Below, piece after piece: positions 1 through 64,000 of a DNA stretch of 64,000 nucleotides. Both the position numbers and the translations under genes were made by a program. Below the pieces are notes generated by a model, which did not search any database, was not told the DNA's origin, and worked only from the letters and a program-made list of their open reading frames with translations. Positions within the stretch are counted from its first letter, which is position 1. Each line of letters opens with the position of its first letter. The stretch is from a virus (taxonomy: Duplodnaviria > Caudoviricetes), in the IMG/VR virus record IMGVR_UViG_3300032030_000057, positions 15,509 through 79,508 of that record; one strand, given 5' to 3'.

Positions 1-151
1 AGAAGCTCTACCTCCTCCTCAGTACCAGAACACTCGTTGCGTTTGTTGGCAGAGATGATACCATCCACCCAACTACCCAAGCCGAACATGTTGGCAATAG
101 GCCTTAGTCGGCTCAGGTAGTCGCGGCAGACTGACTGTAGCTTCTCGTTCC

Positions 152-355
152 TCATCTTGTGTGGATGATTTTCTCGAACTCATGTCTCAGTGCGCCGTCG
201 TCCATGTAGTTGTCAACAAACAGCGCGTCGCAGAGAACGCGCTTAAGGTCCCACTTGGGGAGGGTCTTCAGATAGGAGGAGACGATAACGTTCTTCTCCT
301 CAATGGACATCTCATTCCAGATGATGTCAAAATTCTCATAATTTTCCATAATCAA
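152..355 (-). CDS. Hypothetical protein (67 aa)
   Basis: ORF in the leftward operon, co-oriented with neighbours. Confidence 0.7.
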   Translation of the reverse strand: MIMENYENFDIIWNEMSIEEKNVIVSSYLKTLPKWDLKRVLCDALFVDNYMDDGALRHEFEKIIHTR

Positions 356-427
356 AAATTGTTTTCGTGAATAATATCGTTACAAGTCTCGAATCCGTAC
401 TCGGTAATCAGACGCCCCTTCCACACA

Positions 428-817
428 TCAAAAGGGGAGATTGTCTGGGTTATCATCATCAGACTGTTCTCCTTCGGGAGCAGGAACTGGATTCTGTGCC
501 CGTGAGGCATCATTATTCGGTTGTGCATGCTGCTGAGCGCCCTGCTCAAGGCATACGGCCTTCCATGCGGAGAGTTCGGTAAAGTACTTTCCCTGCCACT
601 CGCGGGACTCGACATCGAAGGATACGTTATACTTCATACCGACCTTGATAGCCATCTTCTCCCATCTGTCCTTGCCCATAACGGAGAAACAGACTGCCTT
701 GGAAAACTCTCCTTCTGTCTCGCCTACGAACGAGTGTTTCTCCCATGCGTTACCTGTTTTCTGAGACACTCCTGATAAGGAGTCCAGAATCTTGATTACT
801 TTGATTGTAATTTCCAT
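428..817 (-). CDS. DUF3127-family putative ssDNA-binding (OB-fold) protein
   Basis: SGVSQKTGNAWEK...SFDVESREWQGKYFTELSAWK pattern and acidic tail ending DDDNPDNLPF. Confidence 0.85.
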   Translation of the reverse strand: MEITIKVIKILDSLSGVSQKTGNAWEKHSFVGETEGEFSKAVCFSVMGKDRWEKMAIKVGMKYNVSFDVESREWQGKYFTELSAWKAVCLEQGAQQHAQPNNDASRAQNPVPAPEGEQSDDDNPDNLPF

Positions 818-848
818 AATCGTGTTGTTGTTTTTTAATTGTTATTTA

Positions 849-1430
849 CTAATATTTCTTTCCGTGGAGCTTCACGCGGCTGGCATTGTAGTCCATCTTC
901 TTCTCTATATGCCAGAGGAGGTCGATATTATGGAACTCCGCAAAGGCAAAGCAGAAGGAAAGTACCACACTGATGTTGTCTGGGATGACGACGCCACGAT
1001 TCAGGATTCGCGTGACCGCAACGGACATATAGAAGCACTGCTCGCATAAGGTCTTCTTCCCATGGGCATCCATGAACAGGTCGTATGACCCAACAACTGC
1101 GGGATAGTAGCCTATCGTTCCGCAGAAATCGAACAGGCGGATGACAACGTCGGCAAGCTCATCAGAAGTACTGTCTTTGATATATTCCTCGAAATACATA
1201 TTGAACCGTACATCCTCGTCTAATGTACTAGAACACTTCTCATACTCCATCATAAACTTCTTCTTGTCGGCATACCTTCTCTTTCGGTCTGCCTCTACCA
1301 TCTCGCCAATCTCGGACAGAACAAGCATCAGGAAATGCTCCGCACTCTTGTCCTCGTCATGGAAACCGTGCTCGCAGGCAATACGGTATGCACGGTCTGT
1401 TAACTCCTTTGTCTTTTCCTTTGTAATCAT
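849..1430 (-). CDS. MazG-like nucleotide pyrophosphohydrolase
   Basis: LMLVLSEIGEMVEADRK...DELADVVIRLFD and IEKKMDYNASRVKLHGKKY motifs. Confidence 0.85.
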   Translation of the reverse strand: MITKEKTKELTDRAYRIACEHGFHDEDKSAEHFLMLVLSEIGEMVEADRKRRYADKKKFMMEYEKCSSTLDEDVRFNMYFEEYIKDSTSDELADVVIRLFDFCGTIGYYPAVVGSYDLFMDAHGKKTLCEQCFYMSVAVTRILNRGVVIPDNISVVLSFCFAFAEFHNIDLLWHIEKKMDYNASRVKLHGKKY

Positions 1431-1432
1431 AA

Positions 1433-1675
1433 CTATTTGCTTGTTTGTAATTCCTGTTTCTTGTACTTTTCCAATGTTTCCTTCGCCTGATATATCGCTA
1501 TCGCCTGCATGCCCTTGTCACCCTTCCACACCGCCTTCGCCATGTCTACCATAGCGTCATACAGATGGTCAGCGCAGTACGGATAGCTCGGTATGTCTGG
1601 GTCGACAACTGGGAAATAAGCCACCGCCTGCTTTCCGCATACACAGCACTTGTCGTCCTTTGCTTCCATGCTCAT
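1433..1675 (-). CDS. Small Cys-containing hypothetical protein
   Basis: CCVC...YCADH; stop/start coupled to neighbours. Confidence 0.7.
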   Translation of the reverse strand: MSMEAKDDKCCVCGKQAVAYFPVVDPDIPSYPYCADHLYDAMVDMAKAVWKGDKGMQAIAIYQAKETLEKYKKQELQTSK

Positions 1676-1983
1676 CAGTCGCTTGAGTCAATACCGTACC
1701 AGAAACCGAGCTCAGGGCAGTTGTACTCATGGATACAGCGACCACGCTGGTAGTCCTTCTCAGTCCACCCGCTGCCCTTAAACTGCTCACAGTAAGATTT
1801 ATAAACCCACTCAAGCAGGTCTGTGCACAGGAACTTCCTGAAACCAGTACAAGAACCCCACCGACGGTAGAAGTCGATACCGTTCAAATCACCGATGTCG
1901 CCTATCGGGGCCAACCTGCGCAAGTCACTAAGCCCAAAAATGCTCACCTTGCGGTACAAATCCATTAACTGATTGTCTGACAT
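1675..1983 (-). CDS. Hypothetical protein, first gene of leftward operon
   Basis: ORF directly downstream of the promoter at 2012-2019. Confidence 0.7.
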   Translation of the reverse strand: MSDNQLMDLYRKVSIFGLSDLRRLAPIGDIGDLNGIDFYRRWGSCTGFRKFLCTDLLEWVYKSYCEQFKGSGWTEKDYQRGRCIHEYNCPELGFWYGIDSSD

Positions 1984-2011
1984 AATGTAATTGTTTTCGT
2001 GAATTCGGCTG

Positions 2012-2019
2012 CAAATCTA
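2012..2019 (-). promoter_or_regulatory. Bacteroidota -7 promoter element (TAGATTTG) for the leftward operon
   Basis: Matches TAnnTTTG, 28 nt upstream of ATG 1983. Confidence 0.7.
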
Positions 2020-2097
2020 AGCAAAATCTATTATAATCCGTATAAAACGAAAGCAATTTTAACTTCTCACGCGCAAAATTAACATCCTTTTATAAAT

Positions 2098-2181
2098 AGT
2101 ATACTTATTACGTAATATGTATTCTTTACCATAAGAGTATACCAGTAATAATAGTATTCTTATTAATAAGTATACTCATTA
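2098..2181. repeat. Iteron-like 13-mer direct repeats AGTATWCTYATTA
   Basis: AGTATACTTATTA 2098, AGTATTCTTATTA 2153, AGTATACTCATTA 2169, weaker copy at 2136. Confidence 0.6.
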
Positions 2182-2261
2182 CACGCGCGTGCGTACGCGT
2201 ATAGAACCAAAAATTCAAATACTATGACTGGGAATTATACCGCAAAATCACCAAATTGGCC

Positions 2262-2352
2262 GTTTTTAAGGCCGTAGGACGCGTTTTATGCCTCAGGTGG
2301 ATAACTATAAGGCCCAAACAAAAATAAATGCTCTACGGGCTCTAAAATGCGT
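2262..2352 (+). repeat. Imperfect long hairpin element A with central GGTGGATAACTATA
   Basis: Arms ttttaaggccgtagg / ctctacgggctctaaaa; homologous to inverted element B at 36241-36330. Confidence 0.6.
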
Positions 2353-2619
2353 TTTTTTTAAAATCGAAAATTTAAAAATTTAAAAATCAAAAATTTGAGT
2401 GTAGGCACCATGCTCTTTGGCGTCGCGCACACCTCCCCCTCCCCTTATATGTTTTTGTGTTTTTGATAGGCTCAAAATATGTCTTTTTTCGCTCGTTTAT
2501 ATGAACGTTTGAGAAAGTAAAAATACGTTTTTTCGCTTTCCTTCGCTGATAGTGAAAAACGCGAAGACATAAACCAAACCACCAAACGACAAAAACGGGC
2601 TCAAAAGATTGCATTTGCA

Positions 2620-2900
2620 TTTTGCCAAATTTGCCAATATTATATTATTTCATTCTTTATCTTATTTATATCTTATTTTTTAGTATTTATTTTATCCTGA
2701 ATATTATATTAATTTTCTTTTATTCTTTTATTATCTCTATACTGATAATATTATATTTATTCTATCCTATAATATTAACAACCTATATATTATAACAATC
2801 ATAAAAAAAATAACAAAACAATATATACATATAGTATATAAAAAGAAAAGTATATAAAAGAAAAAGAATTGTATAAAAACCTTCAATAATTAATTATATA
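2620..2900. other. Extremely AT-rich low-complexity non-coding block (possible unwinding element or packaging/terminus region)
   Basis: Runs of TTTATT then ATATA/AAAAG; no credible ORF. Confidence 0.55.
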
Positions 2901-3004
2901 TAATAATGTACACGTATAATTTTTGCCTATTTTGTAGAATATTCTTTAAAAATCGATAAAATACGGCATTTAGTCTATATTTTGAGCCCAAACGTATATT
3001 TTGT

Positions 3005-3035
3005 TTTGTAGTATTTAAATTTCGTCGTAACTTTG
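3005..3035 (+). promoter_or_regulatory. Bacteroidota -33/-7 promoter for the rightward early transcript
   Basis: TTTG 3005-3008, 19-nt spacer, TAACTTTG 3028-3035. Confidence 0.8.
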
Positions 3036-3067
3036 CACCAGAAAAATTAAAAAATAGTATTAACGAA

Positions 3068-3089
3068 ACAGACAGACAGACAGACAGAC
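3068..3089 (+). repeat. (ACAG)5 microsatellite
   Basis: acagacagacagacagacagac. Confidence 0.9.
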
Positions 3090-3094
3090 TTTTT

Positions 3095-3425
3095 CCGACC
3101 TGCTGCGAAATGCAGCGAAAAGGCAGGGGTTTAAATAGGAATGAAAACCCAGCAACAGAAGCAAAAAGCAACTACCTACAGTGTGGACCACACCACCAGC
3201 AATGTCAAAGGCGTATTAACTTATCAAAATAGATAAGCGAGGCGAAAAGGCAGAAGGCAAGTAACACTAAATTCCACGGAATGCGGTGCGGAATACTGAA
3301 AAGCAAAAGCGGTTACACCCAGTAACTATGGGGATGCAAAGTAAGTTAACTAAAACCTTCGGGGAAAGACAAACGAAATACTTTGCAAGGTATTGCAAGG
3401 CAGCGAGATTATCTCAGCGAAGAAG
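3095..3425 (+). ncRNA. Candidate structured non-coding RNA / long 5' leader
   Basis: No credible ORF; serial hairpins with A-rich linkers downstream of a strong promoter. Confidence 0.45.
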
Positions 3426-3439
3426 GCAAAGAAATTTAA

Positions 3440-3455
3440 TGTTTCACATGAAACC
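3440..3455. promoter_or_regulatory. parS-like palindrome TGTTTCACATGAAACC
   Basis: 14/16 match to the widespread parS consensus TGTTTCACGTGAAACA. Confidence 0.65.
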
Positions 3456-3589
3456 AACCAAATAACAAAACTTTTGCGAAATGCAAATTATAAGTTTTGT
3501 TTTATTTGCGTTTTTAATACTTTTCCAAAGTTACGAAACGAAAATAATGATTTGAAACAAATCTTTGGCGGATTTCTGGAGGAGGCTGA

Positions 3590-3605
3590 TGTTTCATGTG
3601 AAACA
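3590..3605. promoter_or_regulatory. parS-like palindrome TGTTTCATGTGAAACA
   Basis: 15/16 match to parS consensus; inverted copy of the 3440 site. Confidence 0.7.
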
Positions 3606-3710
3606 TTCTTTTGGTAAGGTAGGCAAATAATCGGTGTACCTGTAGCGAAAACAGGCTACCTACAATTTTTATTAATAAAATTTAGTATTAATCTTTAAAA
3701 ACTTACAATT

Positions 3711-4109
3711 ATGAAGAATTTTGATTTTATTGAGAGTGCAAATGTAGTGTTGAAGAATGTAGGCGCAGACTTGCGCGGTGGTAACAAGGAATACACAAGC
3801 ATCAGCCGCGTATTGAAGGATATCCAGAGAAGGGATATGTTACGCGCTGGTTACGGCAAGGTATTCGAGGCATTAGGTTTGGAGGCTGGAGGCATTACGC
3901 CCGCAGATTTCTTTGCAGCTATACCAGAAGGAATGCACGGCACAGACAAGAAGGGCAACGACTTTGTCGGACTGTGGGGCTGGAAGGTGTTGGAGCGCGA
4001 CGCAAACGGCAAGGTGACAAAGCGCGAAGCCGTATTGCGCAAGGTTACGTCGTGGAGCCCGAACAAGTTGTTCAAGGTCTGGGCTCAAGCAAACGAGTTG
4101 AATAAGTAG
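3711..4109 (+). CDS. First early protein, unknown function (132 aa)
   Basis: AT-rich start context ending aattATG; strongly biased codon usage. Confidence 0.85.
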   Translation: MKNFDFIESANVVLKNVGADLRGGNKEYTSISRVLKDIQRRDMLRAGYGKVFEALGLEAGGITPADFFAAIPEGMHGTDKKGNDFVGLWGWKVLERDANGKVTKREAVLRKVTSWSPNKLFKVWAQANELNK

Positions 4110-4163
4110 TGTTGCAGCTCGACTATGCGAGGGTAAATAGGCGTTAGGCATAGTGCGTTATTA

Positions 4164-4201
4164 GGGCATGGTGTATCCTTTTGGGTGCATTATGCCCTTT
4201 T
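4164..4201 (+). terminator. Probable intrinsic terminator
   Basis: gggcatggtgtatcc-tttt-gggtgcattatgccc stem followed by TTTT. Confidence 0.55.
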
Positions 4202-4229
4202 AGGTCGTATTAATCTAAAAGCAGGAATT

Positions 4230-4424
4230 ATGACTAAAAAAGTAGATTTTAAATTGCGTTGTGCTTACATAGCACAAATGTACATCCTTTTAGCAGAGCG
4301 TGCGCTAATAGATGTAAAGTATTGTTACGCATTACAAGGACTTTTGTACGATGACGAAAAAGATTTGCAGCGGTACGACGTATTCGCAAGCAAAGCAAAA
4401 AAGTTCAACGAGTTAGCAAAATAG
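4230..4424 (+). CDS. Small early hypothetical protein (start revised to MTKKVDF)
   Basis: aattATG context at 4230. Confidence 0.65.
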   Translation: MTKKVDFKLRCAYIAQMYILLAERALIDVKYCYALQGLLYDDEKDLQRYDVFASKAKKFNELAK

Positions 4425-4435
4425 CATTATTGTAA

Positions 4436-4505
4436 GCAGGCGCAAAGCAGGTGCGTTCACTCTCACCATGCCCGCCCGCCAGCGTCATATAGTATTAACT
4501 TTAAA
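4436..4505 (+). repeat. Early-region hairpin repeat copy H1
   Basis: cgTTCACTCtcaccatGCCCGCCCGCC then AGTATTAACTTTAAAC. Confidence 0.6.
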
Positions 4506-4516
4506 CAATTGTAGAG

Positions 4517-4669
4517 ATGAGAGCAAAAATCAGTTGGAAAATCGGCAACTGGGCCGTTTATGGTGTTGGTTGCGTATTGTTGGCTCAAGGATTGAGCGAG
4601 CGTTTTGCGAGAGAGTGTGTTAACGACCTCCGTTCGCGTGGTCAAGTAGTAACTATGACGGAAGAATAA
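4517..4669 (+). CDS. Small hypothetical protein (50 aa, below ORF-track cutoff)
   Basis: MRAKISWKIGNW...; follows H1, abuts 4672. Confidence 0.6.
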   Translation: MRAKISWKIGNWAVYGVGCVLLAQGLSERFARECVNDLRSRGQVVTMTEE

Positions 4670-4671
4670 TT

Positions 4672-4854
4672 ATGTTGTTCGAGATTATATTGTCGGTGTT
4701 AGTCGTCGCTAATGTTGGCTTTGTATTGTTGTACGATGCTTTGTCGTACGACTGCAAGGTGGATGCGTATTGCAAGGATGCGGATGCGTTTTGCAAGGAT
4801 GCGGATGACTTTTGCGACAAGTCTGGCAATATCAAATGGAGAGTTAGGATATGA
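4672..4854 (+). CDS. Small single-TM protein with CKDADxF repeats
   Basis: Hydrophobic N-terminus; 21-nt tandem repeat at ~4754-4820. Confidence 0.65.
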   Translation: MLFEIILSVLVVANVGFVLLYDALSYDCKVDAYCKDADAFCKDADDFCDKSGNIKWRVRI

Positions 4855-5018
4855 GAAACAATTTCGAGATTTTGGTATGCGTGCTCGTTGTCGTCGGCTC
4901 TTTGGCTACGATGGGCGGTTTGTGGTTCTGTGACCTTCGCGTGTTTGTCGCTGGTCTCATCGTTGGCGGCTTGTTGCCTATATTGTTGGCTGGTATTGTA
5001 TGCAATATGAAGTATTAA
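4851..5018 (+). CDS. Small two-TM membrane protein (55 aa)
   Basis: MRNNFEILVCVLVVVG...; ATGA overlap with upstream gene. Confidence 0.6.
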   Translation: MRNNFEILVCVLVVVGSLATMGGLWFCDLRVFVAGLIVGGLLPILLAGIVCNMKY

Positions 5019-5022
5019 TGTT

Positions 5023-5172
5023 ATGAAGAATTTTCGTTCTTTTGATGCGTTGATGGCTCAGCTTGACCGCATCTACAAGTTGTATCTGAAGGGATATGGG
5101 AGCTCTAAACTGATAGAGCGTGCGGATAACTTTATGTTCCGTCGCTTTGGTAACGTCGGATTAATGGTGTGA
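5023..5172 (+). CDS. Small hypothetical protein (49 aa)
   Basis: MKNFRSFDALMAQLDRIY...; tight packing. Confidence 0.6.
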   Translation: MKNFRSFDALMAQLDRIYKLYLKGYGSSKLIERADNFMFRRFGNVGLMV

Positions 5173-5176
5173 TATT

Positions 5177-5350
5177 ATGTTTGCAATGAAAGTTACTAAG
5201 CTTGTATTGTCTATGATTGACAACAAGCAGGTTGTTGTGCCTATTGTGTTTGCTTGTGCATTCATTCAGTTCTGCGAGCACGCACACATCCCTTGTTATG
5301 GTGGTGCGTTGAGCAGTGATTTTACTGAGCAGATTTTCTACACGGATTAA
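5177..5350 (+). CDS. Small hypothetical protein (57 aa)
   Basis: Fills gap between 5172 and 5363 on the coding strand. Confidence 0.5.
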   Translation: MFAMKVTKLVLSMIDNKQVVVPIVFACAFIQFCEHAHIPCYGGALSSDFTEQIFYTD

Positions 5351-5362
5351 GATGGCTGAAAT

Positions 5363-5767
5363 ATGAGACAAAAGATAAAAGTATATCAGGTGCAAGTTGT
5401 TCGCTTTGATAAAAAAGGAAACTTTATCCCTAAAGATTTGCGCAATCACAATGTTGTCTGTATAGGTACTGTAATAACACCAAAGGGCAAGCGTGCTTTT
5501 ACTGAGGAAACTATCTGGGATTTGTTCAACTGGACTTGCTGGGGTTGGGGTAAGCTAACAGGGAAAAGTTGGATATACGGCATACGCAACGGCATAAGAC
5601 GTGACGGATTTCGAATGTTTCCAACTACACGCGCACAAGGTTACTGCAATTCCGACATATTCTTCTTTATGGATGGAAAGTGGTATGCAGCAGCGCATTG
5701 TGGTTTTAAGTGCTTCGATAGCAAAGAGGATGCTATTGAGTTTTGTAAAGAAAATACACGCAACTAA
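5363..5767 (+). CDS. Early hypothetical protein
   Basis: 134-aa ORF in co-directional array. Confidence 0.8.
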   Translation: MRQKIKVYQVQVVRFDKKGNFIPKDLRNHNVVCIGTVITPKGKRAFTEETIWDLFNWTCWGWGKLTGKSWIYGIRNGIRRDGFRMFPTTRAQGYCNSDIFFFMDGKWYAAAHCGFKCFDSKEDAIEFCKENTRN

Positions 5768-5784
5768 AAGCAGGAAGACTGAAT

Positions 5785-6087
5785 ATGGAAAGAGTAAGAT
5801 GCGAAGAAATAGTGCTTGACTCGTATGCAGTTGGCACTACGGATATAATGGACTATGCGGATGCACATCCTAACGAATATTTCGACTATACGGATGTACG
5901 CAGCAACAAGACAAACTTTGGCAGGCTCATGGTCAGCGAGCACGAACCATCAAATGTGGAATTAGAGTGCGACAGACGTGGATTGACTGAGTGGCATGAA
6001 TTGTACAATGGTTGGCAGCGCACAAGCAACTGTCTTGGTGTGTGGGTGTGCAGGAAGAACGGAAGATACATTATTATAACAGATTAA
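5785..6087 (+). CDS. Early hypothetical protein
   Basis: 100-aa ORF in array. Confidence 0.8.
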   Translation: MERVRCEEIVLDSYAVGTTDIMDYADAHPNEYFDYTDVRSNKTNFGRLMVSEHEPSNVELECDRRGLTEWHELYNGWQRTSNCLGVWVCRKNGRYIIITD

Positions 6088-6099
6088 ATAGTTGAAGTT

Positions 6100-6357
6100 A
6101 TGAAAAAGAAGTTAGCAGAAACAATCGTTAAGCATTGGAACGAGTATTTCGCAGGTAGTACGGATGCGACGAAGACCAAAGCGGTGTTATATTGTGCACG
6201 CAAGGGTTATTATGATGTAGAGATTATCCCAGACGGAGATAAGAATGACGGTCTCGTATTCCACCATATTGAAGAACTGAACTCGGTATGTAAGTTTTTC
6301 AGAGTTAATTGCTATGTATCCGTTTGGAAAGGCAAGGCTATTGGTAATATGTTTTAA
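6100..6357 (+). CDS. Early hypothetical protein
   Basis: 85-aa ORF in array. Confidence 0.8.
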   Translation: MKKKLAETIVKHWNEYFAGSTDATKTKAVLYCARKGYYDVEIIPDGDKNDGLVFHHIEELNSVCKFFRVNCYVSVWKGKAIGNMF

Positions 6358-6390
6358 TAACAATATGTTGGACGAATTAAAGAAGATGTT

Positions 6391-6942
6391 ATGAACAAGC
6401 GAGAGTTGACAAAGATGTTCCCGTGGCTTACATCGGGAAAGTTGGACTACGAGTTGAAACAAGTCCGCAAGACCTACAAGACTGAGCGCGGATTCTTGAA
6501 CCACCTCAAGTTGGAGAATGACAAGAATGCTGACAAGTTCGGTATGCCAGACGTCAAGCGTATCTATATCGACATCACTTGGAAGAAGTCGCGTACATGG
6601 GGCAACTGTCCGCACGCAGAGTGGGAATGTTGGTTCAAGGACGGTTCGTACAGACACGGCAAGACAAGTGCAAGCGGCTGGGGCTATGACAAACACAGTA
6701 CAGTAGTCGCAAACGTGATGAATGCGGTTGCGAAGGGTATGGCGTGGCGAAAGCGTAACTCCCGCAAGGTCGCTCCGTATGGTCTGGAGCACGTCGGCAA
6801 GGGTAAGTCGAAGGAATGGCCACCATATTTCGAGGGCGGTATCGGCATCAGTTGCTATCCGCGTATCGTAGAATATCTCGGTGGTAAGATGGAGAGCCAT
6901 GCAGGGAAGGTTTGGGATGAGCACATCATCACGTTCAAGTAA
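6391..6942 (+). CDS. Early hypothetical protein
   Basis: 183-aa ORF; KTSASGWGYDKHST motif. Confidence 0.85.
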   Translation: MNKRELTKMFPWLTSGKLDYELKQVRKTYKTERGFLNHLKLENDKNADKFGMPDVKRIYIDITWKKSRTWGNCPHAEWECWFKDGSYRHGKTSASGWGYDKHSTVVANVMNAVAKGMAWRKRNSRKVAPYGLEHVGKGKSKEWPPYFEGGIGISCYPRIVEYLGGKMESHAGKVWDEHIITFK

Positions 6943-6950
6943 ACTCTATC

Positions 6951-7027
6951 GGGCAGGGTGGCGAATCACTATCGTCGCGCCCGCCTGCCGTCATCAGACA
7001 AACATCATTTAGTATTAACTTTTAAAC
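6951..7027 (+). repeat. Early-region hairpin repeat copy H2
   Basis: ggcagg-gtggcga[ATCACTA]tcgtcgc-gcccg-cctgcc, then gacaaacat and AGTATTAACTTTTAAAC. Confidence 0.7.
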
Positions 7028-7046
7028 AAACAAGGAGAAAAGAATT

Positions 7047-8849
7047 ATGGCAAGTAATGGAACTATCGCACACAGATTTGCGAACAAGGATTACAATTTC
7101 GAGAAGGGTTTGAAGGGTTCATCGACACACATCGACGGACGTAACTACTACTCATATTCGACCGTATTCGGCCAGTGGGTAGACGAAAAGGTCTGCTTAG
7201 TATTCCACGGAGATACATCTATCACGTCGCACAAACATTTCCTTTGGGGTAGCGACTTCCCTAAAGACGTGATACTCCTCCCATACGACGACGGAGGACG
7301 TGGTGGTTATTATGGCTCATGGCATGGTTGTGACCTCCTCGGTTGGTCTGGAGAGTGGAATTTCACCAAGCGCGTTGAACTCATAGACTACTACGTCAAC
7401 AAAATATACAATTCTCTCGAAGCCATCAACGGTGGCACAAAGAAGAATCTGGAAAACAATGCCAGTCGCACGATTGAGTCGTATTGGGGCTACGTCATGA
7501 AACTATGTGCCATGTATCGTGATACGACAATCAACAAGTGGCTGAGGGTTAAGCGTACCGACCTTGACGGTGAGTGGAAACGCAAGAAGAAACTTGTAAA
7601 GGAACTGGATGCTCAGAATATGGATGTGCAGTCTTTGGTTGACATCGTGTTCGGTGAGGGTACGTGGAAGGCTTACTACGACTACTGCGCACGTTACCGC
7701 AAGGCTGCTGACAGTCGTGCAAAGATTGAAACGTTGTGCAAGCGTATTGGCATTGCAAGTCCTTATGAGAAGTGGGGTGGTTACGATGTACTTGACCACG
7801 AAATGAGTGCCGACGACATCCGCAAGCTGACTGCAAAGGAGCGTGTTGACCTGCACTTCCGAGCACTTGCATTCAAGGAATACAAGGAGCACGAGAAAGA
7901 GCGCGAGGAGAAGTACAACAAGAATTTCCGCAACGCATACAAGTGGATTGTAGACTCTGAGCCGAAACAGAAATCTTGGGGTGGTGGCTACGAGAAAGAT
8001 GTCCACAACAACTGCATCAACAAGGACAGCGGTGTTGTATATGAGTGCAGCGGCAGATACATCTTCGGATTCTACTGGTGCAAAACCAGTGTGTCGTTCG
8101 ACTACGATTCGTTCCGTAAGAGCGAGGACAAGGAGCAGTGGATTGCAGACTTCTATGCAATGTGCAAGGAAGTTGCCGACAACCGCAAGGCAATCGGAAT
8201 CCTTAGACGTATCAAGGCACATGTCAAGGATAAGGTACACTATTTGGACGATGACGTGTACCTCAACGATGATTACCTGCGAGAGAACACGAGTCCGAGT
8301 GAGTACATCCTCTGTTCGCACTTTATCTACTTGCAGGACAAGCACTATGCTGACGAGGAGGCTCGCAGACGTGCGGCTGAAATTGCACGCAAGCAGAGAG
8401 AGGAAGAGGAGCGTAAGGAGAAAGAGTTACAGGAGCGCATCAAGCAGGAGCAGATTGATGCCTGCATCGAGCGTGGCGTTGACGGCTATCGTGACCTGTG
8501 GAGACTGCACTATATGGATGTGTACGGAGCAGAAAGCCAGTCGTGTTCGGATGATTTCTTCTATGGCGGTAACGTCCTGCTTCGCTTCTCCATGAACAAG
8601 GACAAGATTGAATCCTCAAAGCACATCCGTCTGACGATTCCAACATGCAAGGCTATGTGGAAGATTGTCAGCAAGTGGCACAACGACCCGAAGTCATTCA
8701 AGGAGATGAATATCAAGACGCTCGACGGCAGCTACACCATTAGCAGCTATCGCAACGACATCCTGACCGCTGGTTGTCACGACATCGCGTACGCTGAAAT
8801 GGAGCACATGTACAACGAGATTGTTAAACTTGAGAACGAGGCAGCATGA
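7047..8849 (+). CDS. Large early protein of unknown function (600 aa)
   Basis: Long ORF with charged helical linker; C-terminal ILTAGCHDI motif. Confidence 0.9.
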   Translation: MASNGTIAHRFANKDYNFEKGLKGSSTHIDGRNYYSYSTVFGQWVDEKVCLVFHGDTSITSHKHFLWGSDFPKDVILLPYDDGGRGGYYGSWHGCDLLGWSGEWNFTKRVELIDYYVNKIYNSLEAINGGTKKNLENNASRTIESYWGYVMKLCAMYRDTTINKWLRVKRTDLDGEWKRKKKLVKELDAQNMDVQSLVDIVFGEGTWKAYYDYCARYRKAADSRAKIETLCKRIGIASPYEKWGGYDVLDHEMSADDIRKLTAKERVDLHFRALAFKEYKEHEKEREEKYNKNFRNAYKWIVDSEPKQKSWGGGYEKDVHNNCINKDSGVVYECSGRYIFGFYWCKTSVSFDYDSFRKSEDKEQWIADFYAMCKEVADNRKAIGILRRIKAHVKDKVHYLDDDVYLNDDYLRENTSPSEYILCSHFIYLQDKHYADEEARRRAAEIARKQREEEERKEKELQERIKQEQIDACIERGVDGYRDLWRLHYMDVYGAESQSCSDDFFYGGNVLLRFSMNKDKIESSKHIRLTIPTCKAMWKIVSKWHNDPKSFKEMNIKTLDGSYTISSYRNDILTAGCHDIAYAEMEHMYNEIVKLENEAA

Positions 8850-9034
8850 AGTACAAAGGTTATAACATCGGTAAACTCTCACGTTCGGTCTATGAACTCG
8901 GACGTGAGGGTTATTGGTGGAACGTGAACAAGGACGGACGCAACGTACACTTTGACACACTGAGAGAAGCAAAGGAGTGGATAAATAAGCAAAATGCAAG
9001 CAAATTACAAGCAAATGAAGTACAAGGAAGTTAA
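8846..9034 (+). CDS. Small hypothetical protein
   Basis: ATGA overlap; HFDTLREAKEWI motif. Confidence 0.7.
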   Translation: MKYKGYNIGKLSRSVYELGREGYWWNVNKDGRNVHFDTLREAKEWINKQNASKLQANEVQGS

Positions 9035-9149
9035 GACGCAGAGCAGCACTAACGATTGCGACGAGTGCTGCTTTGCACTTTCCTGCATCAACCCATGCAG
9101 GTTAAATAGAGGTTATCATTACGAAAAAGTAAAATAAAAAAGTAAGATT

Positions 9150-9362
9150 ATGACAAAAGAAGAGTTAAAAGATTATTTGGTCTGTGAAGCAGGTTACTCA
9201 GACGAGGAAGTTAAAAGTATGACAGACTTCGACTTGGTTGACGCATACCTTACATGGGAAGGCATCATTGGATATACAGAAATCATTGTAGATGTAGTGC
9301 GTCACGCTTTTGGCGACATGTCAGACGACGAAGATATTATAGATATTTTATATAACAGCTAA
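9150..9362 (+). CDS. Small acidic hypothetical protein
   Basis: Very D/E-rich 70 aa. Confidence 0.8.
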   Translation: MTKEELKDYLVCEAGYSDEEVKSMTDFDLVDAYLTWEGIIGYTEIIVDVVRHAFGDMSDDEDIIDILYNS

Positions 9363-9374
9363 AACACTACAACT

Positions 9375-10292
9375 ATGGAAAATAATTATGAAAAGAGATT
9401 CCTGACAAAGGACGGAAACACAAGAATCAGTATCTATCGTGAAGAATATGCAGAGAATCCTCGCGACACGACCGACGAGCCTCTGCGCTGCGAGGACTGG
9501 TCAAGAGACTACTCTATTATGAACAAGCATGAGAGAGAAACAAAATCTGAGAACGCCTGCAAGTGGATTCGTTACATGCTTGAGCGATATGGCAACACAA
9601 AGGAAATCGTCAAGGTTCTACGTGAAAACGCGAAAGCCGAAAAGCATGAAGAGGATGACGATGCTCTTGTGTACGACGCATCACGTCGTGAGTGGATTCT
9701 CAAGTGCTGGATAGCTCGTTGGACTGATTATAGCGGTGAGATTCACGGCAACTGCTGGAGTGAAGAGGTGTATTGGGGAATCAAGCTGAAAGACCTTGAA
9801 GCATCAGACATAGTTCCGTACCTGTCAGACGATATGATTGAAGAGTTTTCTGATGAGAAGTATTTCACTGACGGCATAAAGATGATGTCATACGGCTTCG
9901 GCTACCATGGAGATATATCTTTCTACCGCGAGTTCTCTACCGATAGCGAGGGCATTGCATGGATTGAGAAGGACGAGTTCTTGAGATACTCTGGCAATGG
10001 CGAGGACTATTGGAAAGACTTCGATTGCTATGACATCGAAAGATGGTTGATTAAAGCGTTGGAGGCTTGGGGCAACAACGAGGTCTATGGCTTTGTTGTT
10101 GAGGACTGTATCAAAAGCAAGGTTCACAAGGAGTACACCAATGTAGACAAAGAGGACGAGGACTACGAAGAAGAAGAGTGGGAAGAGAAAGACTCATGTT
10201 GGGGATTCTACGGAGAACTTGACGACAAACAAATCGGATACATTCTTGAGTGTGCAGGTTATAAGATTGAAGAACTTGACGAGGTGGCGTGA
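9375..10292 (+). CDS. Acidic early protein of unknown function (305 aa)
   Basis: AENPR...WGNNEVYGFVVE...DSCWGFYG motifs. Confidence 0.9.
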   Translation: MENNYEKRFLTKDGNTRISIYREEYAENPRDTTDEPLRCEDWSRDYSIMNKHERETKSENACKWIRYMLERYGNTKEIVKVLRENAKAEKHEEDDDALVYDASRREWILKCWIARWTDYSGEIHGNCWSEEVYWGIKLKDLEASDIVPYLSDDMIEEFSDEKYFTDGIKMMSYGFGYHGDISFYREFSTDSEGIAWIEKDEFLRYSGNGEDYWKDFDCYDIERWLIKALEAWGNNEVYGFVVEDCIKSKVHKEYTNVDKEDEDYEEEEWEEKDSCWGFYGELDDKQIGYILECAGYKIEELDEVA

Positions 10293-10315
10293 ATCACTAT
10301 CACGCGCCGCCCGTC
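10278..10315 (+). repeat. Early-region hairpin repeat copy H3
   Basis: gacg-a-ggtggc-gtga[ATCACTA]tcac-gc-gccgcc-cgtc overlapping the stop of 9375..10292. Confidence 0.7.
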
Positions 10316-10331
10316 GCTAAACGATACAATT

Positions 10332-10619
10332 ATGACACATGACGAAATCAAGGCAGCGGTAAAGCTGCTCAAGGCAAATCCTATAGAGGATTATTGGAAA
10401 CCGAAAAACATCGGAGAGTTTACCGCACAAAGAATCGAGGCCAACCATCTCGGATGCAGGATGTATCTTCTTGGTCAGGAGAACGGACTCGACGACCTAT
10501 ACTGCTACGGCACTGGATGCGTCTACCTGCAGATTAGCCGTGTGCCGAACACTCACTGGCTCAATGAGAGCGGGTACACATATATGGTTTGGAAAGAGGT
10601 TCGCGTCTCACTCCAGTGA
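10332..10619 (+). CDS. Early hypothetical protein
   Basis: ORF following H3; C-terminus possibly frameshifted. Confidence 0.75.
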   Translation: MTHDEIKAAVKLLKANPIEDYWKPKNIGEFTAQRIEANHLGCRMYLLGQENGLDDLYCYGTGCVYLQISRVPNTHWLNESGYTYMVWKEVRVSLQ

Positions 10620-10771
10620 TATACACACTGAGGATTCAAGACGTATCCTTCGAGGATGAATAATGAAAGGAAAAGATATATCTCATTTGTTTAAGTTAAT
10701 ACTAATTTTCGGGTGCGTGGCGTGCTGCTGCGTACCCTCCTTTTTGAAACAACTTTTAAAACGATATAATT

Positions 10772-11851
10772 ATGAATTATCCCGAAGAATTAAGAGAAAG
10801 ATGGAATGAGTGCCAATTTGATGACCGCGACATCATTCAGAAGTTTTTGGAAAAGCAGTACGACATTCGCTATGGTCGTCAGCGTGACACATGGCACTTT
10901 GAGCCTGCCGTTGAAGTCGTTGCACATAACGGCTCACTTGTCCTTGTCCACGATATTAAATTGGATAAAGACAGGTTTGTCGTATTCTGCGTAGAGGCTT
11001 TCTGTGAAAAGAATGCTGAGTGGGAGTGTTTCGACTTCGCATACGGAGAGTTAAGCAAGGTTATCGAAGCTCTTCCTGATGCTGATGAGATAAATAAGAA
11101 AAACGCACTTGATGACCTCGTTAAAATGAATGATAATCTGCGCATTGACCTGTTGCTTGGAGAAAGCCCATTTATCTACAACACAGACAAAAGGATATGC
11201 TGGTCTGAATTTGTAGATGGTAGTGCTTTTAACTTCAACAAACTCGTAGATGTTTATGGAGTAGACTTTATCGTTAAGTTTAGAGACCACATCAACATAG
11301 AGGTTCTTCACAGGAGCAAGGAGTACAAGGAGTTGATGGAGTTGCTTTCACTTCAAGAGAATTTAAGGTTCGAGTGTCAGAACTACGGAGACGCAACATT
11401 CGTTATTGACGGAACAGATATGACGTTTAACGTGTCATCGCTGAGGAGAGACGACAAAGGTAATCTTGTTATCTATGGCGGTGATATTAACGCAGATGTG
11501 TGTGACGGAATTACATTGACCGAAAAAGAAATCAAGCCAGAGTATCTTACAAGCATCATTGAGTGTATGAAACCAAAGTACACCGACATCATGAACACAT
11601 ACAACGGACACAACCCAGAGCTTGTTCGCAAGATTAACGATGCGTGGAAGAATGAAAAGTATCACGATTCGTTTGGCGACATCTTGTATGCGATTGCTTG
11701 CAGGGACATGGATGAGTGGAAAGAAAAGTATGACGATATTATTCACGACTCAGAAGACGCAATGTATCACGCTGATGAAATCATGGAGGGTGTCTGTGAC
11801 GATTTGGATTTGAAAACAATTCTTAACTTTATCAGATATGAAGAAGAATAG
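10772..11851 (+). CDS. Acidic early protein of unknown function (359 aa)
   Basis: Long ORF, aattATG start. Confidence 0.9.
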   Translation: MNYPEELRERWNECQFDDRDIIQKFLEKQYDIRYGRQRDTWHFEPAVEVVAHNGSLVLVHDIKLDKDRFVVFCVEAFCEKNAEWECFDFAYGELSKVIEALPDADEINKKNALDDLVKMNDNLRIDLLLGESPFIYNTDKRICWSEFVDGSAFNFNKLVDVYGVDFIVKFRDHINIEVLHRSKEYKELMELLSLQENLRFECQNYGDATFVIDGTDMTFNVSSLRRDDKGNLVIYGGDINADVCDGITLTEKEIKPEYLTSIIECMKPKYTDIMNTYNGHNPELVRKINDAWKNEKYHDSFGDILYAIACRDMDEWKEKYDDIIHDSEDAMYHADEIMEGVCDDLDLKTILNFIRYEEE

Positions 11852-11993
11852 TGTTTTGAGTATACTGCTTATACTCCTGTTTGTATTACTTGCCTGCGCA
11901 TCGGTTGCCTTCTTGGTCATCGGTGCATGGTGGAACTCTTGGGCCATAGCTTGTATTGCGGTACTGATTTACGTCGCCATCCGCGAGTGGTAG
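11838..11993 (+). CDS. Small two-TM membrane protein (51 aa)
   Basis: MKKNSVLSILLILLFVLLACASVAF... Confidence 0.6.
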   Translation: MKKNSVLSILLILLFVLLACASVAFLVIGAWWNSWAIACIAVLIYVAIREW

Positions 11994-12057
11994 GGTGTAT
12001 CGCGCACACGCATAGCTATAATAATTATTAATATTTAATTAATTAGTATATACTATT

Positions 12058-12426
12058 ATGAAATTTTACAGTCAAATTAATTTTGGAAAAATTGCGTGCA
12101 TCCTTACACAGGCAGCACAAGGGTTATCGTCAATTACAGGTTGCAACCTTATCGTATCGGACATGGTCTACTCTCTAACAGACCTCAGCACGAATCTTCA
12201 TGGCGGAGGTTTCAATGAGCCGTATTTCATAGCTATAAGGGAGATGGGTACTGAGTCTGGTAACAAAGAACACTGCATCGAACGTTGCAAAGGTCTTGGC
12301 TATCCTCTTGTCATTGCGAAGATTGAGAAGGACAAGGTCTGCGACTGCAATATGACAATCATGCTCACCCATAACTGGATGAACGGAGACAATAACTATA
12401 TGGAACAGGAATTTAATTCGCTTTAA
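12058..12426 (+). CDS. Hypothetical protein
   Basis: 122-aa ORF. Confidence 0.8.
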   Translation: MKFYSQINFGKIACILTQAAQGLSSITGCNLIVSDMVYSLTDLSTNLHGGGFNEPYFIAIREMGTESGNKEHCIERCKGLGYPLVIAKIEKDKVCDCNMTIMLTHNWMNGDNNYMEQEFNSL

Positions 12427-12427
12427 T

Positions 12428-12619
12428 ATGAACAATGAAGAAATAAAGAAGGCTCTTGAAGCACTTGAAATCGCTGACAAAAAGCTATATAAAAGCGAGG
12501 AGTGCTCTTTATGTCTTTACAATGAAGTGTCAGATTACATTAAAGTTGCAAAAGATATATTAACGAGAGAACAGGATAACAGACGTTCACACTCTGCGCC
12601 CACCGACGACAAACATTAA
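12428..12619 (+). CDS. Small helical hypothetical protein
   Basis: 63-aa ORF whose 3' end runs through repeat H4. Confidence 0.7.
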   Translation: MNNEEIKKALEALEIADKKLYKSEECSLCLYNEVSDYIKVAKDILTREQDNRRSHSAPTDDKH

Positions 12620-12636
12620 TATTAACATTAAAACAA
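12580..12636 (+). repeat. Early-region hairpin repeat copy H4 (degenerate)
   Basis: caga-cgTTCACACtctg-CGCCCACC-gacgacaaacat-aatattaacattaaaac. Confidence 0.5.
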
Positions 12637-12644
12637 CAACAATT

Positions 12645-13052
12645 ATGAACATCAAAATTGCAGCGAACGATTACGTTCAACCAAAAGAAGTGAGAGAAAA
12701 CGTCGTACAGACATTGTGTAACATCATTATGGCCGACTACCTTGACAGGAACATGTCAATCACGGTTCACGTCAAGCACGCAGAGATGTATATAGGAGTA
12801 CACAAGGGTGGTGTGGATGCGACAAACATTCCCTACCTGATTACTCGCTCAACTCTGAACAGCAACTACGTATACACAAGGGTTAACTCCTGTGAGGTCG
12901 ACGAGGCGTTCAAGGCCATCCAAGACGCAGGGTACTTCATTTATCTCGAACGAGACAAGAAGACAAAGGACTCTGTGTACACGTTCTCAAAGAAACCAGT
13001 ACGCTATGGTGTGACCGCAAAGAATATTGAGTTTGATGTATTTATTGATTAA
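12645..13052 (+). CDS. Hypothetical protein
   Basis: 135-aa ORF after H4. Confidence 0.85.
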   Translation: MNIKIAANDYVQPKEVRENVVQTLCNIIMADYLDRNMSITVHVKHAEMYIGVHKGGVDATNIPYLITRSTLNSNYVYTRVNSCEVDEAFKAIQDAGYFIYLERDKKTKDSVYTFSKKPVRYGVTAKNIEFDVFID

Positions 13053-13069
13053 TTATAGGAGACAAGTTT

Positions 13070-13420
13070 ATGCTAAGAGTTAATTATCAGATTGTGTTCG
13101 GAGAAGTGTTCGGAAAGAGCAACGGAATAAAGTGGAAGGTTCGGTATCACCCAGCCAATTGCAACCTTGGTGCGTTCATCTACCACTACAAGAACGAGAA
13201 AGGTGAGAAGATGGCTCAGATGTGGAACTTCCTCAACGACAAGCAGCATGTCAATAACATCATGAAAGACAAGTATTGCAACGGCAAGCTGTTGGGTGAC
13301 GAGGTTTACAAGGTGCGCCTAAATGTGTACTACAAGCAGGCTCGCGACATCATCGAGGCTTGCGCCAAGTCTGGTTATAAAGTAGAGTGCTATTACAAGG
13401 AACCAGAGACAAAGAAGTAA
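13070..13420 (+). CDS. Hypothetical protein
   Basis: 116-aa ORF. Confidence 0.85.
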   Translation: MLRVNYQIVFGEVFGKSNGIKWKVRYHPANCNLGAFIYHYKNEKGEKMAQMWNFLNDKQHVNNIMKDKYCNGKLLGDEVYKVRLNVYYKQARDIIEACAKSGYKVECYYKEPETKK

Positions 13421-13421
13421 T

Positions 13422-13562
13422 ATGGCAAAGAAAGAGCGAAAGACGGTCTGTCTTGACTGTCATAAAGAGATAAGCGATGTTGAGTTCATTAGGTATGGTG
13501 GCATGTGCATCTCATGCTGGCACAAAGATAACGAGAAAAGGAAAGGAGGTGTTGGCAAGTGA
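13422..13562 (+). CDS. Small zinc-finger protein (46 aa)
   Basis: CLDC...CISC; starts 1 nt after upstream stop. Confidence 0.65.
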   Translation: MAKKERKTVCLDCHKEISDVEFIRYGGMCISCWHKDNEKRKGGVGK

Positions 13563-13605
13563 CAATATTCATACTATTCGGTCTCGTAGGCTGGGTTTTG
13601 ACTGG

Positions 13606-13685
13606 TTCGTGGACGAAGTGCAAATAAATCACTATCGCCACGGACACAGCGAACGTTAACAAGAGTATTAACATTAAACATTAAA
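13606..13685 (+). repeat. Early-region hairpin repeat copy H5 (variant)
   Basis: tcgtgg-a-cga...aATCACTAtcg-ccacgga then GAGTATTAACATTAAAC. Confidence 0.5.
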
Positions 13686-13690
13686 TAATT

Positions 13691-13873
13691 ATGAAGAAAT
13701 TTTCAGTGGACGTGGACTTCACCATGGCAAAGACAATCGAGGTTCTTGCAGAGAACGAAGAACAAGCAATGGAAATTGCAAGTAGCAAGATTGACGAGAA
13801 CCCTTACGGATATGCAAAAGGGTTCTCTCACTATGTAGGTTATGAGATTATTGACGCTAACGAGGAGGATTGA
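13691..13873 (+). CDS. Small protein resembling DpnD/PcfM-like phage proteins
   Basis: KFSVDVDFTMAKTIEVLAENEEQAMEIA pattern. Confidence 0.6.
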   Translation: MKKFSVDVDFTMAKTIEVLAENEEQAMEIASSKIDENPYGYAKGFSHYVGYEIIDANEED

Positions 13874-14415
13874 GTATGTATCAGCAGATGGTTTGTAATG
13901 AATATGGCGAGCCGATGTACGTTGAGAACGTAATGGACGCTCAAGAAGAACAAGAGTTCTATTGGGAAGAAATGCAGATGCGAGCCGACGACCCGTATTA
14001 TGCACAGATGCGCGAGAAAGAAGAATGGATTGCACGGGCAACAAGAGTATTTGAAGATAATGGATTGAAAGTCCCATATTATGTCAAAGAGGCATGGGTA
14101 AAAGAAATGAGGAATCTGCAAAGAATGAACGAAGAAGAGAAAGTTATGTCAAAGGTTCGACCTCTTGTAGACTTTCTTAATCGCATGATGCCAAATACAG
14201 AGTGGTACGCAAACTACTACGGTGAGACTCCTGATGAGGAGGCTCATGTTGAAGTGGATTATACTCATGCCCCTTACAAAGAGGATTATCTGCACGCATT
14301 GGATGTGTGGCATGAAAAGTATAAAGACGATGATGACATGTTGTATGTTCCAGACGATTCTTTGGTGTGCTCTACGAGATATATGAAAGAAAAAGAAAAC
14401 ATCACAAATAAATAA
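13870..14415 (+). CDS. Acidic hypothetical protein
   Basis: 181-aa ORF. Confidence 0.8.
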   Translation: MSMYQQMVCNEYGEPMYVENVMDAQEEQEFYWEEMQMRADDPYYAQMREKEEWIARATRVFEDNGLKVPYYVKEAWVKEMRNLQRMNEEEKVMSKVRPLVDFLNRMMPNTEWYANYYGETPDEEAHVEVDYTHAPYKEDYLHALDVWHEKYKDDDDMLYVPDDSLVCSTRYMKEKENITNK

Positions 14416-14417
14416 GA

Positions 14418-14648
14418 TTGATTATGGACAAGGAAATGATAAAGCGTCTTGAGAAATTCGGACGCGTAGAATCAGATTCAAAAACGTGGGTTCACCCTTG
14501 GAAAACCTACTGGCATCTGTACTGCAAGAAGCATCATGACCTTCTTATAAAGGTTCTTAGCAAGATGTATCCCGAGTATCTATTCTATCGTGGAGAGTGT
14601 CATATATGTGGCACAATCTATCAAGTAATCGAAATATCAAAGAAATAA
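14418..14648 (+). CDS. Small hypothetical protein
   Basis: 76-aa ORF. Confidence 0.7.
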   Translation: MIMDKEMIKRLEKFGRVESDSKTWVHPWKTYWHLYCKKHHDLLIKVLSKMYPEYLFYRGECHICGTIYQVIEISKK

Positions 14649-14681
14649 TCAAACAACAACAATTTTTAAAAATTAAACATT

Positions 14682-14975
14682 ATGGAAGAGAAGAGAATTT
14701 GCAAGGTTTGCGGACGCGAGTTAGAAATTTACAAGTTCCTCAAAAGTGGAGGAAAACCAACAAGTGTTTGTAAGGAGTGTGCTGCCAGAAAGAAGGCTGA
14801 GACTTGGGCAAAGAAGAAGAACGACAAAAATCTTGAACATGAACTCGAAAATGCAAAGAATCTGCGCCTGCAGGACTTCACCGCACGGGAGCTGTTCGCT
14901 GAAATCAAGCGTCGCGGATACGAGTTCAAGGCGACGTACACCGAGGTTCACACAATTAATTCAAAAGACTTCTAA
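14682..14975 (+). CDS. Zinc-ribbon basic protein
   Basis: CKVC...CKEC; LQDFTARELFAEIKRRGY tail. Confidence 0.8.
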   Translation: MEEKRICKVCGRELEIYKFLKSGGKPTSVCKECAARKKAETWAKKKNDKNLEHELENAKNLRLQDFTARELFAEIKRRGYEFKATYTEVHTINSKDF

Positions 14976-14986
14976 ATATTACAACT

Positions 14987-15217
14987 ATGGCAAAATTTAT
15001 CAAAGTAAACAATATGCTCGACATGAGCAAAAAGGCTAACCCAAAGCCTTCGTATATCAATGCAGACAACATTATCTTCTTCCGTGAAGCAAGTGATACT
15101 GAAATCCGCATCTACAATTCCAGAGTATCCGAGATTGTCGTCAAGACAGGAAACGGAACAAGGACGTACACAGTTCAGCAGACTGTCGATGATATACTTG
15201 CACAAATAATTTATTGA
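14987..15217 (+). CDS. Small hypothetical protein
   Basis: YINADNI...TVQQTVDDI pattern. Confidence 0.75.
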   Translation: MAKFIKVNNMLDMSKKANPKPSYINADNIIFFREASDTEIRIYNSRVSEIVVKTGNGTRTYTVQQTVDDILAQIIY

Positions 15218-15220
15218 TAT

Positions 15221-16030
15221 ATGAGTGTTAAAAAATTCGTCGGATGGAGGCGCGTCAGTACAGCGAAACAACGCGGCTCACACTTAGGATTGGAGGCTCA
15301 GAAGTCTATTATTGATTTCTTTGTCGAAAAAGAGAAAGGCGAACTGATTGCAGACTATGAGGAATGTCATAGCGGAACTGACCTTGCAGGTTGTACAGAA
15401 CTAAAGAAAGCAAAGGAACACTGCAAGAAAACAGGCGCAACCCTAATCATCGCAAAGACTGACAGATGCCGTGATACAATCGAGGCTCTTCAGTTGTACG
15501 AGGAAATGAATGGGCGTATTTATTTCTGCGATTTGCCTCACACAGACAAGTTTACTTTAACCTTGTTCTTCAGCCTTGCAGAGCGAGAGGCCATGATTGT
15601 AAGTCTAAGAACAAAGCAGGCACTCGCAGCATTAAAGGCTCGTGGAGATGTAAAGCTTGGAGCATCTAACCAAAAGTATCGCGAGACGTACGACAACAAG
15701 TCCGACGAAGAAAAGGTCTGTATTGCCCAGAAAAGAGGCAGGACTAAGACAGGAAACTATATCGCATCAAGAGATGTGCAGGCGTTCATCAAGGCTCTGC
15801 GTGCAACGTTTACAGAGGCAACGCAAGGAGAACCTACCGAATGGACTTGGAACTGCATCAACACCAAGAACGGGCCACGTCAGCGTGTCCTCGGAATGAT
15901 GAAGAACTTCCAAGACCTAGACGGAACTTTGTTCAGAGGGTGGAATTTCACCGACCTGAACTCCACTAAGCTGCAGGTGAAACTTGCAAATCAGATTTCA
16001 TGCCTGAGGCGTAGTGTAAAAGCATTATAA
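15221..16030 (+). CDS. Serine recombinase (resolvase/invertase family)
   Basis: GWRRVSTAKQ catalytic Ser motif, SG, LIIAKTDRCR, AEREAMIVSLRTKQALAALKARG. Confidence 0.9.
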   Translation: MSVKKFVGWRRVSTAKQRGSHLGLEAQKSIIDFFVEKEKGELIADYEECHSGTDLAGCTELKKAKEHCKKTGATLIIAKTDRCRDTIEALQLYEEMNGRIYFCDLPHTDKFTLTLFFSLAEREAMIVSLRTKQALAALKARGDVKLGASNQKYRETYDNKSDEEKVCIAQKRGRTKTGNYIASRDVQAFIKALRATFTEATQGEPTEWTWNCINTKNGPRQRVLGMMKNFQDLDGTLFRGWNFTDLNSTKLQVKLANQISCLRRSVKAL

Positions 16031-16067
16031 ATTATCAAGTATTATTAACTAATTAACAAGTAAGATT

Positions 16068-16301
16068 ATGAACAAGCAGAGAAGAAAGTGGTTAACCGAC
16101 ACCATCGAACAGTTGGAAAAAGCAAAGGACGAGTTGGAGTCAATCCGTGACGAGGAACAAAGTGCGTTTGACGCACTGCCCGAGAATATCCAGTATTCGG
16201 AGCGTGGTGACACCATGCAGGAGAATATTGATGAGATGGAAGACGAGATTTCCAACCTCGAAGATGTGATTAGTAACTTAAACGATATTGTTGATAAATA
16301 A
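16068..16301 (+). CDS. Acidic coiled-coil phage protein
   Basis: MNKQRRK...EEQSAFDALPENIQYSERG. Confidence 0.8.
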   Translation: MNKQRRKWLTDTIEQLEKAKDELESIRDEEQSAFDALPENIQYSERGDTMQENIDEMEDEISNLEDVISNLNDIVDK

Positions 16302-16749
16302 AGCTATGAAGATTAATTTTGAGATTAGAGAGGTCAGCCATGAGAATCTGGTTAACCTTTTCAGTACGGCATTGTACGGTAACAACAAATGGTGTGCTGA
16401 CTACGACGTGGATACATACTTAAAGTGTGACGGCGCAGAGAAGAATGAGTGCTTGGAAGACAAGCTTGCACGTATGCTTCTGAATGGATATCCAGTTCAG
16501 ATAAGCGACATGTATGCAGAGGATGAGACAGATTTCCACGGTGAACTAAAGCACAGGTATGACAAGGAAAATTGCTGCATGGACTACGACGTGTACATGT
16601 CCGACATTATTGCAGGCCTCAAGAAGGCTTGTGATAAAGGTGAGTCTGTTAAGGTTCTTGACCTAGCAAACGAGCCAGAGAACCTTGACATGTGGGATGC
16701 AGACATACTCCTGCAATACATTGTATTCGGAGACTACATCTACGATTAA
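16288..16749 (+). CDS. Acidic hypothetical protein
   Basis: Ends DMWDADILLQYIVFGDYIYD; true start may be MKINF. Confidence 0.85.
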   Translation: MLINKAMKINFEIREVSHENLVNLFSTALYGNNKWCADYDVDTYLKCDGAEKNECLEDKLARMLLNGYPVQISDMYAEDETDFHGELKHRYDKENCCMDYDVYMSDIIAGLKKACDKGESVKVLDLANEPENLDMWDADILLQYIVFGDYIYD

Positions 16750-16779
16750 CACTCTTTAATAGAATTTGTTGCAACAAAG

Positions 16780-16811
16780 TTTGCATATTCAAAGTTTTAT
16801 CCGTATCTTTG
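16780..16811 (+). promoter_or_regulatory. Promoter with ATATTCAAA spacer motif
   Basis: TTTG-CATATTCAAA...TATCTTTG, 20-nt spacer. Confidence 0.8.
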
Positions 16812-16845
16812 CGGAAAATTATCACAACTAAACAATGTTTTTACT

Positions 16846-17025
16846 ATGGAAGAAGGTAAGAAAGAACCACTATCAACAATCATGCGCTGCCACTACTTCC
16901 GCAACGATGACGGCATCTGCTGGTGCGAGCTTGACGATTGTATCGCTAAGACAAATAAAGAAAAGACCGACTGTATCTGCAAATGTAAGTACAGACACGA
17001 AGTAAAATGTTTAATAACAAAATAA
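16846..17025 (+). CDS. Cys-rich small protein (59 aa)
   Basis: CHYF...CWCELDDC...CICKCKY directly after promoter. Confidence 0.6.
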   Translation: MEEGKKEPLSTIMRCHYFRNDDGICWCELDDCIAKTNKEKTDCICKCKYRHEVKCLITK

Positions 17026-17031
17026 AAAGTT

Positions 17032-17217
17032 ATGAAGAAAAAGATTTATTTTTCAATTGCCAATGTAAGACTATTTGGCAAGTTCACATCAAAGGTTCTC
17101 ACATTCTTGTGCGTCCTTGTTGCGTTTGTTGACCTCTATGCAGTTGGCGATTCCCAACGTGCTACTTTCTGGATGACCTGTGCAATTCTAAACCGTATAG
17201 TAGCAAGCGAGATATGA
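17032..17217 (+). CDS. Small membrane protein
   Basis: Hydrophobic segments; paralogous style to 30382..30579. Confidence 0.7.
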   Translation: MKKKIYFSIANVRLFGKFTSKVLTFLCVLVAFVDLYAVGDSQRATFWMTCAILNRIVASEI

Positions 17218-17663
17218 CACAAGAAGAAAAATTCCTATTACTACAAGACCTCAGTGCGAGGTTGCCTTACGGTGTAATAGTAGATTATAAAGAGCATGAG
17301 CATGATATACGTCATTGGAAGATAGACTCCTTACACACTCCAACATATAGCGAAAGTGGTATTCTGATAGATACAGACTATGAAGGTTGGATTCACTTTA
17401 CAGAATATAAAGGGTGCGGTATGTCAACTGGTTCAAGGCCATTACATATTGAAAAAAACCTTCCGTTCCTACGTTCAATGTCAAGTATGACAGAGGAAGA
17501 AAGAAAGGAATATTTGCATATAACTTTATGTGATTTTATTGATTGCGAAGCATGGAATGAAGTTGATTGGCTTAACAAAAATATGTTTGACTATCGTGGA
17601 TTAATCCCTATGGGGTTGGCTTTGGAAGCAAAAGAAGGTATGTATAAATTTAAGGAGAAATAA
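17214..17663 (+). CDS. Accessory hypothetical protein (YopX-like architecture)
   Basis: LLQDLSARLPYGV...PFLRSMSSMT...DYRGLIPMGLALEA. Confidence 0.75.
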   Translation: MTQEEKFLLLQDLSARLPYGVIVDYKEHEHDIRHWKIDSLHTPTYSESGILIDTDYEGWIHFTEYKGCGMSTGSRPLHIEKNLPFLRSMSSMTEEERKEYLHITLCDFIDCEAWNEVDWLNKNMFDYRGLIPMGLALEAKEGMYKFKEK

Positions 17664-17665
17664 CT

Positions 17666-18070
17666 ATGGTAACAATTACAGAAGATTACGTTAGCATTGA
17701 AGTTGCAAAACTCTTGAAAGAGAAAGGGTTTAAAGGACATAGCATCATTACCATATATGATGAAGATGCAGCACATGTCTATATTAAGGAACTGCAAGAA
17801 AAACATTTACCATATAGCTCAGATGACCCTAAACTTAAAGAGTTTCGTTATACTAGGCCAACTCTCCAAATGGCAATGAAGTGGTTGAGAGAAGTACATA
17901 ATATTCATATCGACACCTGTTCTATTTGGGACGAAATTCATTGGCTTTATCAAGTTTTTGTTATTACGCCTAGAACTGCGCGTAATTCTTATGTAGATAA
18001 AACACTGTATGTTTCTTATGAAGAAGCTTGTGAAGCAGCAATAAAGTATTGTCTTGAAAATTTGATTTGA
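17666..18070 (+). CDS. Accessory hypothetical protein
   Basis: EDYVSIEVAKLLKEKGF...PTLQMAMKWLRE. Confidence 0.8.
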   Translation: MVTITEDYVSIEVAKLLKEKGFKGHSIITIYDEDAAHVYIKELQEKHLPYSSDDPKLKEFRYTRPTLQMAMKWLREVHNIHIDTCSIWDEIHWLYQVFVITPRTARNSYVDKTLYVSYEEACEAAIKYCLENLI

Positions 18071-18076
18071 ATAACT

Positions 18077-18274
18077 ATGGCAACAATTAAATGGTATAAG
18101 GTAAAATGTTCTTTTTATAAACAAACAATAGGTTTCAAAACATGGCAGGATATAATTGACTTTATGTCTAAAAACATTGGTTTCGATTACATTATAGAAG
18201 GTCAATATAGTGAACCTTTTGTTGGTGTAGATGCTTATTATGATACAAAAACAAAAACGTTTGAAAAGTTATGA
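18077..18274 (+). CDS. Accessory hypothetical protein
   Basis: 65-aa ORF, low GC. Confidence 0.7.
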   Translation: MATIKWYKVKCSFYKQTIGFKTWQDIIDFMSKNIGFDYIIEGQYSEPFVGVDAYYDTKTKTFEKL

Positions 18275-18627
18275 AATCATACACAGACCTTTTCCAGAGC
18301 AAGAAGTTGGCAGAGATACTGCCGCTTGAAAGTGCAGATATGTATTATGCCTTGTCAGAAGATAAAAGTACGAATATGATAAGCTTTGGAAAATCACAAG
18401 GCTTTTTTGATAAGACACAAGTTGCTTGGAGTCTTGCAGCATTGCTTGGTGTTTTGCCAGAAGGAACAAGATTACTAAAGTCAACAAATATATCGTCTAT
18501 AGGTGATGTCAAATATTATATTGAATGTCCTAAAGGAACTATTAATAAGTGGTTTGATAATCCTGTTGATGCTTGTGTAGAATTAATATTAAAGTTAAAT
18601 GAATTATGGAAAGAAAAGAGGCAATAG
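18271..18627 (+). CDS. Accessory hypothetical protein
   Basis: MKSYTDLFQSKKLAEILP...AWSLAALL. Confidence 0.8.
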   Translation: MKSYTDLFQSKKLAEILPLESADMYYALSEDKSTNMISFGKSQGFFDKTQVAWSLAALLGVLPEGTRLLKSTNISSIGDVKYYIECPKGTINKWFDNPVDACVELILKLNELWKEKRQ

Positions 18628-19610
18628 AGGTCATTAAAAAGAATTGGCCTGATAGTAGTTTTACGATGTTACGTGAGGCACTTGAAACACTTATACCCGA
18701 ACTCAAAGAGAGCGAGGATGAGAGTGTTAGGAAATTTATAATTAAGATTTTTAAAGATTCTCAACGTGATGGAATTTCGGAAGTTATAATGCCCGAACAA
18801 TATGATAAGATATTTGCCTGGCTTGAAAAGCAAGGTGAGCAGAAGCTTCCGATAGAAAAATTATCCTCCGAGATGAAAACCGTCGGAGAAAGCCTTGGTT
18901 TTACAAATCAAGAAGAATGTAATAGATATAATCAAATGGTTACAGACCTCATTATGGTCGATGATGATAATGGTGAACGGAAGCCTGCTGAATTGCCAAA
19001 AGGTGAAGATTATGGTATTGACGGGTTATACCATGCCATAAGAATACTTGAAGAGACTCTTGGTAAGGTTGATGGCTACCAAACCGACGATGGTATCTTG
19101 GAGCATAAGTGTGCCATTAGTGCTGTAAAAAATCTGTACGAACAGAAGTCTTCTTGGAGTGAAGAGGATGAGAAATTCTTTAAAACAGCATTATGGCACA
19201 TAAGTAATTCTATCAGCAATGACACAAACACAGATATACATTGTGATACAACGGAATGGCTCAAATCCATCAAAGAAAGAGTACAACAACAACCAAAACA
19301 GGAGTGGAGTGAAGAGGATGAAGAGTCCTTATTAGACCTTATAAAATTCATTGAGAACTGGAAGGCTAAAGCGAAAGACTTTGGAGCAAAACTTGCTTTA
19401 TGGACTGGTGATGAGCAAAAGTGTGACAGATTACTTACATTTTTAAAATCCATCAGACCTCAGTCCACTTGGAGGCCGAGTGAAGAGCAGATGAAGATAC
19501 TTAACGAAGTTCTTAATTTTGCTGCGAACCATGAAAGTCCTTATTGGAATGATTACATATTCGGAACATTGAATAATCTTATAAGACAATTAAAGAAACT
19601 AAGGGAATAG
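18606..19610 (+). CDS. Mosaic protein with repeated WSEEDE / WxPSEEQ modules
   Basis: ESEDE, two WSEEDE and one WRPSEEQM motifs. Confidence 0.85.
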   Translation: MERKEAIEVIKKNWPDSSFTMLREALETLIPELKESEDESVRKFIIKIFKDSQRDGISEVIMPEQYDKIFAWLEKQGEQKLPIEKLSSEMKTVGESLGFTNQEECNRYNQMVTDLIMVDDDNGERKPAELPKGEDYGIDGLYHAIRILEETLGKVDGYQTDDGILEHKCAISAVKNLYEQKSSWSEEDEKFFKTALWHISNSISNDTNTDIHCDTTEWLKSIKERVQQQPKQEWSEEDEESLLDLIKFIENWKAKAKDFGAKLALWTGDEQKCDRLLTFLKSIRPQSTWRPSEEQMKILNEVLNFAANHESPYWNDYIFGTLNNLIRQLKKLRE

Positions 19611-19740
19611 TTATGAAACAACCTTTAATGTTACAGAGCAGTTGTGTTGACTGCAAACACTATGATGGTTTTGGCCAGTGCTTAGAACACGGCAATAACT
19701 TAGTTGAGAATTGTAAAGATTACCAAAAAAGGATAAAGTT

Positions 19741-20484
19741 ATGAAAGCAAAGGAAGCACCAGAGAATAACAAAACAAGAAAAGCACCAGTGCATGATGGT
19801 AGAATGTTCTGTGTGTATAAACATACATTACCAAACGGAATGTACTATATTGGTGCAACCTATAGAGATGAAAAAAGATGGGGCAAAAATGGCTGTCATT
19901 ATAAGAGTTCTAAAATATTTTATTCTTCCATTCAAGAATTTGGTTGGGATAATATAAAGCACGAAATTCTTTTCTATGATTTGTCATCAGAAGAAGCAAG
20001 GCGTATAGAAAGAGACTTGATTATAGAAGCGCAAGAAAAGGGATTGTCTCTCAATAAAACAAGAGGTGGCTATAACGCTATATACAAAGAGAAGATGCAC
20101 GAAATTGTAGGACTTAGGAGATTGGGACTATCATACCCACAAATAGGTCGTTTGTATAACATTCATCCCGATACTGCGTATGCTATATGCAAGTATAAAT
20201 ACTATATGAATTATTATTCCAAAGAAGAATTTGATGGATTAGTCTCTGATTTTATCACCAAAAACAAGGGAAAATATAAGAGAAACGATGGGCTGACTCC
20301 TAATCATAATGGGCATCTTTCAAGACGTGTCATCAAGAAAGATAAACAAGGCAATGTATTATGTAGATACGAATCAATTACTGTTGCAGCATTGAAAAAT
20401 AATGTTGCAATAAGCCAAATTGGTCACAATGTGCATGGAGAAACAAAAACATGTGGAGGATATGTATATGAATATGAACAATAA
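19741..20484 (+). mobile_element. GIY-YIG homing endonuclease with HTH and NUMOD1-like C-terminus
   Basis: CVYKHTLPNGMYYIGAT; C-terminal RVIKKDKQGNVLCRYESITVAA...KTCGGYVY. Confidence 0.85.
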
Positions 20485-20701
20485 CGCGCCAGAAAAAATA
20501 TGGATTGACCCCGCAAATGACTTGCCAAAGCTAAGTGGTCATATGGACAAGAATAGTGTTGAGTACATCAGGAAAGATGCCTTTATTGAGAAAGTGCTCG
20601 ACTTCTTTGAGAACGACTTGTGTTGTTACATTGAAGCACAAGATTTTACTATTGAACACGAAAGATTAGAAAATGATTTTAAAAACTATATAAGACAATG
20701 A
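20474..20701 (+). CDS. Accessory hypothetical protein (APEKIWI family), N-terminus displaced by the endonuclease
   Basis: NNAPEKIWID...VEYIRKDAFIEK. Confidence 0.75.
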   Translation: MNNNAPEKIWIDPANDLPKLSGHMDKNSVEYIRKDAFIEKVLDFFENDLCCYIEAQDFTIEHERLENDFKNYIRQ

Positions 20702-21162
20702 AACTGATAGACAAAGACGCTTTAGTAGCGGAGATAGAGAGAAGAAAGCATAAGTTGCTCGACCATATAATATGTGAAAGTGATAAGGAGTGGGTTGTGA
20801 GGACAGCACATCAACTAAATAGAATTATTATGTTCCTCGACACCCTCGAAGTGAAAGAGGTGGACTTGGATGAGTGTGAGTACAGCAAGAAAGAAGAGCC
20901 TGTAAGCGAGGACTTGAAAGAAGCGGCACAAAAATATGCAGACCTAAGGATGTCAAATTATGGAATTGCATTTTATGCTTTTATGTCTGGTGCTAAGTGG
21001 CAAGAAACAAAACTAATGAAAGATGCCACAGAGGTTACAGTACACATTGAAGCTGGCAACTACCCTTACATTCCGCAAATGGAACTCTATGACTATGACA
21101 AGGATGTTCCTTTGGCAAAGGAAGGAGATAAGTATAAGGTAATTCTAATTAAGGAGGACTGA
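20698..21162 (+). CDS. Accessory mosaic hypothetical protein
   Basis: IDKDALVAEIE...EEPVSEDLKEAA...AFMSGAKWQ. Confidence 0.8.
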   Translation: MKLIDKDALVAEIERRKHKLLDHIICESDKEWVVRTAHQLNRIIMFLDTLEVKEVDLDECEYSKKEEPVSEDLKEAAQKYADLRMSNYGIAFYAFMSGAKWQETKLMKDATEVTVHIEAGNYPYIPQMELYDYDKDVPLAKEGDKYKVILIKED

Positions 21163-21289
21163 TGTATGTGTATTATGTTCAAAGACAAATATTCGTGCTT
21201 TGACTATCGAATGTACATAATTGACGCATACACACATCCTTACCCTTGTGATAAATGTCGTTTAAATACAAATAAAAAGAAATAGAACT

Positions 21290-21558
21290 ATGAGTAAGGC
21301 AGAAAAATTTATAAAAGAAAAAACAAGGATTGGTAGCAATACGACTAAAGGGTGGCGTAGAAATGGTGTATCTATCCCTTCGTATAGTTTACCTTGGCTC
21401 ACTCCAGACCAAGCAAGAAGGGCCGTGGAGATTGCAAGGGAAGAAATCTATGAGTGGCTAAGAAAAACCACGAAGAGTATCAGTATAAAGCACCTTATAA
21501 TTATTTTGATATAGAGCAGTGTATTGACGACTTAAAACAAGCAATTAAAGATGAGTAA
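21290..21558 (+). pseudogene. Accessory gene with apparent single-base frameshift in an A5 run at 21463-21467
   Basis: -1 frame continues NHEEYQYK...LKQAIKDE* and ends overlapping the next ATG (ATGAGTAA). Confidence 0.55.
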
Positions 21559-21805
21559 GGCAGAAGAAAAAGCGAAAGAAAGATATTGGTTAGAACCAAA
21601 CGATATTGAAACTCAGGAAAAATATGCTGCTTATATTGAAGGCTACCACCAAGCAGAGAAAGACAATGAGCTGACTTGGGAAGACATAAATAGAATCAAA
21701 CTAATAATAGAGCAGGTTGAATGCGATTATGTAGAACAAGATAAGAAACTTTATACAAAGTATTTTTATAAAGAAGTATTGAAACGCTTTAGGAAAATGA
21801 AATAG
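21551..21805 (+). CDS. Accessory hypothetical protein
   Basis: YIEGYHQAEKDNELTWEDI motif. Confidence 0.8.
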   Translation: MSKAEEKAKERYWLEPNDIETQEKYAAYIEGYHQAEKDNELTWEDINRIKLIIEQVECDYVEQDKKLYTKYFYKEVLKRFRKMK

Positions 21806-21822
21806 TTAAAAATGTTAATTGC

Positions 21823-21854
21823 TTTGCATATTCAAAACAAAATCACTAAATTTG
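21823..21854 (+). promoter_or_regulatory. Promoter for the recombination operon
   Basis: TTTG-CATATTCAAAA...TAAATTTG, 20-nt spacer. Confidence 0.8.
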
Positions 21855-21879
21855 CAAAATAATTCACGAAAAAGCAATA

Positions 21880-22248
21880 ATGGGTAAGATAGTATACCAG
21901 AACGAAGTGTTCCTGCGTGGCATTGTAGCTGACAATGTCATGTACAAGAAGGCGTCTAACGGGAAAGATTACTGCACATTCTCCTTGGTCGTCAACCACG
22001 ACAAGACAGAGCTCAGCGAAGGCGAGACAAACTCTAAGGAGTTTATCAGGATATTCGTTTTCAACGGAAAGAAAAAGAAGCTGGTTGACTATCTGAAAAA
22101 CATGGGGTTCAGAAGAGGGCTTTACGTCGGCATATACGGCCTGCTTCGTACGACCAGCACAGAGCACAAGGGAATACCAATTGTACAGATATCAGTAGGG
22201 GTTAGAGATATTTTTATTATACAAACAAAACCAATAAACAACAATTAA
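21880..22248 (+). CDS. ssb: Single-stranded DNA-binding protein
   Basis: NEVFLRG...CTFSLVVN...EFIRIFVF...GLYVGIYGLLRT OB-fold; next to YqaJ/RecT; lacks acidic tail. Confidence 0.75.
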   Translation: MGKIVYQNEVFLRGIVADNVMYKKASNGKDYCTFSLVVNHDKTELSEGETNSKEFIRIFVFNGKKKKLVDYLKNMGFRRGLYVGIYGLLRTTSTEHKGIPIVQISVGVRDIFIIQTKPINNN

Positions 22249-22249
22249 T

Positions 22250-23245
22250 ATGGAAGATTACAAGTGTGAAATTGCGGCAACCAGAAAGGGTTGTCTTGGT
22301 GGTAGTGACGGAAACATACTTGAACGTGTTGCGTCACTTGGAAGTGTTCCAAAGGCATTGTACAAGCGACTGGCTGTTGTTAAAGGCCTCATAGAGAACG
22401 ACAATGTCACGACAAAGGTTATGGCATTCGGCGACTTTATCGAGCAGAGCATCTATTCTGCTCTCGCAGCTACTAACCCAAACTACCAGAGCAATCCCAT
22501 GTGGGTGTCTGGCAAATATTCACGGAAAGACCTGAAACTCATCTGTCACCCTGATTACGTCCTGTTTGACGAGGACAAGAAGATTCTTAATGTCTACGAG
22601 ATGAAGGCTACTCGTTTCTCCGTTGCACAGACACGCGAGACTTACAAGAACCAGCTATTCATTGAGTGGACTCTCGCAAAGGAAATTATAGCTGCGCGAG
22701 GTGAAGGCTGGAAGGTGAATATGTTCCTGTGTCACTACAATACAGAAGGCGTCGATTTTGACAAGGCGTTTGAGTATGACCCACAAAGACTGACGGTGCA
22801 TAAACTCAGGATGAAGGATAACCTGTTCGACATAGCAAAAGCTATGGATATAATGAGCGATTTCCTGCAGACGTTTGATTATTATTCAGAGGATGATGAG
22901 ATTCAGGCAAGATACCTTCCTGAAAAGGTAAGGGCTGAATTCGATGCCATCTCAAATGTCCTGTCGGAAATAAAGGAGCGTGAGAAGACTATCGACGCTT
23001 TCAAGGCTAAGATGGTAGAATTCATGCAAAAAAAAGGAATGAAGGTTATTAAGTCGGAGGAATGGAGTATTACGCTCGTTGAGGCATCGGAGTCTGTTCA
23101 ATTCGACCACAAGAAGTATCTAGCCGACCTCGGAGACAAGCATCCTCGCAGGGCCAAGAAGCTTCGCAAGGAATACGAGAAGCGTGTCGCCAAAGGTGCA
23201 TACGTTAAAATATCGGTTAATAAGAAAGATAACAACAATAATTAA
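22250..23245 (+). CDS. YqaJ-like viral recombinase exonuclease
   Basis: RKGCLGGSD, FGDFIE, CHPDY, YEMKAT PD-(D/E)xK motifs. Confidence 0.85.
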   Translation: MEDYKCEIAATRKGCLGGSDGNILERVASLGSVPKALYKRLAVVKGLIENDNVTTKVMAFGDFIEQSIYSALAATNPNYQSNPMWVSGKYSRKDLKLICHPDYVLFDEDKKILNVYEMKATRFSVAQTRETYKNQLFIEWTLAKEIIAARGEGWKVNMFLCHYNTEGVDFDKAFEYDPQRLTVHKLRMKDNLFDIAKAMDIMSDFLQTFDYYSEDDEIQARYLPEKVRAEFDAISNVLSEIKEREKTIDAFKAKMVEFMQKKGMKVIKSEEWSITLVEASESVQFDHKKYLADLGDKHPRRAKKLRKEYEKRVAKGAYVKISVNKKDNNNN

Positions 23246-23256
23246 TTTTTACAACT

Positions 23257-24135
23257 ATGGCAGAGAATAAAGAAAAGAAGACAACTGGTCTGCAGCTTTT
23301 TAACCAGACCATCACAAGCCCAGCATGGCAGAAGTATCTGGAAGATATTCTGAAAGAACGCAAGGGCTCGTTCATTAACAACGTTACCGCACTTGTGGCA
23401 AACGACGTAAACCTTCAGGAATGTGTTCCAGCAACCATCGTGTTCGCTGCCCTGAAGGCAACGGCTTTGAACCTTCCTCTTGACAAGTCGCTAGGAATGG
23501 CTTTCTGTATCCCATACAAGGACAACAAGAAAGGTATTACGGTAGCGCAGTTCCAGATGGGTTACAAGGGAGTTAAGCAGCTCGCTCTACGCAGCGGTCA
23601 GTTTGCTATTATTCCTAATGCTACTGAAATCAAAGAGGGCGAACTTGTAAGCCGCAACCGACTCACGGGTGAGTGCAAGTTTATATTCATAGACGACGAC
23701 AAGAAGCGAGCAGAAACGAAGACCATCGGCTACGCCAGTTATTTCAGACTGCTCAACGGGGCTGAATCTACGCTGTATATGTCCGTAGAGGAGATAGAGG
23801 CCCATGCGCTTCGTTACTCACAGACATATCGCTCAAAGCACGATAACGTCAAGCAGTCGAGTAAATGGACGACTGATTTTGATGATATGGCAAAGAAGAC
23901 TGTCATTAAGCTAAACCTGTCAAGGAACGCTCCTCTTTCTGTGGAGATGCAGGATGCCATCAAGGCTGACCAGAGTATCCAGTACGAGGAAGGTAAGTAC
24001 GAGTACATCGACAACGAAGAAGATGTACAGCAGCAGATTAACGACGCTCAGAAGGCTCAGGAGGTTGCGGATAAGTTTGCTGACTTCGGCGATGAGAACG
24101 AACAACCAGAAAACGGTAACCCCAAAAAGAAGTAG
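23257..24135 (+). CDS. recT: RecT-family ssDNA annealing protein
   Basis: AYCIPY-like FCIPY, FQMGYKGVKQLALRSG, W..DFDDMAKKTV. Confidence 0.9.
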   Translation: MAENKEKKTTGLQLFNQTITSPAWQKYLEDILKERKGSFINNVTALVANDVNLQECVPATIVFAALKATALNLPLDKSLGMAFCIPYKDNKKGITVAQFQMGYKGVKQLALRSGQFAIIPNATEIKEGELVSRNRLTGECKFIFIDDDKKRAETKTIGYASYFRLLNGAESTLYMSVEEIEAHALRYSQTYRSKHDNVKQSSKWTTDFDDMAKKTVIKLNLSRNAPLSVEMQDAIKADQSIQYEEGKYEYIDNEEDVQQQINDAQKAQEVADKFADFGDENEQPENGNPKKK

Positions 24136-24137
24136 TC

Positions 24138-24356
24138 ATGAGTAGGAATATTGATTTCATTCATTCGCATAGCGCACTGGAACGGGAGCTTCGTATGCCG
24201 AAGCATCTCGTTCTGGTGGATGCCAAGTACGCGACGACATTCATCACGAACGGATTCCCTGTAGAGAACTTCAGTTACGGCGGAGTCGACTATATCAAAG
24301 TCCCTATCTCTGGATTCATAAAGATGGGCGGATTGTTTAAGAACTTAATGGGCTAG
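24138..24356 (+). CDS. Hypothetical protein
   Basis: 72-aa ORF in operon. Confidence 0.7.
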   Translation: MSRNIDFIHSHSALERELRMPKHLVLVDAKYATTFITNGFPVENFSYGGVDYIKVPISGFIKMGGLFKNLMG

Positions 24357-24359
24357 TCT

Positions 24360-24641
24360 ATGGGTATTTTCGACGGATGGAGCAAACGGCGTGCCGAGAA
24401 GAAGCACATCGAGAAGATTCAGGAGCGCATAGATGACGCAAACAGTATATTCCAGATAAAGGAATACGAAGGACGTATCTGGCTCACTTTTTGCGGAAAC
24501 AGGGTGTGTCCTACTGAAATGTTCGAGCAGAAAGACCCTGTTGAGGTTTTGAACAAAATAAGGGATTTATACATAAAGGAAGACAAGAAATGGATACAGT
24601 ATGCAGAGGCGAACGGTGCTCAGTTAGGTGTACGTGCCTAA
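24360..24641 (+). CDS. Hypothetical protein
   Basis: 93-aa ORF in operon. Confidence 0.75.
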   Translation: MGIFDGWSKRRAEKKHIEKIQERIDDANSIFQIKEYEGRIWLTFCGNRVCPTEMFEQKDPVEVLNKIRDLYIKEDKKWIQYAEANGAQLGVRA

Positions 24642-24746
24642 GACATAGCAAGTACCACACGATAAACGACATCACCAATGTCCTTGTGGTCAATAGTTGC
24701 ACCAATCAGAGAAGATATGTACAGGACGAAATGAAAGTTAATAAAG

Positions 24747-25502
24747 ATGGACAACCGTAAGATAGAGCTTCACTGCAGCGTTGATGTCGAGAAAGACGTC
24801 GAGCGCAGAATCAAGAACGTCGGTGTCAGGGGCCTTCGCATTGACGTAGCAAAAGAGATGGGTGTGTTCAACCGTATCTCCATGATGCTTTGTGTCATGC
24901 ACGCAAGTGTAGCTGCCGCATACAGGGCCTTCGGAAATATAGAGGCACTGATTGACAGCTTCGGTGGAAAGAAGAACGATATTGCCAAGGCATGTAGCGA
25001 TTTCCATAAATCGTACGAAAAGTGGCTTAAGTTCTGGTCGAACTACTACGCTGACGAAAAATCAGCAGGTAGTATAAACGACGAGACAGAGGCACTGTAT
25101 CATGAGATTATGCGCTGGGCTCAGGTTCCAGAAGTATGGCATCTGGGTGATGACCAGAGACTGCATGATGACACTGATGTTGTCATCAAAATTGAAGATG
25201 TATTTGATTCTGTCCTTAAGTTCTATCAATGTACAATCGACAAGAACGTAAATACTATTGATGAGTCTTGGTGTGTAATGAAATACGACACACACCTGCA
25301 GAAGCAGTACTGTGTTGAAACGGATGTCGATAAGAGTAGTGCGCTTATGATAGCCAAACGTATGAGTGCTGACGACCCGTCAAACGTGTACGTGGCTTCT
25401 CAGGTCATTGATATCGAAAAAGAGGAGACTGTTATTACACCTTTCAAGACGTTCGTAAACAGTATGGAGGTTGGAAAGAATGTTGAATATCTAAAGAAAT
25501 AA
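24747..25502 (+). CDS. Hypothetical protein (251 aa)
   Basis: Long ORF in operon. Confidence 0.85.
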   Translation: MDNRKIELHCSVDVEKDVERRIKNVGVRGLRIDVAKEMGVFNRISMMLCVMHASVAAAYRAFGNIEALIDSFGGKKNDIAKACSDFHKSYEKWLKFWSNYYADEKSAGSINDETEALYHEIMRWAQVPEVWHLGDDQRLHDDTDVVIKIEDVFDSVLKFYQCTIDKNVNTIDESWCVMKYDTHLQKQYCVETDVDKSSALMIAKRMSADDPSNVYVASQVIDIEKEETVITPFKTFVNSMEVGKNVEYLKK

Positions 25503-25507
25503 CAAAC

Positions 25508-25741
25508 ATGGCAGCAAACATAGCAAACTGGGCTACCGAGTTAGCAAACAAGGACAAGTCTGCTGAGGAGAAAGCCCTGTCTAAGGCAAGAAAGATGGAG
25601 AAGGATTTGGCGAAGATGGGCTGGAGATGGTGCGAGGTCAACAAAAGACTGAAAATCTTCGTTCCATGTGATAAAGACGGCAATCCGACTCCGCTTGGTC
25701 AGGAAAAGATAAGGAAACAGAAACTTTTGATGGGTATTTAA
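25508..25741 (+). CDS. Small basic hypothetical protein
   Basis: 77-aa ORF. Confidence 0.75.
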   Translation: MAANIANWATELANKDKSAEEKALSKARKMEKDLAKMGWRWCEVNKRLKIFVPCDKDGNPTPLGQEKIRKQKLLMGI

Positions 25742-25760
25742 ATAAAAAATCCTAAAATAT

Positions 25761-25792
25761 TTTTGAATATTCAAAATAGTTTCTTACCTTTG
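25761..25792 (+). promoter_or_regulatory. Promoter overlapping perfect 16-bp palindrome TTTTGAATATTCAAAA
   Basis: TTTG 25762, TACCTTTG 25785. Confidence 0.8.
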
Positions 25793-25898
25793 CGACGATA
25801 AATTCTTTTTATGGCATTTTTTTTGTGTTTATGGCAACGAACCGCCGAGAGGTCAAGTAGTTGCTTTTCAATAAATCATTTACTAAACATTATACATT

Positions 25899-26429
25899 AT
25901 GAAAATTGAATTCGAAAAAGAAGTGTTACAGTTCTTGAACCTGCCGAGCATTCCAGTAAAGGAGTTCGACGGCAAGTCTGTGTTCAAGGACGGAGTCGCC
26001 ATAGTTGAACTTACAGGCGACAGGTTGGGATATGCAGTCGCTACGTTCACAGAAGAGGACAAAGAGCCGCGTATCAAGAAGACGTTCTCAGTTGAGCCGT
26101 TCGGCAAAATTACGAAGATATTCGTCGTACCTCCTTACATGAATGTCGATATCGAGCACGCAGACGTGGACAACGATTCAAAGAAGGCCATGGAGCAGCT
26201 TGCAGAAGAGGCCGCTGAACTTGAGAATGAAGGTGTTGACGAAAATAAGACAGACATTCCTGAGAACGAGTGGTGCTTTGACGAAATCCACAACATAGAC
26301 GAGGCAAAGGCTTGGCTGAAGTCCTATAACAGCAGAAACAAGATTCGCGGCAAGCTGCCAAAGGACGAGGAGACCATCAAACTCCGTCTTCTCACCATCT
26401 GGAAGGAATCACACAACAACAAACAATAA
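25899..26429 (+). CDS. Hypothetical protein
   Basis: 176-aa ORF. Confidence 0.85.
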   Translation: MKIEFEKEVLQFLNLPSIPVKEFDGKSVFKDGVAIVELTGDRLGYAVATFTEEDKEPRIKKTFSVEPFGKITKIFVVPPYMNVDIEHADVDNDSKKAMEQLAEEAAELENEGVDENKTDIPENEWCFDEIHNIDEAKAWLKSYNSRNKIRGKLPKDEETIKLRLLTIWKESHNNKQ

Positions 26430-26441
26430 ACGAAAACAATT

Positions 26442-27104
26442 ATGGAGAAAAAGAAACCAACAAACGCCCAGTTACAGAAGAGACTTGACAGGGCCGTCGT
26501 ACACGTAGACATGACAAAGAACGTGCGTTCAATATTCTTTGGAGACAAGGGACTCAGACTGACAGACGCAGATGAAGTCGTGCTTGTCCAGACTGCATTC
26601 CACACACATATATTCCAGAAGGCTACGAGCTCTGGCTACAGCCGTCCTGCACTGTATGTGGCAAGGGTTATCGACATCGCACTGTCAAACAAGGAATATG
26701 AGAGTGTGTCGAAGGCAGAGTACGGATATTCGTATTCCAAGCTGTTTGAAATCCTGAAGAAGCAGGAGGACAATACCGAGTACAATATCTGCAGATACGT
26801 CGACTGGTGGCTGTTCAATATATTCCAGCCGCTGTACCAGATTGACGAGAATGATGCGAGCCAGTTCATGACGTACTACAACTACATGAGCAACGTCGCA
26901 GCCAACACGGTCATTCTTGAGGAGCATAAGGAAGGTCTCACCAACAAGCAGTTCGTTGAACAGAGAAACAAGCTTGTTGACGAGTTCCTGAAGAACGTCA
27001 CGGAGACGACTATTCTTGAACCCATGTCTGACGAACAGCTGGCCAAGGAGAATATGAAGGCCATACAAGAAGAGGAGATTGAACAGAAACTCAAAGAGAA
27101 CTAG
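26442..27104 (+). CDS. Hypothetical protein
   Basis: 220-aa ORF. Confidence 0.85.
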   Translation: MEKKKPTNAQLQKRLDRAVVHVDMTKNVRSIFFGDKGLRLTDADEVVLVQTAFHTHIFQKATSSGYSRPALYVARVIDIALSNKEYESVSKAEYGYSYSKLFEILKKQEDNTEYNICRYVDWWLFNIFQPLYQIDENDASQFMTYYNYMSNVAANTVILEEHKEGLTNKQFVEQRNKLVDEFLKNVTETTILEPMSDEQLAKENMKAIQEEEIEQKLKEN

Positions 27105-27110
27105 ACTGCT

Positions 27111-27257
27111 ATGGAAGAATGGATGTCAGTATCGGAATATGCACGTAAGGTGGGCAAGTCTACCACCTACGTGTATTCTCTGATTCGGGATAAGAAAGTG
27201 GAATACAAATCCTTCAACCGAGGGAAATATATCGGATATCTAATCAAGAAAAATTAA
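27111..27257 (+). CDS. Small excisionase-like HTH protein (48 aa)
   Basis: WMSVSEYARKVGKSTTYVYSLIR pattern. Confidence 0.7.
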   Translation: MEEWMSVSEYARKVGKSTTYVYSLIRDKKVEYKSFNRGKYIGYLIKKN

Positions 27258-27259
27258 TT

Positions 27260-27547
27260 ATGGTAGCAAAGTCAACACAGTACTATCGCACGCATCCGAA
27301 GGCGCGTGAGAAGAAGAAGAAGTACGATAGTGAGTTCGAGAAGAAGCCTGAGCAGGTAAAGAAGCGCGTCGAGCTCAAGCGGGAGAACCGTGAGCATGAC
27401 GAGAAGTATGGCAAGGCATCTCGCAAGGGCAAGGATTTGTCACACACCTCTCATGGTCTTGTATACAAGTCAAAGTCCGTTAACAGGGGGAGTAAGTCAG
27501 ATACCGCAGGAGACCGACGTGCTCGCGGTGGCAAGAAGAAGAGATGA
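27260..27547 (+). CDS. Highly basic protein with degenerate HNH-like motif
   Basis: KDLSHT...KSVNRG; very K/R-rich. Confidence 0.7.
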   Translation: MVAKSTQYYRTHPKAREKKKKYDSEFEKKPEQVKKRVELKRENREHDEKYGKASRKGKDLSHTSHGLVYKSKSVNRGSKSDTAGDRRARGGKKKR

Positions 27548-27551
27548 GCGT

Positions 27552-27947
27552 ATGAACAACAATCTTACAAAAGGACATCTTCAAACCCTCAGGGAGAATT
27601 ACGAGAAAGCGTGTAATGAGTATATCAACACGCTTCTCAATCTCTGGGAGCTTTCACCAGAAAACGGATGGTGGGTTGGTGAGGTAGGCAGTATATATTG
27701 TCACGAAGCGAATGTATCCATGAACATGGAAGAAATAATATACTGCATAGAGCACAGTGTTAGTCTTAACACCTACTATCAATTTATCGACTACACAGAA
27801 AAATGTGACGAATACAATTTCAACCGTCTGTCTCTGAAAAGTTTCTGTGAAGGTGCTCCACGAGTACCACAAGAGACGTTCGACAGATTCGACGCTCTTA
27901 AGCAGGAATTAAATAAGTGTATTAACGACACCAAATCTAAATTCTGA
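27552..27947 (+). CDS. Hypothetical protein
   Basis: MNNNLTKG start; TGATG coupling downstream. Confidence 0.75.
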   Translation: MNNNLTKGHLQTLRENYEKACNEYINTLLNLWELSPENGWWVGEVGSIYCHEANVSMNMEEIIYCIEHSVSLNTYYQFIDYTEKCDEYNFNRLSLKSFCEGAPRVPQETFDRFDALKQELNKCINDTKSKF

Positions 27948-28123
27948 TGGCGACAAAAGCAAGGAAACGAAAAGGAAAAATCCGTATCAAGCAGAGAGTC
28001 CTTATCGAGAAGAAGGACAAGACCAATGTTGTCAGGCCTAATACGACTAGGTATCCTAAGGCAAGGACGAAGGTTCCTTCGAATGGTGTTGTGTTCAAAG
28101 TAAAGCTGAAAAAGAAACAATGA
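27947..28123 (+). CDS. Small very basic protein (58 aa)
   Basis: MATKARKRKGKIRIKQR...; coupled at both ends. Confidence 0.65.
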   Translation: MATKARKRKGKIRIKQRVLIEKKDKTNVVRPNTTRYPKARTKVPSNGVVFKVKLKKKQ

Positions 28124-28536
28124 TTCACAATCTTGCAAACGGAGCAAGACGGTATCTTATCCGTATTGGAAAAGCACTTCCGTTCTTGCTCTGTTTTATT
28201 CTGTCTATATGTTACGCAGAAAACGCGTTTTCTTTGGCCACAGGACGTTTTCTAGAGTTCGATGGATACATTATACTATCGACGCCGATTTCGACGTTTA
28301 TAGCCGAGTTTTTCGAGTACGACATTTTGATTGTGATTATTACACTTATCGTAAGCATAGCAATCGAGGCCTGTAAGTGGAACCTGTGGGCGACGTTCTA
28401 TCTGGGTGTCCATCTGGCAGAGAAATCATACTTTACCTTTGAGCTCGAAATATGGCAGATATGGGTCATAATTTGCGGAAATTTCCTCGTATCTGTATTA
28501 TTTTGTTATAAAGGAATGAAAATTTTAGTTAAATAG
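28120..28536 (+). CDS. Multi-pass membrane protein
   Basis: About four hydrophobic segments. Confidence 0.8.
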   Translation: MIHNLANGARRYLIRIGKALPFLLCFILSICYAENAFSLATGRFLEFDGYIILSTPISTFIAEFFEYDILIVIITLIVSIAIEACKWNLWATFYLGVHLAEKSYFTFELEIWQIWVIICGNFLVSVLFCYKGMKILVK

Positions 28537-28592
28537 TGTTTCAAAATTTGCATATATAAAATATTATTCCGAATTTTGCAGCGTGAAACAAG

Positions 28593-28719
28593 GTGGCGTA
28601 CTTGTGTAACGGACATACGAATTATCATTTGAAGGCTCAAGCCAGACAATATAAAAACGATTTCCAACAGAAGTGACGCCACACCGAAGTTGGATTTCTT
28701 GTTTTATAAGGTCTGGCTT
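28593..28719 (+). promoter_or_regulatory. Structured leader: seed GTGGCGT plus long hairpin carrying the complementary ACGCCAC in its loop
   Basis: aagccagac/gtctggctt, ataaaaac/gttttat, tccaac/gttgga stems after a promoter-like site at 28547-28578. Confidence 0.6.
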
Positions 28720-29134
28720 TTCTTGTTTTCACTCGCTAAGACAATAGCAAGAAACATGGTGCAAGTCATACGATATTGTGAGTCAAAGCCGTCAACGCAG
28801 GGATTATCGGGGTCATCTTACGTTTACCCTGTAGGACGAAAAGAACCGCCAAAAGGAACATGGGATATATGCACGAATGGCGGACGCTGATGGAATAAGG
28901 ATGCGTGTGCGCAAGTGGAAATTTGTAAAGCCTGACACCCGACGTTTGAACCACCAACCGAGGGGCGATTGAAAAAGCCGATTCCCTAATGCGGAGTTTC
29001 AAGAGCAAAATCATCCAATTCTCACCGCTGAATTAATTTTCTCGGTGGGTAAGGGGATGATTTGCGAAATCCCCTACACTTAAACCCTTTGCGGTTAATG
29101 TTTTAGTATGATAATAATTTAAACAATATAATAT

Positions 29135-29587
29135 ATGACAAAAGAAGAAAAACTTAAAGAACTTATAAATCATGTTGAAAAACTTGGTTTAAAGTATTCA
29201 AAGACAAAGTTTCCAGAAATGCACTCTTGTCATCTTTTTGTTTTGCCGTACAAAATTGCAGTACACCTTTGCGGTATAAATGATGACGAGTTTCGGAAGA
29301 AATACAAAAAACGTATATTTATACATGACGACATTTCTATTGAAGATATTATCCACAACTTTGATGAATTAGCAAGCAAACTTGATTGGGCTTACGAACA
29401 TCGTGACGAAATTCGAGCAAAGAAAGAAAAGAATATGCAGTATCATCAAGAATGTTGGCAGCGTCACCTTGACAGACTTGCACGACGTGAGACACACGAA
29501 AAGAAAATGGCTGAGATAAAAGCAAAGAAAGAAGCAGAAAAACCAAAGCGTAAACGTCAAAGAATTGTTAGATACGAAAAAGTGTAA
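29135..29587 (+). CDS. Basic hypothetical protein
   Basis: 150-aa ORF, charged C-terminal helix. Confidence 0.8.
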   Translation: MTKEEKLKELINHVEKLGLKYSKTKFPEMHSCHLFVLPYKIAVHLCGINDDEFRKKYKKRIFIHDDISIEDIIHNFDELASKLDWAYEHRDEIRAKKEKNMQYHQECWQRHLDRLARRETHEKKMAEIKAKKEAEKPKRKRQRIVRYEKV

Positions 29588-29605
29588 TATTAAATAATAC
29601 AAAAT

Positions 29606-30340
29606 ATGGAGATAAAAGGAAAAGTACATTGTTTCTTCGAGCAGTCGGGGACGTTCAAGCGAGAGTTCATCAAATTGGGCATACCTGCCGAGGACTACGA
29701 CATTCAGAACAACTTCGGAGAGACTGACCATGTTACGGATTTATTCGGAGCAATAGATGATGCTTACGACGGGAACCCGTCAATAATAGACACGGTTACT
29801 GAGGATGACTTAATCATAGCATTTTATCCGTGCGTTTACTTTTGCCAGATGTCGCAATACATGCAATCGTTAAACTCCGTCAACTATCGGTCACTAACCG
29901 ATGCACAAGCCATTGACAAGATAATCGAAAGGCAGATGAAACGAAACGAATATCTTGTAAGACTTACGAAGTTTGTAGGGGTTTGCCTTCGTCGAAATCT
30001 TCGCATGATATTCGAGAATCCAATAACGGGGTCATTCCTTAACAATTACTTCCTGAAATCGCCAACTATCAAAGACAATAATCGAATGATGCGAGGCGAT
30101 TACTACGTGAAGCCAACTGGCTACTGGTATTGGAATTGTGAGCCTACATACGGACAAAGTATTCAGCATGACAAGGAGCAAAAGTTGATAGACAAAGCAG
30201 AAAGCAGATGGACGCAAACTGCTGGCTTATGCTCCGAAGAGCGCAGCATGATTTCGCCCGACTATGCCCGCAACTTCATCTGCGACTTCATCATCGGCAA
30301 AGAGCAAGAGCAACTTGGAATACAACTTTCACTATTTTAA
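29606..30340 (+). CDS. Putative compact phage DNA cytosine methyltransferase
   Basis: CFFEQSG (SAM-binding-like), IIAFYPC (catalytic PC), MIFENP, KPTGYW, RSMISP. Confidence 0.6.
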   Translation: MEIKGKVHCFFEQSGTFKREFIKLGIPAEDYDIQNNFGETDHVTDLFGAIDDAYDGNPSIIDTVTEDDLIIAFYPCVYFCQMSQYMQSLNSVNYRSLTDAQAIDKIIERQMKRNEYLVRLTKFVGVCLRRNLRMIFENPITGSFLNNYFLKSPTIKDNNRMMRGDYYVKPTGYWYWNCEPTYGQSIQHDKEQKLIDKAESRWTQTAGLCSEERSMISPDYARNFICDFIIGKEQEQLGIQLSLF

Positions 30341-30381
30341 TAATACACAATATATTATTAACAAAAAAAAAAGTAACGATT

Positions 30382-30579
30382 ATGAAAATTAACAAGACGT
30401 TAGTAAAGAACATTATTAAGTCGATTTTCTTGAACGACAATTTGTTCTCGGTAATTGGAGTGGTAGCTGGTGTTGTCGATGGTCTTATCCGCTATTTCTG
30501 CGGACAGACCGACAAGGCAATCTTTTGGATTTTGGTTGCGTTGGTATGTCTTATGAACCTTAAGGAAACGCCAAAATGA
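30382..30579 (+). CDS. Small two-TM membrane protein
   Basis: LFSVIGVVAGVV...AIFWILVALVCL. Confidence 0.7.
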   Translation: MKINKTLVKNIIKSIFLNDNLFSVIGVVAGVVDGLIRYFCGQTDKAIFWILVALVCLMNLKETPK

Positions 30580-30763
30580 AGCATTTTAAGGCTACTATCA
30601 AGGAAAATGGGAGTGATGGCGTGATTCGTCACGCCTTCCCAGAACAAACAATAAGGCTATGGATTTGATATTCTATGCACTACTGATAATCTCGCTTGCC
30701 TACCTCTTTGTTAGCGCAGGCGACGAAGGAAATGGAAACGAATGATAAAAAGACAACAAGGCT

Positions 30764-31147
30764 ATGGAAGAAATAAGATTTGGAGACATCAAGAAAATGG
30801 ACTACAACGACGATTTGTTGTTCAAGTACGTTCTTGTTGACTTACTATACAAAAAATTGATTGACGTAAACTTTGTACTTTCATGCTACACGGATGCGCT
30901 TGACAAGGAACGCCACCTGAATACTATGCGTTTCAACGAGGCTTGTGTTAATCTCACACAGATGCTTGGAGGTAATTTCAAGGGCAAGGAAAAGCAAAAA
31001 GCAATTAAGCGTGCTATTCACACATTCAACCTCAATACAACGCTTGTGCCGCACGTACACGACAAAAAATACGGGTACACTTGCGAGGACGAAAAAGAGT
31101 GGGATGAATTTTGTAAGAACATATACGGAACAGATTTAAGAAAATAA
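30764..31147 (+). CDS. Hypothetical protein
   Basis: 127-aa ORF. Confidence 0.8.
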   Translation: MEEIRFGDIKKMDYNDDLLFKYVLVDLLYKKLIDVNFVLSCYTDALDKERHLNTMRFNEACVNLTQMLGGNFKGKEKQKAIKRAIHTFNLNTTLVPHVHDKKYGYTCEDEKEWDEFCKNIYGTDLRK

Positions 31148-31148
31148 C

Positions 31149-31538
31149 ATGCAGGAAATCAACGACAGGGCATACACATTGAGACTGGAACCTATACCAG
31201 ATAACGGTAATGGTAAGTTCAGGAAAGGACACACTCCTTGGAATAAGGGGATGACTTGGAAGGAGATGGGTATGACTGATGAGCAGATGCAGAGTAAGAT
31301 TGCCATCCTGAGGGAGAACAAAAAGAAGAATACCTACGCCCACATCCCTGACTTGGTTGCCATGCATGAGAAGCCAGTCATACAGATGGATGAGTACGGC
31401 AACAAGCTTCACTGGTACAGGTCGAGCGCACAGGCAGCTCGGAAACTCGGACTCATAGGCAGGAATATTAGGAAGGTGTGCAGCGGAGAGAGATACAGCT
31501 GCGGAGGCTTTAGATGGAAGTTTGATGAGAGATTTTAG
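31149..31538 (+). CDS. NUMOD3/NUMOD1-type DNA-binding protein without nuclease domain
   Basis: GKFRKGHTPWNKG; KPVIQMDEYG...YRSSAQAARKLG...CGGFRW. Confidence 0.8.
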   Translation: MQEINDRAYTLRLEPIPDNGNGKFRKGHTPWNKGMTWKEMGMTDEQMQSKIAILRENKKKNTYAHIPDLVAMHEKPVIQMDEYGNKLHWYRSSAQAARKLGLIGRNIRKVCSGERYSCGGFRWKFDERF

Positions 31539-31566
31539 GTGCTGAACGAAAAAAGTTCCAGAAATA

Positions 31567-31598
31567 TTTGGAATATTCAAACAAAGTTCGTATCTTTG
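31567..31598 (+). promoter_or_regulatory. Promoter for the RNA array / replication-accessory operon
   Basis: TTTG-GAATATTCAAA...TATCTTTG, 20-nt spacer. Confidence 0.85.
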
Positions 31599-31651
31599 CA
31601 GACGAATAGGATTTTTTGCTATAAATAAAGTATTTAAAGGTTAATACTACC

Positions 31652-31935
31652 AAGCCAAGGTGCTGTGAAGCATAGTAGGCTTTTACGAAGTGAAATGTGT
31701 GCTTATAAATTATATATAAATGATTTTACTCGATTAGTTACACAGCCGAGCGAGGTTTACGTAGAATGTGGTGATTTCATATTCTTTATAGTTTTTACAG
31801 CCGATACATTGTGAAATGCAGTAGGCTTTGTATTGGATTCATTATCCTTCAAAACAACATATCTATATTTTTCTGCTAATTGATTAATAAAGATGAGTTG
31901 TCTCAAGCTGAGGCGTTGCGAAATGTAGTAAGCTT
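31652..31935 (+). ncRNA. Array of 3 (plus 1 degenerate) conserved hairpins: AGCY-RA(G)-stem[UGYGAA]stem-AGUA-RGCU
   Basis: Copies at 31652-31682, 31799-31827, 31905-31935 with compensatory inner stems. Confidence 0.65.
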
Positions 31936-31946
31936 TGAACAGATAT

Positions 31947-32017
31947 CGCGGTAGCAGTGTGACAGTCGCATGCTGGGCTCATAATCCAGAGGTGGGAGGC
32001 AGGTTCCACTACCGCAA
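31947..32017 (+). tRNA. Atypical tRNA-fMet(CAT)-like gene with non-canonical D and T arms
   Basis: C1:A72 mismatch, GCGGTAG/CTACCGC acceptor stem, CTGGG-CTCATAA-TCCAG anticodon arm; no TTCRA, no GG D-loop, no encoded CCA. Confidence 0.7.
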
Positions 32018-32048
32018 CAAATAATTTCACGGAAACAATTGTTAAGCT

Positions 32049-33203
32049 ATGAAGATTTCATTTAAAGTAGACGACGTACTTCCTATGATGTCGCAGGCGG
32101 CATCCGTCGTCAATCCAAAGTCACCGATTCCTGTCCTTACCAGCCTTGTCATCAAGACACGTAAGAAGACTGGGAACGCAACAGTCACCGCGTCCGACAG
32201 CAACACATGGATAGACATGCTCATGCCTCTTGTCGGAGAGGAGAAAGGTGATGATTTTGCATTCACCGTAAACTCGAAAGACTTTGTCGCGGCCCTGAAG
32301 AATCTGTCTGGCAAGACGGTCACACTTGAGCTCAACGAAGAGTCTCACATTGCAAAGGTTACGTACGACAACGGTTATTTCAATATACCGTACGACTCTG
32401 CGAACGACTTCCCGAGGCCAGTGCCAAGCACGGGAAACAGCGTAGAGTGCTTGGTGGATGCAGGCGTTTTGTACGATGCGATATCTTCGGTTGTATTTGC
32501 GGCGGCATCCAATCTCGTAACCATGCCTTATCTTAACGGAATACATATAGACGTAAGAAATGACATGCTTGTCGCTATTGCTTCAGACTTCAACCACGTG
32601 GTGCTGTTCAAGGACCATTCGGTACGTTCTGACACAGACACTGGAGACGGAATCAATATACCTAACAAGCCAGCGCGTATCGTCGAGTCGATTACGAAGA
32701 ATACTGAAGGTGTCGTAAAGCTTTCGTTCTGCGACAACACGTTCTCTGTTTCATGTATGTACTACAGGGTGATATCACTGCTCAACGAAGGCAACTATCC
32801 AGACTTCAACAGGATTCTTCCGAAGGAGAGCCCAATCAATGTCACTCTGACAAGAGAAGACCTCCTGTCTGCATTAAAGAGAATACAGCCGATGAGCAAC
32901 ACGGCCAGCGAGCTCGTCGTATTCAACTTTACGGAAGGCAACCTCAATATCAGCGTTGAGGATGTTGACTTCTCAAAGTCGGCAGGAGAGGACATCAAGT
33001 GCGACTATACTGGAGACGGTTTCCGTATAGGACTCAAGTACAGCTACATGGTATCCCTTCTTTCAAACCTGTCTGGCGATAACGTTACCATGAAGATGTC
33101 GCTTCCACAGAAGCCAGTCGTAATTGTTCCAGATTCTCAGGGAGAGACCAGAGAGGTTATATCAATTGTCATGCCCATGAAACTTAACGGAGATGTACAA
33201 TGA
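32049..33203 (+). CDS. dnaN: DNA polymerase III beta sliding clamp homolog
   Basis: PIPVLTSLVI, TASDS, FPRP, YLNGIHI, ASDFNH, LNEGNYPDFNRILP, IGLKYSYM. Confidence 0.92.
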   Translation: MKISFKVDDVLPMMSQAASVVNPKSPIPVLTSLVIKTRKKTGNATVTASDSNTWIDMLMPLVGEEKGDDFAFTVNSKDFVAALKNLSGKTVTLELNEESHIAKVTYDNGYFNIPYDSANDFPRPVPSTGNSVECLVDAGVLYDAISSVVFAAASNLVTMPYLNGIHIDVRNDMLVAIASDFNHVVLFKDHSVRSDTDTGDGINIPNKPARIVESITKNTEGVVKLSFCDNTFSVSCMYYRVISLLNEGNYPDFNRILPKESPINVTLTREDLLSALKRIQPMSNTASELVVFNFTEGNLNISVEDVDFSKSAGEDIKCDYTGDGFRIGLKYSYMVSLLSNLSGDNVTMKMSLPQKPVVIVPDSQGETREVISIVMPMKLNGDVQ

Positions 33204-33303
33204 ACAACAATACGCCTACACTCATGCAGAGCGAAGAGGAGCGTGCTCCTTGGAACCAGCCTTTGAATGAACTTTACGACTGGTGCGATAAAGAGGAAGA
33301 CGA

Positions 33304-33747
33304 ATGAAAGACGACATCGTAAGCGGATACGTGGAGCGCAAAGGAGAGGGCCGATACGAGGGCGAGATTCTCGTCGAGCGTGTCGACCTGTCTCCTATTG
33401 AGGCTGTGTTTTTCAAGCAGAAAGAGGATATGTATCTCTGGCTGAAAAGAAAGCCTGTTCTCGAATATGACAGGAAGGCGATGAAATACAATGAACGCCA
33501 TCGTAACCCACAGTGGGAATGCTTCCTGAAGAAACAGATGGACGGAGACGCAGTGGCGTACAAAGGCGAGTTCGTATTCATGCATTTCAAATTCTCTATC
33601 GTAGGCGTATGGGATACCGTTCTCGGAACAGACAAGAAGGCAAGACTTAACCTGTTCGTTGAACGTATGCCGATGTCACAGCAGACTATCATAAACAGTA
33701 TAAACGAAAGGAAAAAGAATGAAACAGGACGAGGAAATAAGGGATGA
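33304..33747 (+). CDS. Hypothetical protein
   Basis: 147-aa ORF. Confidence 0.8.
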   Translation: MKDDIVSGYVERKGEGRYEGEILVERVDLSPIEAVFFKQKEDMYLWLKRKPVLEYDRKAMKYNERHRNPQWECFLKKQMDGDAVAYKGEFVFMHFKFSIVGVWDTVLGTDKKARLNLFVERMPMSQQTIINSINERKKNETGRGNKG

Positions 33748-34225
33748 GTTAATTGCAAAGGAACACAGCAGTACGGAGGATATATGCAGGCTCCTGAGAG
33801 AGCATGAAAGCGATATCCATTCGTACCTTGCACAGTTCGTTGCCTCCATCTGCGATGTCGACATAGACCGTATGATGAACGACTGTGGAGATAACGCGAG
33901 ATATACTGCACAATGCAGGTGGCTTTTCTGGCTTGCATACAGGTATCTGACAAGCGAGCCATACGGAAAGATGGCAGAGAGGTTGGGAAAATACGGCAAG
34001 AAATTCACAACTTCTGGAATCAACTTCGGCGTCAATAAGATGTCGCAGATGGTCGACGAGGATACCGTCTGGAAAAAACGCTGGATAATGGTCAAGAGAA
34101 TCGTCAGGATATACAACGAGTCAACCAATATTCCGATGCAGACCGAACGCCAGCGTGACAGCATAAAGATTGTCATATATAAGCCAGCAGACGCGGATGT
34201 AAAAGTCGAATTCAAAAATGAGTAG
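33719..34225 (+). CDS. DnaA domain IV (C-terminal HTH)-like DNA-binding protein
   Basis: VASICDVDIDRMM...AQCRWLFWLAYRYLTSEPYGKMAERLG...TTSGINFGVNKM parallels ARQIAMYL.RELT..SLPEIG..FG.RDHTTV.HAV.KI. Confidence 0.65.
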   Translation: MKQDEEIRDELIAKEHSSTEDICRLLREHESDIHSYLAQFVASICDVDIDRMMNDCGDNARYTAQCRWLFWLAYRYLTSEPYGKMAERLGKYGKKFTTSGINFGVNKMSQMVDEDTVWKKRWIMVKRIVRIYNESTNIPMQTERQRDSIKIVIYKPADADVKVEFKNE

Positions 34226-34610
34226 CATGAAACATGAACAAGTAATATACGGACAAGCTCCATCAAAAGCTAACACATACCGAATCATTACCATAAACGG
34301 TCATGGCAGTCTTGGAAAAACAACTGCAATGAAGAAGTATGAGCATGATTTTTTTCTTCAGTGTGGAGCATACCGTAACAAGAAAATAAGCGGATTTTTT
34401 GAGCTGTACTTGGATGTATACTTTAAGAGTAACCAACCAGACCTTGATAATTCGCTTAAAGTGATTTTGGATTGTCTACAGGAATGTAAGGCCATTAAGA
34501 ATGACCGCAACTGCGTAAAGATTGTGGCTAATAAATTTGTCGACAAAAATAATCCGAGAATCGAATTTACAATCGTAGAAGTAGGAAAACAAGCAACAGA
34601 GGACAAATAA
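34218..34610 (+). CDS. rusA: RusA-family Holliday junction resolvase
   Basis: APSKAN, PDLDNSLKVILDCLQ...IKNDR...PRIEFTI. Confidence 0.9.
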   Translation: MSSMKHEQVIYGQAPSKANTYRIITINGHGSLGKTTAMKKYEHDFFLQCGAYRNKKISGFFELYLDVYFKSNQPDLDNSLKVILDCLQECKAIKNDRNCVKIVANKFVDKNNPRIEFTIVEVGKQATEDK

Positions 34611-34611
34611 T

Positions 34612-35229
34612 ATGGAATCATATATTGACATTAAATCGTCATTACACATTCGCGGAATAGATATAGACGAGAAGCAGTATTTCTTCGTCCTGTCGTGCGT
34701 GATAGGAGAAAGGCCTGAGGTCGCCTATGCGATGATATACGACACAAAGCTATTCAATCATGCCATAGAGACAGAGGACGAGGAAGAATACCTTTCTTCT
34801 GTGAAGGGTGATGCAGAAATAAGACTACAGCAGCAGGATGAAAAGCAACTGTTTGATATACTTGAGTCTGATTACAAGGCAGATATTCAAGCAAAGGCAA
34901 TGAATCTGGAAAATTATTCGTTCACAGCAGGTCAGGCAATCCAGATTCTTCAGAACCTTCTTCATGACAGGGCAAATGACATTTCGTCATCTTCTGCAAA
35001 GGATATCATATCAATCATCAACTCTCTGGCTGCGCAGGGTGCTCTACAAAGTGGAGATAATTTCGACAGCCACTTTGTCCACATACATGACAAGTTTAAC
35101 TCCCTTTGTGTATGCGGAAGAGAGATAGATGTGTTTGCTGGACTTGACTGTATATGTCCACATTGCGGTCAGGTGTATAAGTGGAGCGAGGCTGAGAAAA
35201 GATTCTATCCTGAAGCAACAAAACTATGA
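34612..35229 (+). CDS. Putative terminase small subunit-like protein with C-terminal zinc ribbon
   Basis: EKQYFFV...EVAYAMIY HTH-like start, KDIISIINSL helix, CVC...CPHC. Confidence 0.4.
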   Translation: MESYIDIKSSLHIRGIDIDEKQYFFVLSCVIGERPEVAYAMIYDTKLFNHAIETEDEEEYLSSVKGDAEIRLQQQDEKQLFDILESDYKADIQAKAMNLENYSFTAGQAIQILQNLLHDRANDISSSSAKDIISIINSLAAQGALQSGDNFDSHFVHIHDKFNSLCVCGREIDVFAGLDCICPHCGQVYKWSEAEKRFYPEATKL

Positions 35230-35696
35230 CGACTATGGAAACAAAAGGAATTATTATCAGTAAAGAAGACTACGAACGCCTAACTGATGTTGAAAAGAAC
35301 TTTAATGATAAAGTTAAAGAAAACAAGGAGTCGTTCAAGAAAGGTTTGGAAGATGCTATAAAAGGCAATCTTGTAAAGGTGCTTTGGATAAATGATAAGT
35401 ATTATGCAGACCTTATGGGATGCGATTTGTCAGATGAAGGCATTGACAAGTTTATAAGACGTGAGGATGCGGATTTTGTAGATAATGTGTCTGCAAACTG
35501 GTCTTATGATAGGGATAAACTTGTAAATGAGCACAAAGACAAAAGAACCACACAAGAACAAATAAACAAATTTGGAGATGCCTATAAAGAACAAATCATA
35601 GCAAACCAAAAGAAATCCATTCGTAACCTTTGGTGGGCTTTCGCTATTATGTCTATGGCTTGGCTGGTACAACTAATTGCGTATATAATGAAATGA
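35226..35696 (+). CDS. Coiled-coil protein with C-terminal TM anchor
   Basis: C-terminal LWWAFAIMSMAWLVQLIAYIMK. Confidence 0.8.
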   Translation: MTTMETKGIIISKEDYERLTDVEKNFNDKVKENKESFKKGLEDAIKGNLVKVLWINDKYYADLMGCDLSDEGIDKFIRREDADFVDNVSANWSYDRDKLVNEHKDKRTTQEQINKFGDAYKEQIIANQKKSIRNLWWAFAIMSMAWLVQLIAYIMK

Positions 35697-35720
35697 CAAA
35701 ACTTAAACAGAGAAAACGTT

Positions 35721-36047
35721 ATGCAAAGCACAGTAATTCTATTAAGACAAAATAGTCAAGAAATCCGCGACGCAATAAAGGCTGGTGGCATAGACGTTTG
35801 TATATGCGCTAACTTTGTCGATAGCGTTTGGCTTGACTACTACCCGACGATTGGTAGTGTACATGGCATTGGCTATCCTTACGAGGGCATGACAAGCGAA
35901 CAGACGATTGCGTTCATTGAATACGAATGGAAGCAATACAACACTAAGGTGATAGAATGTAAGGACGTTCAAGAGTTTATCAACGAAATAAAAAAGTCAG
36001 AATATGGAAACGAAATTGAACGAAAACGAGGTAAAAGAGGTTGCTAA
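35721..36047 (+). CDS. Hypothetical protein
   Basis: 108-aa ORF. Confidence 0.75.
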   Translation: MQSTVILLRQNSQEIRDAIKAGGIDVCICANFVDSVWLDYYPTIGSVHGIGYPYEGMTSEQTIAFIEYEWKQYNTKVIECKDVQEFINEIKKSEYGNEIERKRGKRGC

Positions 36048-36237
36048 GATGCAAATGAAGATTGACGCATACGAGTCCTTTATCAGCACTATTGGCGTAA
36101 TGTTAGCGACAAAGAAAACCAACTTGAACTATCTTGTGTTCGATGGCACTCCGTTTACAAAAGAGATGAACAGAATATGGCGGTTTGTAAAAGAGAAAGT
36201 CAATGAGGGTAAGGAGAATAACAGGAGCGTGATTTGA
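36004..36237 (+). CDS. Hypothetical protein
   Basis: 77-aa ORF. Confidence 0.7.
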   Translation: METKLNENEVKEVAKMQMKIDAYESFISTIGVMLATKKTNLNYLVFDGTPFTKEMNRIWRFVKEKVNEGKENNRSVI

Positions 36238-36240
36238 TTA

Positions 36241-36330
36241 GAGCGCATTTTTAGGCTCTCTGACGGCATTTTACCGCATCGCCCTATAAGTTATCCGCCG
36301 AAAGAATTTTAAACGCTCAGAATGAAAAAT
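36241..36330 (-). repeat. Hairpin element B, inverted homolog of element A (central GGCGGATAACTTATA)
   Basis: Shares cgttt(t)a, GGYGGATAACT, (a/g)ggc, aaatgc and aaaatgcg with 2262-2352. Confidence 0.6.
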
Positions 36331-36418
36331 ATTAAAAACTGTGTAAAATGCATAGAAAACAAATAGGCTCGCTTCCGACGTGGTTGCAAGCCTATTATGA
36401 AAGTTTAACCCTTCATCC

Positions 36419-36449
36419 TTTGCTTCTACAAAAATTATTCGTAACTTTG
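36419..36449 (+). promoter_or_regulatory. Promoter for the HNH gene
   Basis: TTTG...TAACTTTG, 19-nt spacer. Confidence 0.75.
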
Positions 36450-36556
36450 CAAAAGAAATAAACGCTTATCCACCACTAAGCGAATATATAAGACTAAATG
36501 GATTTGTCTCGTTAGATGCGTGGTGGCTCTTTCGGGGCATTTCCGTTTTTATATTT

Positions 36557-37207
36557 ATGGAAGAAATTTGGAAAGACATTGAAGGGTTTGAGAATGATTA
36601 CATGGTTTCGTCTTATGGGAGAATTATGATGAAAGAACATAGTTGTTTAATGCCAAATGGAGGGACTAAGGTAATTCCGAATCACATTCTCAATACCATA
36701 ACCACAAAAAATAAATACGTTTGCGTTTCTTTAAAAAAAAGAACGTATTATGTTCACAGACTTGTCGCAAAAGCGTTTCCAGAAATATGCGGGTTATGGT
36801 TCGATGATTGCCAAGTTGACCATATAAACACAATAAGAAACGATAATATGGCAACAAACCTTCGTGTTGTGTCAGCACACGAGAATAGTACAAATCCCAT
36901 AACCATCAAACATCAAATGGAAGCAAAGTTAGGCAAGAAGATGCCGATTGGTTTTAGAGAATTGCAAAGACAAATACATTTAGGTAATAATCTTTCTTGT
37001 CAAACAAAAGAGAAAATAAGAAATTCTTTACTGAATAATCCCCTTATAAGTAAAAGAGTGTTGCAATTGGATTTAGATGGTAAAGTGATAAAAGAGTGGG
37101 CAAGCAGCAAGGAAGCCGAAAGACACGGTTTTCATCACAGCAGTATAAATTTGTGTTGCAAAGGAATTTATAAACAACACAAAGGTTTTATTTGGAAATA
37201 TTTATAA
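36557..37207 (+). mobile_element. NUMOD4-HNH-NUMOD1 homing endonuclease
   Basis: WKDIEGF...VSSYGR; VHRLVAKAF...VDHIN..RNDN...NL; KRVLQLDLDG..IKEW. Confidence 0.92.
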
Positions 37208-37224
37208 ACAACAACAAAAAAGAA

Positions 37225-37246
37225 AGAGCCTACACAATGAGGCTCT
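37225..37246. terminator. Terminator at the convergence of the two transcription units
   Basis: agagcct-acacaatg-aggctct with A-tract on the left. Confidence 0.7.
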
Positions 37247-37628
37247 ATCTTATATCTGCAATTTCTTCCATAATTCTTTGGAAGATAAACCCAGACAAAT
37301 ATGCAAAGTCCTCTCCAGAGCAAGGCTTATTGTAGAATGCTGTTATAGCAGATGCTGTGTGTGCCGTCTCATGTACAATAGTATTTAAGAATTGTCCTTT
37401 TGATGTGGCTCTTCCTATGAACATTGCAGACATTCTCAAATCATCACTACTTACAGTCATTCCGCTGTTAAAAGTAGAAAGAACGTTAAGTGAACGGTTT
37501 ATTGAACGTCTATTCATTCCGAAGCTTCTACACAACACTTCTATATCTCTGTAGTCAGACTCGTTAAAGTCGTAACAAAAAATTATTCCCCAAGATTCTT
37601 CTGGGATTTCGATATAAGCTTTTTTCAT
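37245..37628 (-). CDS. Cassette gene 6: HExxH zinc-metallopeptidase-like protein
   Basis: NTIVHETAH...EDFAYL. Confidence 0.65.
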   Translation of the reverse strand: MKKAYIEIPEESWGIIFCYDFNESDYRDIEVLCRSFGMNRRSINRSLNVLSTFNSGMTVSSDDLRMSAMFIGRATSKGQFLNTIVHETAHTASAITAFYNKPCSGEDFAYLSGFIFQRIMEEIADIR

Positions 37629-37632
37629 AGAC

Positions 37633-38037
37633 TTAAAAGAATCTTTCCCAATAAATAGGAATCCCCATTACGTCCATCTTAGCCTTAAAGCAAGCGAGAA
37701 CTGCTGTTGGCTCACAGTCTGGGTCACATATTGTTTCTTCGATAAACAACGCACGATGCTTGTCATCTTCAAGAGATTTTTTATAATCTGCTTCACACAT
37801 GTGCATTAAGTAATATCCGTCATAGTAAGACTCGTCTGGCAGCTTTAGCTTGTTTGTCTGCAAGAACTCATCGTATTCTTCCAATGTCTTTTTCTTTACT
37901 GGCTCTAACATTCCTGTTGTCGGGTTTTCTTTTCTCATGTTAGAGATTGCCCACTCAGCTAATTTTTTGTTGAAGTGACAATGATATTTACTGTTGTAAA
38001 TCTCTTCCTCTTCGCTTTTATATACATAATATTCCAT
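37633..38037 (-). CDS. Cassette gene 5: hypothetical (start revised to MEYYVYK)
   Basis: HFNKKLAEWAISNM...ICDPD...WERFF. Confidence 0.8.
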   Translation of the reverse strand: MEYYVYKSEEEEIYNSKYHCHFNKKLAEWAISNMRKENPTTGMLEPVKKKTLEEYDEFLQTNKLKLPDESYYDGYYLMHMCEADYKKSLEDDKHRALFIEETICDPDCEPTAVLACFKAKMDVMGIPIYWERFF

Positions 38038-38104
38038 TTTTTTGTTCCCTTTCTTTTTTATAATGGGGAAAGGGCAAAAACACCCAATCCCCAAAAGTTA
38101 ATTA

Positions 38105-38320
38105 CTAAAGATACCTTCCACGGCTATCGCGCTGACGACGGTAGTGTTCATCTTCTGAATCTTCCCATCCCGCACGATACCCGTGCTCATACATCTTATC
38201 ACGCTCTTCTTCGTGGCGCATCATTGGATAATAGCCATCACCACGCATCATTCTGCGCATGTTGTGACGAACGCTCTGCATTTCATCGTCACGGTCTGTG
38301 TTGAAAATCAAATATCCCAC
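38105..38320 (-). CDS. Cassette gene 4: small R/D/E/M/Y-rich low-complexity protein
   Basis: Ends RRQRDSRGRYL. Confidence 0.75.
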   Translation of the reverse strand: MGYLIFNTDRDDEMQSVRHNMRRMMRGDGYYPMMRHEEERDKMYEHGYRAGWEDSEDEHYRRQRDSRGRYL

Positions 38321-38348
38321 TTTGATTACCCTTTCTTACTTTTGTGGA

Positions 38349-38870
38349 TTAAACATTGCTTGGCGAAGGGGAGTCCAACTTCTGCAAGATTCCAAGGATT
38401 GTGTCGAGTTTCTTGTCGGTCTCTGACTGACGGCGTTCAAGGTCTGTAATAGTGCGAGCCTGTTTCTTGTTTTCCGCATACTGAGGGTTCAATACCTCAA
38501 GCATCTTTTCCGATTCGGCAATGACTGATTTGTGATAAGCGACCTGCTCCAAAGCCTTTTTGGATGTTTGCAGCATGTTGTCAACGGCTTGCAGCATTGC
38601 CTCACGGCTACCGCTGAATGTAACATTGCCCTTTGCGGCAATTTCTACACCAACAGGTATGTCGTTGTAAGTTTCGTCTTTCCCGTTCAACGACACAGTG
38701 ATGTCTATGACTTGTTGTGGCTGCAAGCCCGTCATAAGATTCGGGGTAGATGTTGGAAACTTAACGTGAGGCTGTGTTTTGGCCTTAACTGTGCCAACAT
38801 CGAGAGTTGGCTTTTCTCCTTGACGAAGAATGTAAAGAGGACTACCCTGTCCAAGTGATGAAAAATCCAT
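38349..38870 (-). CDS. Cassette gene 3: beta-rich N-terminus plus coiled coil
   Basis: 173-aa ORF. Confidence 0.85.
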   Translation of the reverse strand: MDFSSLGQGSPLYILRQGEKPTLDVGTVKAKTQPHVKFPTSTPNLMTGLQPQQVIDITVSLNGKDETYNDIPVGVEIAAKGNVTFSGSREAMLQAVDNMLQTSKKALEQVAYHKSVIAESEKMLEVLNPQYAENKKQARTITDLERRQSETDKKLDTILGILQKLDSPSPSNV

Positions 38871-38901
38871 ATTGATTACTTTTTTTATTGTTAAATACTA
38901 A

Positions 38902-39237
38902 TTACACTACGGTACGTGACATTAACATCAACGAGCCGTTGAATCTGTCATTCAACACCAAAATTGCACTTACGTTGAGTAATTCTGCGGCAGTGACGTT
39001 TTCGCCGTTTGGGAGTGTCAACTGACGTGTAGTGCCATTTAGTGTTAAAGTAACAGGTAGTGTCGTTGTAGCATCGGCAGGTATCACATCCGAAATACGG
39101 AGAGTGAAATAGCCAAGAGGCTGAATCCTGCGAAAGCCCATTGCAATGTCGATAGTCTCAGTACCAACAGTGGTCTTTGTTGAAACAAGTAGTGGAATAC
39201 CACCCATATTTGTTGCAATATTATTAAAACAACTCAT
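38902..39237 (-). CDS. Cassette gene 2: small beta-sandwich-like protein
   Basis: Thr/Val-rich alternating pattern. Confidence 0.8.
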   Translation of the reverse strand: MSCFNNIATNMGGIPLLVSTKTTVGTETIDIAMGFRRIQPLGYFTLRISDVIPADATTTLPVTLTLNGTTRQLTLPNGENVTAAELLNVSAILVLNDRFNGSLMLMSRTVV

Positions 39238-39263
39238 ACTATATACCTCCTATCCACTAAATG

Positions 39264-40214
39264 TTAGAAACCAAAACCGTTTCCGAACCAACCGTTTCCG
39301 TAGAAGCCACCCATATATGGAGTGTTGTTTACGGCGGTAACATTTGGATATGTTACGGCGATGGTGTTTGGCATCTTGTTCTTGATGTCGTCAACTTGGT
39401 TCTGGATTCCTGCGAGCTGACCAAGGATAGGTGCAACTGCCTGCTGAACAACACCAGTAGTAAAGTTCTGAGACTTCAACGAAGCAACCTCGGCTGTCAA
39501 AGCGGTAATCTCGCGGTCTTTGCGGTTCGACTCCATAGCGTCGAGCTTGTTGTCGATAGCAAGGAAGTTACGGTTCATGTTGTCCGTCAAAGCGTAAGTT
39601 TGCTGGCACATAGCCAATTGGTCGGCAGCAGCCTTTGCCTGTACCTGATTACCTACACCATTGATTGCGTTCTGCAAGGTGTTGGTCTGCTGACAAGTAG
39701 CAAGCTGTTGGTCGCAGCAACACTTCTGGAATGCGCTGATAATGCTTGCGTCACCACTCTGGATGGAGTTGATAATCTGAGGAACGCTTACTGCCTGCTG
39801 CAAAGCAAGGTTGCTAAGAGCGGACTGTACATTGTTGACAGCACCGTTTACAAGATTGAAATCCTGTCCGAGCATAGTGCTCAGTGTCTGAATAGCCGTG
39901 CGTGAAGCCTCGCCTTGGTTGGTGATAGCGTTCATTATAAGTTCACGGCCAGAATCGTTCGAGAGCTGATTAGCCAAGAAAGCCGCGCCTGAGTTTCCTC
40001 CGCCAAAGCCTCCATTGCCAAATCCGCCATTGTTCCAGCCGAACATTGAAGCAATGATAGCCAATCCAAATAAGTCAGCAATCCCGTTCATGCCGTAGTT
40101 ACCGCCGAACAGGCCACCACCCATACCGAAACCGCCGATGGGTATCGAGAATGGAATATTGCCGAAACCTCCGTTGTTTCCTGAATTTTCAGGAAGTTGA
40201 TAAATCTCTGCCAT
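39264..40214 (-). CDS. Cassette gene 1: Gly/Asn/Phe low-complexity and Gln-rich coiled-coil protein with CCCD motif
   Basis: GGFG repeats, hydrophobic helix, QKCCCDQQ, C-terminal YGNGWFGNGFGF. Confidence 0.9.
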   Translation of the reverse strand: MAEIYQLPENSGNNGGFGNIPFSIPIGGFGMGGGLFGGNYGMNGIADLFGLAIIASMFGWNNGGFGNGGFGGGNSGAAFLANQLSNDSGRELIMNAITNQGEASRTAIQTLSTMLGQDFNLVNGAVNNVQSALSNLALQQAVSVPQIINSIQSGDASIISAFQKCCCDQQLATCQQTNTLQNAINGVGNQVQAKAAADQLAMCQQTYALTDNMNRNFLAIDNKLDAMESNRKDREITALTAEVASLKSQNFTTGVVQQAVAPILGQLAGIQNQVDDIKNKMPNTIAVTYPNVTAVNNTPYMGGFYGNGWFGNGFGF

Positions 40215-40280
40215 AGTTTTTTTTCTTTTGTTTTGTTGTTAAAAAAGATGTTAGTTATCTCAAGTGTAACGTTACGCTGG

Positions 40281-40288
40281 CAAAGATA
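40281..40288 (-). promoter_or_regulatory. Dedicated promoter for the six-gene cassette
   Basis: TATCTTTG on minus strand, ~67 nt upstream of ATG 40214. Confidence 0.7.
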
Positions 40289-40587
40289 ATGTGTTTTTCT
40301 GTTATGTTAAACGCGTACTCAATTAAGTCCGTAGCAATAATGAAATACGGACAGCACAAAACAAAAGAACGCGTCACAATGGCGTACTTTCACAAGTCCA
40401 AAGTGAAAGTAAAATCCCCCCATAAACAAAGGCTTTTCCCCATATAATTTTTTATAAAGGGATATTTTTCTGCGATATTAAAAATCGTATCTACTTGATT
40501 ATCAATACGTTATATTATTATTTACTAACTAAAATTTTTCAAAACTATGTCACCAAAGATTCGTTACCGCCTTGTGTTTGAATACGC

Positions 40588-40622
40588 AAAAAAAGGAATC
40601 ACTAATAAATGATTCCCTTTTT
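40588..40622 (-). terminator. Terminator ending the tail-fibre operon
   Basis: aaggaatca-ctaataaa-tgattccctt flanked by A and T tracts. Confidence 0.8.
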
Positions 40623-40656
40623 CTTATTATGAAAATTTGTGGATTTCCACTTTAAT

Positions 40657-41382
40657 TTATTGAATTAACACAAAATCGCTATCACTATAGCCTTTTTTAT
40701 AGACAGTTGTAGTTCCATCTGATACTCCATGAAATTCCATTCTACCTCCATTATAATCTTTATAAATTGTAACAAATATATTTGAATCGGCAGGAGATAT
40801 AAGAAGAAAGGCGACACTAGATTGCATTTGATTTAAAAAATAATCTTTTGCTATTTCCAGTCCTGTTTTGTTGCTATCAGCAATTTGTATCAGAGCATGA
40901 TTTGTAGGGTATTCTCCCAGCGCGTTTGCAAGACTGGATAAATCAGTATAGTCCTTGTAAAATGAAGGATAACCAATAGCCACATCTTGCCAATTGTATA
41001 TTCTGTCACCACCACCACCATCTCGGTATATTTTGGTTTGTCCAGTTACAATATCAAAAGCAAAAGCCATTACAAAACGGGTTCTAGCCCAGTGTGTTTT
41101 ATCTATTGAAACGACACAATATTGAAACGGAAAGTCGTATTGACTATGGCCGTTGCTATCTTGGTCAACATAATAAACACGCCTACCATCTGTTAAATTT
41201 GCCATATTTTCAAAAGAGCCTCCAGTCCATGCTCCAGCAAATTGCTCACCAAGAACACTTGCAAGGTTAGCCATAGTCATGTGACCGTCTGGCGTACCAT
41301 CGTTACCACAAAGCATGACGTTAGAGCCTGTAGTCTTTGCTGTTGCGAATATTTCTTTTATTCCATTTACTAAAGTTCCCAT
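40657..41382 (-). CDS. Modular receptor-binding/tail-tip-like protein with two variable domains
   Basis: MANLASVLG and DLSSLANALG junction motifs; low GC; last in tail operon. Confidence 0.7.
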   Translation of the reverse strand: MGTLVNGIKEIFATAKTTGSNVMLCGNDGTPDGHMTMANLASVLGEQFAGAWTGGSFENMANLTDGRRVYYVDQDSNGHSQYDFPFQYCVVSIDKTHWARTRFVMAFAFDIVTGQTKIYRDGGGGDRIYNWQDVAIGYPSFYKDYTDLSSLANALGEYPTNHALIQIADSNKTGLEIAKDYFLNQMQSSVAFLLISPADSNIFVTIYKDYNGGRMEFHGVSDGTTTVYKKGYSDSDFVLIQ

Positions 41383-41430
41383 AATAAAATATCTTTTTAA
41401 ATTGTAAAATTATTTTCTTGTAAATATCTT

Positions 41431-41751
41431 TTACATAGTTATTTTCTTCCAAGTGACCGTCGTATTCGAACCATGTGTGACAAGTTCACCATTATGCGTA
41501 ACGCTTGAATTGTTGTGCGTCACCACATGGCTAGGTACGCCCGTAATCTGCTCGGAATTGATAAACACCTCTTGGTTTACGCCTATAAGCGAATGTTGCG
41601 CGAATGTCGTATCTGGCGGCGTGTTGATGACCTGCCCAATGATTTTAACCTCGTTCTTAGCCACAAAGCTATTGTACAAGGACTTTAGTAATCCCCATAC
41701 CGTCGTAAGACCTGCGCCATCGAGTTTCTTATCAGCCGTTTGTACTGCCAT
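41431..41751 (-). CDS. Fibre/decoration-like protein, paralog 3 (DKKLDGAGL)
   Basis: MAVQTADKKLDGAGLTTVWGLLK; VTHN repeats. Confidence 0.75.
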   Translation of the reverse strand: MAVQTADKKLDGAGLTTVWGLLKSLYNSFVAKNEVKIIGQVINTPPDTTFAQHSLIGVNQEVFINSEQITGVPSHVVTHNNSSVTHNGELVTHGSNTTVTWKKITM

Positions 41752-41770
41752 CGCCTTTTAAGTGTTGTTG

Positions 41771-41902
41771 TTATGTTCCGTTCGGTGCTATATGCTGCGA
41801 ACTTACGGGGAACACGTTCTGCGTTAACAGCGTCTTGCATATTCCCCATAAGTCGCCTAGCCCACGACCATTTAGTTTCTTGTCGTCCGTGCTTACTGGC
41901 AT
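41771..41902 (-). CDS. 43-aa paralog 2 (DKKLNGRGL), missed by ORF track
   Basis: MPVSTDDKKLNGRGLGDLWGICKTLL... Confidence 0.7.
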   Translation of the reverse strand: MPVSTDDKKLNGRGLGDLWGICKTLLTQNVFPVSSQHIAPNGT

Positions 41903-42597
41903 ATACTCTGTATTTCAGCCGTAGAAAGCACTTCCACGTCATCTAACTTTGCATAGTTAGACATGTCAATGTAACCTTGGTAGACATCGAACTTGTAAAC
42001 GGCGGGCGTAGAACCCTCTGCTGGCGTGTTCTCGATGACATAGACGTTAGTACCCTTTGGATAGGTCTTTGTCTTTCCCGATTCGTAGTCCTTAAAGCGG
42101 TCGTCGATAGTAAAGCTATCCTCCATGTTCCACATCCAGCCTTCGTTCGTGCTAGCGGGTGTAGGCAGGTTGGCAAAGAGAATACCGCCCTTGGGTTTGA
42201 TAACGGACTGCATCTTTGAGTCAATAGCAGCATTGACTTGTGCAGACGTCTGATAGCCTGCGCCATTTCCGATTTCAGAGTTGTCGGTAGGCACTGGAAT
42301 GTTTACCGCCTTAGATGATGGTGTCAACGCCACGTTGTTCACCTTAATGGTTTCGATGACGTTTGCCTGCGCACCAGCTGCGATACCGTCCAACTTGTCT
42401 TTCAACGCGCCAGTAAAGTTCTGGTCGGTATGCACATAGTTGGCATCCGATGGAAAGTTCGAGTCGTTCGTAAGGTCGCTTGTCTTGGTGGGAAATGAAA
42501 GCGCGCTAATAGCATCGCTTACAAGTGACTTTATCAAACCCCATAAGGTTGACAAGCCAGCACCATCGAGCTTTTTGTCGTTTGTTTGTACAGCCAT
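41893..42597 (-). CDS. Fibre/decoration-like protein, paralog 1
   Basis: DKKLDGAGLSTLWGLIK, PTKTSDLTNDS, KLDGIAAGAQANVIE, LSTAEIQSIC. Confidence 0.8.
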   Translation of the reverse strand: MAVQTNDKKLDGAGLSTLWGLIKSLVSDAISALSFPTKTSDLTNDSNFPSDANYVHTDQNFTGALKDKLDGIAAGAQANVIETIKVNNVALTPSSKAVNIPVPTDNSEIGNGAGYQTSAQVNAAIDSKMQSVIKPKGGILFANLPTPASTNEGWMWNMEDSFTIDDRFKDYESGKTKTYPKGTNVYVIENTPAEGSTPAVYKFDVYQGYIDMSNYAKLDDVEVLSTAEIQSICQ

Positions 42598-42629
42598 AGT
42601 TGTATAAAATTTTTAAGTGTTATGTTTAT

Positions 42630-42836
42630 TTATCTGCAAATCATTCGAATTTCAAATTCCGAAAGGGTTTCTCCCTCTTCTTCTACCTGCTGCTCGACGT
42701 TGCGTAACGTTTGCACGTGTTCTTTCGTCATCAAGCCGCGTTCACGGGTGCTGGCATCTGGATATATCGTCTTTTGCTCGACAGCATCCAAATCGTCCTT
42801 TACCTGTTTTCCGTATTTGTCTAACTTGTATGCCAT
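42630..42836 (-). CDS. Small tail-associated protein
   Basis: ASTRERGLMT; LSEFEIRMIC end resembles paralog 1. Confidence 0.7.
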   Translation of the reverse strand: MAYKLDKYGKQVKDDLDAVEQKTIYPDASTRERGLMTKEHVQTLRNVEQQVEEEGETLSEFEIRMICR

Positions 42837-42852
42837 AGCTTTCTTCTATTTT

Positions 42853-43194
42853 TTACCTTCTTACCAAAACACATTGACCGTCGATAAGCATGATAACACC
42901 TTCGTTGACCAACAAGAACTCCCATTCGCCTTGCGATGTCCTACACATAAGTGATGTCTTGATGGTTAGCCCGTCGCCGTCCTTTCGTTCCGTCGCAACG
43001 TCAACGCCCGTGTTCTTTGGTTCAAGGTCTATCGCCATCCTATGCGTCATATCCATAACATCTACACTTGGTGCTTTGTCGTTCTTAAGCCATGCGCTAG
43101 CCGACATATCACCACCACCTTTGTGCGTGACGGTGACTGTTGTACAGCCATGAATGCCGCAACTATAACCGTGTGTTATGATGTCACTTTGCAT
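42853..43194 (-). CDS. Tail-associated hypothetical protein
   Basis: 113-aa ORF in tail operon. Confidence 0.7.
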   Translation of the reverse strand: MQSDIITHGYSCGIHGCTTVTVTHKGGGDMSASAWLKNDKAPSVDVMDMTHRMAIDLEPKNTGVDVATERKDGDGLTIKTSLMCRTSQGEWEFLLVNEGVIMLIDGQCVLVRR

Positions 43195-43514
43195 AAGAAT
43201 GTCTTTTGTACCTCTTGTCTAAAGCCGTCATCGAAATCCGCGTCGGGAACTTGCGCCAACGTCGTAAGATAGTAGTCGCCAGTACCTAGCGTTTCCGTCG
43301 GCAACGTGAATAAGAACTCATCGTTCTGCGTAAGAATCATTTCCCCCTTGTCTATCTCCACCGACTTTTGCATGTTGTTAATGATGACCTTAAAGTCATC
43401 TTCCAACATGTCAAAGCCCTCGGCCTCGATATTCAACGAGAATTTGAGTTCCGTCCCCAAATAGATGGGTCTTTCGACAATTTCGCTTACATTATCTGCC
43501 ATATCGCCAATCAA
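43176..43514 (-). CDS. Tail-associated Ig-like hypothetical protein
   Basis: IYLGTELKF...GDYYLTTLAQVPDADF. Confidence 0.75.
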   Translation of the reverse strand: MIGDMADNVSEIVERPIYLGTELKFSLNIEAEGFDMLEDDFKVIINNMQKSVEIDKGEMILTQNDEFLFTLPTETLGTGDYYLTTLAQVPDADFDDGFRQEVQKTFLCKVTS

Positions 43515-43546
43515 ATACGTATTTACTAAAAATTGTTATAACGATG

Positions 43547-43554
43547 CAAAAATA
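43547..43554 (-). promoter_or_regulatory. Internal -7 promoter element (TATTTTTG)
   Basis: Intergenic, upstream of 43514. Confidence 0.55.
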
Positions 43555-43593
43555 GCATATTATTTTTAATACTACAAATTTTTTATCGTTTTT

Positions 43594-43977
43594 TTATTGT
43601 TTTTTTACGATTTTCCTCGAAATAGCGTCACGAACGTACGATTTCTTGAACAAATAACGTACAAAAGAGTAGAGTTTTCGTTCGTAAGGATATGACAGGT
43701 CGTTTTCGTTCAAATACGCTTCCTGCTCGAACGAAATGTTCTTATATGCCAAGTGACCGTCAAAGCCATAAGCTACCCAACGTACGAACCATTCAACACC
43801 ATACCACACAAAGAATAACACCCAAAGCATTTCAATTTGTTGCTTACCATGTATCGTTTCGTGATTGATGTCATTATTTTTAAGGGCGCGTGCATCTTTC
43901 CTAACAAAGATGAAAGGAAAGACACACATTGCCAAGTAACCCTTAAACGGTATAATGTTGTTATAAACGATTTTCAT
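43594..43977 (-). CDS. Small HExxH zinc-peptidase-like membrane-associated protein
   Basis: INHETIHGKQQ...ISFEQEAY. Confidence 0.75.
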   Translation of the reverse strand: MKIVYNNIIPFKGYLAMCVFPFIFVRKDARALKNNDINHETIHGKQQIEMLWVLFFVWYGVEWFVRWVAYGFDGHLAYKNISFEQEAYLNENDLSYPYERKLYSFVRYLFKKSYVRDAISRKIVKKQ

Positions 43978-43982
43978 AGTGC

Positions 43983-44150
43983 CTATCTATTGTGCAACCA
44001 ATGAATACCATAAAGGATAAGCACCAACGGCCAAAAGATGCTGAATACCACATTTTCAAACTCGTTGTTGTCCCATTCCTTAATCTTGTTATAAGCAACA
44101 AAGATACCGATAATGTACAATGATAAAATAATAATAATTGTTGTTGTCAT
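43983..44150 (-). CDS. Small two-TM protein (55 aa)
   Basis: MTTTIIIILSLYIIG...SIFWPLVL. Confidence 0.65.
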   Translation of the reverse strand: MTTTIIIILSLYIIGIFVAYNKIKEWDNNEFENVVFSIFWPLVLILYGIHWLHNR

Positions 44151-44197
44151 AATGATTCTGTTTTTTAGTTATTAAAATATGTTACTTGTCGCGCGTG

Positions 44198-47100
44198 TTA
44201 TGCACAGTCGTACTCCTTCCACCTGAACTCGCCGCTATAATAGAAGCCTACGAATATTCTTGGTCTCTGCTCGTTGAATTCATGGCCGCTTGAGGATGTC
44301 GAGTCTTCGTATCTCAGAGTGCTTGAGTCAGACTTGTAAACATAGTGGCTAGCCTTCACGCTCTTGCAGTTCGGAGCAAAGATAACCATGCCGCTCTCTG
44401 GGTTGGCAGGAAGATTTACGTTGCTTTTCAAGACGACATTCTGTGGCATGGCAACAGGCAAGGAACCATAACCGCTTTCATAGCCTTTTCCGATTATCTT
44501 ATTCGTCCTTACCTCATTTGTATCCACATAGGAATAGCTTACATGCGTCTGTGTAGTCTCGTCAACCCCTCCGATTATTTCATGGCGAGTGAAATAAGCA
44601 CCAGCACCGCTGATGGTCGCATATTCATAGTTGGAGCTGTTTTTTGCTCTGGTTATAAGATTCACAAAGCCTTTTTCATAGACAGAGCTCTGCTGTGATT
44701 CCTTATGAACGCCTATCGCTGCGATGACCTCGTTATTGGAATTGTCCTTGTCGTTACGACAGAATAGTCCCCTGTCGGTAATGTTTATCCACCCGCTACC
44801 TATCGTCTGGTTATCCTCCTTGACGACAACCATGCCGTTCAACGTAGACATCTGGCCTCTCACAAATGCGTCGTTCTGATATGTCCTACCTGTCATGCCA
44901 TCCAAAGCAAGCATTGGCATAAATAACACTCTAGTCAACGACCATGCGTTTGTTTCACCGCCTGCGGTAATTTCAATACTCGACGGTAGCGTCGGTTGGT
45001 ACATTTCAAGATAGAAATAACCGCTCGTCTGAGGTCTAAACGTAAACGTTGACGATTCATAGTCCGACGTGCTTGGATAATGCACCGCATTCCAAGTGCC
45101 ATTACTACCATTTGTGCTACGCAAACGGACGTAGACGTCATAAGAATTGCTATATCGCCTACCTTTACATTTAAACTTGTAAACACAATCTGAACGCAGA
45201 TATACCGTCGCGATAGTCTTTGTGTTCTCTTGATTACCAATAACGACCTTATCGGTAGAGTCGCCAGACGTGACAACAATTGTTTCTCCTAACGGGTGTT
45301 CTTGGTCAAACAACGTATAACCTTTGATAGAGAAACTACTTGTGCCACTACTTGTAATGACCGTACCACCAATGTTTGCACTATTGTTGTACGTTGTACC
45401 GTCGATTTCTCCGTTCGTAGACAATTGCCAGTCGCCATTAAAGATAAACGAACCAAGGTGTGCATAACGTGCAAACATAACTTCCGACATAAAGAACTGT
45501 TGCTTGTTATACACCATCAAGTGCCAATTGGAATCATGCGATGAAGGATAGCCCATATCAGCCATAGAGTAGTATGTCGTGCTTGACGCGTTCGGTTCAA
45601 ATACCCAATAATCGTTATTGTACAAGAAATATGGTGCTTCTTTGTCGTTCACATAGAACGATACGTCAGACGTATATGAGTATTCACCTGCGTTGTAATA
45701 GAAACGACCACCAACACGACCAACGGTAGGCTCTTTTGAAACCGCAATTGCACCATCCTTGACATATACTGTGATTTCTGCTGGCGCATCTGTAGTTCCC
45801 ATACCGCTTTGCACTTGCACGGCTTGACCTTTAGGCAACCCTTTGTAGCCAATAAAGGCAAATGGAACACGATAAGCCGTTGTGTCGTTCAAGCCGATAG
45901 AACCAAAGTTGCCAAGAGCATCTATCAATTCTTGCGTCCATCGGACTGCATCCCAGCTTACAAGGCAAACGAAATAGTCCGATGTTATGATGTTAATAGC
46001 TGCTGCAAGGTTGGCACAAGCAGATTCGCCATAACCTACGGTTTCGCCATATACATCGTATGTCATTATAGATGAAATGGAAAGGTCTGAACGCAAAATT
46101 TTTATAAGCGTAAGACCACGTGACGTTATAGAACGCGAATCAAGAGTAGTGCCATTGAATGCTTCACAAAGTGCTGTTTGGTTATTGTTTTGACCAGTAC
46201 CTTTTAAGTGGATATACATTGCGCTAGTACCTGCATTACCTGTATCTCCCTTGTCGCCTTTATCGCCCTTTCCTCCAGTATCACCTTTATCACCTTTTGC
46301 ACCAGTATTACCATTTTTTAAAATGATAATTTCTTTCTTTGCAAGAAATGTCGTTGTAGAAAAAGAAGATGTGGAATAACAAAAGATAACAAGGGCATCG
46401 TTACCTGCTGAATATGTAGTTGGTAGGTTTATGGAACTTGTAGCACCACCACTATTGTAGCGTGTTAGCTGTGTTCCACTTTTCCAATACAACGACCAAT
46501 AAAGCGATTCAGAAGAACGCGTAGAACCAACAATTTTATTGAATGAAGCGGTAGGCGTAGAGGAAAGTGTTGTGTCGGTAGAATCTGCTGGTATTCTCAC
46601 ACTTTCTATTGTCGGAACGACTTCGTAAAACGTGCCTCCAGTACCAGTATCTCCTTTTTCACCCTTGCCACCTTCATCAGAACCAATAAGTGCAACGGTC
46701 ACTTGTGCCGTATAACTCTTTCCATTGTAAGAACCAGTTACGTTTAAGACAACGCCATTTGAAATACCACTAGACGTAGCACTTGTACTAATCGTAATCG
46801 TAACAGCATTAGTTGCAACACCAGTAACCGTAACGCCACTAGGTGCAGATTGGCGTGATACGGCAGTAACGCTTGCAGCGTGCGTTCCAACCTTCATCGA
46901 GAACGTAACGCTCTTGACCATTTCAGCTTTGACATTTCCGTTGTTGTCGCAAGGAACGGAAATCTTATCGGGTGTGGCAAAAGCCACTGGCGCATCGTCA
47001 CCATCCTCACCAGTAAGTCGAATATAACGAGTGCTATCAATAACATAGTCTTGCAAAGCGTCATTCCACACTTTCTTTTGCACCCTAGACCAAAGGTAAG

Positions 47101-47431
47101 GTTTTGATGATGTAACCGCCAAAGGTGCATCTTGCCAATCGCTACTTGAAATATCTCTAGGTGCGGTAGTAGCACTTGATGTAGTCTTGTGTTGAGAAAT
47201 GGCAAATGTATAATCCGTTTCGTCGCCACCTTCGCCAACTATTCTATGCCAGTCAGACCACACGTTTGAGTCGGTAGAGCGTGTACGCATGTACAAGTCA
47301 CCGTCCTGCCATGTGTCGTGTATCTGACCAGCAGAAGGGTTGGCGTTGGGCGCGTATTGTGCAACAACGCTAACTGGGTCATCTACCGTGATGACCGTAA
47401 AAGAATTTGATATTGACCTTCTACCAGACAT
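44198..47431 (-). CDS. Tail fibre-like protein with collagen-like repeats and ILEI/PANDER-like domain
   Basis: GxKGD repeats (~46230-46312, ~46650-46670); RGLTL...TYDVYG...LVSWDA...YRVPFAFIG. Confidence 0.8.
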   Translation of the reverse strand: MSGRRSISNSFTVITVDDPVSVVAQYAPNANPSAGQIHDTWQDGDLYMRTRSTDSNVWSDWHRIVGEGGDETDYTFAISQHKTTSSATTAPRDISSSDWQDAPLAVTSSKPYLWSRVQKKVWNDALQDYVIDSTRYIRLTGEDGDDAPVAFATPDKISVPCDNNGNVKAEMVKSVTFSMKVGTHAASVTAVSRQSAPSGVTVTGVATNAVTITISTSATSSGISNGVVLNVTGSYNGKSYTAQVTVALIGSDEGGKGEKGDTGTGGTFYEVVPTIESVRIPADSTDTTLSSTPTASFNKIVGSTRSSESLYWSLYWKSGTQLTRYNSGGATSSINLPTTYSAGNDALVIFCYSTSSFSTTTFLAKKEIIILKNGNTGAKGDKGDTGGKGDKGDKGDTGNAGTSAMYIHLKGTGQNNNQTALCEAFNGTTLDSRSITSRGLTLIKILRSDLSISSIMTYDVYGETVGYGESACANLAAAINIITSDYFVCLVSWDAVRWTQELIDALGNFGSIGLNDTTAYRVPFAFIGYKGLPKGQAVQVQSGMGTTDAPAEITVYVKDGAIAVSKEPTVGRVGGRFYYNAGEYSYTSDVSFYVNDKEAPYFLYNNDYWVFEPNASSTTYYSMADMGYPSSHDSNWHLMVYNKQQFFMSEVMFARYAHLGSFIFNGDWQLSTNGEIDGTTYNNSANIGGTVITSSGTSSFSIKGYTLFDQEHPLGETIVVTSGDSTDKVVIGNQENTKTIATVYLRSDCVYKFKCKGRRYSNSYDVYVRLRSTNGSNGTWNAVHYPSTSDYESSTFTFRPQTSGYFYLEMYQPTLPSSIEITAGGETNAWSLTRVLFMPMLALDGMTGRTYQNDAFVRGQMSTLNGMVVVKEDNQTIGSGWINITDRGLFCRNDKDNSNNEVIAAIGVHKESQQSSVYEKGFVNLITRAKNSSNYEYATISGAGAYFTRHEIIGGVDETTQTHVSYSYVDTNEVRTNKIIGKGYESGYGSLPVAMPQNVVLKSNVNLPANPESGMVIFAPNCKSVKASHYVYKSDSSTLRYEDSTSSSGHEFNEQRPRIFVGFYYSGEFRWKEYDCA

Positions 47432-47446
47432 AACTTACTCTTATTT

Positions 47447-48589
47447 TTAGTTTGACTCTACGTGTGCCGCGATGACAATACCCGTCATGTTCTTTTTTCC
47501 GTAGACGGAACTTGCAGCAACACTGTAAGGAATAGTTATAGTAGCCACACCTGCCGACATTGGCAACGTGCGATAGCCACTTGAATCAGCATCGGGAATA
47601 CCGCTACCGATAACCGAACGTCCGCTATCACCACTACCACCAATAATAAGTCCATCGCCATCAAGCAATTGCACCTTATAGCTATTGTACGTAGGATTGA
47701 CCGTGCCACCGATTACCGTTGGGTCTTCGCGCCTACCTACCCAAATATCGAAACTTACGCTTTCGTTCTTTCTTAGGCTTGCTGCGTTACCATTCGCGCC
47801 ATTGTACTGAATATACATAAACTCTGGGTCTTGCATATCGTCAACACTTGCGTATGCCGTGTCAAGCAAGTTGTTTGAACCATCATAGAACTCACAACGA
47901 ATCGTAGCATGGTCAACAACCGTTTGCTCGGAAACTTGGAAAGCGTTTGCATACGTCGTGCCATCTACCGTGATATTCGTACCAGTAGTAGGCGTAACGC
48001 TATCATTAATATACCACTTTGTAGTAACGCCAGTGATAGCACCACCACTAGAATTGTAGATAGTACCATACATTGTGATAACTTGACCAGCCTCAACGAT
48101 ATTGCTTTCTCCATTGACAAAGCTAATAAGTCCGATGTTACCATTAGCGGTGATTGCAGAAATACGAATATGTGCTTCACAAGCAAAGTCGATACCGCTA
48201 CCATTGATAACATAGCTACCTGCAAAGCGAATCATATCCACGTCAACGTTAGCGGAATTTGCAAGGTTTGCCTTGATTTTCAAAGCAGGCATATTCTTTG
48301 TCACATTGTTGTATGTGACAACGTGCGTAGTCTTTTCAAAGCGCGTATCGTCGTTAGCGATTTCAACGCCATTGTAGTACCACTTATAGCCACTTGCAGG
48401 CTCCACCAAGTCACCACCAGAAAGCAAGGTAAGATATATGACGGGTTGCTCGGCGGCTATCGTCCAGTCTGGGACAGCACTTGTGCCGTTCCACGCTTGC
48501 GACAAAGGCTTTGTGCTTGAAAGGTTGCCGTGTAAGGTCGTACCATCGTCAAGTGCCGTAACGTAAAATCTATTGCTAATCTGACTCAT
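47447..48589 (-). CDS. Tail/baseplate protein (Ig-like beta domains)
   Basis: 380 aa, beta-rich, tail operon. Confidence 0.8.
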   Translation of the reverse strand: MSQISNRFYVTALDDGTTLHGNLSSTKPLSQAWNGTSAVPDWTIAAEQPVIYLTLLSGGDLVEPASGYKWYYNGVEIANDDTRFEKTTHVVTYNNVTKNMPALKIKANLANSANVDVDMIRFAGSYVINGSGIDFACEAHIRISAITANGNIGLISFVNGESNIVEAGQVITMYGTIYNSSGGAITGVTTKWYINDSVTPTTGTNITVDGTTYANAFQVSEQTVVDHATIRCEFYDGSNNLLDTAYASVDDMQDPEFMYIQYNGANGNAASLRKNESVSFDIWVGRREDPTVIGGTVNPTYNSYKVQLLDGDGLIIGGSGDSGRSVIGSGIPDADSSGYRTLPMSAGVATITIPYSVAASSVYGKKNMTGIVIAAHVESN

Positions 48590-48592
48590 ACT

Positions 48593-49000
48593 TTATTCCT
48601 CCTTGTTTTCTTGTTCAACATTTACTTCGTTTTCGTTTTCATCGTCGCCACCACCAAGGACTTCTTCGACGCTACCAGTATCTTCTGGCGATATTGTTTC
48701 CTCGCTTTCGCTTTCCGTTTCCTCTTGTTCGTCAACGACTACGTTTCTATTTTCGTCAAGACCTTCGTAGCCAAACTTGTAACCACCAAGCGCGATAAGG
48801 GTTTCGGCTTCGTTTTCAGTTATCTTTTCAACACCACTTAAGCCATTGATATATTCATCTGCCGTGAATCGTACACGCGACAAATCCTTGTTATCCAAAA
48901 TCCAATGTTTGTTGTCTGCCGTACGATAACGTTCTGCGATAAGTCCGCTACGTATCGCAATATCCTCTGTAACCTTGTAAAATGCTATTTCCAATGCCAT
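48593..49000 (-). CDS. Tail assembly-associated protein with acidic tail
   Basis: 135 aa; E-rich C-terminus. Confidence 0.75.
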   Translation of the reverse strand: MALEIAFYKVTEDIAIRSGLIAERYRTADNKHWILDNKDLSRVRFTADEYINGLSGVEKITENEAETLIALGGYKFGYEGLDENRNVVVDEQEETESESEETISPEDTGSVEEVLGGGDDENENEVNVEQENKEE

Positions 49001-49024
49001 AACTATAATGTTTTAATATTGTTA

Positions 49025-50203
49025 TTAATCTACGTAACGATGGACTACCGCAGCATCATTATGCGTAACGGCAACACCATTGTGTGTAACCTGTTCAAAC
49101 GCTCCCAAAACATAGACGATAGGATATACTGCTGCGCTACCCGCCGAATTGGTGCTACCATTGACGTTTCGCAATGTTGCTGCATCCACACGAATACGCT
49201 CGCCCCATCCCAAATCGTATGTTGCCGATTGGTTGTTCTTGCGATATTTCCAATTGAAACGCAAATTCTCTGCTTTCTTTTGGTCTGTCAAAATGTTTTT
49301 ACGCAAGTTTACAACGGTAGAGAAATCCAAATACTTTGTGTTAGAACGAATCGCAGCACCACCTTCGCTAATGACGTTGCAGTCAATATCGGGTATCTGC
49401 CAAAGAACGCTACGATAAACCTTGTCGGGATAAAGGTTTGCAGCACTTGAACTTTCCTTTGCACGCAATACCAACTTGATTTCCTCGCCATACATAGCGT
49501 CAACGGTCAACGTCGCCGTGTTTTGACCACTAACGTACCAAGGCATCGTGTTAGCCAAAACCTCCACCGTACCGCTAATAGCATACCATACAAAGTACAC
49601 TTGGTTGGTGACATCGGTGTCGCCTTTCTTTGCCTTTGCCGTAAACGTAAACGTGCTTGTGTTATCTACAAGAGGGTTAAAGGAGCGCGTAGACGGATTG
49701 ATGACATCAAGCGTAGGATAGATGATACCAGCATCGCGGTTCGTAGACAACGTTACGGTTTCTTCTACACTATGCGTCAACCCTGCGTCGCGTGGGTCAA
49801 TATACGTCGCCATACAACGAATCTGAACGGCACGCGTATAACTAACATTCTTTTTGACCTTTAACGTATTGCCACTCTTGTAGTAGTCTACATTTTGACC
49901 ATCGCTTGTACCTGTGATTTCGGTTTCTACGTACGTACCAGCGGAATCGTTATATTCACGCACATACCAACGTGGCGCGGCACTAAACGACGGCGTGTAA
50001 GACCTATTAGTGTCGGGGTCAAAAGCCGTAATCATCGGTGTAAGCGTCAATGGTGTAGTATGACGGTTAGGCGCATAAGCACCGCTATTGTCATAGTACC
50101 ATTGCTCTAACTGCCCACTAGGTGAAAGGTAAAAAGAATCATCAAGAGGCGCAAGTTCGGTATTGATGACCGCTGGCTGTGATATGTTTAATCTTCTTCC
50201 CAT
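49025..50203 (-). CDS. Tail/baseplate protein
   Basis: 392 aa beta-rich; C-terminal VTHNG repeats. Confidence 0.8.
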   Translation of the reverse strand: MGRRLNISQPAVINTELAPLDDSFYLSPSGQLEQWYYDNSGAYAPNRHTTPLTLTPMITAFDPDTNRSYTPSFSAAPRWYVREYNDSAGTYVETEITGTSDGQNVDYYKSGNTLKVKKNVSYTRAVQIRCMATYIDPRDAGLTHSVEETVTLSTNRDAGIIYPTLDVINPSTRSFNPLVDNTSTFTFTAKAKKGDTDVTNQVYFVWYAISGTVEVLANTMPWYVSGQNTATLTVDAMYGEEIKLVLRAKESSSAANLYPDKVYRSVLWQIPDIDCNVISEGGAAIRSNTKYLDFSTVVNLRKNILTDQKKAENLRFNWKYRKNNQSATYDLGWGERIRVDAATLRNVNGSTNSAGSAAVYPIVYVLGAFEQVTHNGVAVTHNDAAVVHRYVD

Positions 50204-50214
50204 ATTCTATATTG

Positions 50215-53200
50215 TTATGATATAATTTGGTTGTCTACAATCCTAATGTTCTTACCATCGTTAACTTGAACGGTGAGCGTAAAGATAGCCTTATTCGATG
50301 ATGACCAGTTGGTCGGCATATCATCGTTAGTAATGCTTATCTGCTTAACGCCCGTGTGTTGTGCATCCCATGTTCTATCGGCGTCCGTCTTTCCGCTTTC
50401 GCTTTCACGCGTCCACGACCAATTCTCTGCCGCAACATCGTTCGATATATCTACGTTTCCATAGAAAAGGTGTGGCGTTACGACTGTGTTCACATGCCCG
50501 CGACGGAAAGAATAGCCATTCGACGAAACAAACTCAATCGTCAAGTTATCATTACCGTCTACCAAACGCCAATAAGGACTATTCCATTTTGGTTCGTAGT
50601 AAGTGTCAACACCGCCACTCCTTACGGGCTGATGTTGCAAGCATTGCCAACGACCACCCATGTGTCTTACCTCGTGGATTTCGTATTGCAGCGTCGTTTC
50701 GTTATACTCGTTGTAGAAATATATACCAAGACCTGTAGTTGGCGTTTGCATCGTGCTACCGTCCACCCAATCACCGCAGAACACGTTAACTGGCACGGGT
50801 ATTCCCTCGCGGCTTATCTTTACCATGCTCCCGATGACAACACCTTGTGCATAAAGCCAATCGGTATGTTCGCCAACTTCATCAAGAATTGCTCTTACAT
50901 CTGGGTAGTTCTTAACGAACTCTGGCAATTCACCAATCGTTACGCCATAGTTGCCATTCTTAAGGATAGGTGCGTCAACGCCCGTGTACTTGACAACGCG
51001 ACCATCCGTAGTGCTAATCATAAACATACGTTGGCGACGTATGATGCTAGCTTTTATGGTATCATAGTTTGGGTCATCGGGGTTGCTATAATCAACACAC
51101 CCCCAACGCGCTATCGTCATCAATTCGCACGGCTCAAAGTTCTTTCCAGCAGGTGTGTAGTCATCGCCGTAAAGCACAACACGTATTTGGTTTACACCAA
51201 GCGTATTGTCTGTATTATGTGTAGCAATAACACGCATCCAAGACGTGTAGTAGGTATTGCTTCCATCAACCTCAACCGTTTGCCCTTGATAGTCACTAAC
51301 GCCCGCTTGTTTTGCAGCAAGAGTGTTGATAATACCCTTGATGACATTGCCGTACATCTGGCCAGTAATGTAGCCTTGGTACTTTTCTTTCAAAGATAAT
51401 ACGTAAGATACACTTTGGTCGGTTTCGTCAACTACCCTATCTACGCGGTCTATTTGGTCGTTGTCGCTAAATACTGTGTCCCCCTCTTGTGCTTGCAAGC
51501 GGTTTACCAATAATTCAACGACTTCGAGAAATGAGCGTATTCTTGCACTTTCAAACTCGGCATTACCCAATTGGTCTATACGCCACCCACGTCCTGTATA
51601 TAGTCCGCTTGTAAATTCTGGGCTACGTAATTCATCATGGAATATTGCGCTGCCTATTGAATCAAGACCCTGTTGGAAAGTGATACGGCCTTGGCAAACA
51701 TCATCAACGACCTTGCTCAACTTTTCGTTGATAGCCTGTATAATGTTCTCGGAATAGTATTTCTGCAATTCAGAAACTTGCACACGCATACGGCTTACAT
51801 CGTCCGTAACCTGTCCTATTTGGTTCAAGACAATCTCAACGTCATCGGTAAGCGTAATATCGTATGTTGGCAGTATTCCACTATACTTTATCGTTATCTG
51901 CTTAACATACAATGCCATTGGAAGTTCGCCTCCGTATTGGAAGCGCACAATGGTATTGTTGCGTATCTGTGAAAGAATGTTGGTGTGTGTTGCAAGGAAA
52001 TACTCATCGAATTTCAACGGATATTCGTAATAATGCACGTTGTTTTCGCGCATATATTCCTTTGCAGCGTCATCAAGTCTTGCTTCGGCATTGGTAACAT
52101 ACGTTGTAGGCAAAGAAATACCAAGTATTACAAATTCGTCACCACTATGCGGTTGCTGATACGTGTTAGGCATCAACGTTCCGAAAGTGTCCAAGTCTTT
52201 CTTGACAACGAACGTTACCTGACCCAAATTTGTCTTTGGGTATTTTGTCAAGTCGCGTTGTTCTCCATCAGGCACAAAGTTGCCATCGGAATCGTAGAAG
52301 TTTTTCTTGTAGTCATCCCAATCAACGGCAATATCAAACGTACAGCCAATGCAAGCACCACTACGCATATTGATTTTCATTTCCTCGGTTATGCTTGCAC
52401 AAGCATAGAGGTCGAAATCAAGTTGTGGCAAAGTCATCTTGAAATAACTCTGCTTGTAGTTGCCGTCATCATCAATATCATCAATCCATTCCGCTGTGGT
52501 TTCTGGTGCTACTTGTCCCTCTTTTAATGCTGCCAAATCATAGTTTACGTTATCGGAAACATATTTGACGTAGTAGAAATTTTCATCGGTTGTAACATCG
52601 CAAGAAAATGTGTAAGAACCACCTGTATTTGAATCGTGATAAGAATCAGCTCCGCTATTGACTGCGTTGTACAGTCCAAGAAGTGCTGCCTTTTCATTTT
52701 CGTTTTTAACCGTTGTAATCTTGTTGAGCAAAGAGCCGAGAAATGCGTTAACATACGTTATTTCCTTTACGCCAATATCTTCTGGAGCATTGTAAGGTAT
52801 TGCGTCGGCAACTATTGATGTTTCGCCAAATTCGGGTTTAATGTCTTCAAATTGATGTATTTCTACTGATTCAGAACCTTCAACAACAGGATTGACATAG
52901 CTTCCGTCTGCATCGTAGTAGTCTACAAGTTCAATGGTTGGGTCAAAGTTTGGATTTAACGTGCCATCTGGCATGTATGGGCTTACCTTGTTGAACAAAG
53001 TTTCCCTGTACACAGACGGCATCAGAGTCTTGCGTGTAAACGGATGCTTGATGAGGTTGACATATTGTCCACCAAGAATACCCTTGTAGATTGGTAGTGA
53101 GCCTTCAGCAGACAAATCATTGTTGACGGTATATTTCCAAGTTTGGTCTCCAAACCATTGTATTTGAGGATAACCAAACGGAATATTGTTTTCACTACCA

Positions 53201-54030
53201 TAACCTATAATACGTGTGACGATTTTGTTGTTCTTTGGTGTGCGTGAATTGTTCTTCAAGCCAACACCCTGTCCAAAGCGGAATATATAAGGCTCGTCTT
53301 GGTCATCAAGTATTTCGTTTGACGGAGTTCCAAACAATATCAAGAAACGCTTTCCTTGTGCGTAGCGTGCATCCGTAGAAGCAATTTGGTCTACAACAAA
53401 AGGTATCTCCCATGTTTCATAGGATGTCTTCAAGACTTCACTCACGTAGGTCTTGTCAAACGAAAGAGGCTCATCTGGAATCTTTGCGGCCTTTTGCCAC
53501 ATAGGGGTTTCCGTTACACCATCTTGCTCGTAGTGTTCTATATTTGTACCAACTATCCATTGTGTGCCTTGCAAATTCTTGTTCAACTTGGCAACCATAT
53601 CGAAAAGATTGCCAATCCAATTGAACGTCTTGCTATTTGAAAGGTATTTCTGTTCGTCTGACGATACTGCAACATCCGTAAAAGGAAAATTGCTTACGGC
53701 ACACATTGGATGGTAGAACACAAACGAATACTTCGTCATTCCACGAAGTTCTGAGTTGTCGGAAACAATACCTTCGCGTACAACCGTTGGGGGATTAACA
53801 AGAACAAACTTTACGGCTTCGCTGTCCTCGTTGCGTTTGTATTCTATATATTCCGACATCGTGACGGCAAGTGTATTGTCCCTGTAATACACGTCACCAG
53901 TAACCTTGTCACCAAGCGACATCACAACACTATCAAATGTAGCATTGTGTAATACAAGTCCATTGAACGGTGTGCCGTCAGCGTTATATATCTGGAATAC
54001 AAGATTCCTTCCTATCGGAGTTGAAGCCAT
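50215..54030 (-). CDS. Large tail hub/Tal-like protein (start revised to MASTPIG)
   Basis: IVTRIIGYGSENN tail-endopeptidase-like motif; 1270 aa. Confidence 0.85.
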   Translation of the reverse strand: MASTPIGRNLVFQIYNADGTPFNGLVLHNATFDSVVMSLGDKVTGDVYYRDNTLAVTMSEYIEYKRNEDSEAVKFVLVNPPTVVREGIVSDNSELRGMTKYSFVFYHPMCAVSNFPFTDVAVSSDEQKYLSNSKTFNWIGNLFDMVAKLNKNLQGTQWIVGTNIEHYEQDGVTETPMWQKAAKIPDEPLSFDKTYVSEVLKTSYETWEIPFVVDQIASTDARYAQGKRFLILFGTPSNEILDDQDEPYIFRFGQGVGLKNNSRTPKNNKIVTRIIGYGSENNIPFGYPQIQWFGDQTWKYTVNNDLSAEGSLPIYKGILGGQYVNLIKHPFTRKTLMPSVYRETLFNKVSPYMPDGTLNPNFDPTIELVDYYDADGSYVNPVVEGSESVEIHQFEDIKPEFGETSIVADAIPYNAPEDIGVKEITYVNAFLGSLLNKITTVKNENEKAALLGLYNAVNSGADSYHDSNTGGSYTFSCDVTTDENFYYVKYVSDNVNYDLAALKEGQVAPETTAEWIDDIDDDGNYKQSYFKMTLPQLDFDLYACASITEEMKINMRSGACIGCTFDIAVDWDDYKKNFYDSDGNFVPDGEQRDLTKYPKTNLGQVTFVVKKDLDTFGTLMPNTYQQPHSGDEFVILGISLPTTYVTNAEARLDDAAKEYMRENNVHYYEYPLKFDEYFLATHTNILSQIRNNTIVRFQYGGELPMALYVKQITIKYSGILPTYDITLTDDVEIVLNQIGQVTDDVSRMRVQVSELQKYYSENIIQAINEKLSKVVDDVCQGRITFQQGLDSIGSAIFHDELRSPEFTSGLYTGRGWRIDQLGNAEFESARIRSFLEVVELLVNRLQAQEGDTVFSDNDQIDRVDRVVDETDQSVSYVLSLKEKYQGYITGQMYGNVIKGIINTLAAKQAGVSDYQGQTVEVDGSNTYYTSWMRVIATHNTDNTLGVNQIRVVLYGDDYTPAGKNFEPCELMTIARWGCVDYSNPDDPNYDTIKASIIRRQRMFMISTTDGRVVKYTGVDAPILKNGNYGVTIGELPEFVKNYPDVRAILDEVGEHTDWLYAQGVVIGSMVKISREGIPVPVNVFCGDWVDGSTMQTPTTGLGIYFYNEYNETTLQYEIHEVRHMGGRWQCLQHQPVRSGGVDTYYEPKWNSPYWRLVDGNDNLTIEFVSSNGYSFRRGHVNTVVTPHLFYGNVDISNDVAAENWSWTRESESGKTDADRTWDAQHTGVKQISITNDDMPTNWSSSNKAIFTLTVQVNDGKNIRIVDNQIIS

Positions 54031-54479
54031 CTTACTACTTTTATGATTGCAAATATAATAACTAAAATCGAAAAACACATGGAAATCCAGAAAATTTTAG
54101 GAATTTTTGTCTTTTCAGTTACGTTTTTTTTATATTCCGTCACAACGCTATCGCGCCAACATGTGTCGTGTTTTTCTACAACTCTATCCCTCCACTTCGT
54201 CACCTCCTTGTATTTGGTGGCAAAGACCGTATCGCCTTTCTGGATGATAGAAAAGTACACGCTGTCAGTACTTTTTTCCACAAGTGTGTCGCGTACGGTG
54301 TTCGTGATGTAATGGTTAACATCCCTGTCACGATACTCAATCTTCGTTTTTGTAGCGCACGACGACATCAGTATCAGTGCAAGTGCAATTACTGCGATAA
54401 CCTTTGTAATCTGGCCTGCACAACCATGACTTTCAACTACCTGTTCAAAAATCTTCTGCATATACTCTTCTCTTTTCAT
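54012..54479 (-). CDS. Spanin-like lipoprotein (lipobox plus C-terminal TM)
   Basis: LILMSSC lipobox; C-terminal hydrophobic helix; follows endolysin. Confidence 0.7.
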   Translation of the reverse strand: MKREEYMQKIFEQVVESHGCAGQITKVIAVIALALILMSSCATKTKIEYRDRDVNHYITNTVRDTLVEKSTDSVYFSIIQKGDTVFATKYKEVTKWRDRVVEKHDTCWRDSVVTEYKKNVTEKTKIPKIFWISMCFSILVIIFAIIKVVRWLQLR

Positions 54480-54481
54480 TT

Positions 54482-54961
54482 TTACCGCTTCTTTATATTG
54501 TTTGTGGAATCCAAATAATAAACCTCCTTTCCAATAAACATGTTTGCTTCCGCTACACGTCTACGTTTAAGTCCAAGAAGAGGCTTGTTACCTGCATTAT
54601 GCCATTTAATCATCTGGTCTGTAATATCTGTGTCAGACGCTTTAGAAACAATCTTCTTGTACATGGTTGAAGATTTGAATTTTCCCTCACCAAGATTGAA
54701 TATCCAAGAAACAAGTGCATCAAACTGATTTTGTGTAAAATTTACACCAATTCTATTCAACGCCTGTTCACACGGCTTCAAATCGTCCTTCAGAAAAGAT
54801 TCTGCCTGCGACTGTGTGATGGACATGCCCATCTTGACGCCCTTTGTGTGACCATAGCCTATTGTTGGTATTCCGACTGAATCCCTATACGCATAAAGCT
54901 TACAGCCTTCAAATCCCTTGATAAGGTTTATTCCGTTTTGTGATGTAGTCATAAGTGTCAT
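54482..54961 (-). CDS. Endolysin, GH24 lysozyme
   Basis: IKGFEGCKLYAYRDSVGIPTIGYGHT; QNQFDALVSWIFNLG; GLKRRRVAE. Confidence 0.95.
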   Translation of the reverse strand: MTLMTTSQNGINLIKGFEGCKLYAYRDSVGIPTIGYGHTKGVKMGMSITQSQAESFLKDDLKPCEQALNRIGVNFTQNQFDALVSWIFNLGEGKFKSSTMYKKIVSKASDTDITDQMIKWHNAGNKPLLGLKRRRVAEANMFIGKEVYYLDSTNNIKKR

Positions 54962-54962
54962 T

Positions 54963-55427
54963 CTATTTATCTTTTCTTGTTGTGAAACTATCATCATCCA
55001 CAGGACTAAGAAATACCCTTGTGCGCTGTTGGCAGTTTGACTTCCCGCACATCATTTCAGTTACAAGTTCAAGCCGATGTTCAAGCGACTCTATCTTATT
55101 GTCCTGTGCAGTCAGTTTTCTATCATACTCCTTTATCTTCTCATCCTGTTCGCGTATCCTGTTTTCGTTCTCAGCAACACGTTTCCGTAATTGTTCGCAT
55201 TCGACGCTTATCTCGGAGTTGTAGCGACGCAGCCTTTCGTTGTGACCCTCTATGTCTTGCAGCATCTGTTGATACATATCCTGCTCAGTAATGGTGGCAT
55301 TAAGTTCTGTTTGGCGAGCCTCCGCACTCTCCTTGCGCTTTTTGGCCTTCCAATTTATGAACCACCCTCCACTACATATTAACGTGAGGATTGTTGTGAT
55401 TGCGGTGTAAATCTCCATTCCATCCAT
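54963..55427 (-). CDS. Putative holin (1 TM plus coiled coil)
   Basis: N-terminal TM, coiled coil, position upstream of endolysin. Confidence 0.65.
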   Translation of the reverse strand: MDGMEIYTAITTILTLICSGGWFINWKAKKRKESAEARQTELNATITEQDMYQQMLQDIEGHNERLRRYNSEISVECEQLRKRVAENENRIREQDEKIKEYDRKLTAQDNKIESLEHRLELVTEMMCGKSNCQQRTRVFLSPVDDDSFTTRKDK

Positions 55428-55442
55428 GACTCACCTCCTTTC

Positions 55443-56957
55443 TTAGTTAACACCTGTCTTTGCCTTGTTGTCAACAATCTCGTCACTTCTGTTCACGCTG
55501 ATACGTTGAGCCTTGTCAGTACCTTCATCAATATCAGACGCTCCTTGAGGGATAAGGGAGCCACGCTCCTCTATAATGCGGTCAACCTCGTCTGGGGCTG
55601 CGTCAGGAGACTTCTCTATAATAGTCTTCATAGACAGCCACTTGGCCTCCATTGCGAGGTTCGTAATCTTTGTATTGTTTGTCTCAAGCGACCAAGGAAT
55701 AATCTTTGCACCGATTCTGAGTTTTGCATTCTTGTCTACGCCGTTATTTTCCAAGTCAAGCCCTTCCTGATGCAAGTAAACCATATCGTTGGCAAACTTT
55801 CTCCAGTCAAGAGCGGACTGTGTGGCGAGAGCGAAGTCGTTGGACATCGCAAGTGCAATACCGTTTCCTCCACTATTGGTCATCGAAATATCCTTTGGAG
55901 TGATGAACGTCGTAGAACTGAACAGAGATATCTTCTCTTCCAGTGTTTTCAGGTAGTCGTTCATCGTGGTTGGCTCTGGGAACTTGAGCACGTCTGCTGA
56001 TTGCTTTCCGTTTTGTGTGTCGCTTGACAAGTTTATGATAAGCGTGCTTGAATCGCGCTTGAACGAATCCTTGTCCATGTCGCCAGTAAAGACAAGCGCA
56101 AACGTACCAAAACGCTTCAGTGCAATGTTGTTGATGTTTGTCATCAGCTCCCACATCTCACAGGTTGACTCTGCGTACTCCCAAGCAACAGGGCCTCTAT
56201 GCAAGAGAAGTGGACAGCGTGAAAATCCATGGAGCTCACTCTGTACCTCCCAACCATCATCACCCTGTACACACCTGTAGTGTTTCTGGTTGTCGTATGT
56301 ATCAATGACTGTCTTGTTGTCAATCTGGTATGCAATACTCCTAGCAACCTCATAACCGTATTCGTCATAATTTGGGATAAGCTGGTATCCGTCTTCATAA
56401 GAATATGTCGTTACAATGGTTTGGCCAGCAGTCTTGTCAAAACTAAACAAGAGACCGCAGTTTCCAACCATCTTACATGCATTTACGGCCTTGGAGAAAT
56501 ACCACTCCATATTTCGGTTACTCCACTCTTCCTTGACATTCTCAAACAGTTTGATACCACCCTGCTCTGCATCTGCCTTGCCAAGATTAAACTCAAACGG
56601 GTTTGATGTAAGAGAACGGACGTGCGCGCTGTGAATAAGCTTCTGGAAAGAGCACGTCTGTGTCATATCCATCATTCCAAGGTTAAGCGGTTGCCCGTCA
56701 ATATTAACCTTGATATGCGGTATAGACTTGTTAAGTAGTATATTGTGAAGAGACGGCTTGTACTCTGTGATGTATGTATCCTGAGAGATGGGCAGAAGGT
56801 CTAGGCTACAGAAACCCGTGTCTATCATCGTGTTGTTCAGGATAGGTTCAAGCTCCCAGCCGTGCTCGTTCATCTTACCGCCTCTCGTAAAAGGCTTCAT
56901 CATGAGCAGTCTGTTCGGCTCTTCCATATACCAATTGATGTTCTTTAATCTAATCAT
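55443..56957 (-). CDS. Portal protein
   Basis: 504 aa after TerL; HGFSRCPL, SGGNGIALAM, MSMKT-like patterns of SPP1-type portals. Confidence 0.85.
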   Translation of the reverse strand: MIRLKNINWYMEEPNRLLMMKPFTRGGKMNEHGWELEPILNNTMIDTGFCSLDLLPISQDTYITEYKPSLHNILLNKSIPHIKVNIDGQPLNLGMMDMTQTCSFQKLIHSAHVRSLTSNPFEFNLGKADAEQGGIKLFENVKEEWSNRNMEWYFSKAVNACKMVGNCGLLFSFDKTAGQTIVTTYSYEDGYQLIPNYDEYGYEVARSIAYQIDNKTVIDTYDNQKHYRCVQGDDGWEVQSELHGFSRCPLLLHRGPVAWEYAESTCEMWELMTNINNIALKRFGTFALVFTGDMDKDSFKRDSSTLIINLSSDTQNGKQSADVLKFPEPTTMNDYLKTLEEKISLFSSTTFITPKDISMTNSGGNGIALAMSNDFALATQSALDWRKFANDMVYLHQEGLDLENNGVDKNAKLRIGAKIIPWSLETNNTKITNLAMEAKWLSMKTIIEKSPDAAPDEVDRIIEERGSLIPQGASDIDEGTDKAQRISVNRSDEIVDNKAKTGVN

Positions 56958-56958
56958 C

Positions 56959-58734
56959 TTATATAGTACTTAATATGTTTAATATTTCACTTGCATTCCG
57001 TATCTTCTTGACACGATGGATTCTTGTATCCACATCTTCCTGACCGTTGACGTGCAACATGGCAAGCATGTCGTCAGCCTGCATCTTCCGTCTCATGATA
57101 CCTGCATCATCACGCAGCATGTTGTAGCATGTGTGATAAAGTCCTCCGCAGAGCATGATGACGTTATCAAACAGGTCAGGAGACATACCCTTGAGAATGG
57201 AGTGCTGCTTTTCCTTGTCAAGCATTGTGATACGTCCGTTCGGCGTCTTGTTGAATTGGAATATAACGCTTTCGAACTTCATGTGCTTGAGGATGGTTGT
57301 AGCACCCTCACGCTTCATATTCTGATGTACATAGCGCATGTCCGCAAGGCTTGGGTCGTAATGGATAAGACCGCTTTGTATCATTTCCATTGCCAGATGG
57401 GCAGCTTCGTCTTTCTTGGTCTTATACTGAGCCTTGCTTCGTTCCGTTGGCTGGGAAGCACCAGCAAAGTTGATGGCCCGAGGGAAGCAGTCTTTAAGGA
57501 ATCCGAATCCTTGTACGTCGATAATCATTTCCCTCTCCTCCAGATTGTGTTTGTCCTTGAAGTCAATCATCATCATGACGGCCTCCCTGTTCGTGTTCTT
57601 CATGCAGAACTTAATGTCCTTGCATACAAACCCGAAATGCTCCCACAGCTCCCAGTATTTCATCGCTAGGTTATCAAAACCAGTGGTTGCCATATCAACA
57701 GTCATGAATCTCTTTATGCATGTACTGCCGAGTGGTGGCTCCATCGGTCTGAACATTCGCTCTATATCTGTTGTGTTGAGCTGAACGTTCATATTTATAT
57801 TGTCTTCAAGCGTCTCATCCGTCAGCGAGTAGTTCCAGTTGGCTGCATAAGAAGACTGTGCTGTTGTTGAGTTTGCGGCAAAGCCCCTGTAAGACTTATT
57901 CTTTGACAGCATTTTCTTATTATCCCTGACGTCAAACGTAAAGAATGCCATAGAAAGAATAAAGTCCTCGTAAGACATGTCTGGGTCAACTGCCAGACGC
58001 TTGTCAATCTCTGCTTTTCCTTTTTTGTATACCTCTTTCTTTGTCCTACCCCAAATGGCTTTTTCATAATCGCCGTCTGGCATGAAGAAGAACATTACAA
58101 CACCATCCATCTTCTTGTCTACGGTTCCGTCGTCATTAATCCATCCGCCTCCGTGTTCACCCTTGCCGCACATCTTCCGCATGAAGCATTCGCGTTCAGG
58201 GTTCTGTGCGAGGAAGACCTGAGCCTTTCCATCTGCATCGCTTCGAAGACGTGGGAAGAATGCGGATATTGTTCTCCACATGAACTTATTACACTCGTCG
58301 AAAATAAGAATCTTCGCCTGCAGACCCTTCGTAATCTTATCAATCACGATTGGACTTTCATTATCCAGCTGCTGAAACTTAATCTCGGAGCCGTTGCAGA
58401 GTTTCATACCCATATCCCTTTCACCTCTAACGACCTCTCCGATTGGGTCGTGAGGCTGCTTCTTGACTGCCCTGTCTATAAGCGGATACATTTTCTTGAG
58501 TGTATCGTTCACTTTACCTGCGCCCCAGAAGTCTGAGATATTACGCATAAAGCAAACGGTTTTTGCGTTGTCGTTCATGGCAAGATACTCTATGGGGGCG
58601 TAATAAAGCGCGACGCTCTTACCTCCGCCCGTATTCCCAGTAAAGCATACGATGTCCGCGTTGGAACGAATGGCATATTTCTGGTTGCCATCCTCCAACG
58701 GAGCAAGTACGAAATCGTTTCTCTTTCTGGCCAT
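56959..58734 (-). CDS. terL: Terminase large subunit
   Basis: Walker A GNTGGGKS, Walker B LIFDE, QNP, nuclease VDMAT and PDLFD. Confidence 0.92.
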   Translation of the reverse strand: MARKRNDFVLAPLEDGNQKYAIRSNADIVCFTGNTGGGKSVALYYAPIEYLAMNDNAKTVCFMRNISDFWGAGKVNDTLKKMYPLIDRAVKKQPHDPIGEVVRGERDMGMKLCNGSEIKFQQLDNESPIVIDKITKGLQAKILIFDECNKFMWRTISAFFPRLRSDADGKAQVFLAQNPERECFMRKMCGKGEHGGGWINDDGTVDKKMDGVVMFFFMPDGDYEKAIWGRTKKEVYKKGKAEIDKRLAVDPDMSYEDFILSMAFFTFDVRDNKKMLSKNKSYRGFAANSTTAQSSYAANWNYSLTDETLEDNINMNVQLNTTDIERMFRPMEPPLGSTCIKRFMTVDMATTGFDNLAMKYWELWEHFGFVCKDIKFCMKNTNREAVMMMIDFKDKHNLEEREMIIDVQGFGFLKDCFPRAINFAGASQPTERSKAQYKTKKDEAAHLAMEMIQSGLIHYDPSLADMRYVHQNMKREGATTILKHMKFESVIFQFNKTPNGRITMLDKEKQHSILKGMSPDLFDNVIMLCGGLYHTCYNMLRDDAGIMRRKMQADDMLAMLHVNGQEDVDTRIHRVKKIRNASEILNILSTI

Positions 58735-58764
58735 AAAGCTGATGTTTTTAGAAATTTCTCGCTG

Positions 58765-58888
58765 CAAAGTTATGGTTAAAACTTTTCGTTTTAAAGTACT
58801 TCACCGATTATGTACTGGATTTTGCGACCATTGTGAGTACTTTTATCGTATAGTATTTGGGTGTATTTTGTACATCTTACTATTTTTG
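58765..58888. promoter_or_regulatory. Divergent late promoters
   Basis: TAACTTTG (minus, 58765-58772) and TTTG...TATTTTTG (plus, 58856-58888). Confidence 0.75.
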
Positions 58889-58930
58889 CACCGAAACATT
58901 TTTTCACCTTATTAAAAATAGTAGAGAGCT

Positions 58931-59578
58931 ATGACAAAAGAAGAAGTTTTGCAGAGAGCAAACGACTATTGTAACGAGAGAAGTTACGACAAAGAGACTC
59001 TGACCGATGAGTTCAAGGACAAATTTGCTGAGTTTTTTGCCAAGAGGCATGAGAGCGCAGGTATCGACGATGAAGGTATCCTTGACGAAATCAAGTTCAA
59101 CCTTGACACAGCCAAGAGCGCAGCAGCCAAAGGCATCACACTTAAGCAGACTGGGTTCAACTCGAAAGAGAGCGAGTACAAGAACAAAATCACAGAGCTT
59201 GAAAACAAAATTGCAGGTATCCAAAAACCTCCAAAGCCGCAAGAGCATCAGTTTGAGCTTCCTCAGGATGTTAAGGACAGGCTTGAGCGACTGGAGCAGT
59301 TCGAAAAAGAACAGTCTAAGCAAGAGAAGCGAAAGACTATAATGGAGCTGGCAAAAAAAAGTGTCAGGGAAGATTATCACAGTTCGTTTGCAGAATATGC
59401 AGCAGACTTTGAGGTTGACCTGACCAAGGATGACAAGGAACAAGCTGACGCTCTTGTCGCTAAGTACCAAAAGGTAATGAGACCGACCATAGGCGATATC
59501 AAACCTCTTGCACCAGTACAGGTACAGAAGAGAGATGAGGAGGCCTTGTCGTCCATCCCGAAGGTAAAAGTATGTTAA
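58931..59578 (+). CDS. Capsid scaffolding protein
   Basis: Charged coiled coil upstream of head genes. Confidence 0.75.
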   Translation: MTKEEVLQRANDYCNERSYDKETLTDEFKDKFAEFFAKRHESAGIDDEGILDEIKFNLDTAKSAAAKGITLKQTGFNSKESEYKNKITELENKIAGIQKPPKPQEHQFELPQDVKDRLERLEQFEKEQSKQEKRKTIMELAKKSVREDYHSSFAEYAADFEVDLTKDDKEQADALVAKYQKVMRPTIGDIKPLAPVQVQKRDEEALSSIPKVKVC

Positions 59579-59601
59579 ACTCTTAATTTTTTTTATTTAT
59601 T

Positions 59602-60360
59602 ATGGTAACGAATTTAGCTTATTTCTACGAAACCTCCAAGAAACTTCGCGGAGGCAAGTGGGTGTGGGTTAAAGACAGTAACGGCGAGCAGCGCGGTAAC
59701 GTGCTTCTTGGCGGTACTATCCTGAATGCCAAGAAGGGCTTCGACCACCTGTATGCAGCACAGCTCGTACAGTACACCCCTGCAGAAGGTTGCCTGATTT
59801 TCCGTTCTTTCAAGACGAAGACGGACACCGCTGCTAATGCTACTACCGTTGTCATTGAAGGCGACGGTTACTCTGACGCTCCAGAGGTCGGAATGTATCT
59901 GATGGTTGCTCCTGATTCTCTGACTGTTGAAACTCTTGAAGCAGACACAACGACAGGTGAGGTTACAAAGACAGTTGCAGACTATACGGGAACCTACGCA
60001 AAGGTTACTGCTGTCGTCTATGACGAAGCTAACGAGAAGTTCACTCTGACTATTGAGAACGCTCTCGCTTCTGCAAAGATTGACGCAGGTACAATCCTTG
60101 TTGAAGCCGATGCAGCCGCAGACGTAGCCTTGGATAATCCTACTGGTGTTTGTGGCGTACTGGTTCCGAACCCCAATACGTTCATCGAGGCTGACCGCGA
60201 CCTGATGCCTACCGAAGGCTATGGTATCAAGCCCGACACTGCGAACTACTCTATCTCTACCGTCTACAACAAGCAGGCTTGGATTGCACGTATGCAGCCG
60301 CTGCCCAAGTACGTTCTCGCAAAGAACAAGTCGTACATTGACGGTATCTTCTGGATGTAA
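59602..60360 (+). CDS. Head decoration / minor capsid protein
   Basis: Between scaffold and MCP; highly biased codons. Confidence 0.7.
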   Translation: MVTNLAYFYETSKKLRGGKWVWVKDSNGEQRGNVLLGGTILNAKKGFDHLYAAQLVQYTPAEGCLIFRSFKTKTDTAANATTVVIEGDGYSDAPEVGMYLMVAPDSLTVETLEADTTTGEVTKTVADYTGTYAKVTAVVYDEANEKFTLTIENALASAKIDAGTILVEADAAADVALDNPTGVCGVLVPNPNTFIEADRDLMPTEGYGIKPDTANYSISTVYNKQAWIARMQPLPKYVLAKNKSYIDGIFWM

Positions 60361-60386
60361 TCATAACATAAAGAAAGGATACAACT

Positions 60387-61667
60387 ATGGCACAAGCAAT
60401 GAAATATCAGTGGTCGCCCGAAGAGGCGATTGAAAAGCTTTACCAAAAAGGCTTTATGGATGGTACTAACAGGGGTTTCCTGCAGACTCTGATTGACAAC
60501 ACAATCGAGATTGAGGAGAATACGTTCTTCTGGCAGGAGCACTTCCGTGTCGACAGCTCGGAGTATACCATCGACCTTGCTGACCTGAAGAAGAATCCTG
60601 CTTGGACTGTTCGTCAGAAGATTAATCGTACCGTGCCTATGGCCGATGCAATGGCTCCTCTGGCAGAGACCATGCAGCTCGACGCTGAAGGAGGTGAGGA
60701 GTACACTGGCTCTATCTACCAGTATGGTAAGGGCCTGTTCGAAACCTCTATGTCTAAGGAGGAGTTGAAGGCTCGTCTGGCCGCTCTCGGCCCCGATGAG
60801 AATCTGGTAACTGGCTTCGTACGTGGCGTTGCCGACCTGATTAAGACCCACAACCTCCGTGCGTCTAACATGGCAGCTATGACTCTGTCTCGCGGCGGTG
60901 AGTACGGCAACCAGATTGCTCTCACCAAGGTTGGTGGCGGTACTGCTACCACTCAGGGTTTCAGCGGCGTCAAGACCCACCAGAATGCATACATTCCTCT
61001 TGCTAACTACAAGAAGGCTGGTGCTAAGGTTTGGACTGACCCGACCTGTGACATCCCTGAGCAGATGATGAAGATTGAGTACGACTTCAAGGAGGCCAAT
61101 CTTCTTCCCGACGAGACCCCGTTTGAGTGGAATATTCCTTGGGATATGATGGTCACCGTTCTCATCAAGAACGCTGCCTTCATCAAGGAGGTCAACCGCT
61201 ACCTTGCCCTCGGTGCTCCCGACAAGGTTATCATCGTGAACAACGGCCAGTCTACCACCGACGTTGGTTCTATCACCGTAGACCAGCTTGTAGCTTACAG
61301 CCGTTGGGAGTTGTCTAAGATTTCGCCTATCCGTATCGTGCGCGAGCAGCAGCAGGTACAGGGAATGACCACCTACCATACCGTAAAGGGTTGGAAGGCT
61401 GGCGTCGCAGTTCTCCGTCCGCGTGGATTTGCAGGTGTACTCGTACACGCTCAGGTTCCAGACGTAGAGCTCATGCGCTCTGGCGAGGTCAACGACACCA
61501 TCAGCTTCTCTCTGGCTAAGGTTCAGAGCTTCCTGAACGTCATCAATAAGATTGTTCCTAACGGAATGCTGAAGTCTTATCACACTGACGTTCTCGGACG
61601 CTACGCAACTGTACTGGACGAGTCCCTGTATCACGTATGCGTTGACACGACTACGGCAGACGAATAA
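60387..61667 (+). CDS. Major capsid protein
   Basis: 426 aa, strongest codon bias, head-module position. Confidence 0.85.
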   Translation: MAQAMKYQWSPEEAIEKLYQKGFMDGTNRGFLQTLIDNTIEIEENTFFWQEHFRVDSSEYTIDLADLKKNPAWTVRQKINRTVPMADAMAPLAETMQLDAEGGEEYTGSIYQYGKGLFETSMSKEELKARLAALGPDENLVTGFVRGVADLIKTHNLRASNMAAMTLSRGGEYGNQIALTKVGGGTATTQGFSGVKTHQNAYIPLANYKKAGAKVWTDPTCDIPEQMMKIEYDFKEANLLPDETPFEWNIPWDMMVTVLIKNAAFIKEVNRYLALGAPDKVIIVNNGQSTTDVGSITVDQLVAYSRWELSKISPIRIVREQQQVQGMTTYHTVKGWKAGVAVLRPRGFAGVLVHAQVPDVELMRSGEVNDTISFSLAKVQSFLNVINKIVPNGMLKSYHTDVLGRYATVLDESLYHVCVDTTTADE

Positions 61668-61713
61668 TCGAATTGTTTTAGGTAATTGTTTTTGGTTTTA
61701 GATTGAGATAACG

Positions 61714-62094
61714 ATGACGGTACTTGAATGGCTTAAGAAAAAGACACGTTATAGTTTCACCGAGGGCAACTTCGAGGTTATCGCCCTTGATAGGGGTGTT
61801 CAACCAATGGATGACGTGTACGGCGCGAACGTAACAAAGCGAATACGCGACCTTATGGAAGCTGACATCATTTTTACAGCCGTACTTCTTTCGCCATCAA
61901 ATACCGCATCGTTGTCACAGTCTCATAATGGTTATCAAAAGACCATCGGACAGGAACAGGACTTTTACCAGAACGACAAGATTAAGTATGCCATAGGCAT
62001 CTATCAGAAATACGGAGACGACAAGGCGGACATCCTGATGAACATGCAGAAGAAAATCCGCTTTATTCCAATCGAAGATGTAGACTCATTGTAA
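61714..62094 (+). CDS. Head-tail adaptor
   Basis: SLSQSHNGYQKT; follows MCP. Confidence 0.65.
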   Translation: MTVLEWLKKKTRYSFTEGNFEVIALDRGVQPMDDVYGANVTKRIRDLMEADIIFTAVLLSPSNTASLSQSHNGYQKTIGQEQDFYQNDKIKYAIGIYQKYGDDKADILMNMQKKIRFIPIEDVDSL

Positions 62095-62095
62095 C

Positions 62096-62431
62096 ATGAA
62101 GCGTGACGAGATTCTTGAATATCCCTACACTGGAACTATCATCCGCGTAATCCAAGGGAAGGGGAGTAAACCTGACACTGAAGTTATCCTGTACGACGGT
62201 GTTATGGACGAACACATGGTAACGGACGAAGAGGGCCGTACCCTGCAGACGTCATCATACATCATCAGTATCCCACTGACCAAGGACGAAGAAGGACAAT
62301 GGATAGTGCCTCGCAAGGGTGACAAAGTCACTATCACGCGCTATGGCGAGACGTTCAAGCTCACTGTGGATAACGCTGACCCGTCACAGTTAGGTGGCGT
62401 CAGCATCTATGCAACTCGAAACAGCTGGTAA
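62096..62431 (+). CDS. Head closure/stopper protein
   Basis: Small beta-rich protein, synteny. Confidence 0.6.
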   Translation: MKRDEILEYPYTGTIIRVIQGKGSKPDTEVILYDGVMDEHMVTDEEGRTLQTSSYIISIPLTKDEEGQWIVPRKGDKVTITRYGETFKLTVDNADPSQLGGVSIYATRNSW

Positions 62432-62432
62432 T

Positions 62433-63113
62433 ATGAATAAAAGCAGGGTGACAGGGTTTAACCCAAAACAACTTACTGAACAGCTTATGGCAAATGCTGT
62501 CGCTGAACAGACGCGTCGCCTTGTGGAGTACGCTAAAAAGGAGATTATCCGTATTGGTGACATGATTCAGACGTACAACAGTGCTAACCACATGGACAGG
62601 ACAGGTAACCTGTTAAATAGTCTTTGTTGGGGTGTGACTTATGACGGAAAGATGTCTGAATGCGGATTCTACCGTGCTGAAAGAGTCAACATTCGACTTA
62701 ACAGGTGGAATCAGATACAAGGAATGGGACACAAAGACTCGTACGGTTCTTTTCTCCATGAATGGAGTGAACAGATGGGCGAGTCTGTTAACGGAAGAAC
62801 GATGGCTGAAGAATTTCTCCTCTCAAGACACGGTAAACGTGGAAAGTGGACAGTATTCTTTGCAATCCTAGCTCCGTACTGGGGTTATTGGGAAAGCGGA
62901 TTCACTTTGCGAGGAGGTGGAGGCGACTCTGGTATTCCAAGGCATTCTCGCTTCATGCAGTTCCAAGTGATGTCACATGTGTTTGATGACGTAAGATTAG
63001 CACTTAAACCTGCAGAAACACATCTCACAGTTTATGTTCCAAAGTATTCCTACAAAGCAAACAGCTCGAAGGGTAAGAAATACAAGAACAGTAGATTTGT
63101 TCCAAAACTGTAA
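62433..63113 (+). CDS. Neck/tail-completion protein (HK97 gp10-like)
   Basis: DRTGNLLNSL and APYWGYWE motifs. Confidence 0.65.
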   Translation: MNKSRVTGFNPKQLTEQLMANAVAEQTRRLVEYAKKEIIRIGDMIQTYNSANHMDRTGNLLNSLCWGVTYDGKMSECGFYRAERVNIRLNRWNQIQGMGHKDSYGSFLHEWSEQMGESVNGRTMAEEFLLSRHGKRGKWTVFFAILAPYWGYWESGFTLRGGGGDSGIPRHSRFMQFQVMSHVFDDVRLALKPAETHLTVYVPKYSYKANSSKGKKYKNSRFVPKL

Positions 63114-63118
63114 CGATT

Positions 63119-63559
63119 ATGATTGACGATTCAAGAATAGGCATATACGAGTACGTTGAAAGTATCATGGAAAGTGTTACTGAAAACGTCTACCTGATGA
63201 ACGAACCTCAGGAGCTCACAACGAGCGACACGGAGGAAGGTTTCATTGTCATCCTTGTCGGTGACTTTGTTGATGCCAGCGAGTTCAAGGGTAACGCCTA
63301 CGCAGCAGCAAGGGTGTTCGTACAATGCTATATTCCGCCAATTACCAGAGGACGTTTGAATAAAGAGCTTTACAAGAAGTTCGAGGATGACGTCAATGCC
63401 GCTATAAGCCTTGCAAGCACAAGCGACAACACTGGGAAATACTGGATTGACGAGGAAAGCTTCATATCCGCAGACATGGGCGAGGATGACAACGCCAACA
63501 ACGCTTACTATATGTTCGTAAAGTCGTTCGTAGTCATGGTAGGTGACGAAGGACAATAA
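63119..63559 (+). CDS. Tail terminator-like protein
   Basis: Synteny before tail tube gene. Confidence 0.55.
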   Translation: MIDDSRIGIYEYVESIMESVTENVYLMNEPQELTTSDTEEGFIVILVGDFVDASEFKGNAYAAARVFVQCYIPPITRGRLNKELYKKFEDDVNAAISLASTSDNTGKYWIDEESFISADMGEDDNANNAYYMFVKSFVVMVGDEGQ

Positions 63560-63598
63560 CAATTTTAATAACTAAAAAAAATAAGAAAGGATTTTATT

Positions 63599-64000
63599 AT
63601 GGGAAAGACAACTGTAAAAGCCGTAAGTCTTAAGTACGGTACTACTGGAAGCACTGCTTCTACAGCTCTTATGGGTGTTCTGAAGGGCCTGACTATCGGT
63701 CAGGATGAACCAGACGCAACCGAGATTGAGGCCGAGTTCTACGACAGCCCGTTTGACATCTTCTACGACGGTAACCCCGTTACCATGACGTTTGAGTTGG
63801 CAAATTACGACCTGTCTGAGCTTCCTGCATTGTTCGGTGGTTCGTACGACAGTACGAGCAACACTTACGAAGCCGCAGCCAACGCATACACCAGTGAGCA
63901 TTCTTGGCAGCTTGACTTCGGACGTGGACATCAGGCTCTGTACATCTACAAGGGTCTGACTATCGGAACCATCAAGAAGGACGCAGACGGTGCATTGAAC
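63599..64000 (+). CDS. Major tail (tube) protein, truncated by window end
   Basis: MGKTTVKAVSLKYG...; beta-rich; position. Confidence 0.7.
   Translation, partial: MGKTTVKAVSLKYGTTGSTASTALMGVLKGLTIGQDEPDATEIEAEFYDSPFDIFYDGNPVTMTFELANYDLSELPALFGGSYDSTSNTYEAAANAYTSEHSWQLDFGRGHQALYIYKGLTIGTIKKDADGALN

What the first reader, a model, noticed from the sequence alone, without database searches (positions are those of the whole stretch)
3440..3605. Two parS-like sites without a visible ParA/ParB: possible hijack of host partitioning
Seen: TGTTTCACATGAAACC and TGTTTCATGTGAAACA, 150 bp apart, forming a 17-bp inverted repeat and matching the widespread chromosomal parS consensus at 14/16 and 15/16, in the non-coding control region. 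Established: chromosomal ParB binds parS, spreads and loads SMC. No parB/parA is in this window, but a resolvase is. Inference: the phage borrows host ParB/SMC to segregate as an extrachromosomal (plasmid-like/carrier) element, position its DNA, or titrate ParB to disrupt host segregation.
Basis: partly seen in the sequence, partly recalled or inferred. Interest (0 to 1): 0.8.

Follow-up and report, generated by a model that had tools for sequence, protein, structure and literature searches.

The report
Host-type parS sites on Bacteroidales phage
A 79.5-kb gut phage of Bacteroidales with no partition genes carries two slightly mutated copies of the bacterial chromosome "centromere" (parS); its relatives keep perfect copies at the same place, so the lineage probably docks the host's ParB protein onto phage DNA, as Bacillus phage phi29 is known to do.

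Summary
TGTTTCACATGAAACC (3440-3455) and TGTTTCATGTGAAACA (3590-3605) form a perfect 17-nt inverted repeat. They are the only parS-like sites in the complete 79,508-bp phage genome, where 0.03 are expected by chance.

The decisive evidence comes from relatives. In 10 of 11 related phages, found through the adjacent 132-aa gene, the 600 nt upstream of that gene hold 1-3 canonical parS sites (TGTTTCACGTGAAACA, 0-1 mismatch). That is 21 such sites there and none in the other ~51 kb of flanks.

Bacteroides and Phocaeicola chromosomes use the same motif and encode ParA and ParB. The phage has no ParB, no ParA and no tyrosine integrase.

So these are host-type parS sites. In this genome both have lost the central CpG (CG to CA and CG to TG, complementary changes), so ParB binding may be weakened; this is untested.

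The sites lie about 0.6-0.8 kb from the AT-rich block and GC-skew minimum. They sit inside a leader that an RNA-library contig covers at about ten times the depth of the ORF contig, so an added RNA-stem role cannot be excluded.

The closest precedent is phi29, which has five host parS sites bound by host Spo0J. Earlier notes of this scan report orphan parS in other phages. Verdict: a new member of a known kind, of moderate interest.

The parts
3440..3455 (.). parS-like site 1, TGTTTCACATGAAACC: left half-site perfect, centre CG changed to CA, last base C
   Evidence: The homologous position in relatives L248, L249, L250 and L384 reads TGTTTCACGTGAAACC.
3590..3605 (.). parS-like site 2, TGTTTCATGTGAAACA: right half-site perfect, centre CG changed to TG
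   Evidence: The homologous position in L248, L249 and L384 is the perfect TGTTTCACGTGAAACA.
3438..3607 (+). 17-nt perfect inverted repeat (arms 3438-3454 and 3591-3607) enclosing a conserved 136-nt segment; as RNA it would form a 17-bp closing helix
   Evidence: 100% complementary; the RNA minimum-free-energy fold uses the helix (-49 kcal/mol, z -4.26).
3466..3515 (+). Conserved hairpin (3466-3499, GAAAT loop) followed by a T-rich run (3500-3515), lying between the two sites; terminator-like
   Evidence: Alignments A2 and A3 show compensatory changes in the inner and outer stems across five phages.
3526..3533 (-). TAACTTTG on the minus strand, a perfect Bacteroidota -7 box pointing left, between the sites
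   Evidence: Read directly from the sequence. The surrounding block is mostly conserved in A2 and A3, though the box varies in L248 and L384. Promoter function is inferred only.
3005..3035 (+). Consensus Bacteroidota promoter (TTTG, 19-nt spacer, TAACTTTG) that would drive the leader holding both sites
   Evidence: the motif occurs 13 times in the window against 2.8 expected.
3097..3621 (+). Leader stretch covered by one RNA-library contig at about ten times the depth of the downstream ORF contig
   Evidence: X2 record 1 covers 3097-3621 at depth 37.9 with 0 differences, against 3.9 for the contig over 3702-3954.
2620..2960 (.). Very AT-rich block with AATATTATATT-type repeats; the cumulative GC-skew minimum of the genome is at 2828; candidate origin or unwinding region
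   Evidence: A similar AT-rich block sits in the divergent region of Bacteroides phage C3_41T2LP.
3711..4109 (+). First rightward gene, 132 aa, conserved in 127 database proteins; confident predicted fold with no known match; used as the anchor to find relatives
   Evidence: No significant Pfam or PHROG hit.
15221..16030 (+). Small serine recombinase (resolvase type, 269 aa), the only recombinase found in the genome
   Evidence: PF00239, E 1e-12. No PF00589 tyrosine integrase.

Best explanation
The two palindromes are host-chromosome-type parS sites, the loading sites of the ParB CTP clamp. A lineage of Bacteroidales gut and rumen phages keeps 1-3 of them in the leader of its first rightward operon, beside the AT-rich putative origin, while encoding no ParA or ParB. 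The likely mechanism is that host ParB dimers recognise the sites on phage DNA, close as CTP clamps and spread over the origin and early-promoter region. This would build a partition-type complex that the host ParA (and SMC) machinery can act on. That could position or segregate phage genomes that persist without integration, or modulate early transcription and replication. In this genome both sites carry a transition at the central CpG, giving CA in site 1 and TG in site 2. Each site therefore keeps one perfect half-site (TGTTTCAC), and ParB affinity is probably lower than in sibling phages. Shown: the motif identity, its conservation and confinement in relatives, the host motif and host ParAB, and the absence of phage ParAB. 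Inferred: ParB binding and every downstream effect.
For: 1. The sites are real and far above chance, with 0.03 expected in the genome.
2. Eleven non-redundant relatives share the adjacent 132-aa gene at 52-91% identity. Ten of them have 1-3 parS sites in the 600 nt upstream of it. That is 21 sites with 0-1 mismatch there (18 plus 3 in L391), and 0 such sites in 51,251 bp of other flanking DNA of ten of them.
3. Number and position of the sites vary (-65 to -503) while the 16-mer stays the same. Immediate flanks differ. This is the pattern of a protein-binding site.
4. Variation follows known parS tolerance. L254 has TGTTCCACGTGGAACA twice, changed at the consensus N position. L391 has CGTTTCACGTGAAACA, the same variant as the chromosomal site in B. 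finegoldii.
5. The host is probably a member of Bacteroidales. Bacteroidota-type promoters are enriched. The terminase is 54% identical to that of Bacteroides phage C3_41T2LP. The DNA is found in sheep-gut runs.
6. Five Bacteroides/Phocaeicola genomes each hold 1-2 near-perfect parS sites and a parA-parB operon. Of 301 Bacteroidales genomes, 106 carry the exact 14-mer core, and nearly all listed matches have the CG centre.
7. The phage has no ParB_N and no AAA_31. A Bacteroides ParB profile finds nothing in six frames with filters off (best E 4.4).
8. The sites lie 0.6-0.8 kb from the GC-skew minimum and AT-rich block.
9. There is a precedent: phi29 has five parS sites used through host Spo0J (PMC2731898). 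I found four perfect TGTTTCACGTGGAACA in NC_011048.
10. The pattern is general. Forty-four unrelated IMG/VR contigs carry parS pairs. Of the eight that are at least 90% complete, seven lack ParB_N and all eight lack AAA_31.
Against: No binding data exist. The central CG is nearly invariant in host chromosomal sites, and both sites here have lost it, so ParB may bind poorly or not load. The actual host and its ParB are unknown. The isolated relative C3_41T2LP has an analogous divergent region but no parS, so the sites are not essential to this phage type. One 52%-identity relative also lacks them. The sites lie inside a leader covered by an RNA-library contig, and the two changes are complementary, which also fits selection on an RNA helix. 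Whole genomes of the Logan and ENA relatives could not be searched for ParB.
Confidence: 0.6

Rival explanations
1. Relic sites. The lineage uses parS, but in this genome both sites have been inactivated by CpG transitions. The cause would be mutational decay, or selection against a CACGTG/ACGT-specific restriction system or against ParB loading. They would no longer recruit ParB.
For: Both changes hit the one dinucleotide that is nearly invariant in host sites. CACGTG is under-represented in the genome, 3 observed against 10.4 expected. The genome shows extreme restriction-site avoidance elsewhere: 0 GATC against 235 expected, and 0 CCGG against 95. C3_41T2LP and L257/L258 do without parS.
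Against: All other 14-15 positions of both sites are intact, although the flanks have diverged from relatives. Each site keeps a perfect half-site. The same CA/TG-centre variant occurs as arrays in unrelated viral contigs: 7 copies in L213, 3 in L238, and pairs in L229 and L232. It also takes the place of one member of a conserved chromosomal parS pair in genome G054. These points suggest the variant can be functional. Three CACGTG remain in the genome, so avoidance is not absolute.
Confidence: 0.2
2. RNA element. In this phage the two arms act mainly in RNA, as a 17-bp helix that closes the 3' domain of the non-coding leader RNA and perhaps defines or protects its 3' end. The parS identity would be ancestral or secondary.
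For: An RNA-library contig spans 3097-3621, with both arms on one contig, at about ten times the depth of the ORF contig, and stops 14 nt after the second arm. The minimum-free-energy fold uses the helix (z -4.26). The two centre changes turn a G-C pair into an A-U pair, which is compensatory. L250 shows a second complementary change at the flanking pair, A/T to T/A. The neighbouring hairpins show real covariation, so the leader is a structured RNA.
Against: Any two copies of a palindrome are complementary to each other, so the helix is largely a by-product. Given that both CpGs underwent transitions, complementarity is expected half the time. Relatives have one site (L255, L382) or three (L249, L253, L254, L259, L391), with spacings of about 50 to 200 nt. 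That is incompatible with a conserved closing helix. A structural helix would not be held to the exact parS 16-mer across diverged and unrelated phages. L384 breaks the flanking pair. Contigs cannot show RNA ends, and DNA carry-over in the library was not excluded.
Confidence: 0.12
3. Operators of a phage-encoded dimeric DNA-binding protein, for example the product of the adjacent 132-aa gene, autoregulating the early operon.
For: The sites lie between the early promoter and the first gene. They always accompany that gene in the relatives sampled, although the relatives were found through that gene. The 132-aa protein is of unknown function.
Against: Exact identity to the bacterial parS 16-mer in many phages would be an unexplained coincidence. 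The 132-aa protein has a confident model (pLDDT 93), but no PDB match turned up: best Foldseek E-value 0.17, best VIA-align Z 2.6. L257/L258 have the gene but no sites. The 44 unrelated parS-pair contigs have no homologue of it, and only one of them shares any ORF with this phage. No ParB-like segment is found in six frames.
Confidence: 0.06

Closest known systems
Host-type parS sites of virulent Bacillus phage phi29 (and Nf), bound by host Spo0J/ParB (PMC2731898, which cites Meijer et al. 2005 for the evidence)
   Same: A phage without parA, parB or an integrase carries several copies of the host chromosomal parS. In phi29 I verified four perfect TGTTTCACGTGGAACA. Host ParB is the presumed reader, and the phage exploits host chromosome segregation.
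   Different: The host phylum is Bacteroidota, which does not sporulate, so spore entrapment cannot be the purpose. The sites are clustered in one origin-proximal leader rather than spread over the genome. The phage is a 79.5-kb genome with direct terminal repeats, not a 19-kb protein-primed podovirus. In this genome the sites have lost the central CpG.
Chromosomal parS/ParB-CTP partition complexes of bacteria (consensus TGTTTCAC-GTGAAACA, PMC7383237; Livny et al. 2007, from my own knowledge)
   Same: The same 16-bp palindrome, in few copies, close to a putative origin. Bacteroidales chromosomes carry 1-2 such sites and a parAB operon.
   Different: The sites are on a virus that supplies none of the proteins. 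They lie inside a transcribed leader. Here they are 14/16 and 15/16 matches with an asymmetric centre.
SGI1 integrative mobilisable element, which carries parS and hijacks the parABS system of its IncC helper plasmid (PMC10954446, title and abstract only)
   Same: A mobile element carries only the cis site and parasitises someone else's ParAB for its own stability.
   Different: The hijacked system there is a plasmid's, not the chromosome's. The element is an island, not a phage.
Phage-plasmid partition modules (P1 parABS, N15 sopAB; from my own knowledge)
   Same: Centromere-like repeats on a phage genome that persists extrachromosomally.
   Different: Those phages encode their own ParA and ParB with private parS sequences. 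This phage encodes neither.

Membership tests
Chromosomal-type parS (ParB/Spo0J loading site) | 16-bp palindrome matching TGTTNCACGTGAAACA within the range of natural sites | tested here: met
   The window sites match at 14/16 and 15/16. Sibling phages match at 16/16 or 15/16 at the same place. Natural Bacteroides sites also carry 1-2 mismatches. Caveat: the mismatches here fall on the central CG, which is nearly invariant in hosts.
Chromosomal-type parS (ParB/Spo0J loading site) | Specific binding and CTP-dependent clamp loading by ParB | not testable with these tools
   This needs EMSA, BLI, ChIP or a clamp-loading assay. No published data on a CA/TG-centre site were found in the papers read.
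Chromosomal-type parS (ParB/Spo0J loading site) | A cognate ParB (and ParA) is available in the cell and uses this motif | tested here: met
   Five Bacteroides/Phocaeicola genomes hold a parA-parB operon plus 1-2 near-perfect sites. Of 301 Bacteroidales genomes, 106 have the exact core. The true host species is not identified.
Chromosomal-type parS (ParB/Spo0J loading site) | Location close to the replication origin | tested here: inconclusive
   The sites lie 0.6-0.8 kb from the cumulative GC-skew minimum (window 2828) and the AT-rich block. Skew is confounded by the switch of gene orientation there. Only one DnaA-box-like site lies nearby.
Chromosomal-type parS (ParB/Spo0J loading site) | Conservation of the motif under divergence of its surroundings | tested here: met
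   Twenty-one sites with 0-1 mismatch lie in the upstream 600 nt of 10 of 11 relatives; none lies in 51 kb of other flanks of ten of them. Flanks and positions vary.
phi29-type orphan host parS on a phage | The phage encodes no ParA or ParB of its own | tested here: met
   No PF02195 and no PF13614 in the complete genome. A Bacteroides ParB profile searched against the six-frame translation gives best E 4.4.
phi29-type orphan host parS on a phage | Host ParB-dependent delivery of the phage genome into the forespore | not testable with these tools
   Bacteroidales do not sporulate (established knowledge), so if ParB is used the purpose must differ.
Phage-plasmid or plasmid ParABS partition cassette (P1, N15, F) | Own parA-parB operon next to a private centromere | tested here: not met
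   Searches find no such genes. The neighbouring ORFs have no significant Pfam or PHROG hit.
Repressor/operator pair of a phage | A phage-encoded DNA-binding protein that co-occurs with the sites | tested here: inconclusive
   No candidate was found. The adjacent 132-aa protein gave no PDB fold match and is absent from unrelated parS-bearing phages. Not every small ORF was examined.
Long-range RNA helix or intrinsic terminator | Pairing kept by compensatory changes across relatives, with both arms on one transcript | tested here: inconclusive
   Both arms lie on one RNA-library contig. Two complementary changes are seen (the centre in the window, the flank in L250), one broken pair in L384, and relatives have one or three sites.

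The most novel reading that the evidence does not exclude
Gut and rumen Bacteroidales phages that lack lysogeny genes keep origin-proximal host parS sites so that the host ParABS machinery partitions their genomes as episomes into daughter cells. This would be a carrier or pseudolysogenic state that helps explain the long-term coexistence of apparently virulent Bacteroidales phages with their hosts. In this genome the paired CpG changes would tune ParB loading while keeping an RNA helix of the leader RNA, making it a dual-use DNA and RNA element.
Probability: 0.22. Interest if true: 0.75.

Novelty: new member of a known kind. Interest (0 to 1): 0.5.

Why it matters
If host ParB is loaded on these phage genomes, it gives a concrete and testable handle on how non-integrating Bacteroidales phages are positioned, inherited or regulated in dividing gut bacteria. 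It would extend the phi29/Spo0J trick to a non-sporulating phylum. It would also suggest that capturing the universal parS is a recurrent viral strategy: 44 unrelated viral contigs carry parS pairs, and most complete ones have no ParAB. The natural CA/TG-centre variants offer a ready-made series for asking how much of the parS dyad ParB needs for CTP-dependent loading.

Tried and rejected
1. Megablast of 2000-8000 against GenBank phages: no match.
2. The search for related loci with the 132-aa protein in IMG/VR: none.
3. Exact 17-mer scan of IMG/VR: 120 or more loci, mostly single matches as expected by chance, and uninformative.
4. Eighty distant relatives found through the MazG-like pyrophosphatase: no parS within 6 kb on either side. 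The closest one (L123, 73% identity) ends before the region.
5. Site-1-plus-flank pattern in IMG/VR and in JGI metagenomes: 0 hits.
6. Whole-record ParB search of the Logan and ENA relatives was not possible because the records are not held.
7. Fold searches of the 132-aa protein (Foldseek on PDB, VIA-align wide) gave nothing usable.
8. Rfam at the gathering threshold and at E<=1 over 2900-4300 gave only the Pistol ribozyme and nothing over the leader.
9. DnaA-box scan: one box-like site in the intergenic region and no cluster, so an oriC-mimic reading was dropped.
10. Restriction avoidance as the cause of the centre changes: CACGTG is only moderately depleted (3 against 10.4), so it is not decisive.
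11. Literature searches for Bacteroides phage parS and for C3_41T2LP found nothing relevant.
12. Parts of 2900-4300 without contig cover in the laid runs are not interpreted.
13. Chance as the explanation was rejected.

Full report
**What is there**

The window is bases 15509-79508 of a 79,508-bp IMG/VR virus record. CheckV rates it 100% complete, and its first 146 bp recur at the end, a direct terminal repeat.

TGTTTCACATGAAACC lies at 3440-3455 and TGTTTCATGTGAAACA at 3590-3605. They match TGTTTCACGTGAAACA at 14/16 and 15/16. With their flanks they form a perfect 17-nt inverted repeat, 3438-3454 and 3591-3607.

No other site with up to 3 mismatches exists in the window, and none with up to 2 in the whole genome. 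From base composition, 0.03 sites with up to 2 mismatches are expected in the genome and 0.0007 in the intergenic region.

Contigs from other sheep-gut runs are identical across the sites, so the unusual centres are real.

**Setting**

The sites lie in a 1.7-kb divergent non-coding region, 1984-3710. On the left are leftward genes, including an SSB and a MazG-like pyrophosphatase. On the right is a rightward block of small early genes.

The region contains several features:
- A very AT-rich repeat block at 2620-2960. The cumulative GC-skew minimum of the genome falls inside it, at 2828.
- A consensus Bacteroidota promoter at 3005-3035. This motif occurs 13 times in the window against 2.8 expected.
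- A leader of about 670 nt before the first ORF, 3711-4109.

Between the two sites lies a hairpin (3466-3499) followed by a T-rich run. Its stems show compensatory changes in five related phages. A second covarying hairpin sits at 3639-3655.

**Host**

The terminase is 54% identical to that of Bacteroides phage C3_41T2LP, a plaque isolate on B. uniformis. The DNA is found in sheep-gut runs. The genome has no GATC (235 expected) and no CCGG (95 expected). A Bacteroidales host is the reasonable inference.

**Decisive comparison**

The adjacent 132-aa protein has 127 database homologues. I fetched the flanks of 11 non-redundant relatives at 52-91% identity.

Ten of the 11 carry one to three parS sites in the 600 nt upstream of the gene, most of them perfect TGTTTCACGTGAAACA. 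That gives 21 sites with 0-1 mismatch in those upstream stretches. None occurs in 51,251 bp of the remaining flanks of ten of them.

Site number (1-3) and position (-65 to -503) vary, and the immediate flanks differ, but the 16-mer stays the same.

Where the motif does vary, it follows known parS tolerance:
- L254 has TGTTCCACGTGGAACA twice. The change is at the N position of the consensus and is symmetric.
- L391 has CGTTTCACGTGAAACA, the very variant found on the B. finegoldii chromosome.

In the closest relatives (L248, L249, L250, L384) the two window sites align with sites that have a canonical CG centre. The window sites are therefore derived copies in which the central CpG became CpA (site 1) and TpG (site 2).

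**Host side**

Five Bacteroides/Phocaeicola genomes each have one or two near-perfect parS sites. Each also has a parA-parB operon, with ParA of about 255 aa and ParB of about 296 aa.

In 301 Bacteroidales genomes, 106 contain the exact 14-mer core. Almost all listed matches have the CG centre, often as a pair about 1.9 kb apart. In genome G054, one member of such a pair is the CA variant.

**Phage side**

The complete genome has no ParB_N, no AAA_31 ParA and no tyrosine integrase. It has one 269-aa serine recombinase.

A profile built from the Bacteroides ParB proteins finds nothing in the six-frame translation with all filters off (best E 4.4).

The adjacent 132-aa protein gives a confident model (pLDDT 93) with no match to a solved fold.

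**Generality and precedent**

A scan of IMG/VR for two parS cores 120-150 nt apart found 44 contigs unrelated to this phage. Only 5 of them encode ParB_N. Of the eight that are at least 90% complete, seven lack ParB_N and all eight lack AAA_31.

Several of these contigs carry arrays made only of the CA/TG-centre variant: seven copies in L213, three in L238, and pairs in L229 and L232.

The literature precedent is phi29. [quoted passage not shown] I verified four perfect B. subtilis-type sites in NC_011048.

SGI1 similarly hijacks the IncC plasmid ParABS through its own parS (PMC10954446).

I found no paper on parS in Bacteroides phages. Earlier notes of this scan report orphan host-type parS in other phages. 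They agree with this reading but are not independent evidence.

**Interpretation**

The identity with parS, its conservation and confinement in relatives, the host's use of the same motif, and the absence of any phage ParB together make "host-type parS read by host ParB" the best explanation for the lineage.

What ParB loading achieves is inferred only. Candidates are partition or positioning of non-integrated genomes, control of the early leader and origin, or titration of ParB.

For this particular genome the open question is whether the CpG-less sites still work.
- For function: everything else in the sites is intact, each keeps a perfect half-site, and the same variant forms arrays elsewhere.
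- Against function: the centre is nearly invariant in host chromosomes.

**RNA angle**

An RNA-library contig covers 3097-3621 at depth 37.9, against 3.9 for the contig over the ORF. Both arms lie on that one contig.

As RNA, the arms form a 17-bp helix in the minimum-free-energy fold. The two centre changes are complementary, turning a G-C pair into an A-U pair.

However, any two copies of a palindrome pair with each other, so the helix is largely a by-product. Given transitions at both CpGs, complementarity is a 50% expectation. Relatives with one or three sites at varied spacing rule out a conserved closing helix.

I therefore keep an RNA role as a minority rival, or as an added use in this genome.

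**Verdict**

This is a new member of the phi29-type class of orphan host parS on a phage. It is the first case I could find for Bacteroidales phages. Its twist is a degenerate centre and a location inside a leader covered by an RNA-library contig.

Noticed in passing
window 4117-4209 (+): Pistol self-cleaving ribozyme (Rfam RF02679, 44.5 bits against a gathering score of 34.5) directly after the stop codon of the 132-aa ORF. It would cut the early transcript between the first gene and the next genes.
   Followed up: no
window 3097-3621 (+): A sheep-gut metatranscriptome contig covers the non-coding leader at depth 37.9, against 3.9 for the contig over the ORF. This suggests an abundant RNA of at least 0.5 kb with no Rfam match and several covarying GAAA-loop hairpins. 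An (ACAG)n tract lies at about 3066-3090.
   Followed up: partly
whole genome (G000): Complete avoidance of GATC (0 against 235 expected) and CCGG (0 against 95 expected). CATATG, CTCGAG and AGCGCT are also strongly depleted. This is the signature of restriction avoidance.
   Followed up: no
window 16780, 21823, 25762, 31567 (+): Four consensus Bacteroidota promoters share an extended palindromic -33 element, TTTG(N)ATATTCAAA. This may be a class-specific promoter or operator motif.
   Followed up: no
window 3711-4109 (+): The conserved 132-aa first early protein (127 homologues) gives a confident AlphaFold model (pLDDT 93, four helices, a three-stranded sheet, then a C-terminal helix). It has no Pfam or PHROG family and no PDB fold match.
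   Followed up: partly
Bacteroidales genomes G062-G321 (for example G236:C112:575 and 2477): Many Bacteroidales chromosomes carry two canonical parS cores about 1.9 kb apart, a conserved pair. In G054 one member is the CA-centre variant.
   Followed up: no
L203-L246 (IMG/VR contigs): Forty-four unrelated viral contigs hold two or more parS cores 120-150 nt apart. Seven of the eight complete ones have neither ParB_N nor AAA_31. Three of the complete ones are 12-17 kb, two of them with inverted terminal repeats. L213 has seven copies of the CA/TG-centre variant.
   Followed up: partly
L247 43349-44658 (Bacteroides phage C3_41T2LP): The isolated relative has the same architecture: a divergent 1.3-kb non-coding region with an extremely AT-rich repeat block and a poly-C tract. 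It lacks parS and, in the first 50 kb searched, the 132-aa gene.
   Followed up: partly

Follow-up and report, generated by a model that had tools for sequence, protein, structure and literature searches.

A structured RNA hairpin with conserved loops, uncatalogued in Rfam, in phages with Bacteroidota-type promoters

The hairpins repeated in an intergenic stretch of this phage (uncultured; Bacteroidota) are copies of a real structured RNA motif that is uncatalogued in Rfam, and that is found mainly in phages with Bacteroidota-type promoters, with one cellular relative. Its best-supported mechanism is that of an attenuator read by a factor or of a 3′-end module, and it is quite possible, though we put it forward tentatively, that the hairpin serves as a cis-acting module in the leader and intergenic RNAs of a family of Bacteroidota phages.

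Anatomy and covariation of the hairpin

The DNA analyzed here (the window, 64,000 nt in full) comprises bases 15509-79508 of a single-contig, 79.5-kb virus record. The original prediction placed three conserved hairpins in one array, together with a degenerate copy at ~31743; the three were borne out, and a solitary fourth copy lies upstream.

31653-31681, plus strand: hairpin copy 1, AGCC-AAG-GUGCU-GUGA-AGCAU-AGUA-GGCU, then UUUU (R2, 39.0 bits)
31799-31827, plus strand: hairpin copy 2, AGCC-GAU-ACAUU-GUGA-AAUGC-AGUA-GGCU (R2, 40.4 bits)
31906-31934, plus strand: hairpin copy 3, AGCU-GAG-GCGUU-GCGA-AAUGU-AGUA-AGCU (R2, 39.0 bits)
25835-25863, plus strand: solitary fourth copy, CAAC-GAA-CCGCC-GAGA-GGUCA-AGUA-GUUG (R2, 31.5 bits)
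31741..31773, plus strand: claimed degenerate copy, at most a decayed 5′ half (ACAGCCGAG)

Three of the four genome copies are thus clustered within 285 nt. Copies 1-3 score 39-40 bits with E ~1e-10 in searches with a 29-nt covariance model (filters off), the next best match in the window after the four copies reaches 11 bits, and a structure-aware regular-expression scan together with two covariance models found none beyond these four in the 79.5-kb genome. The degenerate copy did not survive this analysis, as only its 5′ nine bases (ACAGCCGAG) match copy 2, no model matches it and its fold has a z of 0.01 with respect to shuffled sequences. The spacers of the array (117 and 78 nt) are each of unique sequence, as had been predicted. 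A CRISPR array or ToxI-type repeats are ruled out, given that the copies are only 66-78% identical and that their start-to-start distances, 146 and 107 nt, are irregular.

The element is 29 nt long. A 4-bp outer stem (AGCY/RGCU in the array copies) leads into an internal loop with three to four unpaired bases of the GAR type on its 5′ side (AAG, GAU and GAG in the array copies) and AGUA on its 3′ side; an inner stem of 4-5 bp follows, with U-A as its closing pair and a GYGA (GNRA) tetraloop at its tip. The original prediction had this anatomy right (AGCY/RGCU, RAG or GAU opposite AGUA, covarying inner stems, UGYGAA), except that the UGNRA it called T-loop-like is better read as a GYGA tetraloop of the GNRA type closed by U-A; a tRNA T-loop is ruled out because only four nucleotides lie inside the covarying closing pair. 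Invariant or nearly so are the A of GAR, the closing U-A pair (present in 38 of the 41 distinct sequences described below), the loop positions G-N-G/A-A and AGUA. In alignment A3, GAR has an invariant A, and AGUA is likewise invariant except for its G, which is kept in at least 90%. Rare variants of AGUA are GGUA, AUUA and UGUA, and rare loop variants are the GNRA-plus-one pentaloops GAGAU and GUGAU. Most sequences leave pair 8:21 (A3), or 8:23 (A5), open, so that in effect the internal loop is 4x5.

Instances were gathered by pattern scans of viral, genome and metagenome collections and then by model searches, yielding 48 matches in 0.54 Mb of fetched loci. These amount to 41 distinct sequences from phage-like viral and metagenome contigs and from four Bacteroidales MAGs. 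Over the 41, standard pairs fill 89% of cells and compensatory changes occur at nine of nine pairs, with the caveat that helix 1 is partly circular for the pattern-derived instances, which were selected for a paired outer stem. The covariation score is 0.67 vs 0.20 when shuffled, pairing falls to 13-49% when the 3′ partner is slid by 1-3 columns, and smaller alignments made by hand give the same picture. The circularity of selection is offset by three observations. First, the inner-stem column pair that the patterns left free (10:19 in A3, equal to 10:21 in A5) covaries with zero unpaired cells. Second, the fold recurs with new outer stems (CCGA/UCGG, CUCC/GGAG and CUAC/GUAG) in matches from which the models were not built. 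Third, pattern matches within coding sequence almost never have a paired outer stem. Covariation had been named as a check on the original prediction, and its presence supports a structurally conserved hairpin. Moreover, G-U pairs are frequent, which indicates that the folded strand is the gene strand.

Folding with ViennaRNA is largely in keeping with this model. The minimum free energy (MFE) structure is the motif fold for copies 1 (-12.1 kcal/mol) and 3 (-9.5 kcal/mol), and for copy 2, in a 43-nt context, the MFE slightly favors an alternative pairing with downstream bases (CCGAUACA/UGUAUUGG). No family of Rfam 15 matches the hairpin at gathering or at permissive thresholds (E <= 10), and over positions 31400-32150 the permissive search returned only a sub-threshold tRNA and a chance snoRNA. 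Elsewhere in the window, a Pistol self-cleaving ribozyme lies at 4117-4209 (plus strand), right after the ORF at 3711-4109, and scores 44.5 bits vs an Rfam gathering score of 34.5.

Likenesses to the K-turn, SRP helix 8, domain 5 of group II introns, the T-box and Cas13b/Cas9 repeats were dropped after comparison by eye with the consensus sequences, given mismatches in register or length and the silence of Rfam. A likeness to 16S helix 36 (12 nt in common with the E. coli sequence) is judged coincidental, as it shows neither similarity of flanks nor a model match in hosts. A closer relation is that to the bulged-G, or S-turn, motif of 5S loop E and the sarcin-ricin loop. As predicted originally, GAR opposite AGUA within a helix fits the sequence consensus AGUA/GAA of that motif, from which an S-turn fold is predicted, and the sarcin-ricin loop also carries a GNRA loop on the same hairpin. 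There, however, a GAGA tetraloop lies 1 bp from the S-turn and AGUA is on the 5′ strand, whereas the phage hairpin has a spacing of 4-5 bp, mostly GYGA in its loop and AGUA on the 3′ strand, with the order inverted; in these three respects it departs from what a sarcin-ricin mimic would have to show. Covariance-model searches of 300 host genomes gave no match to rRNA, including the sarcin-ricin loop and 5S. The suggestion that the array might be a decoy for a ribotoxin or an EF-binding factor therefore gains no specific support from the distance between tetraloop and S-turn or from the rRNA searches.

Locus, promoter and neighboring genes

The array occupies a gene-free stretch, with the following layout.

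31149-31538: NUMOD/HNH-like ORF, 5′ boundary of the gene-free stretch
31539-32048: gene-free stretch of 510 nt, between the NUMOD/HNH-like ORF and the sliding-clamp gene
31567..31598, plus strand: Bacteroidota-type promoter, with -33 TTTG (31567-31570), a 20-nt spacer with ATATTCAAA and -7 TAtcTTTG (31591-31598)
31633..31649, plus strand: leader box TTTAAAGGTTAATACTA, the TTAATAC box upstream of copy 1
31947..32018, plus strand: initiator-tRNA-like gene of 72 nt, with CAU anticodon, C1:A72 and remodelled D and T loops
32049..33203, plus strand: sliding-clamp (DNA polymerase processivity factor) gene (PHROG 947, E = 6e-52)

The promoter elements were located by direct reading and a pattern scan, and we take them to be a promoter on the consensus of Bacteroides promoters. 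They lie 54 nt upstream of copy 1, and the predicted promoter finds further support in its Bacteroidota type and its conservation at homologous loci; the extended form precedes hairpins also in L002, L004, L009, L011, L012, L075 and L107. The gap between copy 3 and the tRNA-like gene is 12 nt, and the hairpins are probably co-transcribed with this conserved gene from a real promoter. Farther downstream the array adjoins the replication module, the clamp gene being the first ORF 3′ of it, and the order promoter-hairpin-tRNA-clamp recurs in L075. An annotated phage collection gave no DNA match and at most 32% identity to the clamp protein, and a search for the locus in viral contigs by way of the clamp gave no matches. 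The solitary copy is placed similarly, 42 nt after a promoter (TAccTTTG, 25785-25792) and 35 nt before an ORF at 25899. Near-identical extended early promoters of the form TTTG-N-ATATTCAAA-N9-10-TAnnTTTGC are found on the plus strand at 16804, 21847, 25785 and 31591, and only two of these four are followed by the hairpin.

The tRNA-like gene scores 22.2 bits with the Rfam tRNA model, under the gathering score of 29, and ARAGORN called no tRNA at 31947-32018. Its homologues in L009, L012 and L107 nevertheless show compensatory changes in the acceptor and anticodon stems, which argues that the gene is under selection rather than debris. The D-loop GG and the T-loop TPsiC have been lost together; the L004 version differs in that its T loop is normal and its D arm enlarged, and ARAGORN misses the gene in L004 as it does in the window, L009, L012 and L107. 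Further genes for tRNAs and their kin occur in related phages, namely a gene for tmRNA that closes the tRNA array (L004 5393-5703), an amber-suppressor tRNA with anticodon CUA (L005 9517-9589) and, right after hairpin b in L008 (~582-730), a tRNA-Ser-like gene that is apparently interrupted by a ~60-nt insertion and receives no ARAGORN call.

Context statistics were compiled for 33 instances in phage contigs. Wherever a downstream gene was identified, the hairpin lies on its strand. In fourteen cases, 3-14 nt separate the end of the hairpin from a tRNA (Ser, Glu, Ala, Gln or Phe) or an initiator-like tRNA, some of these copies lying within inter-tRNA spacers (L132, L009b); six end 18-36 nt before the start of an ORF and seven precede another copy. 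Nine copies stand 27-58 nt after TAnnTTTG (two in the window, the others in L002, L004, L009, L107 and L170), and those of L003, L065, L090 and L111 lie between co-directional ORFs with no promoter within 130 nt. A TTAA[TA] box, frequently TTGATTAATACTAA or GGTTAATACTAC, is found at most 32 nt upstream in 23 of the 33 instances vs a background of 12%. The 8 nt after phage hairpins are 53% T as compared with a local background of ~28%, with T-poor tails (two T at most) in 5 of 23 copies, two of which end 3 nt before a tRNA (L009b, L012b); the tail of copy 3 is weakly U-rich. That the hairpin stands ahead of tRNAs and ORFs alike argues against a role confined to translation or to tRNAs; what remains is transcription, in its elongation or termination, or else the processing and stability of RNA. 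Beyond the tRNA mimic of the original prediction, then, ordinary tRNAs and protein genes are also preceded by the element.

Related ~80-kb phage genomes have one to three copies each, at one or two loci; one or two is the usual number, and frequently there is a single copy, so that the multivalency stressed originally is not essential. Tandem loci are those of the window (three copies) and of L003, L004, L005, L008, L075 and L088 (two each). The motif extends to AT-richer viral contigs (L088 and L090, 26-27% GC) and to many metagenome contigs, and many of the phage and metagenome contigs that carry it seem to be from rumen samples. In cellular genomes it is rare: it is present as a single copy in four Bacteroidales MAGs and in 3 of 151 genomes of a Bacteroidales sample, and a phylum-wide sample of 151 Bacteroidota genomes gave only weak matches at chance level, except in the reference genome G002. 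A general class of host terminators is rejected on these numbers (one copy per genome in three to four MAGs, 3 of 151 in Bacteroidales, chance level phylum-wide).

That the element might act as DNA, be it as a recombination hotspot at the borders of tRNA cassettes, a hairpin in single-stranded DNA for replication or a hairpin promoter, or that it might be an inherited repeat with no function, we consider highly improbable. Such a reading would account for the fact that the tRNA behind the hairpin at the syntenic position is not always the same (fMet-like in the window, Phe in L075, Ser in L002) and for the proximity of the replication module. However, the loops stay constant and the stems around them covary, the frequent G-U pairs would read as A-C mismatches on the opposite strand, the orientation always follows the transcribed strand, and the host copy described below lies within an RNA unit running from promoter to terminator. 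A gene for a T7-like RNA polymerase was not found either, in a search whose control was uninformative.

A host small RNA and a proposed reading of the hairpin as an attenuator

The copies in the four Bacteroidales MAGs each conclude a non-coding unit of ~200 nt that is driven by a promoter, at the following loci.

L018 1600-1815: host small RNA
L019 4040-4282: host small RNA
L020 770-1006: host small RNA
L026 1410-1650: host small RNA

Here A5 precedes the hairpin and U8-9 follows it, the classical arrangement of a terminator, and a separate promoter serves the gene that comes next; in the host small RNA, then, the hairpin is terminator-like in form. The small RNA contains a conserved single-stranded stretch (ACAUACUAUCUCUUAAUGUUUAAACUGGA). 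It matches no Rfam family, and BLAST found it in 4 of 301 genomes only, the remaining matches being low-complexity noise. Its 5′ hairpin covaries and is accompanied by 30 nt of invariant single-stranded sequence, within a narrow clade of Bacteroidales.

We tentatively favor, as a reading with an appreciable though less than even chance of being correct, that the hairpin is a leaky terminator or pause module in leader RNA that is recognized by a factor. The outer stem, the GAR/AGUA S-turn and the inner stem would stack into a helix of ~12 pairs with a GNRA cap, and this rigid hairpin, usually U-tailed, would act on RNA polymerase as a pause site or as a leaky intrinsic terminator (attenuator). 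In the window, three such gates would stand in series between an early promoter of host type and the initiator-like tRNA and replication genes, so that transcripts would either stop at a hairpin, leaving short leader RNAs, or read through, and the S-turn and tetraloop would offer a surface to a protein, either NusA-like from the host or encoded by the phage, that sets the rate of read-through. Several observations lead us to infer that the phage hairpins pause or terminate transcription and that a protein reads them: the terminator arrangement of the MAG copies, the U-rich tails in phages, the promoter-proximal and in several loci tandem placement, and the position before tRNAs and ORFs alike. 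Across phages with GC contents of 26-45%, the stems drift and the loops do not change, a pattern that is not accounted for by stability alone and that suggests that the S-turn and tetraloop are read by something. Moreover, the other intergenic hairpins of this phage are long and GC-rich and have no conserved loops of this kind, which points to specific recognition and away from simple terminators. The original prediction would have failed had these been simple terminators, which the conserved loops speak against; the U-rich tail and the terminator role in the host small RNA are, on the other hand, terminator-like.

Several features sit less easily with attenuation. No space is left for a separate promoter in front of the downstream tRNAs and ORFs, which hence depend on read-through. 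L009b and L012b have no U-tract and lie 3 nt from a tRNA, and the tail of copy 3 is weak. As for intrinsic terminators in general, the likeness lies in a hairpin followed by a U-rich run, which is complete (A-tract, hairpin, U8-9) in the four MAGs, and the hairpin energies are -9.5 to -12 kcal/mol. The phage hairpins differ in their conserved loops, in their short AT-rich stems and in a 3x4 internal loop that is atypical beside a U-tract, and only the host small RNA has the hairpin at the end of a transcription unit, phage copies lying 3-36 nt before promoterless tRNAs or ORFs. We found no candidate for the reader protein, nor any NusG-like gene or paralogue in the phage. An analogy, though not evidence, is provided by Bacteroides leader pauses, where pause hairpins are enhanced by NusA and recruit elongation factors (PMC11685472). 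Like the opsX pause hairpins of the capsule operons described there, the phage hairpin is a leader hairpin that could pause RNA polymerase and so give time for a factor to be recruited, but it has no sequence likeness to them and the phage lacks a NusG paralogue.

It is also possible, if on balance doubtful, that the hairpin is a mark for processing or stability that caps and protects the 3′ end of the upstream RNA. The end would be made by termination at the U-tract or, where a tRNA follows, by RNase P, and the loops would be read by a nuclease or a protective protein. The hairpin may in addition insulate the downstream tRNA or mRNA. The 14 of 33 copies at 3-14 nt from a tRNA or tRNA-like 5′ end, where RNase P cuts, would be explained in this way, as would the four copies between co-directional ORFs without a nearby promoter and the fact that the hairpin is the 3′-terminal structure of the host small RNA. 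The RNase P protein binds the leader of pre-tRNA, however, and its binding should be impeded by a hairpin that lies 3 nt away from where the enzyme cleaves; furthermore, a stabilizer alone needs no S-turn, and in the window neither copy 1 nor copy 2 has a tRNA or an ORF as its next downstream neighbor.

Antitermination and RNAs acting in trans as possible alternatives

The processing or antitermination array of the original prediction is still a live option, the second part of it by way of a nut site. Lambda N renders the elongation complex termination-resistant by means of boxB, and the gene order is pL-nutL-N. By analogy, the inner GNRA hairpin and the TTAATAC box would recruit a small Arg/Lys-rich phage protein to form such a complex, which we consider improbable. 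Common to the phage hairpin and the lambda/P22 nut and HK022 put sites are a promoter-proximal leader and a hairpin with a U-A-closed stem (here of 4-5 bp) and a GNRA or GNRA-plus-one loop (GAGAU, GUGAU), as in lambda boxB. It further shares with them a conserved box a few nucleotides upstream and, in some phages, a downstream gene for a small basic protein: in G304, G306 and L065 a highly basic protein of 58-61 aa is encoded 18 nt after hairpins, reminiscent of pL-nutL-N. The homologue in the window and its neighbor are as follows.

27947-28123, plus strand: candidate basic 58-aa protein, Lys/Arg-rich, with C-terminus VVFKVKLKKK; homologue of the G304/G306/L065 protein
28120-28536, plus strand: 138-aa membrane protein, its start overlapped by the gene for the basic protein

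The two genes are kept together in G304, G305, G306 and L065 as well, in several cases directly after hairpins, and neither protein matches a family. The missing family match of the basic protein also weighs against an N-like role, as does the place of its gene in the window, 3.7 kb away from the array, where it is in translational coupling with other genes and forms a pair with that for the membrane protein. In G303 the hairpin is present and no homologue of the basic protein was detectable. In addition, boxB has no outer stem or S-turn of the kind present here, and the hairpin serves as a terminator in the host small RNA, which is the opposite of an antiterminator site. Bacteroidales rrn leaders carry a boxA (AGUUCUUUGAA / AGUUCAUUGA), whereas the rrn-type boxA (GUUCUUUGA) is absent from the phage leader, where the TTAATAC box is found instead, and is not enriched in the window.

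RNAs acting in trans have to be weighed as well. A short box, TAGTATTAAYYTTTAAA, forms a 5′-UTR motif whose reverse complement makes up the leader segment before copy 1. Six occurrences are found in the window vs 1.25 expected, and most of them stand 10-30 nt ahead of a start codon and directly behind a GC-rich hairpin.

3683, 4490, 7010 and 12617, plus strand: box TAGTATTAAYYTTTAAA
10688 and 31633, minus strand: box TAGTATTAAYYTTTAAA

This box could be a phage promoter or operator, or the target of a small RNA. In one form of a role in trans, the array would yield a small RNA with a seed in its leader and the hairpin as its 3′ handle; in the other, that of the original prediction, it would be a multivalent decoy for a protein that binds S-turns. 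The chances of either are slim in our estimation. A complementarity between the 17-22 nt before copy 1 and the boxes 10-30 nt upstream of several phage start codons speaks for a seed (20/22 at 3683 and 16/17 at 7010, where both mismatches in the window would be G-U), as do the co-varying flanks of seed and box in G304 and G306 and the handle in common with the host small RNA. When five related genomes were searched for the box, the first pattern matched two only, and genome-specific seeds gave G304 and G306. On the other side, a DNA site used in both orientations predicts the same pattern equally well, and in a scan of duplex energies the target did not stand out (z = -5.1, a value matched by several random sites), with the segments ahead of copies 2 and 3 and of the copy at 25835 giving no targets at start sites. 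Leaders, moreover, are 25-60 nt long and poorly conserved. An array of antisense guides is rejected, since the leaders of copies 2 and 3 and of the solitary copy have no start-site targets and the first leader is no outlier. As for a decoy, RsmZ/CsrB and ToxI likewise consist of repeated hairpins behind one promoter, as in the window, but the phage hairpins have no CsrA-type GGA loops, are unequally spaced and number one or two in most relatives; the model search of host genomes, too, detected no similarity to the sarcin-ricin loop or 5S rRNA.

A related possibility, which is unlikely though not negligibly so, is that the hairpin is the handle of a dedicated RNA-binding protein common to the host small RNA and the phage leaders, with unit 1 being a phage small RNA of ~85 nt whose seed pairs with the TAGTATTAAY boxes of 5′-UTRs. 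If this were true, the hairpin would be the Bacteroidota counterpart of the terminator hairpins read by Hfq or ProQ, or of N-boxB.

To our knowledge, Bacteroidota work without initiation led by Shine-Dalgarno sequences and without Hfq and ProQ, and we know of few cis-regulatory RNA elements in them. With the RNA biology of Bacteroidota and their phages so poorly charted, a compact hairpin that is absent from Rfam provides a handle on a new interaction of RNA with a protein or with RNA polymerase, one that may time the expression of phage tRNAs, initiator-like and suppressor tRNAs among them, and of replication genes.
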